Source: Chiloscyllium plagiosum
Lineage: Eukaryota
Reading direction: 5' to 3'
DNA: 64,000 bases
NCBI RefSeq assembly: GCF_004010195.1
Contig: NC_057719.1
Location: forward strand, 15,891,860-15,955,859
Position 1 is the stretch's first letter. Each line of letters opens with the position of its first letter. The translations under genes and the position numbers were made by a program. The notes beneath the pieces were generated by a model that saw only the letters and a list, made by a program, of their open reading frames with translations, did no database searches and was not told where the DNA came from. Below are positions 1 to 64,000 of this stretch, in pieces.

Positions 1-776
1 CCCTACGACCCACCCTCCTATCCTGGCACTTTCCCCTGCCACCGCAGGAACTGTAAAACCTGTGCCCACACCTCCTCCCTCACCTCTATGCAAGGCCCTA
101 AAGGAGCCTTCCACATCCATCGATGTTTTACTTGCACATCCACTAATATCATCTATTGTATCCGTTGCTCCCGATGCGGTCTCCTCTACATTGGGGAGAC
201 TGGGCGCCTCTTAGCAGAGCGCTTTAGGGAACATCTCCGAGACACCCGCACCAATCAACCAAATCGCCCCGTGGCTCAACATTTCAACTCCCCCTCCCAC
301 TCTGCCGAGGACATTGAGGTCCTGGGCCTCCTTCACCGCCGCTCCCTCACCACCAGATGCCTGGAGGAAGAACGCCTCATCTTCTGCCTCGGAACACTTC
401 AACCCCAGGGCATCAATGTGGATTTTAACAGTTTCCTCATTTCCCCTTCCCCCACCTCATCCTAGCTTCTAACCTCCAGCAACTCGATCCCCTGACCTGT
501 CCGGACTTGTCCGACCTGCCCAGCTCCTTTTCCACCTATCCACTCCACCCTCTCCTCCCTGACCTATCTCCTCCCTGACTTCATCTCCTCCCCCACTGCC
601 CTATTGTACTCTATGCTACTCTATCCCCACTCCCACCCTCCTCTAGCTTATCTCTCCACGCTTCAGGCTCTCTGCCTTTATTCCTGATGAAGGGCTTTTG
701 CCCGAAACGTCGATTTTGCCTGTCCTCGGATGCTGCCTGAATTGCTGTGCTCTTCCAGCACCACTGATCCAGAATC
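1..776 (+). mobile_element. Penelope-like retroelement (Neptune type), 3' end with GIY-YIG endonuclease and terminal repeat
   Basis: Frame is open from base 1 to the stop at 465. It has a Cys-rich linker (CHRRNCKTC) followed by IYCIRC..CGLLYIGETGR..ERFREH. Downstream are a pyrimidine-rich 3' region and a hammerhead motif at 684-711. Confidence 0.92.
684..711 (+). ncRNA. Minimal hammerhead ribozyme motif in Penelope terminal repeat
   Basis: CTGATGA-A-GGGC(TTTT)GCCC-GAAA-CGTC: conserved core boxes, 4-bp stem II and palindromic ACGT stem III. Confidence 0.8.
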
Positions 777-1945
777 ATTTGAACTCAGGCATATCACACT
801 TCAAATCCAATCTGACTGCCATATTGGTTTACTCACAATGCTCTTTATATATACTCATCACTAAATCATAATACATCAATAGAATGCATCATTGTACTCA
901 CATAGGAAAAGGAAGATTAACCTAACATCTCCTAGTCATTCCGTTACAAGGTGATAAGGTCTATTTTGATTCTTGCAATCACTTTATTACTATTAATACT
1001 GTGACCAGATCAAAGTTTCCCAAACTTTCAAGGCACAAATGGAAGAATGTTCCTTGGCTTTGCAATTCATCTCTCTTCAGCAGAAATTGTTTTTAACTTA
1101 TCATGTACTGAACCTGACAAACAACTGAATACAGGTGAAGTGTGAACATACAGTTAACATACTCCATCACTCATTTCTATTACATGCTCCATCAACCTTC
1201 TTGTGCTGCCACATCATAATTGTCATCTGAATTCTTGGAAATGAAGATTTTGCCTTACATTGCAAGCTGATACCTGTGCAATATTTGCCACTACGCTGAC
1301 TGCAATGCGTTCACTCACTCTGTGTCTCACCATGTGCAAATCTCCCTCTACTTCCACTATCCTGTATAGAATAAGTAGTTTTAAGATGGATAGTAATTGT
1401 TGGTAGGTGAATGATGGGGGTGTAGTATGCAGAGTATATGAAATTAGTGGTGCAGTTGGTACTACAAGAAGATTCATTGATTGAACTGGACCACTTATGT
1501 GAGGCAATTGAACTTCATTTGACAATGCAACTTAATACTTCAAGCTAGACCCTTGGCACCATAACAGTATGGTTGCATTACCCAGAGTTTGTCTGGAGGC
1601 CATTCCTGATTCTCTTCAGATCGAGGACATGTCTTCCTCTGCATTCCTCAATCTTAGTGTCCAGTGAGGGCAGAACATTTTAAAACAAAGTTTCTTCACT
1701 GTGGTATTTTATTTATTTTTCTCCCAGGTCTAACTCACTTTTACATTGGGCTGGATTTTGTGGCTACAAATTAGACCGTTTGCCCTCATTCCTCATGTTT
1801 ATGAAAAATATGGTGTGATGATGTTAGATCAGCAATCTGATGTCATCCTGCCAATCTTTGGTAATACTGAAGGCAAACTCACCAAAATTGCAAAGTTACC
1901 CACCGTTTTGAAGAAGACTGATATAAAAACAAAGAACTGAAAATC

Positions 1946-2035
1946 AAAAGCAGAAAGTGCTGGAGAAGCTCAGCACATCTGGCAGCATTTGTAGAGATAA
2001 AAACAGTTAATGTTTCAAGTTTAGTGACCCTTCAT
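1946..2035 (-). repeat. Short degenerate Penelope 3' terminal fragment
   Basis: Resembles the tail at 40193-40300 in reverse orientation; decayed GAAGGGTCAC...GAAAC motif. Confidence 0.55.
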
Positions 2036-2739
2036 GTTCTGTGCTCTGCGCAGGTGTGGAATCACTCAACAGTGTGCTTACTACTGGCTGTAGATAACAG
2101 TCATTTAAATCGCCACATAGCAAGAACTTTGCAATATTAAAGGGAAGCAAGGGTTGTGAGCCCTTTTTACTTTTTTGATTCTGATTCAATTTCACTATCT
2201 TAGAATGTGAAGTGCATGACATGGGCTAGATTACACATAGTGTTGCAGCAAAAGATGTGTAACATTATCCCTTCATTTTGAGGTGCAAGGGCCAACAGAG
2301 ACTTGGGTTCCTCCACACTGGGAACATCAATAGCAGGTGGACTACAAACAAATAAGTCTCCAAAGTAAATATAAATGAGAAAAGAAATGACACTAAATGG
2401 TCACCACATTATAAGTAGAAAGCACAGCATGCTGGAGCTTTTGTTGGGGTGGAGTCAGCATTGAACAAATTTTATGACCACAAAGACAAGTTTTCAGATA
2501 ATTGGAATGGCACAAAATTTTTTAAAAATTGAGAGTCCTTTGAAATAGTATGAAGTCTTTCTGAAATTCTTTGTATGATGTATCATGATCATTCTATTCA
2601 TATAATTTAATTATGTCCATGGCTTAAATTACATACGTTTGTCATCACATATGAACATAAATGAATGAATTTGTATAAATGTATAGTACTATTCTGATCT
2701 GCAGCATAAAAAAGTGTGAAATGTCATGATTTTCAACAG

Positions 2740-2806
2740 TTTCATGGTGATCATGTACATTTATGGTTTACTCACCATTGCTTCACGGAGAATACAGATA
2801 ATCCAG
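2740..2806 (+). CDS. CATSPERB: CATSPERB internal exon (67 bp, phase 0 to 1)
   Basis: ttttcaacag|...ccag|gtaatc. Encodes FHGDHVHLWFTHHCFTENTDNP, resembling the KLWYNERCFANRE segment of mammalian CatSper-beta; phase fits the next exon. Confidence 0.75.
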
Positions 2807-2999
2807 GTAATCCCTTTAATTGTTTTAATTTTAGAAACATGGGATTTTGTGATTCATGAAAATATTACAGCTTTCCAAAAACTAGTCCTTGGAATTGAAT
2901 GATGAATGAATTTACAAAATGTATGATTACTTTGTATTATATGTTTAAATACCTTCCCTGTACAGTGTTACAGCATCAAAACAATGGATGACCTCAAAC

Positions 3000-3387
3000 A
3001 CATACTCTTCCCCCACCAATGCTGAGTAGCAGCAGTGTGTTCTATTTGCAAAAGGCACTGCAGAAATTCACCAAAGCTTCTTAGACAGCAGGTTCGAAAC
3101 CCAGAATGTCTTTGATTTTGAAGAGGGCAGCAGATACATTGGAACACCACCACTTGCAAGATCCCCTCCAAGCCACTCACCATCTTGACTTAGAAATATA
3201 TCGTCCTTTTTTCTCAGTGTCATTTGAATCAAAATCTTGGACCTCCCTCCATTGTGCGTCCATCTACATCTCATGAACTGCAGTGGTTCAAGAAGGCAGC
3301 TCACCACTACTTTTTCAAGGGATCTAGGCATGAGTAATAGATGCTGATACCTCCAGCAATGCCACAATTCACGAGTGAATAAAAAAA
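3000..3387 (+). mobile_element. LINE 3' end fragment sharing its tail with the SINEs at 5450, 20170 and 31690
   Basis: Ends GGCAGCTCACCACTAC..CAAGGG..GATGCTG..GTGAATAAAAAAA, similar to those SINE tails. Confidence 0.6.
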
Positions 3388-4071
3388 CACACTCAATTTG
3401 CATCTGTAGATTGTGTTTAACAAAGTAAAATATCTTAAAGCAGGTGTGTAGTCTGGCAAAAATTGATATTGAATTAAAGGAAGAGGTACGAGGAAGTAAG
3501 TAGATGTTTATCAAAGGAGGTCGTTTGAAGGAATTTAAATAGGTGATTAAAAAATTTAAAATGAAAACATTGTTGGATGATGGACTATTGCACAGGCATT
3601 GCAATTCAATTTCTACCCACACTCCCCAACACACACACACTTTGGACATTGTCTTCCAAACAAATCTCTCAACCTCAGGTTGCTGTTTCTCGATAGGTAT
3701 TGTAGCACTGACTCTTAACCAAGTCATTGCACTTCTGCAGATGCATCGATGGAAAGTTTTGCAGTATAAGTAACTGCGTTCATTGTACTTTTCAAAGTCT
3801 GAACATAACTGACTATCTCAGAAAGAGTGTACTTATTAGTATTTGTGTTCTTTGATATTTATGTATTATTTTGTATCTTCATTCTTTAGTAAATAAGGAT
3901 ATTTTTTTAAAAATGTTGCAAGTCTTTATAAAATTCATAGGGGCATAGTTTTCTCTTCTCTTCCCTGTAAACTTATTGGCCTGTATTTTACATTCCCATT
4001 GGTGTGTTTGAAGGCAGGAGTGCTCGTAAAATCCAAAAGATGCCTCACCCACCACCTAGCCACCTTCCTTT

Positions 4072-4350
4072 GCTGATCTGCTTGTGGCCTTAATGCTACT
4101 TTCCTGCCTGCCCCATAAACCTTGACTCCTTTTATCTCAAGAATCTGTGTAATTTAACTTTAAATTTATTTAATGACTCAGTCTCTTCAAATCTCTTTGG
4201 AAACACATTTCAACAACTCGTGACCCTCCTTTTCATCTCTGTCATAAATACAATGACATAATTGTGAAGCAATGCTCTTCCCTAGATCGAGATTCTCACG
4301 TAAGGGGAATTACCCACCCATCAGCTATCCTGTCGAGTCCCTTTACATGT
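4072..4350 (-). mobile_element. Degenerate CR1 LINE 3' fragment
   Basis: Similar to the CR1 3' regions at 8490-8850 and 16400-16700. Confidence 0.5.
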
Positions 4351-4754
4351 CTGAGTTGGATAAAGCTTATTTATGTATACCAATTAGTGTTAATTGCATT
4401 TAAACTGCAGTTTACAGTATACAGCAGGTGCCTCTAGAAATAGAAATTTGTATTTGAATAAAGACTAATTCTGGTATTCTGTCTTTTAATACTCAGCTCT
4501 TTGAGTTTTGATACCCATCATGCAGATATAAATAATCTTGAGCAAACAGCACATCTTCTCCACACAGTTGTCACTGCTGCAAGTCTCATGCATATCTTAC
4601 AACTTCTAAATACTTTCAGCTATGATAGGCACATCAATGAAACACAAAGGGTGCAACTTTCCCCTTCCTAGTCATGAAAGCCAAATTACAAAATGAGCAA
4701 ATGATTAGGTAGTTTACCCTGGAGAGAGATACTCACTGAATTCTTACTGCCTTC

Positions 4755-5100
4755 ATAGAATCCCTACAGTGTAGAAACAGGCCATTTAGCCCAACAAAGT
4801 CCACACCGACCCTCTGAAGAATAACCCATCCAGGCCCATTCCCCTACCACTCTATATTTACCCTGGCTAATGCATCTAACCCATTCATCCCGGAACACTA
4901 CAGGCAATTTAGCATGCTCAATTCACCTAACCTGGGCATCTTTGGTTTGTGGGTGGAAACCAGAGCACTTGGAAGAAACTCACACAGACATGGGGAGAAT
5001 GTACAGACTTCACACAGACAAGTTGTCCAAGTCTGTAATTGAACCTGGGTCCCTGGTGCTGTGGGGCAGCAGTGCTAACCATTGTGTCACTGTGTCACCC
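4755..5100 (-). mobile_element. HE1-type V-SINE
   Basis: tRNA-like head, V-domain core (GGTTTCC..CCCACA..CCAAAGATG) and CR1-like tail, all on the reverse strand. Confidence 0.88.
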
Positions 5101-5449
5101 AACCACTGAACCACCCTGCCTTCCATTGAGTCATCGTGCCTTAGCAATCAGGTGCTGGGCCAGAGGTCCATGGGAGACCATCTTGATGTGACCAATGATT
5201 AAGGCCCTTAATTGATAAATTAATAGACACTTGAGGGCCTCAACTCACCAGTGGCCCAATTACCTTCATTGCTGACATGTGAGAGAAGTTACTGTTTTCT
5301 GACTAGGAAACTAGGGCAATCTGCTTGCAGTTTGGAAGAAAGAGCCTCAACTCGCCCAATCTGTTAGCACAAGACCCTGTCTGAGGGTGATTGCACTTTG
5401 TGAGGGGAGGCTATGTCATTTTTACAAGTGTTTCCCTCAACGCATCAAG

Positions 5450-5662
5450 GGAAGGTAGTGATGTAAAGGTACTATCATTCGGCAAGTAATGCAGAACCCC
5501 AGATTAATGTTCGAAGACATGGGCTTGAATCTCACAATGACAGATGGGGAACTTGAATTCAATAAAAATTTGGAATAAAAGCTAGCCCAATTATGACCAT
5601 ATAACCACTGTTGATTGTCATAAAAATCCTTCTGGTTCATTAATGGCAGGAACTCTGCCATT
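5450..5662 (+). mobile_element. tRNA-derived SINE, 5' part (split by a CR1; continues at 7323-7440)
   Basis: Colinear with the uninterrupted copy at 20170-20512. Confidence 0.7.
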
Positions 5663-7322
5663 ATTAAGAAAGGAGGTAGACAAAAGGTGGGTAACTACAG
5701 TCCCATTAGCTTAACTTCTATAGTGGAGAAAATGCTTAAATTTATCATCAAGGAAGAAATAGCGAGACATCCGGAATAAAACTGTTCCATCGGGCAGACA
5801 CAGCAAGGGTTGATGAAAGGCAGGTCATTTTTAACTAATTTACTGGAACTCTTTGAAGATATTATGAGTGGAGTGGACAATGGGGAACCGGCGGATGTGG
5901 TTTATCTTGATTTTCAGAAGGCATTCAACAGAAGTCAGCACAAAAGTCTGCTACATAAGGTAAAGGTGCACAATGTTATAGGTAATGTATTAGTATGGAA
6001 AGACAATTAGTTAATTCACAGAGAGCAAAGAGTGGGAATAAATAGATGTATTTCTGATTGGTGATCAGTGGCTAGAGGTGTGCCTCAGGGATCAGTGTTG
6101 GGATCGCAACTGTTTACAATTTGCATAGATGATTTGGAATTGGGGACCAAGTATAGTGTGCCAAAGTTGCAGATTACTTAAGATGAGTGGTAGAGCAAAC
6201 TGTGCAGAGGACACTAAAAGTCTGCAGAGGGATATAGATAGGTTAAACGAGTGGGTAAGATCTGGCAAATGGAATTCAATGTTGGGGTAGCACAGTGGCT
6301 CAGTGGTCAGCACTGCTGCCTCATAGTGCCAGACACCCAGGTTGATTCCACCATTGGACAATTGTGTAGGCTTTCTACAGGTGCTCTGGTTTCTTCTCAC
6401 AGTCCAAAGATGTGAGACGAAGTGGGTTGCCATGGGAAATGCAGGGTTATGAGAATGAGGTGTGTCTAGGTGGGAGGGTCATTGTGGACTCGATGGGCCA
6501 AATGGCCTGCTTCTATGCTATATCCTTCTATAAAAATGGGTCATCAATCTTGGTAAGAATAACAGCAAACTGGACCATTATTTGAAAAATTGCAGCACAC
6601 TGCTGTGCAGAGGGATCTAGGTATCCTTGTGCATGAATTCCAAAATGTTAGTTTGCAGGTGCAGCAGATAATTAAGAAAGTAAGTGGAATATTGTCATTC
6701 ATTGCTAGAGTTTAAAAACAGGGAGGTTATGCTGCAGCTATATAGGGTGCTGTTGAGCTACACTTGGAATACTGTATATGGTTTTGGTTTCCTTATTTGA
6801 GAAAGGATGTCCCGGCACTGGAGGTGGTGCAGAGGAGGTTCAATAGGTTGATTCTGGAGTTGACAGGCTTGGCTTATGAGGAGAAGTTGAGCAGGTTGGG
6901 AACCAAATTCATTGGAATTTAGAAGAATGGTGGAGGGGGCGATCTTAAAGAAACATATAAAGTTATGAAGGGAATAGATGATAGTAGCAAGGAGGTTATT
7001 TCCACTAGTGGGTGAATGTAGAACTCAGGGGTATAGCCTCACAATAAGGGGGAGCAGATTTAGGACTGAGTTGAGGAGGAACTTCAGTCCCCAAAGGATT
7101 GTGAATCTGTGGAATTCTCTGCCCAATGAAGAAGTTGAGGCTATCTTGTTGAATGTTTTTAAGGCAAAGACAGATGGATTTTTGAATACTAGAGGAATTA
7201 AGGGTTATGCTAAGTGGGCGGGTAAGTGGAACTGAGTCCATGAAAAGATCAGACATAATATTATTGGATGGTGGATCAGACTCTACTGGCAAGATAATCT
7301 GCTCCTGCTCCTATCTCTTATG
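5663..7322 (+). mobile_element. 5'-truncated CR1 LINE (decayed RT and C-terminus)
   Basis: [29 protein letters not shown] and RIVNLWNSLP motifs, with frameshifts and stops. Confidence 0.92.
6284..6530 (+). mobile_element. HE1-type SINE nested in CR1
   Basis: GCACAGTGGCTCAGTGGTCAGCACTGCTGCCTCA head plus V-domain remnant interrupt the CR1 RT. Confidence 0.8.
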
Positions 7323-7440
7323 GTCTAATCTGGTATACACGTGACTCTGGACACAGCAATGTGGCTGACTCTTATTTGCCCTTTGCAATTAAGGATGGGC
7401 AATAAATGCTAGTGTGGTCAGTGATGACAAGTCCCCAGTT
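7323..7440 (+). mobile_element. 3' part of the SINE split by CR1
   Basis: GTGACTCT..CAGCAATGTGG..GCAATTAAGGATGGGCAATAAATGCT tail. Confidence 0.7.
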
Positions 7441-7916
7441 TAGCATGTCACATGTATTTCACGCATGCTGAAGCACTACTTCTACATTCACATGGCTCTG
7501 CATGAAGCTGGTCACTTTTCAATGGAGGAAGTCATTCATTCAACTTCCTGAAATATAATAGCAAAAATGAGATGAGTGGAGTCCTGTAACCCCATAATAT
7601 AACCCCATACTGCCTCAGGGAACTCAGATATGTTGGCACACAGTTGCTCAGCTGGTCCAAGTAGAGCTTTGTTTCTTGTGGCTGCCATAGCACTGCATTT
7701 GCACCAACTGAGCATGGCTGTATCTGACCTCCCTCCTCTACAGAGGGCTGCATGAATCTGCCTCTACTACTATCACTCCCATTGCACATTGATGCTGTGT
7801 TCTTTATGCAATGCCACCATATTTTAGTGTGCGTGAGGACCCACTGAAGTGAGTATATTTCTTTTTAGAGACTGATTACACACAGGCCAGTCATTAATAT
7901 CACATTTTGCACTCAC

Positions 7917-8129
7917 TTTTCTAGAATGAAGAAAGTAGTTGAAGCATCTGTGGCACTGCAACCATTCACCCTACAGTAAAGGTCTGCTGCTTCTAGATTC
8001 AACAACCTTCCACCATTCAACCATTTGTTTTAGTAGCCTTCATCTGCCATCTTCTGAAAAGAGGATTTTTCACTTCTCCACTTCCATCTCCAAGAGGACT
8101 TCGAGGTCAACGTCATTGAACCAATGCCC
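7917..8129 (-). pseudogene. Decayed Myb/SANT-like exon, probably from a PIF/Harbinger transposon
   Basis: One frame reads WFNDVDLEVLLEMEVEK*KILFSEDGR*R...WKVVESRSSR...WLQCHRCFNYFLHSRK, followed by a GTGAGT donor; three stops. Confidence 0.7.
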
Positions 8130-8489
8130 GAGGCCTATACCTCACTTTCTGTTGACCTGGTGCTTGTAATCCTGCATCCAAATGTGTATCCAGGGGCTAC
8201 AGTCATGCCTTTATATCAGGCCTGTACTTCCTGCCCTGTCTCTGTTCTACACAAATTGGTTGCCAAATCTGACCTCGAACCAAATACCAAAATATTCCTT
8301 CAAATGTTTCAGACTGTAATTATTTACTCACACACACAACAAAGACCCAACCACCCCACTGGTACGTGTATTCAAGACTAAGAGCTCTGGACATTAGGGC
8401 AACAAGTGAATTCAGTGGATAAAGCAGAATGGTGGCATTCATGAAAACTTTTCTGTATAGTGATAAGGAATGCTGGAGCAGAGCAACTA

Positions 8490-8850
8490 AGAACTGGAGT
8501 AGGCTATTCAACTCCTCAAGCCTGTTCTGCCACTCAATTTGATTGCTGATCTGTGGCCTAACGCCATATAACTGCCTTTGGCCCATATCCCTTAATACCT
8601 CCGCTTAACAAAAGTTTATCTATCCCAGATTTAAAATCGACAACTGATCATGCATCCACTGCCAGAAGAGCGTTCTGAACAGCTACCTCCTTTTGTGTGT
8701 AGAAATGCTTCCTAACATCGTTCCTTGATGGTTTGGCCCTAATTCTCAGACTATGCTCCTAGTTCCAGAAATAGTTTACCTTTATCTAACCCGTCTTCTT
8801 CTGTACTGAAGACTTGATCAGGTTCCTCCTTTGATCATCTAAATTCTAGA
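8490..8850 (-). mobile_element. CR1 LINE 3' fragment
   Basis: CR1-type 3' UTR (GGAGTAGGCTATTCAACTCCTCAAGCCTGTTC on +) and ORF2 C-terminal remnant. Confidence 0.75.
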
Positions 8851-8974
8851 GAACTCCGGACTTGAGGAACTGTATGGTCTAGTTCCTTAGGTTTGTTTGA
8901 TAATTTTTCAGTAAAAATATTTCTTATGACTGTTCTTCTTCTGTAATTTAAAACAAATTACTTGTTTTCTTCAG

Positions 8975-9030
8975 AGGATTTTCTGAGTGTGACAATATCG
9001 ACATTTACATTTGCAAATCAACTAAGAAAT
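8975..9030 (+). CDS. CATSPERB: CATSPERB internal exon (56 bp, phase 1 to 0)
   Basis: cttgttttcttcag|ag gat...aat|gtaagt. Encodes (E)DFLSVTISTFTFANQLRN, resembling mammalian VDYVTVTF; phases fit both neighbours. Confidence 0.72.
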
Positions 9031-12000
9031 GTAAGTTTATTTCCTAATTATAATATATTAATTGAACAATAATGTTGTTTGCCAAGTGGAATGTACAGTT
9101 TGAATCTGGAGTTTGACACGCAATGTGATGGTTAAAAGGGAGATTAAATTTAAAATTCCTAGGAGTGGCGGAGGAAAAAGGTTAAGTGAGGACCTAAAAT
9201 TACCTTCTCTGTGTTTTCCAGATTTCTGGGTTTTTAGGTCACTATTAACTGCCTCCACTCCTTCCTTCCTACCCTTTTGCAGACAAGTGTTTACTTGTGT
9301 GGAGAAAGGAAAAGAAATTACTCTTAAGTAACTCAGGTTATGATTGTAGCACTCTACACGTACTTATAATTTTGTGAGAAATGTGATCCTGTTGAGTGCT
9401 TATATCTTCCTGCCTCATTGCTAGCCCTGAGCAGTTACTTTTTGGTCTTTATATTTTACAGTTATTAGGCAGAAACTAGTCAGTCTTATGCAACTGTGTA
9501 GTGAGAGCCATTTAATAACTTCATCCCACTATCTCTGCATTATATCAATGGTACAGTGATCCTTTACTACATGGGGAGACTGCCCACTAAAAGCTGCTGA
9601 TGTATCTGTGAGTTTGTGGGACAGCCCTCATAATCAGGCACACTTGCCCAATAAGTGAAATGTACCACTCGCGGACATAAATCTCTGCCCCCACTAATGT
9701 ACCTGTATCTCCTCCCATCCATCAGCTCTGCCCAGAGACATCAACTCCATTCACCTGCTTTTGAGGCCTAATCCATCTTGCAACTCCTGGCTAAGTGCGG
9801 TCTCAATAGTGGCTACCATTCCCTTCAGTGAGCATTTCTTAGAGAGAGGATCACTGTCCTCAATGAGATAGCAACTCGACACTAGGTACTTATTTGCATG
9901 GGGAATGAAGAATTACATTGTTGTGTTCTCACCTCTTCAGTTCATCATCAGTGCCAACTCCTCCCCTATTCCAGCATTACAATAGACTCTTTGGAAACAA
10001 ATAATGAATGTTCTCCTTTTAATTAACAACTCTAGACATTATTTAGTTTGTCAAATTTATATATATTATTTTTATTACTGCCATTGTGTATAGCTACTGA
10101 CTTTGTTTCTTGCTCTCTCCTGTCTTTACTGTTTTGCTTAGTGACTAGTCTGTCCATATTCATGCTGATTAGTTGTCAGGCTGCTGCATCTCATGCTGGA
10201 AAGGGAGCTATGATAAAAGACGGCTGGGATCCAGAAATTGCATTCTTTCAGCTCTGGATAGTGGGCAAGAAATGTTATACTCCAGAAAGCCAAAGCTATG
10301 GTGAAGAGTAGAATTTGAACAAATCTTTGCAGAATTTTATCAACTTTTTTTTGCCGTTACACATTATGAAAATTCACCTTCTAACCAATAGCACAGTTTC
10401 AGTTTTTATAGAAACACACGTAAATCACTAGTTCATGTTCACCGACTTCATTACATTAATCACAATTAATATGTAATTAACAGGTAAGGAGTCTTACGGC
10501 ATAATTATAGTGTCCCTATGTCCAAACATATGTAATACCATCTCTGAACAGGTTGATTAGAACATATCTATGCAGTTAATAGGTTCCCTGTTTTTTTCTC
10601 TAATTAAAAATTATGCATATCAGTACAGCTAAAATTTCAAAGCAGATTTAAAAAAAACCCTCGATATTCTGTATGAAGATGTGAGATGCCCTTTCTCCAG
10701 GACTCAATTTTGTTTCATTTGGAATTCTATTTGTAAAATAATTAGACAGTTGATAACTTGCATCCACCCATTTGACATATAAAACTTTCTTTCTCTCCAG
10801 CATTTGGTTCAATCCAGAAAGATTATTCTATATATCTTTTTCTCATTCACACTTTGGATAGATTGTACATTATCCCACAATGAATGATAATCCACAGAAC
10901 ATTAAAAAAATTTGTTTACTTCAGTATGCTTTGTACAAAACACTGTACAGTGAACAGAATTTCCCTTAAAATTCTTGGAAAATAAAACATTATATTCCAC
11001 TAACCTCACAAGATCTATTAGCAAAATCTTACCAGCTGTGAATGTTGTGTGCAATGGGGAGATCAGTGGGAGAATCAGGCAAGGTGGCTGTTTCCAACAT
11101 CAACATTATCTGCGCGCAGCTTTCCCCTTTGCTGTGTGTCAAGAATCTCACCAGGGAATAGTGAGTTCCCAATTAATGCTCTTTATTGCTTGTTAAAATA
11201 ACTTGCTAGCAGTCCAACTTGCCATGGACTGTGATTTTACCAAACTTGGTGTACAAACTAGCCATCAGGAAAACTCAAAATGAAAAGTTATTTTGGCAGG
11301 TTCAACTCGCTGCTGAGTCCAGGAGACCCATCTTGACCATGGACAAATTTGAGAGCAGGGTATGATCCCTTCCACTATGAATATCAGCATTCCACTATAA
11401 GGGAGGCATCACCACCATCCTGGCTTCCTCCAATGCACTGACACTGTACCTTGCAAAGGTCTAGGAGGCACCAACAGCAGCCAGCAGTGTAAGGCTTCAT
11501 CAGGTACAGTTATTGTGAGGAAAAGAACTCCTTACTCAGCGTGGACCAGGCTGTTATTGGAGCTACTCACTTGCCCTCTCAGCACACATTATATGGTGAT
11601 TCATGGCACTACCTCAACATGCATGGCCTCTGGTACTTTACCTTGAGTTGGCAATTGGCACAAACTGCTGTGATGTGCAGCACTGAGGTCAGGGGAAAGG
11701 AGATCTGAGTAAAGAGGTATACCATTGTAGCCACATGTATATTGTATACCTCGCTGAATTTTTATTTTTGTAATTTTTAATCTTTTATCAACTTTGGTTT
11801 GGAGCTATTAACTGGGAAAGTGAGGTAAAGATGAGATTTGGACGATGATAACTGCTTGTGTAAAAAGGAAAACAAGCTTTTGTTTGATTATCGGACATCC
11901 CCCCCCCCCCCCCCCCACCCCATGCAACTACTTGGATCCTCCACTAGAGTTGTTAATGGACAGAAGACCCTGCACTAGGTTAAATCTGATCTTCTCAGAG

Positions 12001-12618
12001 GGGAGGGTGAAATGACATAAGGAATTCCAATGCTGGACACAACAGTGTAAAACAGACCATTCAACACAACTGATCCCACCCCATTATTATTTAGAACTAT
12101 GTTCTATACTTATTCCAAGCATCCTTAGGGACTGACTGCAATGATGAAGAGAAATAAGAAGGAATGCTCCTGTCAACCCTTCATTCTGATCAGCTTCTGA
12201 TCAGTGTTGCTCCTGACGGGCTATATCCTATCCACTTTTTCATGATCCGTAAACTTACATCCAGTTTTACCAAATGCCCCACATTGTATTTGCTTCACTC
12301 GACATTCTCTAGATCTGCTTAATTTAGCTTTCTCTACTGTTGTAGCAATGATCTGAGTTTAGTCTACTCTTCACCAGTGATATATTGTGTCACTTTGGTT
12401 TTCTTACATGGGATCTAAGGACCAATATCACAGTCAGCTTGGAGCTTGTCATTGAGGATAGACAAAGACAGTTGTAGCCTAAATTTCTAGGTCCAATGTA
12501 TTCTTTAAAGATTTTAATGTCTATGTAAATTCTATAAAATATGCTACAAGAAAGAGAAATTAGACTTTTTAATATTTAATGCATGTGAATTCTTGACATT
12601 TTGCATTTTTTTTCTTAG

Positions 12619-12771
12619 ATAAACACCTGTTTCTATGCTACTTCTCCTTTCAAAGAGTGGAACATATGTTCACCACCACATATTGAATATATTTCGGATA
12701 TTATCACTACTCTGTGGGACCAACAAAGAAACACACTTATTACTCTATCTTACCTGCCATTACCTAACAAG
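12619..12771 (+). CDS. CATSPERB: CATSPERB internal exon (153 bp, phase 0 to 0)
   Basis: tttttttcttag|...aag|gtcaat. Encodes INTCFYATSPFKEWNICSPPHIEYISDIITTLWDQQRNT..., resembling SCFYSQEPFLEWVPCLP..FLVDQERGT. Confidence 0.82.
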
Positions 12772-12998
12772 GTCAATGCCACAGTATTGTTTTAATCACA
12801 ATTTTATGTGTCTCTACATGTGAGTTGTCATGCCTTAGAAGGAAGTGGGAGTTAAATGAGCTTGAGTTAAAAAAGGATTGGCTCAGTCAGTTGCAAGTCC
12901 TCTTCAATCATTCTTAATTTTTGTCTTATACTGTTGCCATGGAGCAGTGAAGATTGAAGTTACCTCCATTGTTTAAGTTTAAACTTTGTAAGTGAGAA

Positions 12999-14293
12999 GT
13001 GCAAAGTTAAAAAATCACACAACACAAGGTTATAGTCCAACAGGTTTAATTGGAAGCACTAGTTTTCTGAGCGCTGCTCCTTCATCAGGTGGTTGTGGAG
13101 TATAAGATTGTAAGACACAGAATTTATAGCAAAGGTTTACGGTGTGATGTAACTGAAATTGTATATTGAAAAAGACCTGGATTGTTTGTTAAGTCTCTCA
13201 TCTTTTAGAATGATCATGTTGGTTTCGTGGTTTAGAGATGCTGGTGTTGGACTGGGGTATACAAAGTTAAAAATCACACAACTCCAGGTTATAGTCCAAC
13301 AGGTTTAATTGGAAGCACACTAGCTTTTGGAGCACCGCTCCTTCATCAGGTGGTTTCAGTACTTTCATATGTAAATTTCAAAACTTTTTTAAAAGTTACA
13401 TTCCCAAGTGAACTTTAACAGTTGGTGTCAAGTTGGCCCAGATAATGCTTTGAAGGTGTGAGCTACCCTGTGTGAGGCTGTCGGTGCCAGAATGGTCAGA
13501 CTGATTCTAATCTAAAAAACAGATTTACAGAATCTTCCATGGATTCATGCAGTATTTGAGCAAACACACACACACACAGACACGCTCACACACAAACTCC
13601 TACACACACAAATACTCCCACAGACACACAAACTCATGCAGACACTCTCCTGTACGCTCACACATACACTCCCACACACACACACGCACCCTCTCGCAGG
13701 CTTATACCCCTTTAAACTCACACTCACATACATACACATACTCCCTCACAGACACCCATAACCCCTCCCCACACACGCACCCACATGCACGCAGGTTTGT
13801 GGGGTGAATCTGTACCTGCAGAATTACATTTTACTTTGCTCAAAAACTCCATGAATCCATGTAAGATTCTGTTTTTAGATTAGAATCAGTTTGACTATTG
13901 TGGCACAGTCAGCCTCACACAGGGCACCTCACATTATCTGGGCCAACATGATACCAATTGTTAAAGTTCACTTGAGAACTTTAAGTTTTTTTTAAGTTTT
14001 TTAAAAAATATTTTACGATTTATATATGAAAGAACTGAAACCAACGTGGTCATTCTAATAGACAAGAGACTTAACAAAAAATCCAGGTCTTTTTCAATAT
14101 ATAATTTCTGTTATATCACACTGTAAACTTTTGCTATAAATTCTGTGTCTTACAATCTTATACTCCACAACCACCTGATTAAAGAGCAGCGCTCCGAAAG
14201 CTAGTGCTTCCAATTAAACCTGTTGGACTATAACCGGGTGTTGTGTGATTTTACCTTTGTACATCCCGATCCAACACCAGCATTTCCAAATCA
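12999..14293. mobile_element. Palindromic Penelope-derived insertion with hammerhead motifs in both arms
   Basis: 13004-13564 is the reverse complement of about 13835-14260, with a CA-rich spacer. TSD TAAGTGAGAA at 12989-12998 and 14294-14303. An extra terminal copy lies at about 13227-13352. Confidence 0.8.
13563..13792 (+). repeat. Degenerate (CA)n-rich microsatellite
   Basis: Seen directly in the sequence. Confidence 0.9.
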
Positions 14294-14812
14294 TAAGTGA
14301 GAATGAATTTCTTCTGTATTCTGACCGTAGTGAAATCAAAAGGGCAGTCTTTATAAATTTGTTTACAGTTCCTTCACATAGAGAATTAAAAAATCCTGTA
14401 TTTTATCTATATCTGCAAAATTCCCCAAAATGATTCATCCAAATTATTAGTCATTACTGTAAAGTATATGTGGTAGACAGATTTCTTACAACAAAATTCC
14501 AGGGACAGCAACAAAATAAGGAGAAATTCCATTTTGAGTTGAAGTGAGGAATGAGTTTTGTGGTGTCTGGTCTACCATTGCTTGGTGCAAGATTTTGTTC
14601 TCTAACTCAAACTTGGTAAGTGGGATCTTGGGCATCTTTTTTTGAGATTGCATGGTCAGAGGGTTGGAAATATTGGTCAATGCTGGAGCTTTCCAGAATT
14701 CTCACTGTTGGCACCTTACATAAAATCCAAATACACCCAACTTCAAATATTGCATGCCAAGATCATCCTCACACACTGTTGCTTGAGCTTTGACATTCCA
14801 GAAAGGCCTAGA

Positions 14813-15031
14813 ATGAAAAATAAGCTTGTACCTGCTTCATGAAAAAAGACTTGGAGATCTCGGTAGACAACATGATGGCAATGAGGATAGCCATGTTTCC
14901 TGTGGATTGCTACAGGAGACCATGCTTTCAGAGCAACCCACCTTGGATCCACATTGCAGGCTGTATCCTGGGTGAAGCACAATGCCCAATGGTGCAGGTG
15001 GAAGGTCAATGACCTTCTGTCCTCCACATGG
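14813..15031 (+). pseudogene. Decayed Myb/SANT-like exon (Harbinger type)
   Basis: MKNKLVP/FMKKDLEISVDNMMAMRIAMFPVDCYRRP...W.HIA/AVSWVKHNAQWCRWKVNDLLSS, with frameshifts, followed by GT. Confidence 0.62.
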
Positions 15032-15557
15032 GTATTTGCTGCTTTCTTCTCTTTGCTACCTCACACTCGTAGGGTTACCACCCCTCTACCTTTGCCAAAG
15101 TACATGCCTCTCACCAAGATCATTGACTACAACTTTCACTGTTGCATGCATCACATCCAATCAACAGCTTTCATCCAATTTATCCTCCTAAACTACAAAC
15201 CTTTATGCCATCCATGCTTCCCAATCATTTGCTGAGGATGCCTGGCCACTTCTCCTGCTTGTGCATCAGTCTTAACTAACCATCCTTCAATTTCTTCACA
15301 ATCCATTCCTCCCTTTGTCTCATTATAAAAAAGCTGGGCCCATTCCCTGCCAAAAGTGATGTCTCAACAGCATCCCAGTCGATTTATCTGTGGTCCCTGA
15401 AAGGTTCTCATTCTGAAGCCACTTTTCAAGCCTTTAACCCTTGGCACATGACCTGACCAACCTCTCCTTGGGTGTTAAAATTCTCTGCTAAATTTACAAT
15501 ATATATTTTTGTTCAATTTATTTAAACTAAAATGAAATGTTTTCTATTTATCCTCAG

Positions 15558-15713
15558 CCTCGGGCTAAAGTTACTTTGCGCAAGTTCAATGAAGATTTCA
15601 CTTTGCATAAAACGAAAAGATTTCCAGAATTTTATTTCCCAGATGTACGGTTTATTCCAAATGGAATGTTTATGTACCCAACCACATACACTCTGTATGT
15701 GTTTGGATCACAG
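15558..15713 (+). CDS. CATSPERB: CATSPERB internal exon (156 bp, phase 0 to 0)
   Basis: tttatcctcag|cct...cag|gtgaag. Encodes KRFPEFYFPDVRFIPNGMFMYPTTYTLYVFGSQ, resembling KFPIFRFP....PVGMVFHPRSHFLYAYGNQ. Confidence 0.9.
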
Positions 15714-16228
15714 GTGAAGAATACATGTAAATTTATTTTTGTTGTTTGGAGTTCTAAAAGTAACGCACAATTATTTTCATTAATTGTTGAAATTAGATTG
15801 GCAGGTTGTCAAAATAGGTTGTACAAAACAGGTTGTTAAAGAAAAACATTGACAAGAGGCTGCCATGGCTGAAAATAACATTTAAACAAAGTAATAGCTG
15901 GTAAATGAAAAGAAAGTCAGAAATTAAACATAAATGCTGAAAATGCTCAGCAAAGACCAAAGATATCTTTTGGGAGAGAAACAGATTTAATTTGTCAGTG
16001 TGACTGAAGAGAAATGAAGTTGGGTTCACTGATGAAAATCTATGATGAAGCAAAATTTTGAAAGAGAATGGTTAGCTGGAGTGAGAGTGCTTAAGAAAGG
16101 AAGGTTTTAAATTCGATCATAAGAATGTGTAGGACAGTTGAGCTAAGGTACTTTTAAAAATTAGGCTTGTGTGATAATAGAATTTGTAAGCACACAACAG
16201 TTTTGTAAATGGAAGGTCATGGCATAAG

Positions 16229-19130
16229 TGAAATAATTCCATCAAAGGACAGCTTCCCATCACCAACTTACCCTTTATTTATATGTGGAAAGTCCTTGGC
16301 ACTAATCCAGCTTCCTCAAAGCCACCTCTCCGAGTTACCAGAACTTAAGACCATAAGACATAGCAACAGACATTAAGCCATTCAGTCCATTGGGTCTGCT
16401 TCACCATTCAATCATGGCTGTTTCTCAACTCTGTTCTCCCGCTTTCTCCTCGTAGTCCTTGAGCCCCTTCACAATAAAGAACATATCAATCAAGAATCTC
16501 CGTCTTAACTATACTCAATGAGCTGACCCCCACAGCACTGTGTGGCAGTGAATTCCATAGATTCACCACTCTGGCAGAAAAAGTATCTTTTTATCTCCAT
16601 TCTGAAAGGTCTTCCCTTTACTCTAAAGATCGGGTCCTAGTCTCTCCTTCCAATGGAAACATCTTCCCAACATCCACTCTGTCCAGTCCATTCAGTATTT
16701 GTAAATTTCAATTAAATTTCTCCTCATCCTTCCAACCTCCATCAAGTGTAGACCCAGAGTCCTAAACATTTGTTATGTGTTAAGCTTTTCATTCCTGGGA
16801 CCAATCTCGGGAACCTCTTCTTAACCCGCATCCTTCCTGAGAAATGGGGCCCAAAACTGCGCACAATACTCTAAATGTTGTCTGACCAGAGCTTATATAG
16901 CCGCAGAAGTACATCTTTGCTTGTATGTTCAAGTCCTCTCAAAATAAATGCCATCATTGCGTTTGCCTTCCTAACTACTGACTCAGCCTGCAAGTTTACA
17001 TTGAGAGAATCCTGGACCAGAACTCCCAAGTCTCTTTATACTTCAGACTTCTGAATTTTCACCCCATTTAGAAAATAATCCATGCTTATATTCTTCTTTC
17101 CCACATTGTACTCCATCTGCTACTTCTTTGCTCACTCTCCTAACCTATCCAAATCCTTCTACAGCCTCCCTGCCTCCTCAATGCTACCTATCCCTCTACC
17201 TATCTTTGTATTGTCTGCAAACTTAGCCAGAATACCCTCAGTTCCTTCATCTGGATCATCAATGTATAAAATGAATTGTTACAGTCCCAACACTGAGCCT
17301 TATGGAACACCACTTATCATTGGCTGCCATCCTGAGAAAGATCCTTTTATCCTAACTCTCTGCTTTCTGCCAGACAGCCAATTTTCTATCCATGCTAGCT
17401 ATTTGCCTCTTATCTTACTCAGCAGCCTCCCATGCCGCACCTTGTCAAAGGCCTTTTTGAAGTCCAGGTAGATAACATCCATTGCTCTCCTTGGTCTAAC
17501 CTGTTTGTTACTTCCTCAAAGACTTATGGCAGATTTTTCAGGCATTACCTCCTCCTGATGAAAGCATGCTGACTTTTCCCTAGTTTACCATACACTTCCA
17601 ATTATTCAGAAATTTCATCCTTCACAATGGACTCCATAATCTTACCCATGACCAAGATTAGGCTAATCAGCCTATAATTTTCTGTCTTTTGCTTTGCTCC
17701 CCTTTTAAACAGGGTGCCACATTAGTGATTTTCCAGTCCTCTGGGACCCTTCCTGACTCTAGTGATTCCTGAAAGATCACCATTAATGCCGCCACTATTT
17801 CTTCTTTTATCTCCTTTAGAACTCTGGGATGTAGTCCATCTGGTCCAGGTGATTTATCCACCTTCAGGCCATTCAGTTTTTCCAGTACCTTCTCCTTGGC
17901 TACCATACTCAGCTCTGCCCCCTCACTCTCTTGAATTTCTGGGATATAACTCATGTCTTCTACCATGAAGACTGACACAAAGTAATTATTCAGTTCCTCA
18001 ACCATTTCCTTTTTTTCCCACTACTATCTCCCTAGTATCATTTTCCAGTGGTCCAATGTCCACTTTTGCTTCTCTTTTGCCCTTTGTATATCTAAAGAAA
18101 CTCTTACAGTCTTTCTTTATATTACTGGCTAGCTTATCCTCATATCTAATCTTCTCTCTCCTTATTTCTTTTCTTGTTGCCCTCTGTTGGTCTTTGTAAG
18201 CTTCCCAATCCTCTGGTTTCCCACTGCCCTTCATCATATTATATGCTTTTGCTTTTGCTTTTATACATCCCTTTCAATAAGTGTGGCGCTGGAAAAGCAC
18301 AGCCTGATAATAAACTCTTCATTCCTGATAAAGAACTTATACTCGAAATATCAACTCTCCTGCTCCTTGGATGCTGCCTGACCAGCTGTGCTTTTCCAGC
18401 AGCACACTTTTTGACTCTGATCTCCAGCATCTGCAGTCCTCACTTCATCCTCCCTGTACCATTCTTCTTTTTAGAACAAAAGAACAAAGAAAATTTACAG
18501 CCCAGGAACAGGCCCTTCGGCTCTCCAAGCCTGAGCTGATCCAAATGTACTGTCTAAATCTGTCGGTGAATTCCTAAGCATCTATATCCCTCCACTCCCC
18601 ACCTACTCATGCATTTATCCAGACGCATCTTAAATGATATTCCTCGGGTTAGATTTTTGCTGTCTCTCCTGAATTACTCCCAAAACTCCAGCCATTGTCT
18701 TTCCTCTAGGCTCCTTTCCCATTTAATTCTGCCCAGCTCCTCCCTTATGCCTCTGCAATTGCAATTATTCAGCTGTGTAATACTGTTACCAGTGATTCTA
18801 TCTTCTCCCTCTCGAATTGCAAAGTAAATTCAATCATTTTATGATCACTGCCTTCTAAAGGTTTCTTCACCTTAAGCTCTGTTATGAAGTCTGCCTCATT
18901 ACATTGCATTAAATATAGTATTACTTGTTCCATAGTGGGCTCCACCACAAGCTGCTCCAAAAAGCCATCTCATAGACATTCCACAGATTCCTTGCAATAC
19001 ACTACCAACCTCTGACACCCCTATTCATATCTGTCAGTCAGGGCTCCCTGATTAAATCAGATTAACAGCCATAATCAGGAAATTCATGTTCTATGAGGTT
19101 CACCTGGCTGACCTCATTACAATCAACATA
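16229..19130 (-). mobile_element. Gypsy solo LTR (16229-16325 and 19011-19130) split by a CR1
   Basis: Both halves match the LTR at 43791-44013 in reverse. 5-bp TSD ATAAG at 16224-16228 and 19131-19135. Confidence 0.8.
16326..19010 (-). mobile_element. CR1 LINE (end of APE domain to 3' UTR), decayed, with nested Penelope tail (18273-18450) and CR1 tail (18473-18640)
   Basis: GSDHKMIEF, KSPGPDGLHPRVLKE and VPEDWK motifs; TAAGAC-type tail. Confidence 0.9.
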
Positions 19131-19954
19131 ATAAGAACAGAGATTTAAGCGGTTAAAGAATTAGAATCATGGCTCAGAAGCCGTTGGAGTAGACTTTAAA
19201 GTTTTACCGAGTGGTATTTGGGGGAGTGGCACTTGGGCCTGGGAACCTGTGGCTGGGTTGAAACATGGAAACAAAACATTTATAGCACAGGAGATCGTTA
19301 CTTGGTCCTTGCCAAAAAGTTTAAAATTCATTTGAGGTGGCAGGAGCCGGAATGAATCCATGATGTGGAAAGCTGAAACCTATTGAAAGGTGGAAAAGGG
19401 TGGCATTAGCAGACCCTGAGGTTTGAACACATCAATTAATGGAAGTAAGAAGAGCTGAAACAAATATTTCTTAGGAGGAGACTGAGAATTAATTTAAAAA
19501 GGAATTGAAGTCAGGGTGCACATGTGGGACAGAGAAGAAAAGCTTCTACTCCTCTAAGGATTTACTCAATCCCTGCTGTCTATACCTGACATATGCTTCC
19601 TTCTTTTCACATGTTGCCAGATTTCAGTTTCGTAAACCTTACATATAGTTCCTTTTTTTTGAAACAACTGCACAGACAATGGCTTCCTATCATTGAGTCA
19701 CCCTTTATTTACTTAAGCATAGTCCACTGGGTGGAGTCAGTTTCTCGAACTGAGGAGATTCTAAATCCCCATTTATATTTTTTATTTTTTTTCTCTTCTT
19801 TATCGACCTCTGGTTGCAACTAGCCAGCTGAAAAGCCAGTTCACCAAGGAAAAGGAATAAAGCCTGCAGTGCCACTGTCTGTAGCCAATCAGCTTAAAGT
19901 CAGTTCCTCAAGAAGTAAAAAAAAATCCCCACCAAACCACTGGCTGTGGCTCTT

Positions 19955-20137
19955 GGCCAGCCACCTCAAGAGCCAGGAACCCAGGGCAAGCTGGCTGTGG
20001 CCAGCCAACCCAATGGTCAGCCAGCTCAAGAGCCAGGAACCCAGGGCAAACTGGCTATGACTGTTGGCCAGCTAGCTCAAGAGCCAGTAACCCAGGGCAA
20101 ATTGGCTGTGGCCAGCCAGCTCAAGAGCCAGGAACCC
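19955..20137. repeat. Tandem repeat, 4 copies of a 44-60 bp unit (GGCCAGCCAGCTCAAGAGCCAGGAACCCAGGGCAA..GGCTGT)
   Basis: Copies start near 19955, 20015, 20066 and 20110. Confidence 0.85.
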
Positions 20138-20169
20138 ATGAATATATATTTTTTATTTTTCAGATTATT

Positions 20170-20512
20170 TTTTATTCATTCAAAGGATGAGGGCATAGCT
20201 GGATAGGCCAGAATTTGTTACCCATCCATAATTGCCCAGAGGGCAGTTAATAGTCAAACACATGGCTGTGGGTCTGGAGTCACATGTAGGCAAGACCAGG
20301 TAAGGATGGCAGTTTCCTTTTCTGAAGGACAATAGTGAACCAGGTGGGTTTTTCCAACAATCAACTATGGATTCATAGTCATCATAAGACCTTAATTCCA
20401 GATTTTCTTTGCATTCAATTTCCACCTGCTGAGGCAGGATTCAAACCCGGGTCCCCAGAATATCACCTGGGTCTCTAGATTAACAGTCCAGCGATAATAC
20501 CACAAGGCCATT
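20170..20512 (-). mobile_element. tRNA-derived SINE, near full length
   Basis: B-box-like GGGTTTGAATCC on -, conserved body, and GGGCAATTATGGATGGG..GAATGAATAAAAAA tail. Confidence 0.8.
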
Positions 20513-20542
20513 GAAGAAAGTTCCCAAAACAGACACACAACA

Positions 20543-20615
20543 GTCGCTAGGTGATCTTGAGCAACCAACCTTCAGATTAACAAATGAATGCACTGACAAA
20601 TTTCACCACAGAGAC
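20543..20615 (-). pseudogene. tRNA-Asn(GTT)-derived pseudogene or SINE head
   Basis: Reverse strand reads GTCTCTGTGGTGAAATTTGTCAGTGCATTCATTTGTTAATCTGAAGGTTGGTTGCTCAAGATCACCTAGCGAC. It aligns without gaps to vertebrate tRNA-Asn, keeps the GTT anticodon and has a decayed T-loop. Confidence 0.8.
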
Positions 20616-20629
20616 GGACCATCCCTGTT

Positions 20630-22138
20630 TATATATAATTTTTATTTTCCCCACACTACTGCCTAACAGCAGTTTATAATTTTCCCAGCACTCATGTTTT
20701 GTGTGTGTGCAGGTGTAGGATAGAGTAAAGAACAACAGGTGTTGAAATATTTATTTGTATTCCACCACCAGTTAGAAAGGAAACACCTGAGGGGCATTCT
20801 CTGTTTGTTTTTTCTTTATTTTTCTCTTTTTTGTTTTTTTTCCTTACCCCCACACTACCACCTAACTGCGTTAGTGCTTATTTTTCCCCAGCACCCATGT
20901 TGTGTGTGTGCAGATGTGAGACACAGTGAAAGACACAAGGTGTACAAATCTTTATTCAATTTCCACCACCAGGAAGAAAAGTAACACCCAAGTGGCCTGT
21001 GGCAAGCAGTGCCCTTCACATCAAAGGGCAAAGCTGCATGATCAAACAGTGAAGGGGAGAGCAGGGATTAAATCATATCGTATGTATTTTTTTTAGAGTC
21101 CTTCGCACGCTGGTCCAGCTCCTTCAGAGCCAGCTCTCAGAGTAAACAGGATGTCTAACACTTCTGTTCTTTCTTTTTTTCTCCTCCTTCTCCTTCTCCT
21201 CCTCTCTCTCTCCTTCTCTCTCTCCCTTTCCTTCTCCCTCTCCTTCTTCTTTCCAATACACGATGTGGGCAGCCAGCTCAAAGTCAGTCCCCTCCTCTGA
21301 TACAAAAAAGGGAGAGTCCTTAACACTGACCCAGATCTCAGAGTGACCAGAACCTCTGACCCTCCTTTTTTTTGTATTTTATTTTCCCCCCCATTCTACC
21401 GCGTGCTTATTTTTCTTTATTTTTCTCTTTTTTTGTTTTTTTTCCTTACCCCCACACTACCACCTAACTGCGTTAGTGCTTATTTTTCCCCAGCACCCAT
21501 GTTGTGTGTGTGAAGGTGTGAGACACACAAGGTGCATGAATCTTTATTCAATTTCCACCACCAAAAAGAAAGGAAACACCTGTGTGGCCAGTGGCAAGCA
21601 GTGCTCTTCACATCAAAGGGCAAAGCTACATGATCAAACATGAAGGGGAGGGCAGGGATTAAATCACATCCTCTGTTTTTTTTTATCTTTTTTTTTCTAT
21701 TTACCCGGGCTCTAACGTACACTCCTGTTTATATATTTTTTTTTCTTTCTTCTTTTACCCGGGTGGCCAGTGACAAACACTGCCCTTAATCTCCTGATTA
21801 TATATTTTTTTATTTTAACCCCCACACTACCACCTAAGTGCGGTAGTGCTTATTTTTTTCCCCAGCAGCCATGGTGTGTGTGTGTATACGTGTGAAACAC
21901 AGTGAAAGACACAAAGTGCACAAATCTTTATTCAATTTCCACCACCAGGAAGATAGGAAAACACCCGGGTGGCCAGTGACGAGCAGCACCCTTCACAACA
22001 AAGGGAATCTCCTGTTTATTTTTTTTTCAGGAAGATAGGAAAACACCCGAGTGGTCAGTGACAAGCAGTGCCCTTCACAAAAAAGGCAATGCAGTGTGAT
22101 AAAACAGTGAAGGGGAGGGCAGGGATTAAATCACATCC
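20630..22138 (-). repeat. Multiple full and partial copies of a ~260 bp poly(A)-tailed element (unit U)
   Basis: Recurring CCCCACACTACCACCTAA..GTGCTTATTTT..CCCAGCACCCATG..CTTTATTCAATTTCCACCACC; the same unit occurs at 40396-40653 on +. Confidence 0.85.
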
Positions 22139-22844
22139 TCTGTATTAGTCAGCCAGAGCTTACTGATTGGCCCAGGTTAACAAGGATCTTATAGTCAATG
22201 AGATCCACCTGGTTCCAATCACTACATTTTTCTTTTGAATAAACTTTCAATGTATTTTGTGATCCAGGGTTCCTGAATCCTGCCATCCTTATCTTTTATC
22301 CTCACAGGAACATGCTGGTTCTAAACTCTGTTCGATTGGCCTTTAAAAGACTCTCACATGTCAGATATGAATTTACCCTCGAATAGCTGTCCCCAATCTA
22401 ATTTCACCAGTTCCTGCCGAATACTGTTATAGTTATCCTTCCCAAAATGTAGTACTTTCACCCAAGAACCAGTTACGGATACAGATACTGTATGTCCATA
22501 ACTGGATGCCTTTCCAAATTCTAAAGTATTCATGCTTTAGAAGAAGCTAATTTAATCAGGCTTTCTTGAGTTAAGGAAATAGTGGGTTTACCAGTCACTA
22601 AAGCATGAAAAGGAAATACTACACGCTGTTAGAAATTAAAAGGGCAAAAAAAAATTGTAAATCAGTCTCTGGTTTGTCCATGCAGACTAAGGCCCACACA
22701 TACATTCATACACAGACAAGGCAAGAAGACACAAACTGCAGAGGTATTATGCGTTGGAAAAAGAGGTGAAACGGTATAGTACTCCTACAATCAGTGTTCA
22801 AATGCAGGAGGTAGAATGGGTTGATATTTCATCATTCCTTTGCT

Positions 22845-23310
22845 TTGATTTGATTTGATTTATTTATTGTCACCTGTACTTAAGTTTACGAGCAGTATAG
22901 GCAGATCGTAGTAATCAAGGACGTACAGATCACAGGGTGAAAAAAAAACCTTAGAGGCATATAGGTTATGTTTCACAGGGCGTACGCTAAGCAAGATCAA
23001 CATTAGCAAGAACAGCATTATTTGAAGTTAGAGAGTCCATTCATTAGCCTAATAATGGCTGGGAAGAAACTGTTCCTGAACCTGCTGGTGCATGTGTTCA
23101 AGCTTCTGTATCTTCTGCCTGATGGAGCATTACTGGGGTGTCATGGGTCTTTGATGATGTAAGCAACCTTTCACCAGCCATGTAAATGGAGTCCATGGAA
23201 GAAGGGTTGGCTTTCATGATAGTCTGGGATGTGTACACAATCTTCTGTAGTTTCTTATGGTCCTGGGCAGAGCAATTGCCATACCAGGTCATTACGCACT
23301 AAGCCAGTAT
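22845..23310 (-). mobile_element. Rex1/Babar-like non-LTR element, 3' end
   Basis: TWYGNCSAQDHKKLQKIVYTSQTI..PSSMDSIY C-terminal motif; GTGACAATAAA + (ATCAA)n tail. Confidence 0.75.
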
Positions 23311-23560
23311 GTGTCAATGAAAACTGATTGCTGACAGTTGCAGCATACTGGAAAATTTTCAGATTAGATTTTAAACAGAACATCTGCTGACACATCCAAA
23401 ACACTCTCAGTTCATATGTGCAAACAACATCTACGAAGTACCGCTGCCCATCTTTGCCAATAAAACTATTCTGTACCATTTGCTCATATTTATTGTCTTT
23501 CTTTGGGTGCTGCCTTTTTTTTCATAAAATATGCAAGTGTTGAACTTTCCATATGCGCAT

Positions 23561-24639
23561 TGTGAACCTTTCGGGGGTGTCAGAAGGCGCAGCTGACTTT
23601 AACTTTGGATGGGAAACAGTTAGGAGGTCTGATATCTAAAATATTATCAGTTTATTTCAAATCAGTTGGTTTTGCTTTCAGGTTTAGTCTTTCCTTTCGC
23701 CTTTCACCTTTCCTTGCAATCCTTTCCACAAGTGCCACTTCTAGGTGTGTACTGAAAAAAACAATTTTAGTTCTGAGGCTGTTGCTTGGCAACCTTTAGC
23801 AAAACTCCAAGGGTTTTTCTAACTCTATTTCTCCAACAGTTAACCCATTTCTTAGCTTAAAAGATTTATTGACATTTACAAACAGTGAGTAAAGTGCTTT
23901 CTCTTTAACCTTTTAAACTTGTATTCCCAAGAATTCACATGGTATAAAATAATAATTATCCAATAATATACAACCAATTTCTCAAAGTCCAGAAATAAAT
24001 ATATATTTCTTATATGCTTTCAATGTGTTTCATTACAATGTAAACATATGTTACAACTTTATTTCTTAACGTATGACAGGGAATAATTAACTAACAACTA
24101 TGTACAGTCCTCCCTCTAACCTATCTTTTACCTTCTCCTTCTACAGTACTAGTCCAATAAAACTCCCAATTAAGATTTACGAAACAAAACTTCTTATCTC
24201 AAAACCAGGCAGCTTTCAGTTTTCTCTATATTCCTGTCTTCTTTTTCTTTTCAGGAGTTCTGCTTCACAGGTTACTGATCAATAAAGGTACCTTTAAGAT
24301 AGCATTTTTCAGACAGTCTTTACATGCTGGCTTGGCAGTTCACCTCCCAACTGTTCAATTTTTCCTGGTCTTATACCCTCAAAGCATTGAAGTGTGTCAT
24401 TGGCTTTTAAGATTGTCAATATACTAAATTCAAACTGGATGGAGTTTGGTATTTTTCGGGGTATAATTAATACTGATTGGCTTAATTCGAATTTGTTTTG
24501 TCATTTCCAGGCAACCAGCTACCTTAACTGCCCCAGTAGCTGGAGCACCTGTTACAATGTATCTTATTGAGAACACTGGTGCTGTCGTTGTTAGCTTTTA
24601 ACTCTCTTCAAGGTACAGTACACCCACATCTTCATAACA
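23561..24639 (-). mobile_element. Long LTR-like sequence (TGTTATG start on -)
   Basis: TG..CA termini, AATAAA on - near 23865, adjacent to Gypsy RNase H. TSD not resolved. Confidence 0.45.
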
Positions 24640-24719
24640 CATAATACATATATAACAAAATAACACAATATTACAATTCATTCTTCCTCATCCATTCTTT
24701 ACACAGGATGTAGACAGTT

Positions 24720-27700
24720 TCTTACCACCTTTGAAATATCCAAACTATTCCAGCATCAATATACTCTTGAGTGTTTGCAATTATATTGTGCTTTCTAGTT
24801 ACATAAATTTTTTTTATACTATAAGGTTGTACAAACAAACTCCAATGAAATAATCTAGACATTTCAGTTTTAGATTTATCTATAAAGGCCAAGGGATTCT
24901 GGTCAGTGTAAGTTAGTATTTCTTTGTGGTTGTGGTGCACAAAAACATCCAAATGTTTAAGAACCAGTAATAATCCCAGTTCCCTTTTCCACTGTCGAAT
25001 ATTTATTTTGAGGCTGACTCAATTTCTTTGAAAATGGATTCTCTTTATCCAATTCGTCATCTCAGAATAAAATTATATCCACTCCCAAGTCATAAGCATC
25101 AATCATCATTTAAAAAGCTTCTGTGAAGTCAGACAGCCAACATAATTCATTATGAAGGATTTCACTTTGTCAAAAACTGATAATTATTCTATTGATCATA
25201 TTGCCATCACTTGGTTTCATAATAATACAATTAGAGTTGCAACTATTGTGGAGTTTGTGAATTGTCTACATCTCCTTCTACTACACTCTCACTGCTTAGA
25301 GCCATTGAGTCATAGAGATATACAGCATGGAAACAGACCCTCCGGTCCAACCTGTCCATGCCGACCAGATATCATAACCCAATCTAGTCCCACCTGCCAG
25401 CACCCGACCAATATCCCTCCCAACCCTTCCTATTCATAAACCCATCCAAATGCCTCTTAAATGTTGCAATTGTACCCAGCCTGTTCAGCCTCTCCCTTTA
25501 GCTCAGATCCTCCAACCCTGGCAACATCCTTGTAAATCTTTTCTGAACCCTTTCAAGTTTCACAACAGCTTTCCGATAGGAAGGAGACCAGAATTGTACA
25601 CAATATTCCAACAGTGACCTAACCAATGTCCTGTTCAGCCACAACATGACCTCCCAAATCCTGTTCTCAAAACTCTGACCAATAAAGGAAAGCATACCAA
25701 ACACCTTCTTCACTACCCTATCTACCTGTGACTCCACTTTCAAGTAGCTATGAACCTGCACTCCAAGGTCTCTTTGTTCAGCAACACTCCCTAGGACCTT
25801 ACCATTAAGTGTATAAGTCCTGCTAAGATTTGCTTTCCCAAAATGCTCTGTCATCCTCAGTATTCTTGCCACCCCCTTCTCATTTTCCTCCCTGCAGTGA
25901 AACCATGTTAACATTGTGAGAAACAAAGCTCACATATCAATAAATTTCCGTCCGAATCAAATTCTGAAGCAGCAAATTTTATTGAAATACTCTTGCAAGA
26001 CGGGTGTCTAACAAATAAGCATCCCGATCCAAAAATTACTCCACAATTTATACCGTTTAATTGAGCCTCTCTCGGTACTTCCCTGTTTACCTCATTGACC
26101 TAACATATTACGTGTCAAACCTATCACTATTCCTTATTGTGTTCTGCCCCTCCCTAGCTGCACTCCACCCTTGTTTATTTCTCCCCCTGCTCCAAGCAGG
26201 GCGATCCTTACTCTTATTTACCCTATCCCTTATTTGCAGCTAACTTGGCTCATTTTAGTACCTGCATGGGGGCAATATGCCGAGTTGGCATAACTCAATG
26301 TTCTTTTTACTCCTTATCTATTTGTCTTTAACGTCTTCCATTGTTTGCAGGCATGTTCCATTCTTGTATGCACATTTTAGCTAACTCAGAAGAAATTATG
26401 TATTTCCTTCACATAGTTTCATTCTTGTATGCACATTTTAGCTAACTCAGCTCTTGGCTGAAACAATTATACACTGGTGTAGGTTAGTTCATTTACCTTG
26501 CATAAGCAATTATGGTTGCAGAAGTAACACTGCTTTACCTATATCCCACAACATGTTTATAAAACATAACTGGTTCTGCTTTCTGCAATGTAGAGCTCTC
26601 AGATAATTTTTAATTACCTTAGATGGGCTATTAATCTCACTTTCAGAAGTACTCTTTTAAAAGTGAGAACACCTAACACTTCATTCCATTTTGAAATGCT
26701 CTGGTTTCAGCAAGTTTACCTATTCTTTTATCTTTGCCTGTGAAGTTTTTAAATGCTTCTGTGTTACCTTGTGCACTCTAGAGAGTCTTTCTGGAAATGT
26801 GGACTTATAATCAATATTGAGGAATCAGTTTTCTGTCCTAAAATTCTTTCCTTGATCAATTTTAGTGGATGACCTATCTAGTGACCATGCATTAAATTGA
26901 ATTGACTGAGTCCAGTAAATTCTTCTGGGAATCCCTGATAGCAAATAACATATAACACAAACCTTTATCCAAATCCTGTGGATGTTCATGACAATGTCAT
27001 TTAATCATTATCTTGAGAGTCCGATGGTATCTCTCTAAAGCATCTCATGTTTGTGAATGACATGTTACAGTTTTGTACCCAAGTGTTTTGTACCTCAATT
27101 ACTTTTTATATCTTGAAAAAAAGACACCAAATTGGAACTTTGATTTAAATACACTTCTATTAATAATCCATAACAAGCAAAATAATTGACTTAATTTCTC
27201 ATCCAGTGTTTTACCTGTAATTGATCTCGAAGCAATAGCTTTTCAAAATGAAGTTGTCATGTCCATAATTTAATATGTTCTGGTATCCCATTTTTGTTTT
27301 TGGTGATGTTTCTACACTACTAATAGTCCACTAAATGTTTCTTCAAAGTATGGTATATTTATTAATGATCCTGATTTAAAGACATGGAATCACAGAATTT
27401 TGCAATACAAAGGAAACCATTTGACCCATTTTGGCTGTACTGGCTCCTGAAAGAGCTACCTAGCTAGCCCCATTCCCTAGCCCTACCTCTGTAGCCCTGC
27501 TGCTGCTGAGCATTTCCTACTGCCTGACATGTTTGGCATATTCTAGAGATGAACATTAGTTTAGGTACTAAAACTAAATTCTTACAAAGACTTGGCCACC
27601 TGAAATACTTGATTATCACTGCTTCAGTTTTCCATATCACCATATGTCTTATCACAGGAATTTCACATTCTACCTGTAACATCTCTTTATGATATCCCCA

Positions 27701-28175
27701 CTTCCTCAGGAGAATTATATTTTTCAGTAGTAACAGCTAAAACATCTTCTGGCTCAGCTTTGATTTCAGTATGGTTTGATTATGCGAACTTTTTAAACTC
27801 CAGGTCTCCATTCTGAGCCTCAATGACAGAAGACTTCCTAAATTGCATTTCTTTTGAATTATCCACATCTTCAAAGAAAGTCATAGCTGCTGCAACATCT
27901 GCTTGCGGTACCACTTTGATCCTGGTGATTGATTTTGTTCAGCTATTGCAATGAAAAATACCTGGAACTTGAGCTGTTCCATCTCTTTAACTTCATTCAG
28001 ACTTTCTGTGATTGGAGGCAAAACTGCAACTTTCACTCCTGCCAAGTTATTAGCTGAGAATAAAAAGAATAAATGCAAGTAATTTCTGAACAACATCAGG
28101 TGTTACTGTTCCAGACATTAAGTCACATTCTAAATACAGTTTACACAAAGGAACTCATATATACTTTCCACTTAA
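24720..28175 (-). mobile_element. Decayed Gmr1-like Gypsy pol (PR-IN-[RT]-RH order), interrupted by CR1 pieces
   Basis: High to low coordinates: VPLCKLYLECDLMSGTV..NNLAGVKV (PR end), integrase Zn region KYFRWPSL..CQTCQAVG, integrase core DKGLCYMLFAIRDS, then RNase H IDAYDLGV..FSKKL..KYSTVEK..YTDQNPL..SRLFHWSLFVQPY. Confidence 0.75.
25297..25845 (-). mobile_element. CR1 (HER1-like) 3' fragment
   Basis: QRDLGVQVH..LEYCVQFWSP..LERVQKRFTRMLPG. Confidence 0.9.
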
Positions 28176-28176
28176 A

Positions 28177-30775
28177 GTCATAGAGTCATACAGCATGGAA
28201 ACAGACCCTTTGGTTCAACCAGTTCGTGCCAAACATAATCCCAAACTGGACTAGTCCCATTTGCTTGTTTCTGACTCATATGCCTTCAAACCTTTCCTAT
28301 TCATGTACTTATTGAAATGTCTTTTAAATATTTCAATCGAAATATTTCCTCAAAAAGTTTGTTCCACGTGCGAATCACCCTCTGATTCCCCTCATGACTT
28401 TTTAAAATCTCTCTCCTCTCACCTTAAAATGAGTCTTCAAATTCCCCGTCTTAGGGAAAAGACACATACCATTAACCCTATCCATACCCCTCATGATATT
28501 ATAAACTTTTGTAATCTCACCTCTCAACCTCCTACACTCCAGTGAAAAAGTCCCAACCTGTCCAGCCTTTCTTTACAACTCAAGCCTTCCATACCTGGCA
28601 GCATCCTGGTAAATCTTTTCTGAACCATTTCCAACTTAATAACATCCTTTCTATAACTGGGTGACCAGAACTGGACACTGCATTCCAAAAAATGCCTCAC
28701 CAATATCCTGTACAACCTCAATATGACTTCCCAACTCCTATATCAAAGGACTGAACAATGAAAGCAAGCGTGCTAAACTCCTTTTTAACCACTCCGTCTA
28801 AGTATGATGCAAACTTCAAAGAATTATATACTGGAACCCCCAGGTTCCGCTACACTACTTCACAAGGCCCTACCATTATTTGTGTAAGCCCTAGCCCCAT
28901 ATTGTACCAAAATGCAATACCTCGCTTTTAAGAGGATTGATGTGGGCAGAGCGGTAGATGTGATCCAGATAGACTTCAGTATGGCATTTGGCAAGTTTCT
29001 TCATGGTAAACTGGTTAGCAAGGTTAGATCACACGGAATACAGGGAGAACTAACCACTTGGACACAGAACAGGTTTGAAGGTCAAAGACAGAGATTGGTA
29101 GTGGAGGGTGTTTTTCAGACTGGAGGCCTATGACCAGTGGTGTGCCACAATTATCGGTGCTGGGTCCACTGCTTTTCACCATTTATATAAATGATTTGGA
29201 TGTGAACATAGAAGGTATAGTAAATTTGCAGATGACACCTCAGAGTACAATGGGATCTTGATCAGATGGGCCAATGGGCTGAGGAGTGACAGATGGAGTT
29301 TAATTTAGATAAATATGAGGTGCTGCATTTTGGAAAGGCAAATCAGGCAGGTCTCATACACTTAATGGTAAGGTCCTGGGGAGTGTTGCTGAACAAAGAG
29401 ACCTTTGAGTGCAGATTCATAGTTCCTTGAAAGTGGAGTCACAGGTAGATAGGATAGTGAAGAAGATGTTTGGTATGTTTTCTTTTATTGGTCAAAGCAT
29501 TGAGTATAGGAGTTGTGGTCATGTGGCTGTGCAGGACATTGGATTTGGAATACTGCATGCAATTCTGGTCTCCTTTCTATAGGAAGGATGTTGTGAAACT
29601 TTTGATAGAGTTCAGCAAAGATTTACAAGTATATTGACAGGTTTAGAAGGTTTGAGCTATAAAGAGAGGCTGAATAGGCTGGGGCTGTTTACCCTGGAGC
29701 GTTGGAGGCTGAGGAGTGAACATATGGGAGGTTTATAAAATCATGAGGGGCTTGGATAGAGTGAATAAACAAGGTCTTTTTCCCAGGAAGGGGGAGTCCA
29801 GAGCTAGAGGGCATAGATTTAGACTGAGAGGGGAAAGATTTAAAAGGGACCTAAAGGGCAACATTTTATGCAAAAGTGGTATATGTATGGAATGAGCTGC
29901 CAGAGGAAGTGGTGAAGGCTGGTATAATTACAACATTTGCAAAGCATCTGGGTGGGTACATGAATAGGAAATGTTTAGAGGGATAACGGCCAAGTGCTAG
30001 CAAATGGGACTGGATTAATTTAGGATATTTGGTTGGCATGGACGAGTTGGACCAAACGGTCTGTTTCCATGCATATAATGACTCTATGACTCTATCCAGG
30101 TTAAACTCTATCTGCCATATTTCAGCCATTTGATCAAGATCTCTTTGTAATTTTAGAAAACCTTCCTGTCTACTATGCCACCAATTTCGGTGTCATCTGA
30201 AAACTTACTAACCATGCTTTCTATATTCTCATCAAAATCAGTTATGAAAATGACAGACAAACAAAACAGAACCCAGAACCCATCCCTGTGAAATACCACC
30301 ACAGGCCTCCAGTCCTAAAAACAACCCTCCACCATTACTCTCTGTCTCCTGCCTTTAAGCCAATTATGTATCCAATTGGCAAGCTAACCCTGAATCCCAT
30401 GTGACCTAACTTTACTAATTAGTCTACCATGTGGAAGATTGGCAAAGGTTTTACTAAAGTTCAAGGAAACAACATCTACTGCTCTGTCCTCATCAATCTT
30501 TTGGTAACTTCCTCAGAAAACTCAATCAAGTTTGTGAAACTTGATTTTCCTCACACATAACCATGCTGACTCTTCCAAATCAATTTTTGCCTGCCTAAAT
30601 GTCCATAAATCCTGTCTTTTAAAATCACCTCCAACAATTTACTCACAACAGAAGCCAGGCTCATAGGTCTATAGTTCTCTGATTTCTCCTTACAACACTT
30701 CTTTAACAAAGGGACAACTTTAGCCAACCTCCAGTCATCAGGCACCTCACCCATAGCTATCGATGATGCAAATTT
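28177..30775 (-). mobile_element. CR1 LINE (28177-28925 and 30094-30775) split by an opposite-strand CR1
   Basis: VPDDWRLAKVVPL..NYRPMSL and QFWSPSYRKD motifs. Confidence 0.85.
28926..30093 (+). mobile_element. 5'-truncated CR1 LINE nested in CR1
   Basis: RAVDVIQIDFSMAF and FADD motifs; ATGACTCT tail. Confidence 0.88.
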
Positions 30776-31689
30776 AAATTGTCCAGTACATTGTTATGAA
30801 CTCTGTGTAAAAACACACACTATTAGAGTGATGTTTACCCACAGTCACACACAGGATATCCACCTGGACGAAAGTAATTCTTTTTTCGAACATCCTGACA
30901 CGGAAAGGTTTACAATCCTCCTGGGTTTTTCTGGAGCTATTTCAACAGAGATATGAACAAGACACTTAAAAGAACAGAGTGTAGGAACAAACCACAGTAT
31001 ATTTAAGATCGCGCATTAACAACAGCAAACAACACAAAAAAAATTGAGCTGCAACCTGAATTTCAAGTTCTTCCACAATCTTAAGTACCTATCCTGATCT
31101 ACAATTCCACATGGACTAATGTTGGATTTCTTTCTCCCTGGTTGCTTGTGCTCTCTTCTCCCTCTCCCTCCCCCCACACCCCCCTCTCTCCTGGTCATTT
31201 TCACCAGGAGAGTGGGGCTGGGGCTGAAATTCGTTCATTGCAACTAAACATGAGTCACTTTATCCTCACTTGCTTTGTCCTCTACCTTTGTACACATACA
31301 TACAATGGTGTGAATGAGTTAAGGAACCTTTAGTTCGCTCTTGTCCCAATCCAAAATGTTAAAGGGGTGAAAGACATCTGATGACAGTCGCTGCTCAGGA
31401 GTTGGCACAGACAGAGGATGCTCCTGAGTGGTCAGAAATTTCAGCTCAGATGTTCAGTATAGCTCCCTTTGTTTACGATCAGATCAATTATTCGAATAGT
31501 CAGTTATCTGATCAAAATACTCCCCGACCATCTTGTTTGGATAATTGAGGTTGTTCTGTATATCATTTTGAGAAAATGGAGTTACTTTCCCTTTCACCAA
31601 AAATCATTTATACCTCTCGTCTAACTTATTCCCTCTCTTGCACTCACAATAATATTTACCTTCAGTCTCTTAGTTATAAAGCTGTGAAT

Positions 31690-31885
31690 TGTAAGAAAAA
31701 ACCCATCTGATTCACTAATGTCCTTTAGGGAAGGAAACTTGCATTCTTACCTGATCTGGCCCAGATGAGTCCAGACTCACAACAATGTGGTTGACGCTTA
31801 ACTGCCCTCTGGGCAATTAGGGATGGGCAGTAGATGCTGGCCTAGCCAGCACCGTCCTCACCCTATGAATGAATTTTAAAAAAAC
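31690..31885 (+). mobile_element. SINE 3' half (same family as 20170-20512)
   Basis: AACCCATCTGATTCACTAATGTCCTTTAGGGAAGG..GGGCAATTAGGGATGGGC. Confidence 0.8.
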
Positions 31886-32123
31886 AATTAAATTAACAGT
31901 ATCCAGTATAAATGCATATTGTACATTTTATTATTCTCCCATGTTCATAACAGAAAAAGCAGTCATCTCTTAATATATAATGATCTTTGCAATTGAGCTT
32001 ATCAATTGATACACTGCAGTCATTTTTATTAGTAAATACTTCTGCCCTCCAACAACATCCATCATTATGAATGGAATGTAAGCCTCCTTTCACTGTAGGT
32101 AGGAAGGACCTAAGTTTATGTTA

Positions 32124-32310
32124 CATAGAATTACATAGAAGAATACAGCGCAGTACAGGCCCTTTGGCCCTCGATGTTGCGCCGATCCAAGCCCACCTAA
32201 CCTACACTAGCCCACTATCCTCCATATGCCTATCCAATGCACGTTTAAATGCCCATAATGAAGGAGAGTCCACCACTGCTACTGGCAGGGCATTCCATGA
32301 ACTCACGACT
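32124..32310 (-). mobile_element. CR1 3' end fragment
   Basis: TACAGGCCCTTTGGCCC stem region, with WNALP encoded on the reverse strand. Confidence 0.75.
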
Positions 32311-32529
32311 TGTTATTTCAGCTAATTTCAAGCCCCTGCGGATCAGAAAGCTAACTACCCAGGACTCGTAGCAAACTGACTGTCATGTTTAGAATTCCTG
32401 TAAAAATTGGTAATAATACAGGGATTCATAGTAAATCATTTTTAATGGAGTAAGTGTTGTTGTAGAAGTATTCAATGTGGGGCTGTAATTTTCTTAAGCT
32501 TAGTTTATTTTATTTTCTTCTGATTTATA

Positions 32530-32910
32530 TTTAGAACCTTCAAAGTAATAAAAGATCCTCAAGACACCTCACAGGATTATTATAAAACAAAATATGACAC
32601 CAAATCACATAAGAAGTTTTGAAGTCTGATAACCTAATGTTTGGTCTAAGTGCTAGGTTGGATGGAGTGTCTTAAAGAAGGAAAATCAAGTCGCAAGATA
32701 GAGAGACAGAGGCAAATCCCATTCTTAGAAACTGGACTACTGAAATTCAGTCACCAAAGTGTAGTAGTTAAAATCAGAGATGTTTTGGAGGCCAGGATTA
32801 GATGACTGGAGAGGTCTTGGGGAGTGGTTGGGCTGTAGGAAATTACAGAGCTAATGAGGAGGGAGGCCATTTGGTGGGATTTGAAAGGAAGAATGAGAAA
32901 TTTAAAAGTA
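32530..32910 (-). mobile_element. Old L2-like LINE 3' fragment
   Basis: ITFKFLILPFKS..ASLL..YSP resembles the L2 ORF2 C-terminus (FKILILVFKSLHGLAP). Confidence 0.55.
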
Positions 32911-32932
32911 ATCAGCAATTTCCTCTTTTCAG

Positions 32933-33077
32933 GTGTGGTATTCAAATGATGGGGGCATTTCATTTGAATTGCTACTGAAATTGAAAAATGATTTTGTAGA
33001 AAAGATAATTACATGTCCTCGAAATCACGCTGTGATCTTCATGACTATGTTACAGAATTTCTATTACACCAGACCAG
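32933..33077 (+). CDS. CATSPERB: CATSPERB internal exon (145 bp, phase 0 to 1)
   Basis: ttcctcttttcag|gtg...ccag|gtaaag. Encodes VWYSNDGGISFELL..YYTRP(G), an Asp-box motif resembling IWLSVDGGNTFQLI..YSTKAG. Confidence 0.9.
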
Positions 33078-33338
33078 GTAAAGTTATATTTAAATGCTCT
33101 ACAACCAGTTATACATGATTAAATTTTCCTCTTGGTTATGTTTGAGGAATACTAAGTTTCTGGACAATGAAAGGAAAATGGAGACACAGACAGACGACAT
33201 TGCATCCATAGACCTGATCCTGATTTATAATATCCTTGGGTTCCTCAAATCTACCCGACTGGAGTTAAGTCAGGCTTGTTAGTTAGCTAAGTGAGGCAAT
33301 GCAGATGCTTCCTGCTTTCTGCATTCCTTTCTAAATGC

Positions 33339-33669
33339 ATGATCTGGAGATGCCGGTGTTGGACTGGGGTGTACAAAGCCAGAGATCACACAACACCAGG
33401 TTACAGTCCAACAGGTTTATTTGGAAGCACTAGCTTTTGGATCGCTGCTCCTTCATCAGGTAATTTTGGAGAATAAGATTGTAAGACACAGAATGCTGTA
33501 ATTTTCTTAAGCTTAGTTTATTCTATTTTCTTGCTTCTGACTTATATTGTAGGACAGAATTTCTTACAATCTTATTCTCCACAATCACCTGATGAAGGAG
33601 TAGCGCTCCAAAAGCTAATGCTTCCAAATAAACTTGTTGGACTTTAACCTGGTGTTGTGTGATTTTTGG
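33339..33669. mobile_element. Short palindromic Penelope-derived insertion
   Basis: Inverted arms at about 33385-33490 and 33561-33665. TSD CTTTCTA(A/G)ATGC at 33327-33338 and 33670-33681. Confidence 0.8.
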
Positions 33670-33827
33670 CTTTCTAGATGCTCTCCACTTTTATATTATA
33701 ATATTTTAGGGTAATGTCTTACATGTGAATTTTCTGCAGAATGACATTTATTAGCACCAGTGTATAACTTTGTGGTTGTTTGCATAACACTGGCATTGTT
33801 CTGCTATGTTTCTGTTTTGCACTAAAG

Positions 33828-33979
33828 GTTTGGCCAGATATGCCTCACTGAATATTTTTAAAGAAGGGCTATCGACTCTACACTGTGATCATTTGGGAAT
33901 GTTAATGAAGGTCACTTTATCTGAAAATAGCCCCACTGGTCTGCAAGTGGAATTTCTCAACCTAAATAATTTAATATCT
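33828..33979 (+). CDS. CATSPERB: CATSPERB internal exon (152 bp, phase 1 to 0)
   Basis: ttttgcactaaag|gt...tct|gtaagt. Encodes GLARYASL....LSTLHCDHLGMLMKVTL, resembling GMGRYSAV....IFTLYYDHLGFLHKLTL. Confidence 0.9.
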
Positions 33980-35074
33980 GTAAGTTTCCTATTCTATTAT
34001 TCATGTCCTCATTTTCATAATTTAAAAGGCACTGCAACAAAAGTGGTTTTATTAGCATTCAATTAACTGGAATTCAGATGAACATTCTGGCTTCTCTTCA
34101 TTTTTATCTTCATTTCTTTGGTAATAAACTTATGTTTTATTGCTAAAATAAAATAAGCAACAGTGTGTGAAAGACCACCTTATTAATGCCAAAAGAAAGT
34201 GATCTATCAAGCCACGTTTCAGTCTGGGATCTAACTTTTCCAAAGTAACACCAACTGGGATCTTAACACAGATGAAAGCCAGCATTTAATTCCTGATATA
34301 ACTTGAGCTTATAGCTGAATTAAGTGGTCAGTCCAGTAATGAGAGATCAATTCATTTCCAAATGTTGACCTTGATCCTGAATCATTACACATGATGTCTT
34401 GAGGAAATGCTGAGATTTTAGAAGCTGAATTTTGGACATTTCTGTCGTGGTGCATTTTACTTGCAAAAAGTGGTGAGGAGCAGAATGGTTATATTCCAGA
34501 AATAATATTTGAAGATCCAGCCATAGGAAGTCCTATATTGACAGCTCATACTGTTTTCCTGTAATAGCAGGCTATATTCCACATTCCTCAGCTCTTCTGT
34601 AGCACTAAACAATAGTCAATATATATTTTTAACCCTGATCTATCACTTTATACCATAAGAAAATCTCATCTGTTTTTATTTTAGCTTGTTTATTGCACCT
34701 CCTCATCCTACCATATCAATATCTCATTGCAGCTTCATTTGGTTCTTAATTTAGATGCAATATGACTACCCACTGCTATCATGTCTGAATAATCCCATTT
34801 AAGTACCAATCCCTGTTTTCTTCCTTCAAATTGATGCTTACTTTAACTTGGATCTTTCCCCTAATTTCGTACGCTTCTCTGATAATTTCTTGTGCATACT
34901 TTTATCAAAGGTTTCTCGAAATTCACTTACAATGCATCTAGCACATTGCAGTCTCCCCACCTCCTACGACTATGTCTATTTCCACTTCAAAGCATTATAT
35001 AAGATTTATCAATCTGAATCATCCTTTTTGAAATTCACACTGGATACTGTACTCGGAATGTTGAAAATGAACAA

Positions 35075-38000
35075 GACTCGGGGTTTGTGTGTTGCCTTCC
35101 GTATCTTTGGGGTCCTGAAGGGAGAGGGTGACCAGCCTCAAGTCATTGTCCATGTAGGTACCAACGACATAGGTAGAAAGAGGGATAGGGATGTAAGGCA
35201 GGATTTCAGGGAGCTAGGGTGGAAGCTGAGAGCTAGAACAAACAGAGTTGTTATCTCTGGATGTTACCCATGCCACGTGATAGCGAGGCAAGGAATAGAG
35301 AGAGATATCAGCTGAATACATGGCTGCAAGGATGGTGCAGGAGGGAGGGTTTCAGGTTCTTGTATAATTCAGGCTCATTCTGGGGAAGGTGGGACTTGTA
35401 CAAACAGGACAGTCTTCACTTGAACCAGAGGGGTACTAATATCTTGGTGGGAAATTTGCGGTGCTATTTGGGTGGGTTTAAACTCGCTCAGCAGGGGGAT
35501 AGGAACCGGAGTTGTAGTTGTAGTGCACAGGAGGATGAGAGTAGGAAGGACAGGGACAGGATTTCAGGGTCACAGGAATGTGGTGGCAGAGAGCAAACTG
35601 GTTTGAAGTGTGTCTACTTCAACGTCAGAAGTATCCGAAATAAGGTAGGTGAGCTTGCGGCATGGATAGGTACCTGGGACTTCGATGTTGTGACCATTTC
35701 GGAGACATGAACAGAGCAGGGTGAAGAATGGATGTTGCAGGTTCCAGGGTTTAGATCTTTCATTAAGAACAGGCAAGGTGATAAAAAAGGGGTTGGAGTG
35801 GCCTTGTTAGTCAAGGATAGTATAACGGTGGCTGAGAGAACTTTTGATGAGGACTCATCTACTGAGGTAGTGTGGGCTGAGGTTAGAAACAGAAGAGGAG
35901 AGGTCACACTGCTTGGAGTTTTTTTATAGGCCTCCGCAGAGTCCCAGGGAGGTGGAAGAGAGGATTAGCAAAATTATTCTGGGTAGAAGTGAAAGGAACA
36001 GGGTGCTCATTAGGGGGGACTTTAACTTCCTCAACATTGACTGAAAATGCTACAACTCTAGTACGGCGGATGGATCAGTTTTTGTCCAATGTGTAGAGGA
36101 GGGTTTCCTGATACAGTGTGTTGAAGGGCCAACAAGGAGGAGGCCACACTGGATCTGGTTCTTGGTAATGAACCAGGCCAGGTGTTTGATTTAGTTGTAG
36201 GTGAGCACTTTGGAGAGAGTGACCATAATTCAGTTATGTTTAGTTTAGCGTACATGCCACAGGTCAAGAGTTATTGATGGGGCAAGGGCAATTATAATGT
36301 GACTAAGCAAGAATTAGGATGCATAGAATGGGGATGCAAACAGTGGAACTGTGGAGCTGGTTTAAGGAACAAATAGTGTGTGTCCTTGATAGGTCAGGCA
36401 GGGAAGAAGTGATAAAATAAGAGAACCGTGGTTTACTACAGAAATTGCATCTCTGTTAAGAAGAAGAAGGAGGCTTATTTGTTGATGAGGCAAGATAGTT
36501 CAGATGAGGCGATGGAGAGTTACAGATTAGCCAGGAAGGATTTAAAGAGAGAGTTAAGAAGAACAAAGAGAGGACATGAGCAGTCTTTAGCAAATAGAAT
36601 AAAGGAGAACCCTAAAGCTTTCTATACGTATGTGAGGAATAAAAAGATGATTAGAGTAGGAATAGGGCCAGTCAAAGACAGAAGTTGGAAGTCGAGTGTG
36701 GACCCTGTGGAGATCGGAGAGGTACTAAATGAACATTTCTTATCGGTTTTCACTCAGGAAATGGAGAATATTGTAGAGGAGAAGCATGAGGTATGAGATA
36801 TTAGACTAGAAAGGATCGAGGTTAGTTACGAACAGGTGTTATCAATTCTAGAAGGAGTGAAAGTAGACAAGTCCCCTGGGCCAGATGGGATGTATCTGAG
36901 GATTCTCTGGGAAGCTAGGGAGGAGATAGCAGAGCCTTTGCCTTTGATATTTGAGTCGTCATTGTCTACAGGTTTAGTACCAGAGGACTGGAGGATTGCA
37001 AATGTTGTGCCCTTGTTCAAGAAGGGCAGTAGAGATGACCCAGGTAATTATAGACCAGTGAGCCTTANNNNNNNNNNNNNNNNNNNNNNNNNNNNNNNNN
37101 NNNNNNNNNNNNNNNNNNNNNNNNNNNNNNNNNNNNNNNNNNNNNNNNNNNNNNNNNNNNNNNNNNNNNNNNNNNNNNNNNNNNNNNNNNNNNNNNNNNN
37201 NNNNNNNNNNNNNNNNNNNNNNNNNNNNNNNNNNNNNNNNNNNNNNNNNNNNNNNNNNNNNNNNNNNNNNNNNNNATTGAGGGTGATTTAGCAGTTTGGA
37301 TTAGAAACTGGCTTTCTGAAAGAAGGCAGCGGGTGGTGGTTGATGGAAAATATTCAGTCTGAGTCCGGTTACTAGTGGTGTGCCACAAGGATCTGTTTTG
37401 GGACCACTGCTGTTTGTCATTTTTATAAATGACTTAGATGCAGACATAGGTGGATGGATTAGTAAATTTGCAGATGACACTAAAGTCAGTGGAGTTTGGA
37501 AGAATGTTACAGGTTGCGGGGGACTTGGATAAACTGCAGAATTGGGCTGAGAGGTGGCAAATGGAGTTCAATACAGCTAAATGTGAGGCAATGCACTTTG
37601 AGAAGAATAAGAGGAAGGCAGAGTACTGGGTCAATGGAAAGATTCTTGGTAGTGTGGATGTGCAGAGGGATCTTGGAGTCCATGTACATAGATCCCTGAA
37701 AGTTGCCACCCAGGTGGATAGTGCTGTNNNNNNNNNNNNNNNNNNNNNNNNNNNNNNNNNNNNNNNNNNNNNNNNNNNNNNNNNNNNNNNNACAGAGGAG
37801 ATTTACCAGGATGTTGCCTGGTCTGGAGGGAAGGTCTTATGAGGAAAAGCTGAGACACTTGAGTCTGTTCTCATTGGAAAGAAGAAGGCTAAGAGAGGAT
37901 TTGATAGAGACATACAAGATGATCAGAGGATTAGATAGGGTAGACAGTGAAAGTCTTTTTCTTAGGATGATGACGTCAGCTTGTACGAGGGGGCATAATT

Positions 38001-38260
38001 GCAAATTGAGGGGTGATAGATTTGAGACAGATGTCAGAGGCAGGTTCTTTACGCAGAGAGTGGTAAGGGTGTGGAATGTTCTATCTGCTAATGTAGTCAA
38101 CTCAGCCACATTAGGGAAATTTAAACAATCCTTAGATATGCACATGGATGATTTTGGGATAGTGTAGGGGGACGAGCTGAGAATAGTTCACAGGTCGACG
38201 CAACATCGAGGGCCGAAGGGCCTGTTCTGCGCTATATTGTTCTGTGTTCTATGTTCTATG
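35075..38260 (+). mobile_element. Long CR1 LINE: ORF1 SGNH esterase, APE endonuclease, RT, 3' UTR (decayed, two N gaps)
   Basis: VIVHVGTNDIG, DSLHLN, YFNVRSI..ISET, SDHN, KSPGPDG and FADD motifs; TGTTCTA tail. Confidence 0.93.
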
Positions 38261-38984
38261 AATGTATATCTTTTTAACCAGGTGTGCTGTAACTTCATCC
38301 TCAATTAAAAAAATTAACTTTTTTCTGTCCAGCATTCATCTCTCTCTCTCGGGATCCAAGGATGTATTTCATTGGCCTCTGGTGCTTTGTTCATTTAGCT
38401 CAATGTTGTCTATCAGTGACTACCCACAGGTTTGCCTATGTCAGCACTAATTCTAAGAAAAATGCCAATATTGACTATAACACTAGACGTATACAGTTGC
38501 TTAACAAACATCAGCTTATTCAATGCAGAACATTGCAGACTTAATCTTATTAAAGTTTGAAATTCTCTTATGGATTTTTTAACATAGCGCATCTTTGTGC
38601 AGTTGCTAAGTTTTGTCAAGCACCACTTTGACTTAAAAGGACACACTCAGAACTACCATCTAGATGCTGTACCATTTACATTTTGCAATGTTGTATGCTA
38701 TTCAATTTGCATGTTATTGGCTGGCCTGGAGCAGTTATTATAATTAGTCAAAATGAGCAAGATGACAATTTCCTTTCAGTGTTTTTGGTTTATTTCAATC
38801 CATTTTAACAAATAATTAATAAACAGCTACCAAGGAAGTAAAGTGCATGCAGGCTTCACAAAACCTGTGCACACTCAGTTTTACCTCTTACCTGTTTGTC
38901 CACAAATACACAAAAATGTGTGAATATGAGTATTGCAATCACATGGTGTCAATTTGTCAAATTTTACTTATTTATTTCATCATC

Positions 38985-39400
38985 ATGTCCAAACATGTTA
39001 TGAGTAGTTGGGACTTGAACCAATGCCTTTCAGCTCAGAGGTAGGGGCATGCCACTGTGCCATAAGACTCCAGTCCACATTTCATTTTAATCAGAGGTAT
39101 TCCCCAAATCAATTCAAAGCCACAAGTTTCCTTTACAGGTGTGTTCAACCTGTTCAGAAATATTGTTACATATCTCTGGAGGTGGACATGAACCTAGGCT
39201 TCCTGGCACAGAGGTTAGGAGACTACCAGTACACCACAAGTGGCCTTCCCACATTTTCTTTTTCTAACTTAACCTATTTTCTAATATCCCAACCTGTTCT
39301 GAAATGTTGATACACACCTTTGGAACAGATGGGACTTGAAACTGGGCCTCTTGGTCCAGGGGTAGGAATGCTACCACTGTGCCACAAGAGGGATCTTCCC
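38985..39400 (-). repeat. Three tandem ~160 bp units with tRNA-like (A/B box) heads
   Basis: On the reverse strand, TCTT(A/G)TGGCACAGTGG..CCTACC..G(G)TTCAAGTCCCA recurs near 39005-39070, 39180-39250 and 39330-39395. Confidence 0.65.
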
Positions 39401-39550
39401 ACATTTTCATTACTGACCAATTTAAAGTTATCCACATTTGGATTCCCAAATAATCACTGCAGTGAGTAGCTAATCTGTCGTGGGGAATAGAGGGTGCAAT
39501 CAGTACGACTTGCAGAACGTGGTGATATTATACACTGTACCTAGGTACAA

Positions 39551-39770
39551 GTGACAATATCAAATAAATGTAAAACTAAATCCAAATCTAAATTCAAATC
39601 TAAAACTAAATCTAAATTACATGTATTGGAGTCAGCCATCGAACATTGTGGGCGGCACGGTGGCACAGTGGGCGGTGACAATATCAAATAAATGTAAAAC
39701 TAAATCCAAATCTAAATTCAAATCTAAAACTAAATCTAAATTACATGTATTGGAGTCAGCCATCGAACAT
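39551..39770 (+). repeat. Perfect 96-bp direct duplication around a 28-bp HE1 head fragment
   Basis: 39551-39646 equals 39675-39770; spacer is TGTGGGCGGCACGGTGGCACAGTGGGCG. Confidence 0.9.
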
Positions 39771-40146
39771 CTAAGACACTACTAAAAGCTGGCGGTCTTC
39801 AGAAAGCAACACTTCTTTCAAGGGTCATATAGCCTCCAAAGCCACCTCCAGTCAAGAGTGAGAGAGGCAGGGTGCAGCATTTGCAACTCTCACTTCCATA
39901 TCTTTGCTTACAGAACTGCTCAGTATACAGCCACTTTGACCCTTGTTAGTGTCACTTTAAATTGAGCCATTAGCAGTCTGCACTCTGTGATTGGTTTTGA
40001 AACACAAAAGTGGGATGCTAATACAAAGGTTGAATTAAATTGACACAGCAAACCCAAATGTTGTTTTTTTGATCTGCTGCCACATGCACAACATTCCCCA
40101 CTGTAGAGGTTGTAACCAGGTGAGCCAGGTGGCCATCATAGAATAT

Positions 40147-40315
40147 GATTTAATTTCTCGGGTCCAATGACCCTTCCTCAGAACACAGGAGCTCTGAGGA
40201 AGGGTCACTGGACCAGGAAAGCTGTCCCCTCACAAATACTGCCAGACCTGCTGAGCTTTTCCAGCAATTTCTGTTTTTGTCTCTAATTTCCAGGATCCCC
40301 AATTATGTTTTTTTT
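40147..40315 (+). mobile_element. Penelope terminal fragment with short 5' inversion, inserted in the 5' LTR
   Basis: Inverted repeat 40161-40182 / 40193-40214 with CTGAGGA-AGGGTC. TSD ATAGAATAT at 40138-40146 and 40316-40324. Confidence 0.72.
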
Positions 40316-40395
40316 ATAGAATATTAGTTCACTGATTGAGGCTGTTAACTTGGTTCAATCAGGGAGCCCTAGCTGACAGATATAAACAGGATCTC

Positions 40396-40653
40396 CCTCA
40401 CTGTTTTGATCACACAGCACTGTCCTTTGAGGTGAAGGGCAGTGTTTGTCACTGGCCACCCGGGTGTTTTCCTATCTTCCTGGTGGTGGAAATTGAATAA
40501 AGATTGGTGCACTTTGTGTCTTTCACTGTGTCTCACACCTGCACACACACACCATGGGTGCTGGGGAAAAAAATAAGCACTACCGCACTTAGGTGGTAGC
40601 GTGGGGGTTAATAAAAAAAAATAAAAAAATAAAAAAAGAAAAAACAAAAAAAA
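40396..40653 (+). mobile_element. Unit U poly(A)-tailed retroposon inserted in the 5' LTR
   Basis: 14-bp TSD ATAAACAGGATCTC at 40382-40395 and 40654-40667, A-rich tail, and 3' stem-loop CACTACC..GGTAG(C)GTG. Confidence 0.85.
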
Positions 40654-41577
40654 ATAAACAGGATCTCAGAGGTTCTGCTCATTCTGAGAGTTGACTCTGA
40701 GTAAGCTGGATCCGTGTCAAAGACTTTCCATGTGTAAATAAAGGGTGACTTGGCAATAGAATACCAGCCTCTGTAGAGCTAATTCAGTGGCGAGAAAAGC
40801 ATGTTTCTGAACAAATTCACTTGCAACAGTTGTCTTTGAGTTGGGGGTAAGCATTTCTGGCATCATGCCTCTATTTGGAAATCTTGACTTATTTGATCTT
40901 GCTTTCATAGATTAGGCCCTGTATGTGGAAAGATTGCATTGATTTTTCTAGGCAGATGATGTTAGAGTAGAGCAAAAGTAACGAGTAATTCTTCTGACAG
41001 CTTGTGGACCCACAGCTTTATTGGTTATTAGGAACCTATCTTTCCCTGCTGTATGACATGCTAAAACCTTTCAAGACTTGACAGATTTAGTTAAGAAATA
41101 TTGCCATCCCAAGCCTCCTCTAAGTCTGAGACATTATCAGTTTTATTTCACAATTCAAGACCCAGGAGAATCCATATTGGGATTTTTGACTAGCTTAAGA
41201 TGAATGGCAGAAGTATATGACTTTGGTTTAACTTTTAATGACATGCTGAAAGATCGTTTGGTATGTGGGATTAATGATGTAGCCATACAACAGCCCCTAC
41301 TAGCTGAAGCCCAACTGGACTTCAAACAAGCACTACAACTGGCTCTATCATTGGAAAATGCAACAAGTTCCATATAAGTTGCAGTATATTCTGAAGAAAG
41401 TGGACAGCCTCATCAGTCTGACTGAGCTTGGGGAACATCACTTGAGTGAAGGTAATTGCATAGCCTCACTCAAGACATATCCTGAAAAGAGGGACTCTAG
41501 GTCAGCTCACAGCAAAACCCCAAAACAAAGCCAAGACTTAGCCAAACATTTAAAAATTCCTTCAGGATCTGGACCGG

Positions 41578-42232
41578 TAATCTGGATATTTTTCAGAGGG
41601 GTCTTAAATGTAGTTCTGATGTGTCTGGTTTGGATGGGTTTTAGTGCCAATTTGATTATAGTTAATAGATTCTGCCTCAGACAAAAGGCTTTCATGTTTT
41701 GAAGAAAAAATACTTGTACAATGACAGGGGAATGGCTACTTCTCCCAGCTCAGCTTTTCTCTGGTTTGGTTTGATGTGGTTTGGTTTGGTTTGGTTTCAT
41801 CAGTCTAGCTGTTCAGAGCTGCTGGTCAGTTTAAGCTGAGGAATCCAAAGAAACTACTACAGTGGAAGGAGGTTCCATGCTGTGTCTGTCTGCCATCTCT
41901 CTCTCTCCTGGAAGACTCTGTGTTTGATTTTACCTTTTTTGCCAAGGGGATGTTTATACGGATGTTGCAAGTATTTGGAACAGCATCATTAAGTTGCGAT
42001 AGAGTTGAGTGGGTTTTTAAATAGTTAAGTTATTTCCATATTCTGTTGTCTTTTGTTTGTGTTTCATTCAGTGATCTTGCAAATAAATTCTGTTTTGTTT
42101 AAAACTAAGTGATTGGTCCAGCTGCATCACTTCTGGATTATCCACCTTAAACCTGCTTAAACCAACTAGAAAAGTTAAAGTCCGGGCTACTTTCTCGAAA
42201 TGCTTTGAGGGGGTCTGGTCTGGTCCATAACA
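41578..42232 (+). mobile_element. Solo LTR of a second family inserted in the Gypsy gag-pol
   Basis: Non-coding interruption with AATAAA near 42082 and a GGTCCATAACA end; 5' boundary approximate. Confidence 0.55.
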
Positions 42233-44202
42233 CAGTTTACAAACTCAAGACATCAAAAGAGTCCCACTAGACCGAAATGGATTAAGAGAATTCATAGGCC
42301 AGTGTCCAGGAGAATGCACACCTCGGAAAGTCCACTGTCATCTGTTTTAGAACAATTAGATTGCTTAGCAACAAACAAATTAGAACCAATCAAAATAAAT
42401 GTCTAGTAAAAAGCTAACCTGGTTCTAAAGGAAGATGAGTTTGATGCTGTCATTTCAATACTCGCAGTCTTTAGCAAAGTTTGTTCTGTACTCCAAATAT
42501 AAGTTTGTGCAAGACCTCAGCTAGACTGAGAAACAATACTGGGAAGCCTTTACAGATTAAAGGTACAACTTCTGGAGTCTTATGATAGTTTAGTTACCAC
42601 TGATTGTAGTAAAAGGCTCAGGTCCTAGCTTGATGGGGCAAAATTGGTTGAGAAAGATTCACCCTAAATTAGATCCATATTTTTCAGTTAGAAAATAGCT
42701 TCCTAAGTGAAGTCATAATTAAGTGTCTGAATGTTTTTCAGAAAGACCTAGGGTCTATCGAAGGAGCCAAGACCACCTTGCACATTGACTAGGAAGCAAT
42801 TTCATGAACCTGCAAGGCCTGCTCACTGCCGTTTGCCTCACGGGCAAATATAGAGGCAGAAATCAGAAGGGTGGAAAGTGAGTCAAACTAGGCCAGTTTT
42901 CAGAATGGACAACATTGGTTGCTCTGATTGTGAAGCCTGATGGGTCACTTCGCCTTTGTGGGGATTTTAAACAAATGGTAAATCGTTTTTCAGAGCTGGA
43001 TAAATACCAAATCCCTTGCAAAGAGGATTATTTTCAAAGCTGGCAGGGAAGCTGTCGTTCGCGAAGCTTGACATGGGCCACACTTACTTGCAATTGCAGT
43101 AAGATGAGGATTCCCAGAAGTATGCTACAATTAATACCCATAATTGCTTCTACCAATATACAAGACTGCCATTTGGGGTATCGACAGTCTGTGCAATTTT
43201 TCAGCGGACAATGAAAAATATTTTACAATGTCCACCCCAGGTCTACATTTACTTAGGTGATATACTAATAATAGGGGAGACCAATAAGGAACACTTAGAG
43301 AACTTAGATGTTTCTCCCAGGTGGGTGTTCTCTTGGAAGGGAAAAATGTGTGTTTGAGTCACCTTAAGTGACCTACTTGGGCTACAGAGTTGACACAACC
43401 AGGTTATACCTGTTGGAAGATAAACTGAGGGCGATCGAAGGTGCCTTCGCCCCACTTTGGAAGCTTAGGTCTTTCTCTAGGCTTGTGAATTATTTTGGAA
43501 AATTCATACATAAATTGGCCTCTTTCCTGGCACTTTAGTGTTGGAAATGGTCGATAGCCAAGCCATAGATTGGTATGATGGGTATAATGGATGTCACTGC
43601 CTCAACGCCTTTGCCACCTGAAGAGGAGAGTGAATTTCTTCTAAGATGCTCCAGGCACAAGAGGGAGTTACGGTGCATTACATACTACCATATCAAAGGC
43701 AGAGTTGAAGATATCTGACCTGGCACTAAAACACCTCAGGTGGAGCTACAAAAAAAGCCTATATTATCAGACTTTGAGGGGATGGGATATATTGATTGTA
43801 ATGAGGTCAGCCAGATAGAATATGAGTTCCTAGAATAGGACTGTTAATCTCGTCAAATCAGGGAGTCTTGGCTGACAGATAAGAACAGGTATGTCAGACA
43901 TTCTGTTCACTCTGAGAGCTGGCTCTGTGGAAGCTGTATCAGTGTCAGGGACTCCCCATGTATAAATAAAAGGTTACTAGGTGACGGATACTGGCCTCTG
44001 TGGAGTTATTTCACCAACCCATGTCAGTTCCATTGAAATCCTACTCAAAGGTTCAATTTTAGATAATTGATTTAGTTTATGTTCAAACTTACTATCTTTT
44101 TACTAGCTGATTTGTTTAAGACAAAGTAAATACTCAGAGAGATCCAAAATATTGAAATTGCTACTTAAGAATTTGGTAATTTACTTTAATTTTACTTTCT
44201 AG

Positions 44203-44354
44203 GAAGACAATGCAGGCTTTTCTAGACCTCTCGCTCTGCAGTTTCTCACCAGCACAAAAGCAATGTTTCTTGAACACATTTCCTGGATTGAACATGAAGT
44301 GGGTGCTAAGCCTATGTTTTCTAATTATCACGTTGGAAAATTGTTAACACTGAG
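44203..44354 (+). CDS. CATSPERB: CATSPERB internal exon (152 bp, phase 0 to 2)
   Basis: ttttactttctag|gaa...ag|gtaatt. Encodes EDNAGFSRPLALQF..MFL..FSNYHVGKLL, resembling DMGFETALAPQH..IIFF..FGNIHYGKVI. Confidence 0.85.
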
Positions 44355-44951
44355 GTAATTAAAGTGTTTTACATCTACATTGTAGTATCTATAAAAAATG
44401 TCCATTTCTAGACATATTAGAATGGATTTTTATGACTAGCAGGATTGTTCTTACAGGTATGAACTGGGAAAGCAGAAACCTGGAATTTGGGTGACTGGTA
44501 CCTTTATCTGCCCTATGTCTAATCTACATTATAGGTGTAATTAAATTTGTGAGTTTTTCTCTTGGAACATGCACTATAATGTTAAAACTCAACAATTTGC
44601 CCCGCCCCAATGCCTATCCTTGCCACCACTCCCATGACAGGAAAGGATTGGAGGATTCAGTTAAGATTCATCAAACTTGTGAAACCTTCCTCTACACATG
44701 CCTTATTTACATTTGTGTGTGGAAGATTTTGAATGGTCCAAGAAACTGACACTGGAAATGCAAAAGAATTTGGCAATGCAATGTTTGTCAGAGTTTTGTA
44801 AATATCTGTGATGTCAATAGCCTGAAGAAGCAAGCATGTGGATTTGTATCACTGGCTACTCTCCCAAATAAAGAGAGTAATATAATGGTGTATATAGTAA
44901 TCTGAACACATCACATCAATAACAGTTATGCAAGCACAAGGAATTTGATGC

Positions 44952-45183
44952 TGTAGTGATTATAATGAGGTCAGCCAGCTGGACATCATAGAACATATGT
45001 TTCCTGGTTAGAACTGTTAATGGTTCAATCAGGGAACCTACCTAACATAAAAGGATGAATGTCAGGGATATTGAGGCCTTGAATGCCTGACTCATTGATA
45101 GGCAGTACTAATGTCAAAGAGTATGCATTTGTAAATAAAGGGTGATTGGTGACGGGATGCTGGTGTCTGATGAGGTATTTCAG
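44952..45183 (+). mobile_element. Gypsy solo LTR (same family as 43791-44013)
   Basis: TGTAGTGATTATAATGAGGTCAGCCAG...GTAAATAAAGGGTGA...TATTTCA. Confidence 0.8.
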
Positions 45184-45425
45184 ATTCTATCAATAATAAG
45201 TTGCTAGGAGGCATGAAAGTGTCTAGATCTGGGATAGGTTTCATGGGAATTTCCATTGTACATCTGAACTCTAGCAGTCTCAATATTCCTGATTTGTTCA
45301 CACTTTTCATCCAGCTGGTGGTAACTGAATAGCAGAGAATAATCTCATCAAAATTGGCATATGATACCTCTCAGCAAAACCACCAATGACCATTAGGAAC
45401 ATTACATTACAAGCCATACGATAAC

Positions 45426-45748
45426 GACACGGTGGCACAGTGGTTAGCACTGCTGCTTCACAGTGCCAGAGACCCGGGTTCAATTCCCGCCTCAGGCGAC
45501 TGACTGTGTGGAGTTTGCACGTTCTCCCCGTGTCTGCGTGGGTTTCCTCCGGGTGCTCCAGTTTCCTCCCACAATCCAAAGATGTGCAGGTCAGGTGAAT
45601 TGGCCATGTTGAATTTCCTGCAGTGTTAGGTAAGGGGTAAATGTAAATGTAGGGGTTGGGGTATGGGTGGGTTGCGCTTCGGAGGGTCTTGTTGGGCCGA
45701 AGGGCCTGTTTCCACACTGTAATGTAATGTAATCTAATCTAATCTAAT
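45426..45748 (+). mobile_element. HE1 V-SINE, well preserved
   Basis: A box TGGCACAGTGG, B box GGTTCAATTCC, V-domain, CR1-like tail and (TAATC)n end; CpGs retained. Confidence 0.93.
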
Positions 45749-46739
45749 ATTCAAGCAAACTATTGTCATGCCTGATTAGTTGTGGAGGTACTAGTCAGTA
45801 AAGATATTTAGGATTGTGCTGGTGTGCAGTTCTGCACAGCACAATACAACAGTGAGGAGTAAGGATTTGAGGAAGAACAAGTTGCTCATAACATTATGAT
45901 TTGAGGATTGCAGCGGACAGGAGAATAGGCCACAAATGTCTGCCCAATTACAGCATCATTCAAAATGTAAAATCATTCCAACATTAAGTCACCCACTCAC
46001 TCTATACCATTTTATAATCATATCTCACAATCCTCCACTATCAATTATGCAAGTAGTCCTGAAACTACCCATTCATGTGTTATTCATGTATGAATTGATT
46101 TCACTTTTTTAACATCTTCCCAATTTTCGACAAGCAACTCAAACCTGAGTTAGCACTTACTTTGTAAGAATGATGACACAGGGAATGGGGAAAATGAACA
46201 AAGTTTGTGTTTTAATAATTTAAAGAGACTGATAAAATATTTTAATGAATACCTCCACTGTGCATACGGTGAATAAACTACAAAGTTTTTCTCTTTCTTT
46301 ATCTCAGGTTCAACCCCCTTTTTAAAGTATTAGCAAGCTCTTTTCTTTACGTAGTCTTCTTTGCTGATGGTAGTTGATAAGCCCTAGATGCTGGTGTCCA
46401 TCAGAGCCACGTTCCTTCCAAAAACTGTATCTATGCAGTGGCAGGCTTGGTCAGATGAGGAGGAAACAGTATGTTACATTAGTTGGGATGATGTGTGGCA
46501 AGAGGTGAGAGGTAGAAACAGTTTAAGAGGAGCTCCCACTTCCATCTCCCTGAGTGCCATTGCTGCTCTCCTGAGTCAGTCTGGCTCTCTGCAGAAGAAA
46601 AGATGTTGGAGGGTTCATTGATGTTTTTTAAAGCCATGGTTATTGTGTACATTTTCTTGCTTAAGGTCATGGAAATATTAGCATCATTGCTAGCACATTG
46701 GTCATCAAAGTCTGCGTGATTGATTAGTGTGACTTTGTT

Positions 46740-47430
46740 AAGAGGAATGAAGGTGCAGTGTATTTTTTATTTGGGGAGAGATTGAAAAGTGTTGAGATCC
46801 TAAGGGATCTAGATGTCCTCATTCAAGTCACTGAAAGCTAGCATGCAGGTACAGCAAGCAATTGGGAAAGTGGTAAAATGATAGCCTTTATAACAAGTGT
46901 AGGAGCAAACAAACCTTACTTTAATTATATCGAACAAAAATGAAAGAGTGAAAAATCACACAAAGATGAGAGAGAGAGCATATATTATTGTAATAGTCTG
47001 CCTGAGGATGGACAATCTTTCCTCAAAGATCATGCAGCAAATGTTCACTAGACTGAATTCTCAGATGGAAAGGCTGGCATACAAGGAGTGATCCAAGAAG
47101 TTAGACCTGTTTTCTCTGGATTTTAGAAGCATGACAGGTGAGTTTCCCCTGCTGAGTCTAGATCCAGAGATGTATAGTCTCAGAATAAAATGACTAGTAA
47201 AAGCTATTAAGGACTGAAATGAAGAGGAATCATTTCTCTCAGAGGCTGGTGAATCTTTGGAGTTCTCTACCTAACGGCCTTTGGAAGTTTGATTGTTGAG
47301 TAAGTTTGAGACAGCAATTGATAGGTTTCTCATAACTACTCAAGGCATATGGGGATAGCACAAGATACAACATTGAGGTAGATTATGTAGGTCAGCAGAG
47401 CAGGCTTAAGGAGCTGAATAGCCTGCTTCT
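46740..47430 (+). mobile_element. Old CR1 3' fragment
   Basis: AGGGATCTAGATGTCC (RDLGV-like) and TTTCTCTCAGAGGCTGGTGAATCTTTGG (FSQRLVNLW). Confidence 0.7.
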
Positions 47431-50400
47431 GCCCTCAAAAGATTCAGATTCTGCAGCGAAGGCTACAATCTCCATGAACAGCATCCTTGAAATCCTTGAA
47501 AAGTGATATAGTCCACAAACAGTTATTCTTTGACCACATCATATCTGAAGGTGGACTGCCTATGCTTAGTGCATTTACTGTTGACTTTTTATCATCATCC
47601 ATTTCATTAGGGAGATCTGAATTAAGCATTGCTTTCTAGGTAAGCAGAGCATGGAGAGGACTGTGCGCTCCAAAGCAGATTCTCCATAATTGTTTCTGAC
47701 ACCGATCTCAGTTTGTGATCATGCACATTGTTCAAATTGTTGAGTGATCCCCTATCAAAATTTCTAACAGTGGTTACTAAAGTATACATATCTCTGTTGA
47801 TGCCAGATTTGCCTGTGCTAATGCAACCTTAGAACAAATCTTATTCTTCATGTGATAATCCTGGAGGAGAGAAACGATGTAGTCATGAAATTGTAGGAAT
47901 TTTGAAATGCACATGATCAGAAGGATCCTATTTCATTTGATGCTAAGTTGAAGTTAACTTAAAATAGATGGAGAAGTGATGGTGTTTTTACATTTAGTTT
48001 TGTTACCTTTCAGCAATGAAGTTTAAGTTTCACCACCTCTGAGTATCTAACGCTGAGGTGTTATGTAGATCCCATATATCTACTGCTCTGCATTTGTTAG
48101 CTCTGCAATTCATGTACTGCTTTCTCCTGCAAGAGTCAAAGAAGAACTTTCATTGCTTGTAGATCCTGTATTCATCAGATGAATGCCAGCATAGTTGGGA
48201 AGGGTGACAATAAGGTGCATTACAAATGTCTGACATTTTGTGGTCAGGAACGGGACTCCTGGAAGGTATGTTGCCTCCTCGGTGCCATGGTCCGGGATGT
48301 CGCCGATCGGGTTTACAAGATTCTGAAGGGGGAGGGTAAGTAGCCAGAAATCGTGGTACATATTGGCACCAATGATATAGCCAGGAAAGGGATTGAAAAT
48401 CTGAAAAGTGACTATAAAGCGTTAGGTTGGAAGCTGAAGAGCAGGACGAGTAGAGTAGTGATCTCAGGTTTGCTACCGGTGCCACGAGATAGTGATATGA
48501 GGAACAGTCAGCGAATGCAGCTTAACAAGTGGCTGCGAGGCTGGTGCAGGAGGAAGGGCTTCAGATACCTAGACCATTGGGATACCTTCTGGGGAAGGTG
48601 GGACCTGAACTGGAGGGGCACAAATGTCCTGGATGGGAGATTTGCTTGTGTAATTCGGGAGTGTTTAAACTAGTTTGGCATGGGGGTGGGAATCAGAGCC
48701 ACATATCTGAGAGGGGGTCAGTTGCAGATGGGTCAGTGATGTATTGAATCTATCAGGACGGTTTCTCATGCAATGAAACAAAGGGATCGGTTAAAGTGTG
48801 TCAGCTTTAATGCAAAGAGTGTCCAAAATAAGAGTGACGAACTTAGAGCATGGATCAGTACTTGGGGCTAAGATGTTGTGCCGATAACGGAGACGTGGGT
48901 TTCCTAGGGGCAGGCATAGTTGCTTGATGGTCCAGGATTTAGAATGTTTAAAAAGAACAGGGAGGGTGGAAAAAGAGGAGGGGGTGTAGCATTACTACAG
49001 AAACAAAGGTTGTTGAGAAAGGTTTGTCTACTGAGTCAGTATGGGTGGAAGGTAGGTACAGCAAGGGAACAGCCACCACACATTAGGGATTTTCTATAGA
49101 CCACCTGATAGGAGTAGAGAGATTGAAGAACTCATAGGCGAGCAGATTCTGGAAAAATGCAGAAGTAGCAGGGTTGTTGTTATGGGTGATTTCAACTTTC
49201 CCAGTATCGACTGGAACCTCCTAAGTGCAGATGGATTCATTTTTGTCAGGTGTGTTCAGGAGGGTTTCCTTACTCAGTATGTAGACAGACTGACGAGAGG
49301 AGAGGCCATTTTGGATTAGGTGCTCAGCAACGAGCCAGGACAGGTGTCAGGTCTCGCGGTGGGAGAACACCTTGGTGATAGTGATCACGACTGCCTCACA
49401 TTTAGCATAGCCTTGGAGAGTGAAAGGAGCAGTTACCGAGGGAAGATATTTTATTGGGGAAAAGGAAATTATGACGCTATCATACAGGAGTTGAGAAGTA
49501 CAAACTGGGAGCAATTGTTCCACTGAAAGGGCACAGTAGACATGTGGAGACTATTTAAGGAGCAGTTGTTGAGAGTGATGCACAAATTTGTTCCTCTGAG
49601 ACAGGTAAGAAGGGGTAAGATTAAGGAACCTTGGATGATGAGAACAGAGGAACTTCTCATCAAAAGGAAGAAGGCAGCTACGTAAGGTGGAGGAAGCAAG
49701 GATCTAGCATAGCATTAGAGAATTACAGGCTTGCTAGAAAGGAGCTCAGAAATGGACTGAGGAGAGCCAGGAGGGGGCACGAAAAAGGTTTGGCAAGAAG
49801 GATTAGGGAGAACCCGAAGGCATCTTACTCATAAGTGAGCAAGAAGAGAATGATCAGGGAGAAGGTAGGGCAGATCACGGATAGCGTAGGGAACTTGTGT
49901 GTGGAGTCTGAGCAAATAGGGAAAGCCCTAAATGTGCTTTTTGCTTTGGTTTTCATCAAGGAAAGGGAACTTGTTGTAAATAAAAACTTTAAGGAGCTGG
50001 GATACAGCCTTGACCAGATCAAGATTGATGAAGTTGATGTGCTGGAAACTTTGGAAAACATTAAGACTGTTAAGTCCCCAGGGCCAGCCAGATTTATCTT
50101 AGGCTGCTCTGGGAATCGAGAAAGGATATTTGCCTCTTCACTCTCCATGGGAGTCATACCAGAGGATTGGAAGAAGGCAAATGTTGTTCCTCTTTTCAAG
50201 AAGGGTAATAGGGAAATCCCTGGCAATTACAGACCAGTCAGTCTTACATCTGTGGTCAGCAAAGTTTTGGAAAGAATTCTGAGGGATAGGATTTATGACT
50301 GTTTGGCAAAGCATAGTGTGATTAAAGGCAGTCAGCATGGCTTTGTGAAGGGCATGTAATGCCTCACAAATCTTATTGAGTTCTTTGAGGAGGTGACAAG

Positions 50401-50940
50401 ACAGGTCGACAAAGGTCGAGCAGTGGATGTGGTGTATATGGATTTTAGCAAGGCATTTGATAAAGTTCCCCATGGTAGGCTCATTCATAAAGTCAGGAAG
50501 TATGGGATACAGGGAGATTTGGCAATCTGGATTCAGATTTGGCTGGCTGACAGAAGGGAGAGAGTGATTGTAGATGGAAAGTATTCTGCCTGGAGGTCAG
50601 TGTTGAGTGGGATCCCACAGGGCTTTGTTCTTGGGCCTCGGCTCTTTGTAGTTTTTATAAATGACTTGGGTGAGGAGGTTGAGGGGTGGGTTAGTAAATT
50701 TGCAGATGACACAAGGGTTGGAGGTGTCGTCGATAGTACAGAGGGTTACTGCAGGCTGCAGCGTGACACAGACAGGATGGAGAGCTGGGCTGAGAAATGG
50801 CAGATGAAGTTCAACCTAAGTACATAGATCCCTCAAAGTTGCCACCCAAGTGGATAGGGTTGTTAAGAAAGCTTATGATGTTTTGGCATTCATTAACAGG
50901 GGAATCAAGTTTAAGAGCCACGAGGTTTTGCTACAGCTCT

Positions 50941-53900
50941 AATGCAACGAGGGGTATGTCGGGTTCCAAGAGATCAATTGTGTTCGGGGATTCTCTAGTC
51001 TGAGGTACAGACAGACGTTTCTGTGACCAGCAGCAAAAGCAGAATGGTGTGTTGCTTCCCTGGTGCCAGGATCAAGGATATCTCAGAGAGAGTACAGAAT
51101 ATTCTCACGGGGGAGAGGGGCCAGGAAGAGGTCATTGTCCACATTGGAACCAACAACATAGGAAGGGAAAAGGATAAGATTCTGAAGGGAGATTACAGAG
51201 AGTTAGGCAGAAATTTAAAAAGGAGGTCCTAGAGAGTAGTAATATCTGCATTACTCCCAGTGCTACGAGCTAGTGAGGGCAGGAATAGGAGGATAGAGCA
51301 GATGAATGCATGGCTGAGGAGATGGTGTATGGGAGAAGGATTCACATTTTTGGATCATTGTATTCTCTTCTGGGGTTCAAGTGACCTGTACAAGAAGGAC
51401 AGATTGCACCTAAATTGGAAGGGGACTAATATACTGGCAGGGAAATTTGCTAGAGCTGCTCAGAAGGATTTAAACTAGTAAGGTGGGGGGTGGGGAAAGG
51501 GAGATAGTGAGGAAAGAGATCAATCTGAGACTGGTACAGTTGAGAACAGAAGCGAGTCAAACAGTCAAGGCAGGCAGGGACAAGGTAGGACTAATAAATT
51601 AAAGTGCATTTATTTCAATGCAAGGGGCCTCACAGGGAAGGCAGATGAACTCAGGGCATGGTTAGGAACATGGGACTGGGATCTCATAGCAATTACATAA
51701 ACATGGCTTAGGGATGGACAGGACTGGCAGCTTAATGTTCCAGGATACAACTGCTACAGGAAGGACAGAAAGGGAGGCAAGAAAGGAGGGGAGGAGGTGG
51801 CATTTTTGATGAGGGATAGCATTACAGCTGTGGTGAGAGAGGATATTCCCGGAAATACATCCAGGGAGGTTATTTGGGTGGAACTGAGAAGTAAGAAAGG
51901 GAGATCACCTTATTATAGATCCCCTAATAGTCAGAGGGAAATTGAGAAACAAACTTGTAAGGAGATCTCAGTTATCCGTAAGAATAATAGGGTGGTTATG
52001 GTAGGGGATTTTAACTTTCCAAACAGACACTGAGACTGCCTTAAGTGTTAAGGGTAAAGATGGAGAGGAATTTGTTAAGTGTGTATAAGACAATTTTCTG
52101 ATTCAGTATGTGGATGTACCTACGAGAGAAGGTGCAAAACTTGACCTACTCTTGGGAAATAAGGCAGGGCAGGTGACTGAGGTGTCAGTGGGGGAGCACT
52201 TTGGGGCCAACGACCATAATTCTATTAGTTTTAGAATAGTGATGGAAAAGGATAGACCAGATCTAAAAGTTGAAGTTCTAAATTGGAGAAAGGCCAATTT
52301 TGATGGTATTAGGCAAGAACTTTTGAAAGCTGATTGGGGGCAGTAAAGGGACGGCTAGAAAATGGGAAGCCTTCAGAAATGAGATAACGAGAATCCAGAG
52401 AAAGTATATTCCTGTTCGGGTGAAAGGAAAGGCTGGTAGGTATAGGGAATGCTGGATGACTAAAGAAATTGAGGGTTTGGTTAAAAAAAGGAAGCATACG
52501 TAAGGTACAGACAGGATAGATCGAGTGAATTCTTAGAAGAGTATAAAGGCAGTAGGAGTACACTTAAGAGGGAAATCAGGAGGGCAAAAGGGGGACATGA
52601 GATAGCTTTGGCAAATAGAATTAAGGAGAATCCAGAGTTTTTACAAATACATTAAGGACAAAAGGGTAATGAGGGAGAGAATAGGGTCCCTCAAAGATCA
52701 GCAAGGGGGCCTTTGTGTGGAGCTGCAGAAAATGGGGGAGATACTAAACGAGTATTTTGCATCAGTACTTACTGTGAAAAAGGACCTGGAAGGTATAGAC
52801 TTTCAGGAAATAGACGGTGAATCTTGCAAAATGTCCATATTAGAGAGAAGTGCTGGATGTCTTGAAACAGGTAAAGGTGAATAAATCCCCAGGATCTGAT
52901 CAGGTGTCCCCTAGAACTCTGTGGGAAGCTAGAGAAGTGATTGCTGGAACTCTTGCTCAGATATTTGTACCATCGATATTCACAGGTGAGGTGCCAGAAG
53001 ACTGGAGGTTTGCTAACGTGGTGCCACTGTTTAAGAAGGTTGGTAAGGACATGCCAGGGAAGTATAGACCAGTGAGCCTGATGCAGGTGGTGGGCAAGCT
53101 GTTGGAGGGAATCCTGAGGGACAGGATGTACATGTATTTGGAAAGGCAAGGACTGATTAAGCATAGTCAACATGGCTTTGTGTGTGGGAAATCATGTCTC
53201 ACAAACTTGATTGAGTTTTTTGAGGAAGAGAATTGATGAGGGCAGAGTGGTAGATGTGATCTATATGGACTTCAGTAAGGCATTCAACAAGGTTCCCCAT
53301 GGGAGATTGATTAGCAAGGTTAGATCTCACGAAATACAGGGAGAACTAGCCATTTGGATACAGAACTGGCTCAAAGATAGAAGACAGAGGGTGGTGGTGG
53401 AGGGTTGTTTTTCAGACTGGAGGCCTGTGACCAGTGGAGTGCCACAAGGATCGGTGCTGGGTCCTTTACTTTTTGTCATTTACATAAATGATTTGGATGC
53501 GAGCATAAGAGGTACAGTTAGTAAGTTTGCAGATGACACCAAAATTGGAGGTGTAGTGGACAACGAAGAGGGTTAGAGCTGAAAATGTGTTTGCTGGAAA
53601 AGCGCAGCAGGTCAGGCAGCATTCAAGGAGCAAGAGAATCGATGTATCGGGCATGAGCCCTTCTTCAATGAAGAGGGTTACCCCAGATTACAACAGGATC
53701 TTGACCAGATGGGCCAATGGGCTGAGAGTTTAATTCAGATAAATATGAGGTGCTGCATTTTGGGAAAGCAAGTCTTAGCAGGACTTATACACTTATTGGT
53801 AAGGTCCTAGGGAGTGTTGCTGAACAAAGAGACCTTGGAGTGCAGGTTCACAGCTCCTTGAAAGTGGAGTCACAGGTAGATAGGATAGTGAAGAAGGCGT

Positions 53901-54528
53901 TTGGCATGCTTTCCTTTATTGGTCAGAGTACTGAGTACAGGGGTTGGGAGGTCATGTTGCAGCTGTGCAAGACATTGGCTAGGTCACTGTTGGAATATTG
54001 CGTGCAATTCTGGTCACCTTCCTATCAGAAAGATGTTGTCAAACTTAAAAGAGTTTAGAAAAGATTTACAAGGATGTTGCCAGGGTTGGACGATTTGAGC
54101 TGTAGGGAGAGATTGAACAGGCTAGGGCTGTTTTCCCTGGAGCATTGGAGGCTGAGGGGAGACCTTATAGAGGTTTACAAAAGCATGAGGGTCATAGTTG
54201 GGATAAATAGACATAGTCTTTTCCCTGGGATGGGGGAGTCCAGAACTAGAGGGTGTAGGTTTAGGGTGAGAGGTAAAAGATATAAAAGAGACCTACGTTT
54301 TCACACAGAGGGTGGTGCGTGCATGGAATGAGCTCCCAGAGGAGGTGATGGAGGCTGGTACAATTGCAAATTTTAGTGGCATTTGGATGGGTATATGAAT
54401 AGGAAGGGTTTGGAGGGATACGGGCCAGGTGCTGGCAGGTGGGACTAGATTGGGTTGGGATATCTGGTTGGCATGGACGGGTTGGACCAAAGGGTCTGTT
54501 TCCATGCTGTACATCTCTATGACTCTAC
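50941..54528 (+). mobile_element. CR1 LINE B, near full length, nested in CR1 A
   Basis: GDS, HIGTNN and DRLHLN esterase blocks, APE, RT and CTATGACT tail; CTCTA shared at both junctions. Confidence 0.92.
53576..53665 (-). mobile_element. Penelope terminal fragment inserted in CR1 B
   Basis: Matches 57393-57486. TSD CAA(C/T)GAAGAGGGTTA at 53561-53575 and 53666-53680. Confidence 0.8.
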
Positions 54529-55299
54529 AATTTCCTGGTGAGACCGCACTTGGAATATTGTGTCCAGTTCTGGTCGCCTTACTATAGGAAAGATACAGAG
54601 GCTTTGGAGAGGGTGCAAAGAAGGTTTTCCAGGATGCTGCCTGAACTGAAGGGCTTGCCTTATGGAGAAAGGTTGAATAAGCTTGGAGTTTTCTCTCTGG
54701 AGAGAAGGAGGAAGAGAGGAGACCTGATCAATATAATAAGAGGAATAGATAGGGTCAATAACCAGAGACTTTTCCCCAGGGCAGGATTGACTGGTACGAG
54801 GGGTTATAGTTTTAAGATATTAGGAGAAAGGTATAGAGGAGACATCAGAACTATGTTCTTTACACAGACAGTTGTGAATGCATGGAATGCATTGCCAGCT
54901 GTGGTGGAAGCAGAGTCATTGGGGACATTTAAGCAACTGCTGGACATGCACATGGATAGCAGTAAGTTGAGGGGTGCGTTGGTTAAGTTACTATGTTTTA
55001 CATTAGGATTAACCTCGGCACAACATCGTGGGCCAAATGGCCTGTTCTGTGCTGTACTTTTCCATGTTCTATCCATTTGAAGATGTGTTGAGAATTGGGT
55101 AAGCTGACTAAGACAGCACATATCACATAAGGAATGGAGTGAGTGTCACTGAACAAGTGAATTTAAATGGAATAATAGGTGTGAGGAGTGAGGTAATATG
55201 GAAGAAATTTGTTAAGACAGATGGAGGTGCTGGTTCCACAGCAGGTTGCAGATCACTAGATTCCTATTCTAGTTAGGTCATTAAAAACACTTCTTGTAC

Positions 55300-56203
55300 T
55301 TAGCGAGTTTTGAGAAGATTTGTAGCTCAGGTTGAGGTTTTGGATGTAGGTTTGCTCGCTGAGCTTTCATTACCTTACTAAGTAACATCTTCAGTGGACC
55401 TCATGCGAAGCAATGCTGAAACTTCCTGCTTTCTATTTATATGTTTGGGTTTCTTTGGGTTGGTGATGTCATTTCCTTTGGTGGTGTCATTTCTTGTGGT
55501 GAAGTCACTTCCTGTTCCTTTTCTCAGGGGTGGTAGATGGAGTCTAACTCGATGCGTTTGTTGATAGAGTTCTGATTGGAATGCCATGCTTCTAGGAATT
55601 CTCATGCATGTCTTTGTTTGGCTTGTCCTAGGATGGATGTATTGTCCCAGTCAAAGTGGTGTCCTTCCTCATCCGTATGGAACTACGCAGAGCAGAGGAA
55701 ATCACCTATACCGGGTGTTCAAAAAGAATGGGTACCCAATGAACACAGTCCGCCGATTTCTCAGCAACAAACCCAAACAAGCAGACAAAACACATCCAGA
55801 AACCGTAGCCACTCTCCCCTACATCAAAGACATCTCGGAAGTGACTGGCAGACTACTCAGACCCCTTGGCATCATGATGGCCCACAAACCCACCAACACA
55901 CTAAAACAGCAGCTATTGAACTTGAAAGACCCTATACAGACAATGAGCAAAACTAACGTCATTTACAAAATACCATGCAAGGACTGTAACAAACAATACA
56001 TTGGACAAACAGGCAGAAAACTAGCCATCAGGATGCATGAACACAACTAGCCACAAAAAGACATGACCCTCTCTCACTAGTATCCTCACCTATGGATAAG
56101 GGAGGACACCACTTCAACTGGGACAATACATCCATCCTAGGACAAGCCAAATAGAGACATGGAAATGAACCTTTCAGCTCAGCGAGCAAACCTACATCCA
56201 AAA
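55300..56203 (+). mobile_element. Penelope-like element (Poseidon type) with inverted 5' segment
   Basis: On +: FKKNGYP..LPYIKDISE..NVIYKIPCKDCNKQYIGQTGRKL..EH. 55300-55680 is the element 3' end on -, with a CTGAAGA..GAAA motif at 55365-55394. Confidence 0.88.
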
Positions 56204-56744
56204 CGTCTTGTGCTGGATCTATGATTTTACCACAACAGGTTTACTCGTTACTCAACCGTGACTTCTAAGGTAGCTGAATCTTTCCTTATTATTGAAAACA
56301 GTGTCTCTTTTCTTACCCTTGCTGCATCCAGCTCTATAGCAGACACCTTCTTTAAAAAGGGACACCTATTGCATTTTCCATTTCTAATTCTAATTATGTT
56401 ATATAATTTACTACATCCTTTAAATTCAATTTATACTTCAAGGACTCAAGTTAAAATTGGACCACTTGTGCATCTTGAATAAATAGAATTGGGAAGGCAT
56501 GTGCAAGAATAAAAGAACCGATGGGAGCATATTCACATACCTTTGAAGATGACATGACAAATTGATAAGGCTGCTAAGAAATTATTTAGAATACTTGCCT
56601 TAAATAAGAATAAGTCAGAAGATGAGAGTGAAGAGACTTTGCAGGAGTGAAACAGAATGAGTAATTGGGAATCTGGGGCAAATGGGAATTCAATTAATAA
56701 TTATTTTGCAATTAATAATTATTTAATTATCAAATACAAATCAG

Positions 56745-57000
56745 AATGGTGCAGTGGCTTAGTGATCAGCACTATTGACTCACAGGATCAGGGACTTGGG
56801 TTCAATTCTAGCCTCGGACTACTGCCTGTGTGGAGTTTGCATGTTCTCCCTCTGTCTGCACTGATTTTCTCCAGATGCTCTGGTTTCCTCCCACAGTCAA
56901 AAGATCTGCAGGTTAGTTGGAGTTGGTTGTGCTATCCAGGGTTGTAGAGACTATGTGGATTAGCCATGGAAAATGCAGTGATAGGGTAGGATGGGGAGCT
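56745..57000 (+). mobile_element. HE1-type SINE, diverged
   Basis: GGGTTCAATTC B box and TGTGTGGAGTTTGCATGTTCTCCC..GGTTTCCTCCCACAGTC. Confidence 0.82.
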
Positions 57001-57360
57001 GAATGTTGTCTATGTTTTTGCTTTGGTTAACCTATTTACATAATTTCCTCTAAAATTCAGTATATTTCAGATTCAGGTTCCTTAATTTGTGTGTTTTTTT
57101 AATCCTTCAGTTTCCCAGATTACTTCGCCCAATAGCAGTAAAATAACACCATACATGGACTCAAACATTTTCAGCTCTCTTCATCCGTATCCATTGAGGA
57201 TACTTCTTCAATATGTTCCCAGCCTTCCCAATTTTATAAATGATTGCATCATTGAATGATAACTTCCTTCAAATGCAGGTAGCCCCTTTTGAGCTACAAT
57301 ATACATGGTTTTAAACAATACAGCTCTAACGTTCATGAGGCTTTATCTTCAGCCTATGCT

Positions 57361-58068
57361 AGGAGAAAGTGAGGACTGCAGATGCTGGAGATCAGAGCTG
57401 AAAAATGTGTTGCTGGAAAAGCGCAGCAGGTCAGGCAGCATCCAAGGAGCAGAAGAATCGACGTTTCGGGCATAAGCCCTTCTTCAGGAATGAGGAAGGT
57501 GTGCCAAGCAGGCTAAGATAAAAGGATGGGAGGAGGGACTTGGGGGAGGGGCATTGGGAATGCGATAGGTGGAAGGAGGTTAAGGTGAGGGTGATAGGCC
57601 GGAGAGGGGGTGGGGGCNNNNNNNNNNNNNNNNNNNNNNNNNNNNNNNNNNNNNNNNNNNNNNNNNNNNNNNNNNNNNNNNNNNNNNNNNNNNNNNNNNN
57701 NNNNNNNNNNNNNNNNNNNNNNNNNNNNNNNNNNNNNNNNNNNNNNNNNNNNNNNNNNNNNNNNNNNNNNNNNNNNNNNNNNNNNNNNNNNNNNNNNNNN
57801 NNNNNNNNNNNNNNNNNNNNNNNNNNNNNNNNNNNNNNNNNNNNNNNNNNNNNNNNNNNNNNNNNNNNNNNNNNNNNNNNNNNNNNCTTGCGGTTGCAGA
57901 GGAAGGTGCCGGGAGTGGAGGTTGGGTTGGTGGGGGGTGTGGACCTGACGAGGGAGTCGCGGAGGGAGTGGTCTTTCCGGAACGCTGATAGGGGAGGGGA
58001 GGGAAATATATCCCTGGTGATGGTGCCTATTTGGAGGTGGCGGAAATGACAAAGGATGATACGATGTA
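57361..58068 (-). mobile_element. Neptune-type Penelope fragment containing an N gap
   Basis: Reverse-strand FRKDHSLRDSLVRSTP..PGTF.C; hammerhead at 57460-57487. TSD TCAGC(C/T)TATGCT at 57349-57360 and 58069-58080. Confidence 0.85.
57460..57487 (-). ncRNA. Minimal hammerhead ribozyme motif
   Basis: CTGAAGA-A-GGGC(TTAT)GCCC-GAAA-CGTC on the reverse strand. Confidence 0.8.
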
Positions 58069-60999
58069 TCAGCTTATGCTTCCTGCCTTTTATTTTTCCG
58101 AGGGTTCCCTTATTACAATCTCTTACACCATCTGAGTTTTAGCTCAGCCTTGTTTCACATATACTTACTGTATGTGATCTGTATGTAACTACACTGACAC
58201 ATTACAATTTCACCTCCTGGTTTAGTCATACAAACACTCCTGTATGTCGTCTGATGGGCTCTTTCACTCAGTTCACTATTACTCCTCCCAGAATACATAT
58301 TCTTTCATTTCTGTAACATTTTGATATAATAAGCAATCTCACTTTCTATTTTGATTGTAATTTTTCTTGTATCCCTTTCATAATGCTACTTTCATTGTTT
58401 TAAAGTCAGTTTCTCTTTAGATTTTATGTCAGTATATTATTGTTTAAACTATATTTTTGTGCTCTTCCAAGGCACACTAATCCTTTTAGCAAGTAGGTGT
58501 ACATGTCTGAGGCCCAGTCTTCAGTGCATGTTTTTGTACCATCTAATGTTTGTTTCCTTCGAGGTAACATTCACTTTTGTACACTTACATCAGTGTCCCA
58601 AGACCATGTCACACATTCTTGACTCTCACATGATCTTATCAAATGATCTATGAGGTTTACCTCTCTCTCTATGTATGGTCACGATGCCTCAGGTAGTGGC
58701 TTGATCACCAATTCAATCTTTCTTAAAAGAAAAGACAAGGACACAAACATCACCACGAGAAAGCTTTCAGTTTGGTGATCTCATCTAAACTTCCTCTTCA
58801 TTAAAATGCTTTTTAACCTCAATTGACATTTCAAATGAATATTCTTTTTTTTTCTTCTGCCACCAGTTTCCAACTTTAATTACTTTGTCTATCAATTTTC
58901 TAATTTAACTATTACCACCATATCTACTTCCAGAGATCTGTAAAGATTTGTAGTGCATGGTACATAATCTTATAATATTTTAAAACAGAAGTCAGACATT
59001 TCTGTTTGATTCAGGCACAACATACTTCGCTTGTTCTTTCTCTGAGATGACTCATCTTTTTTAAAAAGTTACTTGATAACTCATTCTAGATATTTGATAT
59101 ATCCCTATGTAAATTTGCCCAAATTCAATGTTGTGTTTACTCCCTCAAAGTCACTAACCATTTTTATATGGCTTGAAACCACTGAGACTGTGTGCATGCA
59201 CTTTATCATTCCCCTGAATCTCCTTAAATTTTCAGGTGACTATTCCATTTGCAGTAAATGTTTTAGAATACCAGGACATGTGAGTCTTAGTATAGCTTTT
59301 GTCATGACATACTTAAGTTTACCCAATCCCAGTGGTTTTGAGATACCTGACACTCAATACATTTGATGTTTCCACAATACTTCCCCAACACTGAAATATG
59401 TTATTGATGAATGGCTTGATAGGTTGAGGGTGCCTCATCCATCACTGTCTGCAAATGGGTTCAGCCTTCGGTGTCTCCAACTTCTAAAAAAAAACAAACA
59501 AGCTCCATCCATTCCATATCGAGCAGAATGTGTTAATTAGTGTTAAGCTTGTATGGATTCTGAAAGAAAAAGGGGTGATGCATCAAATCCTGCACATAAT
59601 TACATCATCTGTCTCTCCTCCTGTGAGGAAAATAAGTGAATATACTTTTAAGGAAAGGAAAACCCTCCCAATTTGTTAAATTTGCCTTTCCCGAACTCCT
59701 TACCCAGAGGGAGTTGCATTTTCAACACTTCAATGTCTTTATCATTTGGATTTTAACAATGAGTCAATCTTAACATCCAGAATTAAAGATTCACTCATGT
59801 TAAAACAGTATTTGGAAATTCCAAACATTGTAATTTCTGGAATTAAAATTTTCCATCTCCAAACACTACACCGAGCCAACCCCAAAGGTTTTTTTTTTAC
59901 CAAGCTTTACAAACTAAATTTTTAAATCAACGTTTTGCGTATATTTGCTTTACCATTGGTTTCTTAAAAGAATATTACATTAACTACCCATGTCCCACAC
60001 TGATACAGCCACACTACAAACTTTAAAAAAATCCATACATTCCCAAAACATAAACTAACTTAAAAGTATCCCCAGATCTCGAACAAAACTCACAAATTGT
60101 ACAAGATGATTTTGAAAGTATTCTGAATGACATTTTAAGGCCTTTCCAACATTGTTCACTAAAAAATATATGGGCTTGAGCAGCTTGATTTTTGTACATT
60201 GATTTGCACTGTTTCTCAGAATGGAGACCTTTCCTAAATGAGCTGTACCAGTGCCAGATTGAATCGCTTCTAATCTACATTTGCAACAGATCAGTCGCTG
60301 GTTGTCTTATTTGAAAATATTCCCTTATATCCTGTAGCTCTTTTGATATTTGTTTCGTTTTTCAGTTTTGTAATTCCACTGTGTTCTAATCGATGCCAAA
60401 AGTGCAGAGTTTTCAATCTCTGATGCAATACATCATTTTTAAGGTTACCATTTATCACTGTATCAGAAATCTTTCTCAGCCATCCTTTGTTTTGCCCTGA
60501 TTGGATAGATTCCATTAGAGAACTGTATAAGCACTCATCTTTCTGTACAAACATCTGAACAATAGGTTTAAATTTCCTGACAGACCCGAACATGTTGGTA
60601 TCGAGTCTGTGAGAAAAGGTGAAGGTTCTGACTGCGTCACAAATGCTGTTTCAGTAACTGATGAGGTAATTGGGTGATCTCATTGAGCACTGGAAATCAC
60701 GACATCTTTCATAAAGGGTAAATACATTTTACTTTGTGGAGTCTGCCTATTTGCAGTGGGACTTTTTTTGTCAATAGAAAAGGCATCCTTTGTGAGTAAT
60801 CGGGAAGGCTGTGATTGGGATTTAACTTTTTTGAATGAGTTGTTTTGATTCGATACGACTTTAATCAATGCATTTTGACTTGGAACAGTTTCAGTTTCCT
60901 TATATACTACCATTTTTTCAGCATTTCCCGTGTTGGAGTGGAGTACGAACCATGTCTTCTATCGGTTTTCTTTTCCTCCCTCCACATCGGATTTGACCT

Positions 61000-62445
61000 C
61001 TCTTACTCCCTTACGCTTTGGAAAGCAATGCGTCTTTCACATATTGTACATGGCACCAGTAGGTATTCTGTCTATCCTATTCTTTTCTATTCCTGCTTTT
61101 AATAATGCTGTGTTGTTATCTTTTGTTTCACCTTCGAACCACCCCATCTCTAACTTGTTCCTGTTTGTTGCTTGCTTGGGTGGGCCTCACTCTTCGCTTA
61201 CTAGCCTCGACATTCTCTAACTGTCCTAACAGCAAACATACCTGCCCCCACTAACTGTCCGTGGGCTGGCCCTAATGGGACTAACAAGGCACCTCGCATT
61301 CAGCCCGGACCACTCCGCATTAGCCGGTTCCTCATTCTGGTTGTGAAGGCTTCCTGGTCTGTACTTTGAAACTGTGGAGAACACATACCCACTTGCGTAG
61401 CCAAATCCCTCAAATGTTTTATACCTTCTGGTATGTTCTCCCACTTTTCAACATCACTTCCCAATCTGTCGGGGGAGGGTACTTGTTTCCTACTGCTAGT
61501 GTCAGTGCAATTCACAACAATCCAGTATGCCCTACGTTTCTGAAAGCGCTATTCGCGTGTGGATCAATACTTAATGCTCCCAGATTCCCTTGCTGTAGGG
61601 CACTCAGCAAAACATGGGCGGCACCCTGGTCACATGACCAAGTCAACCTAGAGTCTAAGGTTTCACCAGACTTCTGCTTAAAACGCGACCCCAAATCCTG
61701 CAATTCTCTCGATATTCTCGAATTCTGTAGGTTTTGTCTTCCTACCTGTTTTGCCTTATTTGTTATTATGGGTCATACTATTAGTCCCTTCTCTGAGGAT
61801 GACTTCAGAGGTGGAGCATCCTGCCCTTCTGTCCATTCTGATACTCTGAATCAGATGGATATCAAATGTCTCCATCCAACTGTTTGGGGTCCTATCATGA
61901 GGTTAATAACTTTTGCACTTTGACTAGGTCAATTGTCCAATTGCGCTGTTTTGCTTTCTTTTTTCTGTTGTACCATCACCAGACAGCAAACTATCTGGTT
62001 CTGCTTCTCCTCTGCCTGCTTAGCTCTTTCCTGCATTGTCTTAACTGTTTCTTTTAACTTTTTAAGTGATTTTTAACTTTGTACACCCCAGTCGAACACT
62101 GGCATCCCCAAATCTTAACTGTTTCTGTTAGGGTTGTGTTACACAGTTCTACCACCAGCAATGTGGCCTCAAGCATCCTGTTATTGGCCTGGCACTCTCC
62201 CAATTCGCTACACATAGAAACACAAAGCTGTTAACAATGTTCATCTCATTTGCGATATACTGTCCTTGCTTCTGGGGAACCCCGCTTCCTGCAAGCACTT
62301 GTGTATGGCAGCCTGCATGAATAACCCTTCTTACTTTCTTTTCCCGGTTATAACCATCCCCCATTCTTGTGAGAATCCTAATTGTGCTAACAAGTTAGCT
62401 ACAGACTCGAATCCAGAGTCTGCCACATTTCATTCTTGAATACGG
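61000..62445 (-). pseudogene. Decayed ERV-L/Fv1-like (class III endogenous retrovirus) gag
   Basis: Ordered motifs: VANLLAQLG..W; TLLTAL; coiled coil; KVQKLL..DPKQLDGDI*; LQDLGSRFKQKSGE..DQGA..LGALSID; AVGNKYP; KWENIPEGIKHLRDLA; DQEAFTTRMRNRLMRSGP; LLKAGIEKNRIDRIPT. Stops and frameshifts are present. Confidence 0.82.
62053..62113 (+). mobile_element. 61-bp Penelope terminal fragment inserted in the gag
   Basis: Matches 14245-14292. 13-bp TSD CTTAACTGTTTCT at 62040-62052 and 62114-62126. Confidence 0.8.
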
Positions 62446-62731
62446 AAGGTCTCCAGAGCATCAGGTTGTCTTTCCCTGCTCTTAAATATTTTCCCGAATT
62501 CCATCCTAATCGCCAAAAATGTCTTGGATCACAGAGTGTATCCAAATGGTTCTTTTTGGATACAGATAAATATAGTTAAAAGAAGACTCAACTGCGGCAA
62601 TTTACTTAAATATGGGTGTTCATTAAGTAATAATAATGAGTAATAAATGGAAAAGAAAGGAGAAAAAGCAACAAATCTCGTCCTTCTGCCTGTTGGGGAC
62701 CCCTTGTTTGACGGCTGGTCTGGAGGCTTAG

Positions 62732-62749
62732 GGGTCATTCCCGGCACCA
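62732..62749 (-). promoter_or_regulatory. Putative retroviral primer-binding site
   Basis: Reverse strand reads ...GGATCGCA-AA-TGGTGCCGGGAATGACCC (LTR-like CA end, 2-nt spacer, TGG), about 300 nt upstream of gag. tRNA identity is ambiguous (Leu-like with transitions, or His/Phe by the first 8 nt). Confidence 0.55.
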
Positions 62750-64000
62750 TTTGCGATCCTGGTCGAAGGTGATCCAACTCTCAGAACGAAACTCTCTCCC
62801 TCTTCAGTTTAACAAACAGATAGTACAGAAACAACTAAAGAAGTCAAAACTGCTGGCTATTACAGAAAACATAGCTACTAAAGCCCATAAAGGAATGTTC
62901 ACAGGACTCATTCAAGGTCATGTAGCTTGTCGAGTATTATCAACAATTTTAGCCCTTCACCCCATCCTCAACAATCTATTTGCCATGCAGCTGTCGAATA
63001 TCATTATCAAATGTAGTCCTTCAGCCCATCCAGTGCATATGGATAGCAATATCATCCAGACAGCTGTTGAGATCCTGGTGGATGTTGGTCATGGTGCATT
63101 AGAAGATTTTGGGTGCTGAGGTAGTTTCAGAAGGAAGATGGTTAAATAGTATTAAGAAGAATAAAGAAAACAATATGCCTGAAGGGAGTAATGAATGTGA
63201 TAAAGAATTTGGATTCCAATTCACAGCTGGTGATATCCAGAAGCCAAATGGTTTGCAAGCAATTAACAATGTTGTTCTCAACTAAATGAACTAGACAAAA
63301 CAAATTATAAAACTTTTTGGACTATCATGAATACTATTCTAGGATCCTGACTGGAAAAAATCCAGTGCAGATTTTTTTTAATAAAAGATAATTTTAAGAG
63401 TGCAAAGTCAAGATTCTACTCTATACTGATCAGAGCCCTGCAATTACTAGAGTTTAAAACAATGTGATTGTGAATGCAATGTTGAAAGTTTAAAGAACAA
63501 TGAACAGAAGTCACGTCTTAAAATCAAGTAAATGTTTTGGGTTTCATATAATTGAAAAATAACACTTAATAATGAGGCTTATTTTGCAAATGATAATGTT
63601 TCATTGCTGTTAGTTATGCATCATGTAATATGCTAATTATTAAAATGCTGATGATGTTAAGAACCTGCTGTATTGCAAACAAATATTTACCATTGTGATG
63701 GGGTGGAAGGGAATGAGTGTGACAACCTTTGATGTGGAAACTATGCAATAAGAAAAATTTGTAATCTCCAATTAAACTTAATTTCTCAGCTCCTTAATTA
63801 ACATGGTATACTAGTTTAGAGATAGCTAAATAATTACCAACAAATCATTTATCAGCTTTCCCATGCTGTCACACTTATTTTCATTTTTTTCAAATTTACT
63901 CACACATGACTGTTCACTGCTGCTTTTGACTGTATTCTCTCAATGTTATTCTGTAGTACCATGTGCTTTATAATATGCTGGAAGCAAAGCCTTCTTAAAA

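Follow-up and report, generated by a model that had tools for sequence, protein, structure and literature searches.

A dead class III endogenous retrovirus in a shark genome, with an apparent fragment of host cordon-bleu in place of pol

The locus and its host gene

The window, which is the whole stretch of 64,000 nucleotides of the Chiloscyllium plagiosum genome analysed here, contains part of the host gene CATSPERB and, on the opposite strand, an old retroviral element whose parts are collected in Table 1. The host gene was recognized from 3 of 12 candidate stretches, which match CATSPERB domains in gene order (CATSPERB_2nd 229-266 and 267-313, CATSPERB_head 1-41); three further stretches tested near the element yielded no additional exon. 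The exons lie on the plus strand, in agreement with a sequence-only reading of this DNA that had placed the element antisense to a host gene, and the element is probably located in a later intron of CATSPERB.

Table 1. Features of the element and its host gene (window coordinates)
Feature	Position	Strand	Basis
LTR-like 5' end	62752..63090	-	ends CA ahead of primer site; depth; 5' boundary approximate
Primer-binding-site-like sequence	62732..62749	-	two bases after LTR-like end; read from sequence
Leader	62505..62731	-	from primer site to first candidate ATG
Broken class III gag	60986..62504	-	phmmer, tblastn, profile search with shuffles, stop positions
Short piece of very abundant repeat inside gag	62057..62112	.	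window copies, direct repeats, depth
Stop-poor stretch with gag/COBL junction: gag tail and/or COBL linker	60561..60985	-	stop statistics, frames
Apparent decayed cordon-bleu (COBL) C-terminus, three WH2 repeats	60217..60560	-	PDB chain 4jhd_C matches, spacing
Putative COBL 3' untranslated part ending in A10	59889..60216	-	A10 run, RNA pile; extent inferred
Multi-copy 3' region, not pol; possibly decayed env or long 3' region	58065..59888	-	depth 6-30 times flank
Later insertion of very abundant repeat	57361..58064	.	depth 10^5-10^6; copies elsewhere in window
Multi-copy sequence continuing past insertion	56990..57360	-	depth
Three CATSPERB exons	15558-15713, 32933-33077, 44203-44354	+	Pfam domains

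A broken class III gag

The sequence-only reading had reported colinear gag motifs of the ERV-L/Fv1 type on the minus strand, and both the motifs and their affiliation are borne out. A profile built from seven natural homologues and searched against all six frames matched at 61778-61452 (40.7 bits), 61485-61123 (53.8 bits) and 61111-61007 (7.9 bits) and nowhere else; among 20 shuffled windows, 13 were without any domain and the highest domain score was -1.7 bits. Searches with tblastn using relatives extend the demonstrated homology to 62215-60986, the first 290 nt of the tabulated interval presumably belonging to gag as well, and phmmer returned matches with E-values of 3.6e-45, 8.4e-7 and 7.4e-4. 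The gene comprises a coiled coil, two capsid domains and a C-terminal helical domain, and is damaged by at least five frame changes and six in-frame stops. The abundant repeat that interrupts it is flanked by 18-nt direct repeats (62039-62056 and 62113-62130), has a depth above 100,000 with loose ends at 62114, and recurs in the window at 13231-13277, 14245-14299 and 33341-33389.

The nearest Gag relatives come from whale shark, lizard, newt and mudskipper. Since one of them (P0010) is a Gag joined to a reverse transcriptase, this gag lineage once possessed pol. Another, P0002, shares 66% identity with a lizard protein called Fv1-like, and the cluster nearest to its structure is Fv1 (TM 0.50 over 205 residues). 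The capsid part was modelled from a homologue, not from the window copy (pLDDT 87), and compared with 48,161 chains; the top two matches are foamy virus capsids, at Z 5.7 (rmsd 5.0, 143 aligned) and Z 5.2, both under 8, followed by the next chain at Z 3.8. The model suggests a capsid fold closer to that of spumaviruses than to Gypsy/Arc or orthoretroviral capsids. Together with the phmmer, tblastn and Fv1 comparisons, this supports the assignment of gag to class III, in relation to ERV-L and Fv1. A Gypsy or host origin is rejected on the phmmer, homologue profile and foamy-capsid structure matches, and a domesticated gene like Fv1 on the frame changes, the stops and a between-species divergence no lower than that of the flank. 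The proposed ERV-L-related lineage in cartilaginous fish is likewise supported by gag, and such a lineage is already in the literature as SnRV-related and clade Huo ERVs (PMC4422223, PMC6001957); the subgroup (ERV-L, ERV-S, SnRV-like or ERV4) cannot be fixed without a reverse transcriptase.

In keeping with class III, the Cys-His zinc knuckle is absent: the zf-CCHC family had no match in the window frames, P0002 or P0003, and decay could mask one in the window copy. None of 851 candidates from a word-based protein search matched the broken gag frame, an 82-residue piece had no usable match in an atlas search, and no relatives occurred among the viral and metagenome contigs searched. The Gag profile had two matches among PDB sequences, both at chance level; a whole-Gag model searched with Foldseek gave nothing at E<=0.001, the viral library being led weakly by retroviral Gags. 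One raw RNA run, about 2 in 100 of it read, held almost no gag reads, which is not evidence of silence.

A COBL-like segment in the place of pol

The absence of reverse transcriptase, RNase H and integrase from the roughly 2.8 kb after gag, noted by the sequence-only reading, is supported: no Pfam family at all matched the six frames of 58000-60803, in a scan that detected RVT_1 (E 1.6e-9) in a decayed Gypsy element near 43000, and the reverse transcriptase part of P0010 had no tblastn match in the window at E<=0.1. This interval is pol-less, as claimed, but not featureless. Shortly behind gag, and in sense relative to it, three colinear pieces (60560-60435, 60429-60379 and 60282-60217) align in order to residues 9-50, 54-70 and 149-170 of the COBL chain 4jhd_C. 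In a search of 177,635 sequences this chain ranked first of six matches for one frame (E 0.068) and third of three for another (E 1.4), so that the matches are individually weak. The COBL likeness was named by eye ahead of the search, which then returned the same chain for two different frames; the opposite strand, used as a control, gave unrelated matches at E 1.3-2 and not 4jhd_C. Pfam WH2 matched none of five short pieces.

The first and second WH2 repeats lie 131 nt apart (135 nt in the mouse chain), a spacing that leaves no room for an intron; the second and third lie 147 nt apart (285 nt in mouse). In mammalian COBL, introns separate the WH2 repeats. Mouse Cobl has 14 exons (PMC7584501), and the presence of three WH2 repeats marks COBL, not COBLL1 (PMC3849942). 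On these alignments, host coding sequence appears to lie in sense within the element, in place of internal viral genes.

The minus strand of 60100-60980 is stop-poor compared with 1000 resampled sequences (p 0.005-0.03, uncorrected), and one frame that follows on from the final gag match is interrupted only by stops at 61039, 60961 and 60682; the junction stretch itself has no PDB match. Because single contigs span the gag/COBL join in all three species compared (X1, 60528-61427, with 1 difference; X10, 60802-61313; X18, 60520-62091), the join is no assembly error. About 320 nt beyond the COBL match lies a run of ten A (59898-59889), the window's only A-run of at least 10 on either strand, and sense-strand RNA reads pile at about 60030-60080, their source being a diverged copy or the parent gene. 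The longest repeat around the COBL piece that might represent a target-site duplication measures 11 nt, a length equalled or exceeded in 78 of 100 shuffles, and decay may have removed a genuine one.

Ends of the element

The CA-AA-TGG geometry of a primer site, proposed earlier, is present at 62753-62747; the window has no tRNA genes with which the primer-site-like sequence could be compared. The LTR-like end contains a 65-nt tandem repeat (62919-63031), and the bin 62850-63085 reaches 18-31 times flank depth in three species, falling to flank level again above 63086; the leader bins stand at 8-18 times flank. Neither a second copy of this end nor a 3' LTR was found in the window, in keeping with the earlier failure to confirm an LTR pair. 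Two other candidate arrangements were rejected: a tandem-LTR junction at 63055-63090, where 72% over 36 nt relative to the LTR end plus primer site is at chance level among 18 families, and a processed (LINE-copied) provirus with R at both ends, as the ends share no sequence.

The 3' region matched nothing in Pfam or PDB, apart from one unrelated PDB hit (E 0.56), and a word-based protein search limited to one frame and one length class returned 0 of 1720. It has a slightly stop-poor frame (p 0.078) and strong splice acceptors at 59620, 59559 and 59483; of the 15 top-scoring acceptors on the minus strand of the window, 4 fall in 59559-63178. As a possible env it shows a single hydrophobic stretch and matches no family, and it is left unassigned; what ties it to the gag family is its neighbouring position and comparable depth. 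The polypurine-like tract proposed at 58204-58220 was not confirmed: there is no qualifying purine run, the sequence that follows is unlike the 5' LTR-like part, and multi-copy sequence continues to at least 57115, with a depth of 49-134 at 57115-57171 against flank means of 7-17. No run of at least 10 purines followed by TG(T/C) occurs anywhere in the element. The intervening insertion, which we take to be Penelope-like, has loose ends at 57360-57362 and includes an assembly gap (57618-57886). A search of 56000-64000 against Rfam gave one chance-level match. The missing LTR pair and polypurine tract argue against a complete provirus, not against a retroviral origin.

Copies and species comparison

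The gag body has 3-5 times the depth of the flank and the COBL-like segment is at flank level (0.7-1.8 times), so most gag-bearing copies would lack 60254-60961, with either other sequence or none in its place; contig depth is not copy number, and these data are swamped by two abundant repeats. The depth profile is U-shaped, as for a family with nested deletions (compare PMC8278194), and by rough depth the wider family would amount to tens of copies, mostly internally deleted. At position 60049, upstream of the A-run, each run contains 11-16 differing contigs, and at 60527, in the WH2 region, 2-4, which are possibly the host gene's own exons. The element has the same layout in three related species; between the best contigs of species B and C, divergence is 3-6% within the element and 3-4% in flanking sequence, and no purifying selection is seen in it between species. 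All its parts share a bias of A over T on the same strand (0.15-0.22, against -0.04 in the flank).

Origin of the arrangement

We consider it probable that the locus holds a dead, old and replication-defective class III ERV that carries a captured fragment of host COBL mRNA in place of pol. While copying a class III retroviral RNA into DNA, the polymerase would have jumped, close to where gag ends, onto a spliced COBL mRNA packaged alongside and returned to the viral template in the 3' part, 0.4-1.1 kb of COBL thereby taking the place of pol. The product would have the layout of gag-onc defective retroviruses and LTR-mediated retrocopies; template switching of this kind has been described (PMC5131818; PMC4299795). 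Retaining its cis signals, the element could have integrated antisense in CATSPERB with enzymes of a helper copy, before the split of the three species, and decayed afterwards with no sign of selection.

A distinctly less probable, still credible alternative is a pol-less family of the MaLR-like kind, in one copy of which a 5'-truncated COBL retrocopy made by LINE enzymes landed at the end of gag. The flank-level depth of the COBL coding part beside the more abundant gag would fit such a guest, the A-run past the match suits a LINE-made copy equally, and pol traces are absent on both sides of COBL. Against it, the candidate target-site duplication does not exceed chance, the differing contigs at 60049 are not expected of a single-copy retrocopy ending at the A-run, and pol is present among the Gag relatives (P0010).

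It is unlikely that selection acted on a single reading frame joining Gag to the actin-nucleating end of COBL, with which a founder amplified. A capsid lattice would, on this doubtful proposal, cluster the WH2 repeats and bring about actin assembly at sites of budding or of transfer between cells. Over 60958-60520 a single frame is stop-poor, and it is the one in which the last gag match reads; the three repeats survive together with the stretch ahead of them, tandem-WH2 nucleators require oligomerisation (PMC9569871), and extra contigs carry the WH2 region or reach 60049. Yet the frame agreement is a one-in-three chance, the stops at 61039 and 60961 separate the gag match from the stop-poor stretch, the latter stop stands in a context unlike the SnRV readthrough hexamer (PMC13517186), the WH2 pieces lie in other frames and the stop-poor stretch is without COBL match; the extra contigs may be exons of the host gene itself, and selection between species is not seen. 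On this improbable reading, an ancient shark class III lineage exchanged pol for the COBL nucleating end, which shared one frame with Gag, and multiplied together with a Gag-triple-WH2 protein. By analogy, such a protein might be a retroviral counterpart of the bacterial tandem-WH2 actin nucleators, an improbable parallel for which the literature searched held no report.

Even less probable is the chance meeting in one intron of a 3'-truncated provirus (LTR, leader and gag), a COBL processed pseudogene of independent origin and a repeat unrelated to either. The failure to find an LTR pair and polypurine tract is compatible with it, as is the lack of contigs displaying a joint between gag and the 3' region, but all parts lie on the same strand with the same base bias, abut without spacer, and have like depth at both ends in three species. 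A chance likeness to COBL, the stretch being a viral accessory ORF of another kind, is very improbable: scores are low and Pfam WH2 is without match, but COBL was predicted ahead of the search and 4jhd_C was returned twice from different frames, with the pieces in order and the first spacing within 4 nt, and the opposite strand does not return it.

As a captured COBL fragment, the segment would add a cartilaginous-fish case of class III retroviral gene capture with a defective gag-onc layout. It would escape any survey that sets out from pol or requires env, and the elephant-shark survey did both (PMC4422223). Gene capture by ERVs and shark class III retroviruses are published, and a COBL cargo is without report in the literature searched; the cargo is unusual in placing the working end of an actin nucleator directly behind a capsid gene. 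This is a single dead locus with no apparent present function. If copies prove in frame and selected, they would directly link a retroviral capsid protein to actin nucleation; if sibling copies are pol-less throughout, the MaLR-like family of the sequence-only reading stands.

Comparison with known systems

With Fv1, a domesticated ERV-L gag, the element shares a homologous capsid region, its own gag frame being broken and without sign of selection. In defective gag-onc retroviruses, which are non-autonomous, a partial mRNA replaces internal ORFs and the cargo is a signalling oncogene, whereas the cargo here would be an actin nucleator. LTR-mediated retrocopies (PMC5131818) are alike in that a partial mRNA replaces part of the internal ORFs of a non-autonomous element, and the window element differs in having one LTR-like end only.

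The Gag without Cys-His box, related to ERV-L, the primer site adjoining the LTR end and the deleted copies in which leader, gag start and 3' end persist are shared with XtERV-S (PMC8278194), CmiERV lineage I of elephant shark (SnRV-related, PMC4422223) and clade Huo (PMC6001957); the window element differs from them in lacking pol, a recognizable env and a 3' LTR and in its apparent host cargo behind gag. Pol-less deletion derivatives of class III elements have been described outside mammals, in the XtERV-S copies Xt-S4 to Xt-S22 (PMC8278194). Sense host coding sequence inside an ERV, common to related species, is known from CrocERV29 (KIT-ligand) and CrocERV31 (nectin3) (PMC4299795) and from frog ERVs with OGFr (bioRxiv 10.1101/2021.11.23.469661). 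There the cargo lies between pol and env, replaces env or sits in pol, and is found several to many times over, with purifying selection on the crocodilian cargos; the putative COBL cargo is a decayed C-terminal fragment in the place of pol, its coding part at flank-level depth. Mammalian MaLR elements (ORR1, MT; non-autonomous class III, PMC1331978) also combine class III gag-like sequence with an absence of pol, but number many thousands, against tens of copies by rough depth for the present family; at this locus an apparent piece of a host gene fills the gap.

Gag and its relatives

Out of 1.84 billion proteins, a search with the gag frame at 61455-62504, stops written as X, returned three at E ≤ 0.001: a whale-shark gene model (P0001), the first ~250 residues of which are the element's gag at 55% identity, an unnamed intact Gag of 521 residues (P0002), colinear with the window over 62057-61010, and a mudskipper protein. 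With P0002 as query, the scoring of 8000 candidates yielded seven further proteins: four from newt, a lizard protein named Fv1-like, an unnamed one and, from a monitor lizard, a Gag-Pol model that includes an RT domain. A seven-relative profile gave three matches in the window's six frames, all in gag (53.8, 40.7 and 7.9 bits), the best of 20 shuffled windows scoring -1.7 bits. These homologues, together with the confinement of the profile matches to gag and the shuffle scores, bear out the gag that the sequence-only reading had recognized from ERV-L motifs, homology being assessed here via the protein relatives just named. The Atlas structure cluster nearest to P0002 is Fv1 (TM 0.50 over 205 residues); among named features, foamy Gag matches it best (0.84), which is no more than a lead. 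The capsid part of P0002 is modeled with confidence (pLDDT 87) and, compared with 48,161 chains, ranks two foamy virus capsids first (Z 5.7 and 5.2, both domains), followed by a chain at Z 3.8, all of these Z values being modest.

The class III Gag proteins of newt, lizards and mudskipper (P0002-P0009) are intact or near-intact, and the family is easily overlooked because Pfam recognizes no family in its members and most of them lack a name. The whale-shark model, XP_020392837.2, is named SDCCAG8; compared with the window around 63000 and at 62215-61420, it starts with seven residues also readable in the LTR-like part of the element, followed by ~245 residues of gag, a LINE-like piece and SDCCAG8 (Pfam CCCAP, 297-638). 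A related copy thus sits in sense at another gene in the whale shark, the model being either an artefact of annotation or an LTR-driven chimeric transcript.

The gag in the window is dead: it has undergone at least five frame changes, is interrupted by six in-frame stops and contains a short repeat inserted at 62057-62112. An antisense frame of 199 codons (61324-61923) overlaps it, and another, of 135 codons, runs through the LTR-like part (62712-63119, plus strand; p ~0.014 for the part tested), where Pfam gave a chance-level match only.

Element limits and absence of pol

The CA-AA-TGG primer-site geometry noted previously is indeed present in the sequence, at 62753-62747; the polypurine tract proposed along with it found no support where it had been placed. 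The LTR-like part, ~62752-63090, is repeated (contig depth 18-31 times that of the flank in three species, dropping abruptly to flank level above it), with no second copy within the window. A 36-nt direct repeat of 72% identity (63055-63090 / 62739-62774) unites its two edges, which may reflect chance or the trace of a tandem LTR. Because repeated sequence reaches at least 57115, on the far side of a high-copy insertion of later date (57361-58064), the element extends over ~63090-57000, more than the 58200-62800 first assigned to it; no 3' end was located in the window.

A Pfam scan of the six frames of 58000-60803 detected no family, the same kind of scan finding a decayed Gypsy RT near 43000 (E 1.6e-9); the RT of the Gag-Pol relative had no match in the pol-less region, and three minus frames of 58065-59902 yielded nothing relevant in the PDB. 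At this locus, the earlier claim that pol is missing is upheld.

A COBL-like segment behind gag

Like gag, 60100-60980 is poor in stops on the minus strand (p 0.005-0.03, uncorrected, in 16 region-strand tests), and by eye we had taken it, before the search, to resemble the end of cordon-bleu. With the open frame 60294-60650, a search of 177,635 sequences gave mouse cordon-bleu (4jhd_C, residues 9-50 of the chain) as the best of six matches (E 0.068); with frame 60058-60450 it came third of three (E 1.4), the match falling into two parts at chain 54-70 and 149-170. Each score is weak taken singly; the three pieces are colinear with the chain, their first spacing being 131 nt in the window versus 135 and the second 147 versus 285. 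The opposite strand, as a control, gave 10 unrelated matches (E 1.3-2). The Pfam WH2 model matched none of five short pieces, and 60523-60958 had no match in the PDB, the solved 4jhd_C chain not including the corresponding portion of COBL. It is the presence of three WH2 repeats that separates COBL from COBLL1 (PMC3849942). The stretch very probably derives from COBL.

About 320 nt beyond the COBL match lies the sole ten-A run of the window on either strand. A single-cell run on poly(A) RNA contributes 169 reads, from 64 starts, that overlie 60049 in the sense orientation of the element and diverge beyond 60080 into related but different sequence; they come from the 3' end of the parent gene or from a sibling copy.

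Genomic setting and age

Three plus-strand candidate exons, from 12 stretches subjected to Pfam domain search, match successive parts of CATSPERB. Because the last covers just the first part of its domain, the element, which is antisense, probably lies in a later CATSPERB intron; three stretches examined near it contained no further exon. A shark as host agrees with the closest relative of the gag, the whale-shark model.

Candidate CATSPERB exons in the window
Feature	Position	Strand	Remark
Candidate CATSPERB exon	15558-15713	+	CATSPERB domain match
Candidate CATSPERB exon	32933-33077	+	CATSPERB domain match
Candidate CATSPERB exon	44203-44354	+	Last of three; covers domain positions 1-41 only, of 179

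Other repeats in the window include the decayed Gypsy-type element (40750-43800, plus strand; RVT_1, E 1.6e-9), with repeats at ~40160-40750, 43790-43950 and 44960-45180 that resemble its LTR-type pieces; a ~110-nt local duplication (39550-39770) interrupted by the start of SINE-like sequence; and a repeat at 55334-56207, presumably Penelope-like, with inverted arms 55607-55677 / 56091-56161 (90%) and 55334-55365 / 56176-56207 (97%).

The gag-COBL layout is genomic and common to the three species compared, because single contigs span the join in all of them; one species C contig runs from COBL to 59815. Relative to the window, divergence of the best contigs of species B and C is 3-6% within the element and 3-4% in flanking sequence, against 13-15% for other copies. 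The insertion predates the species split and exhibits no sign of selection.

Origin of the gag-COBL arrangement

The scenario that we favor, at somewhat better than even probability, is that a template switch onto co-packaged COBL mRNA would have replaced pol, with integration by helper enzymes and decay ensuing. It follows the template-switch model of PMC5131818, and host gene captures by ERVs, as outlined in PMC4299795 and bioRxiv 10.1101/2021.11.23.469661, provide precedent. Less probably, a family already devoid of pol later received a LINE-made COBL retrocopy; the A10 run and the flank-level depth of COBL favor such an origin, but no target-site duplication stands out from chance (the longest repeat, 11 nt, is matched in 78 of 100 shuffles), and 60049 is carried by 11-16 differing contigs. 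We consider a selected Gag-WH2 fusion improbable: the stop-poor stretch is in the frame of the last gag match, and tandem-WH2 nucleators require clustering (PMC9569871), yet two stops intervene, the stop context is unlike the one described for SnRV (PMC13517186), and joint amplification with the cargo is at best putative. That the parts are neighbors by chance is more improbable still, and a chance likeness to COBL is hardly credible.

Relation to known elements

Class III-type ERVs are already published for cartilaginous fish (PMC4422223, PMC6001957, PMC4977317) and class III elements for zebrafish (PMC8672886), and MaLRs belong to class III as non-autonomous members (PMC1331978). ERV gene capture itself is likewise known, and the element's family may already be catalogued in repeat databases. 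A search of mainly open-access literature found neither a pol-less class III family in sharks nor a report of COBL capture or Gag-WH2 fusion. On the whole, what the sequence-only reading observed is confirmed in part and its interpretation, an ERV-L-related lineage that may be gag-only, partly supported; what is unusual is the putative cargo, COBL.

From the LTR-like end (18-31), depth relative to the flank passes to 8-18 in the leader and gag start, 3-5 in the gag body, 0.7-1.8 in the COBL coding part and 3-4 at 60018-60253, climbing to 21-30 at 58366-59073, with the understanding that contig depth is not copy number and that copies below 80% identity are missed. Read with caution, as two abundant repeats swamp the lists of joints, of which 15 of 919 were covered, this describes a family of tens of copies, mostly with the middle deleted. 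In this respect the family resembles XtERV-S, for which PMC8278194 likewise describes deleted copies.
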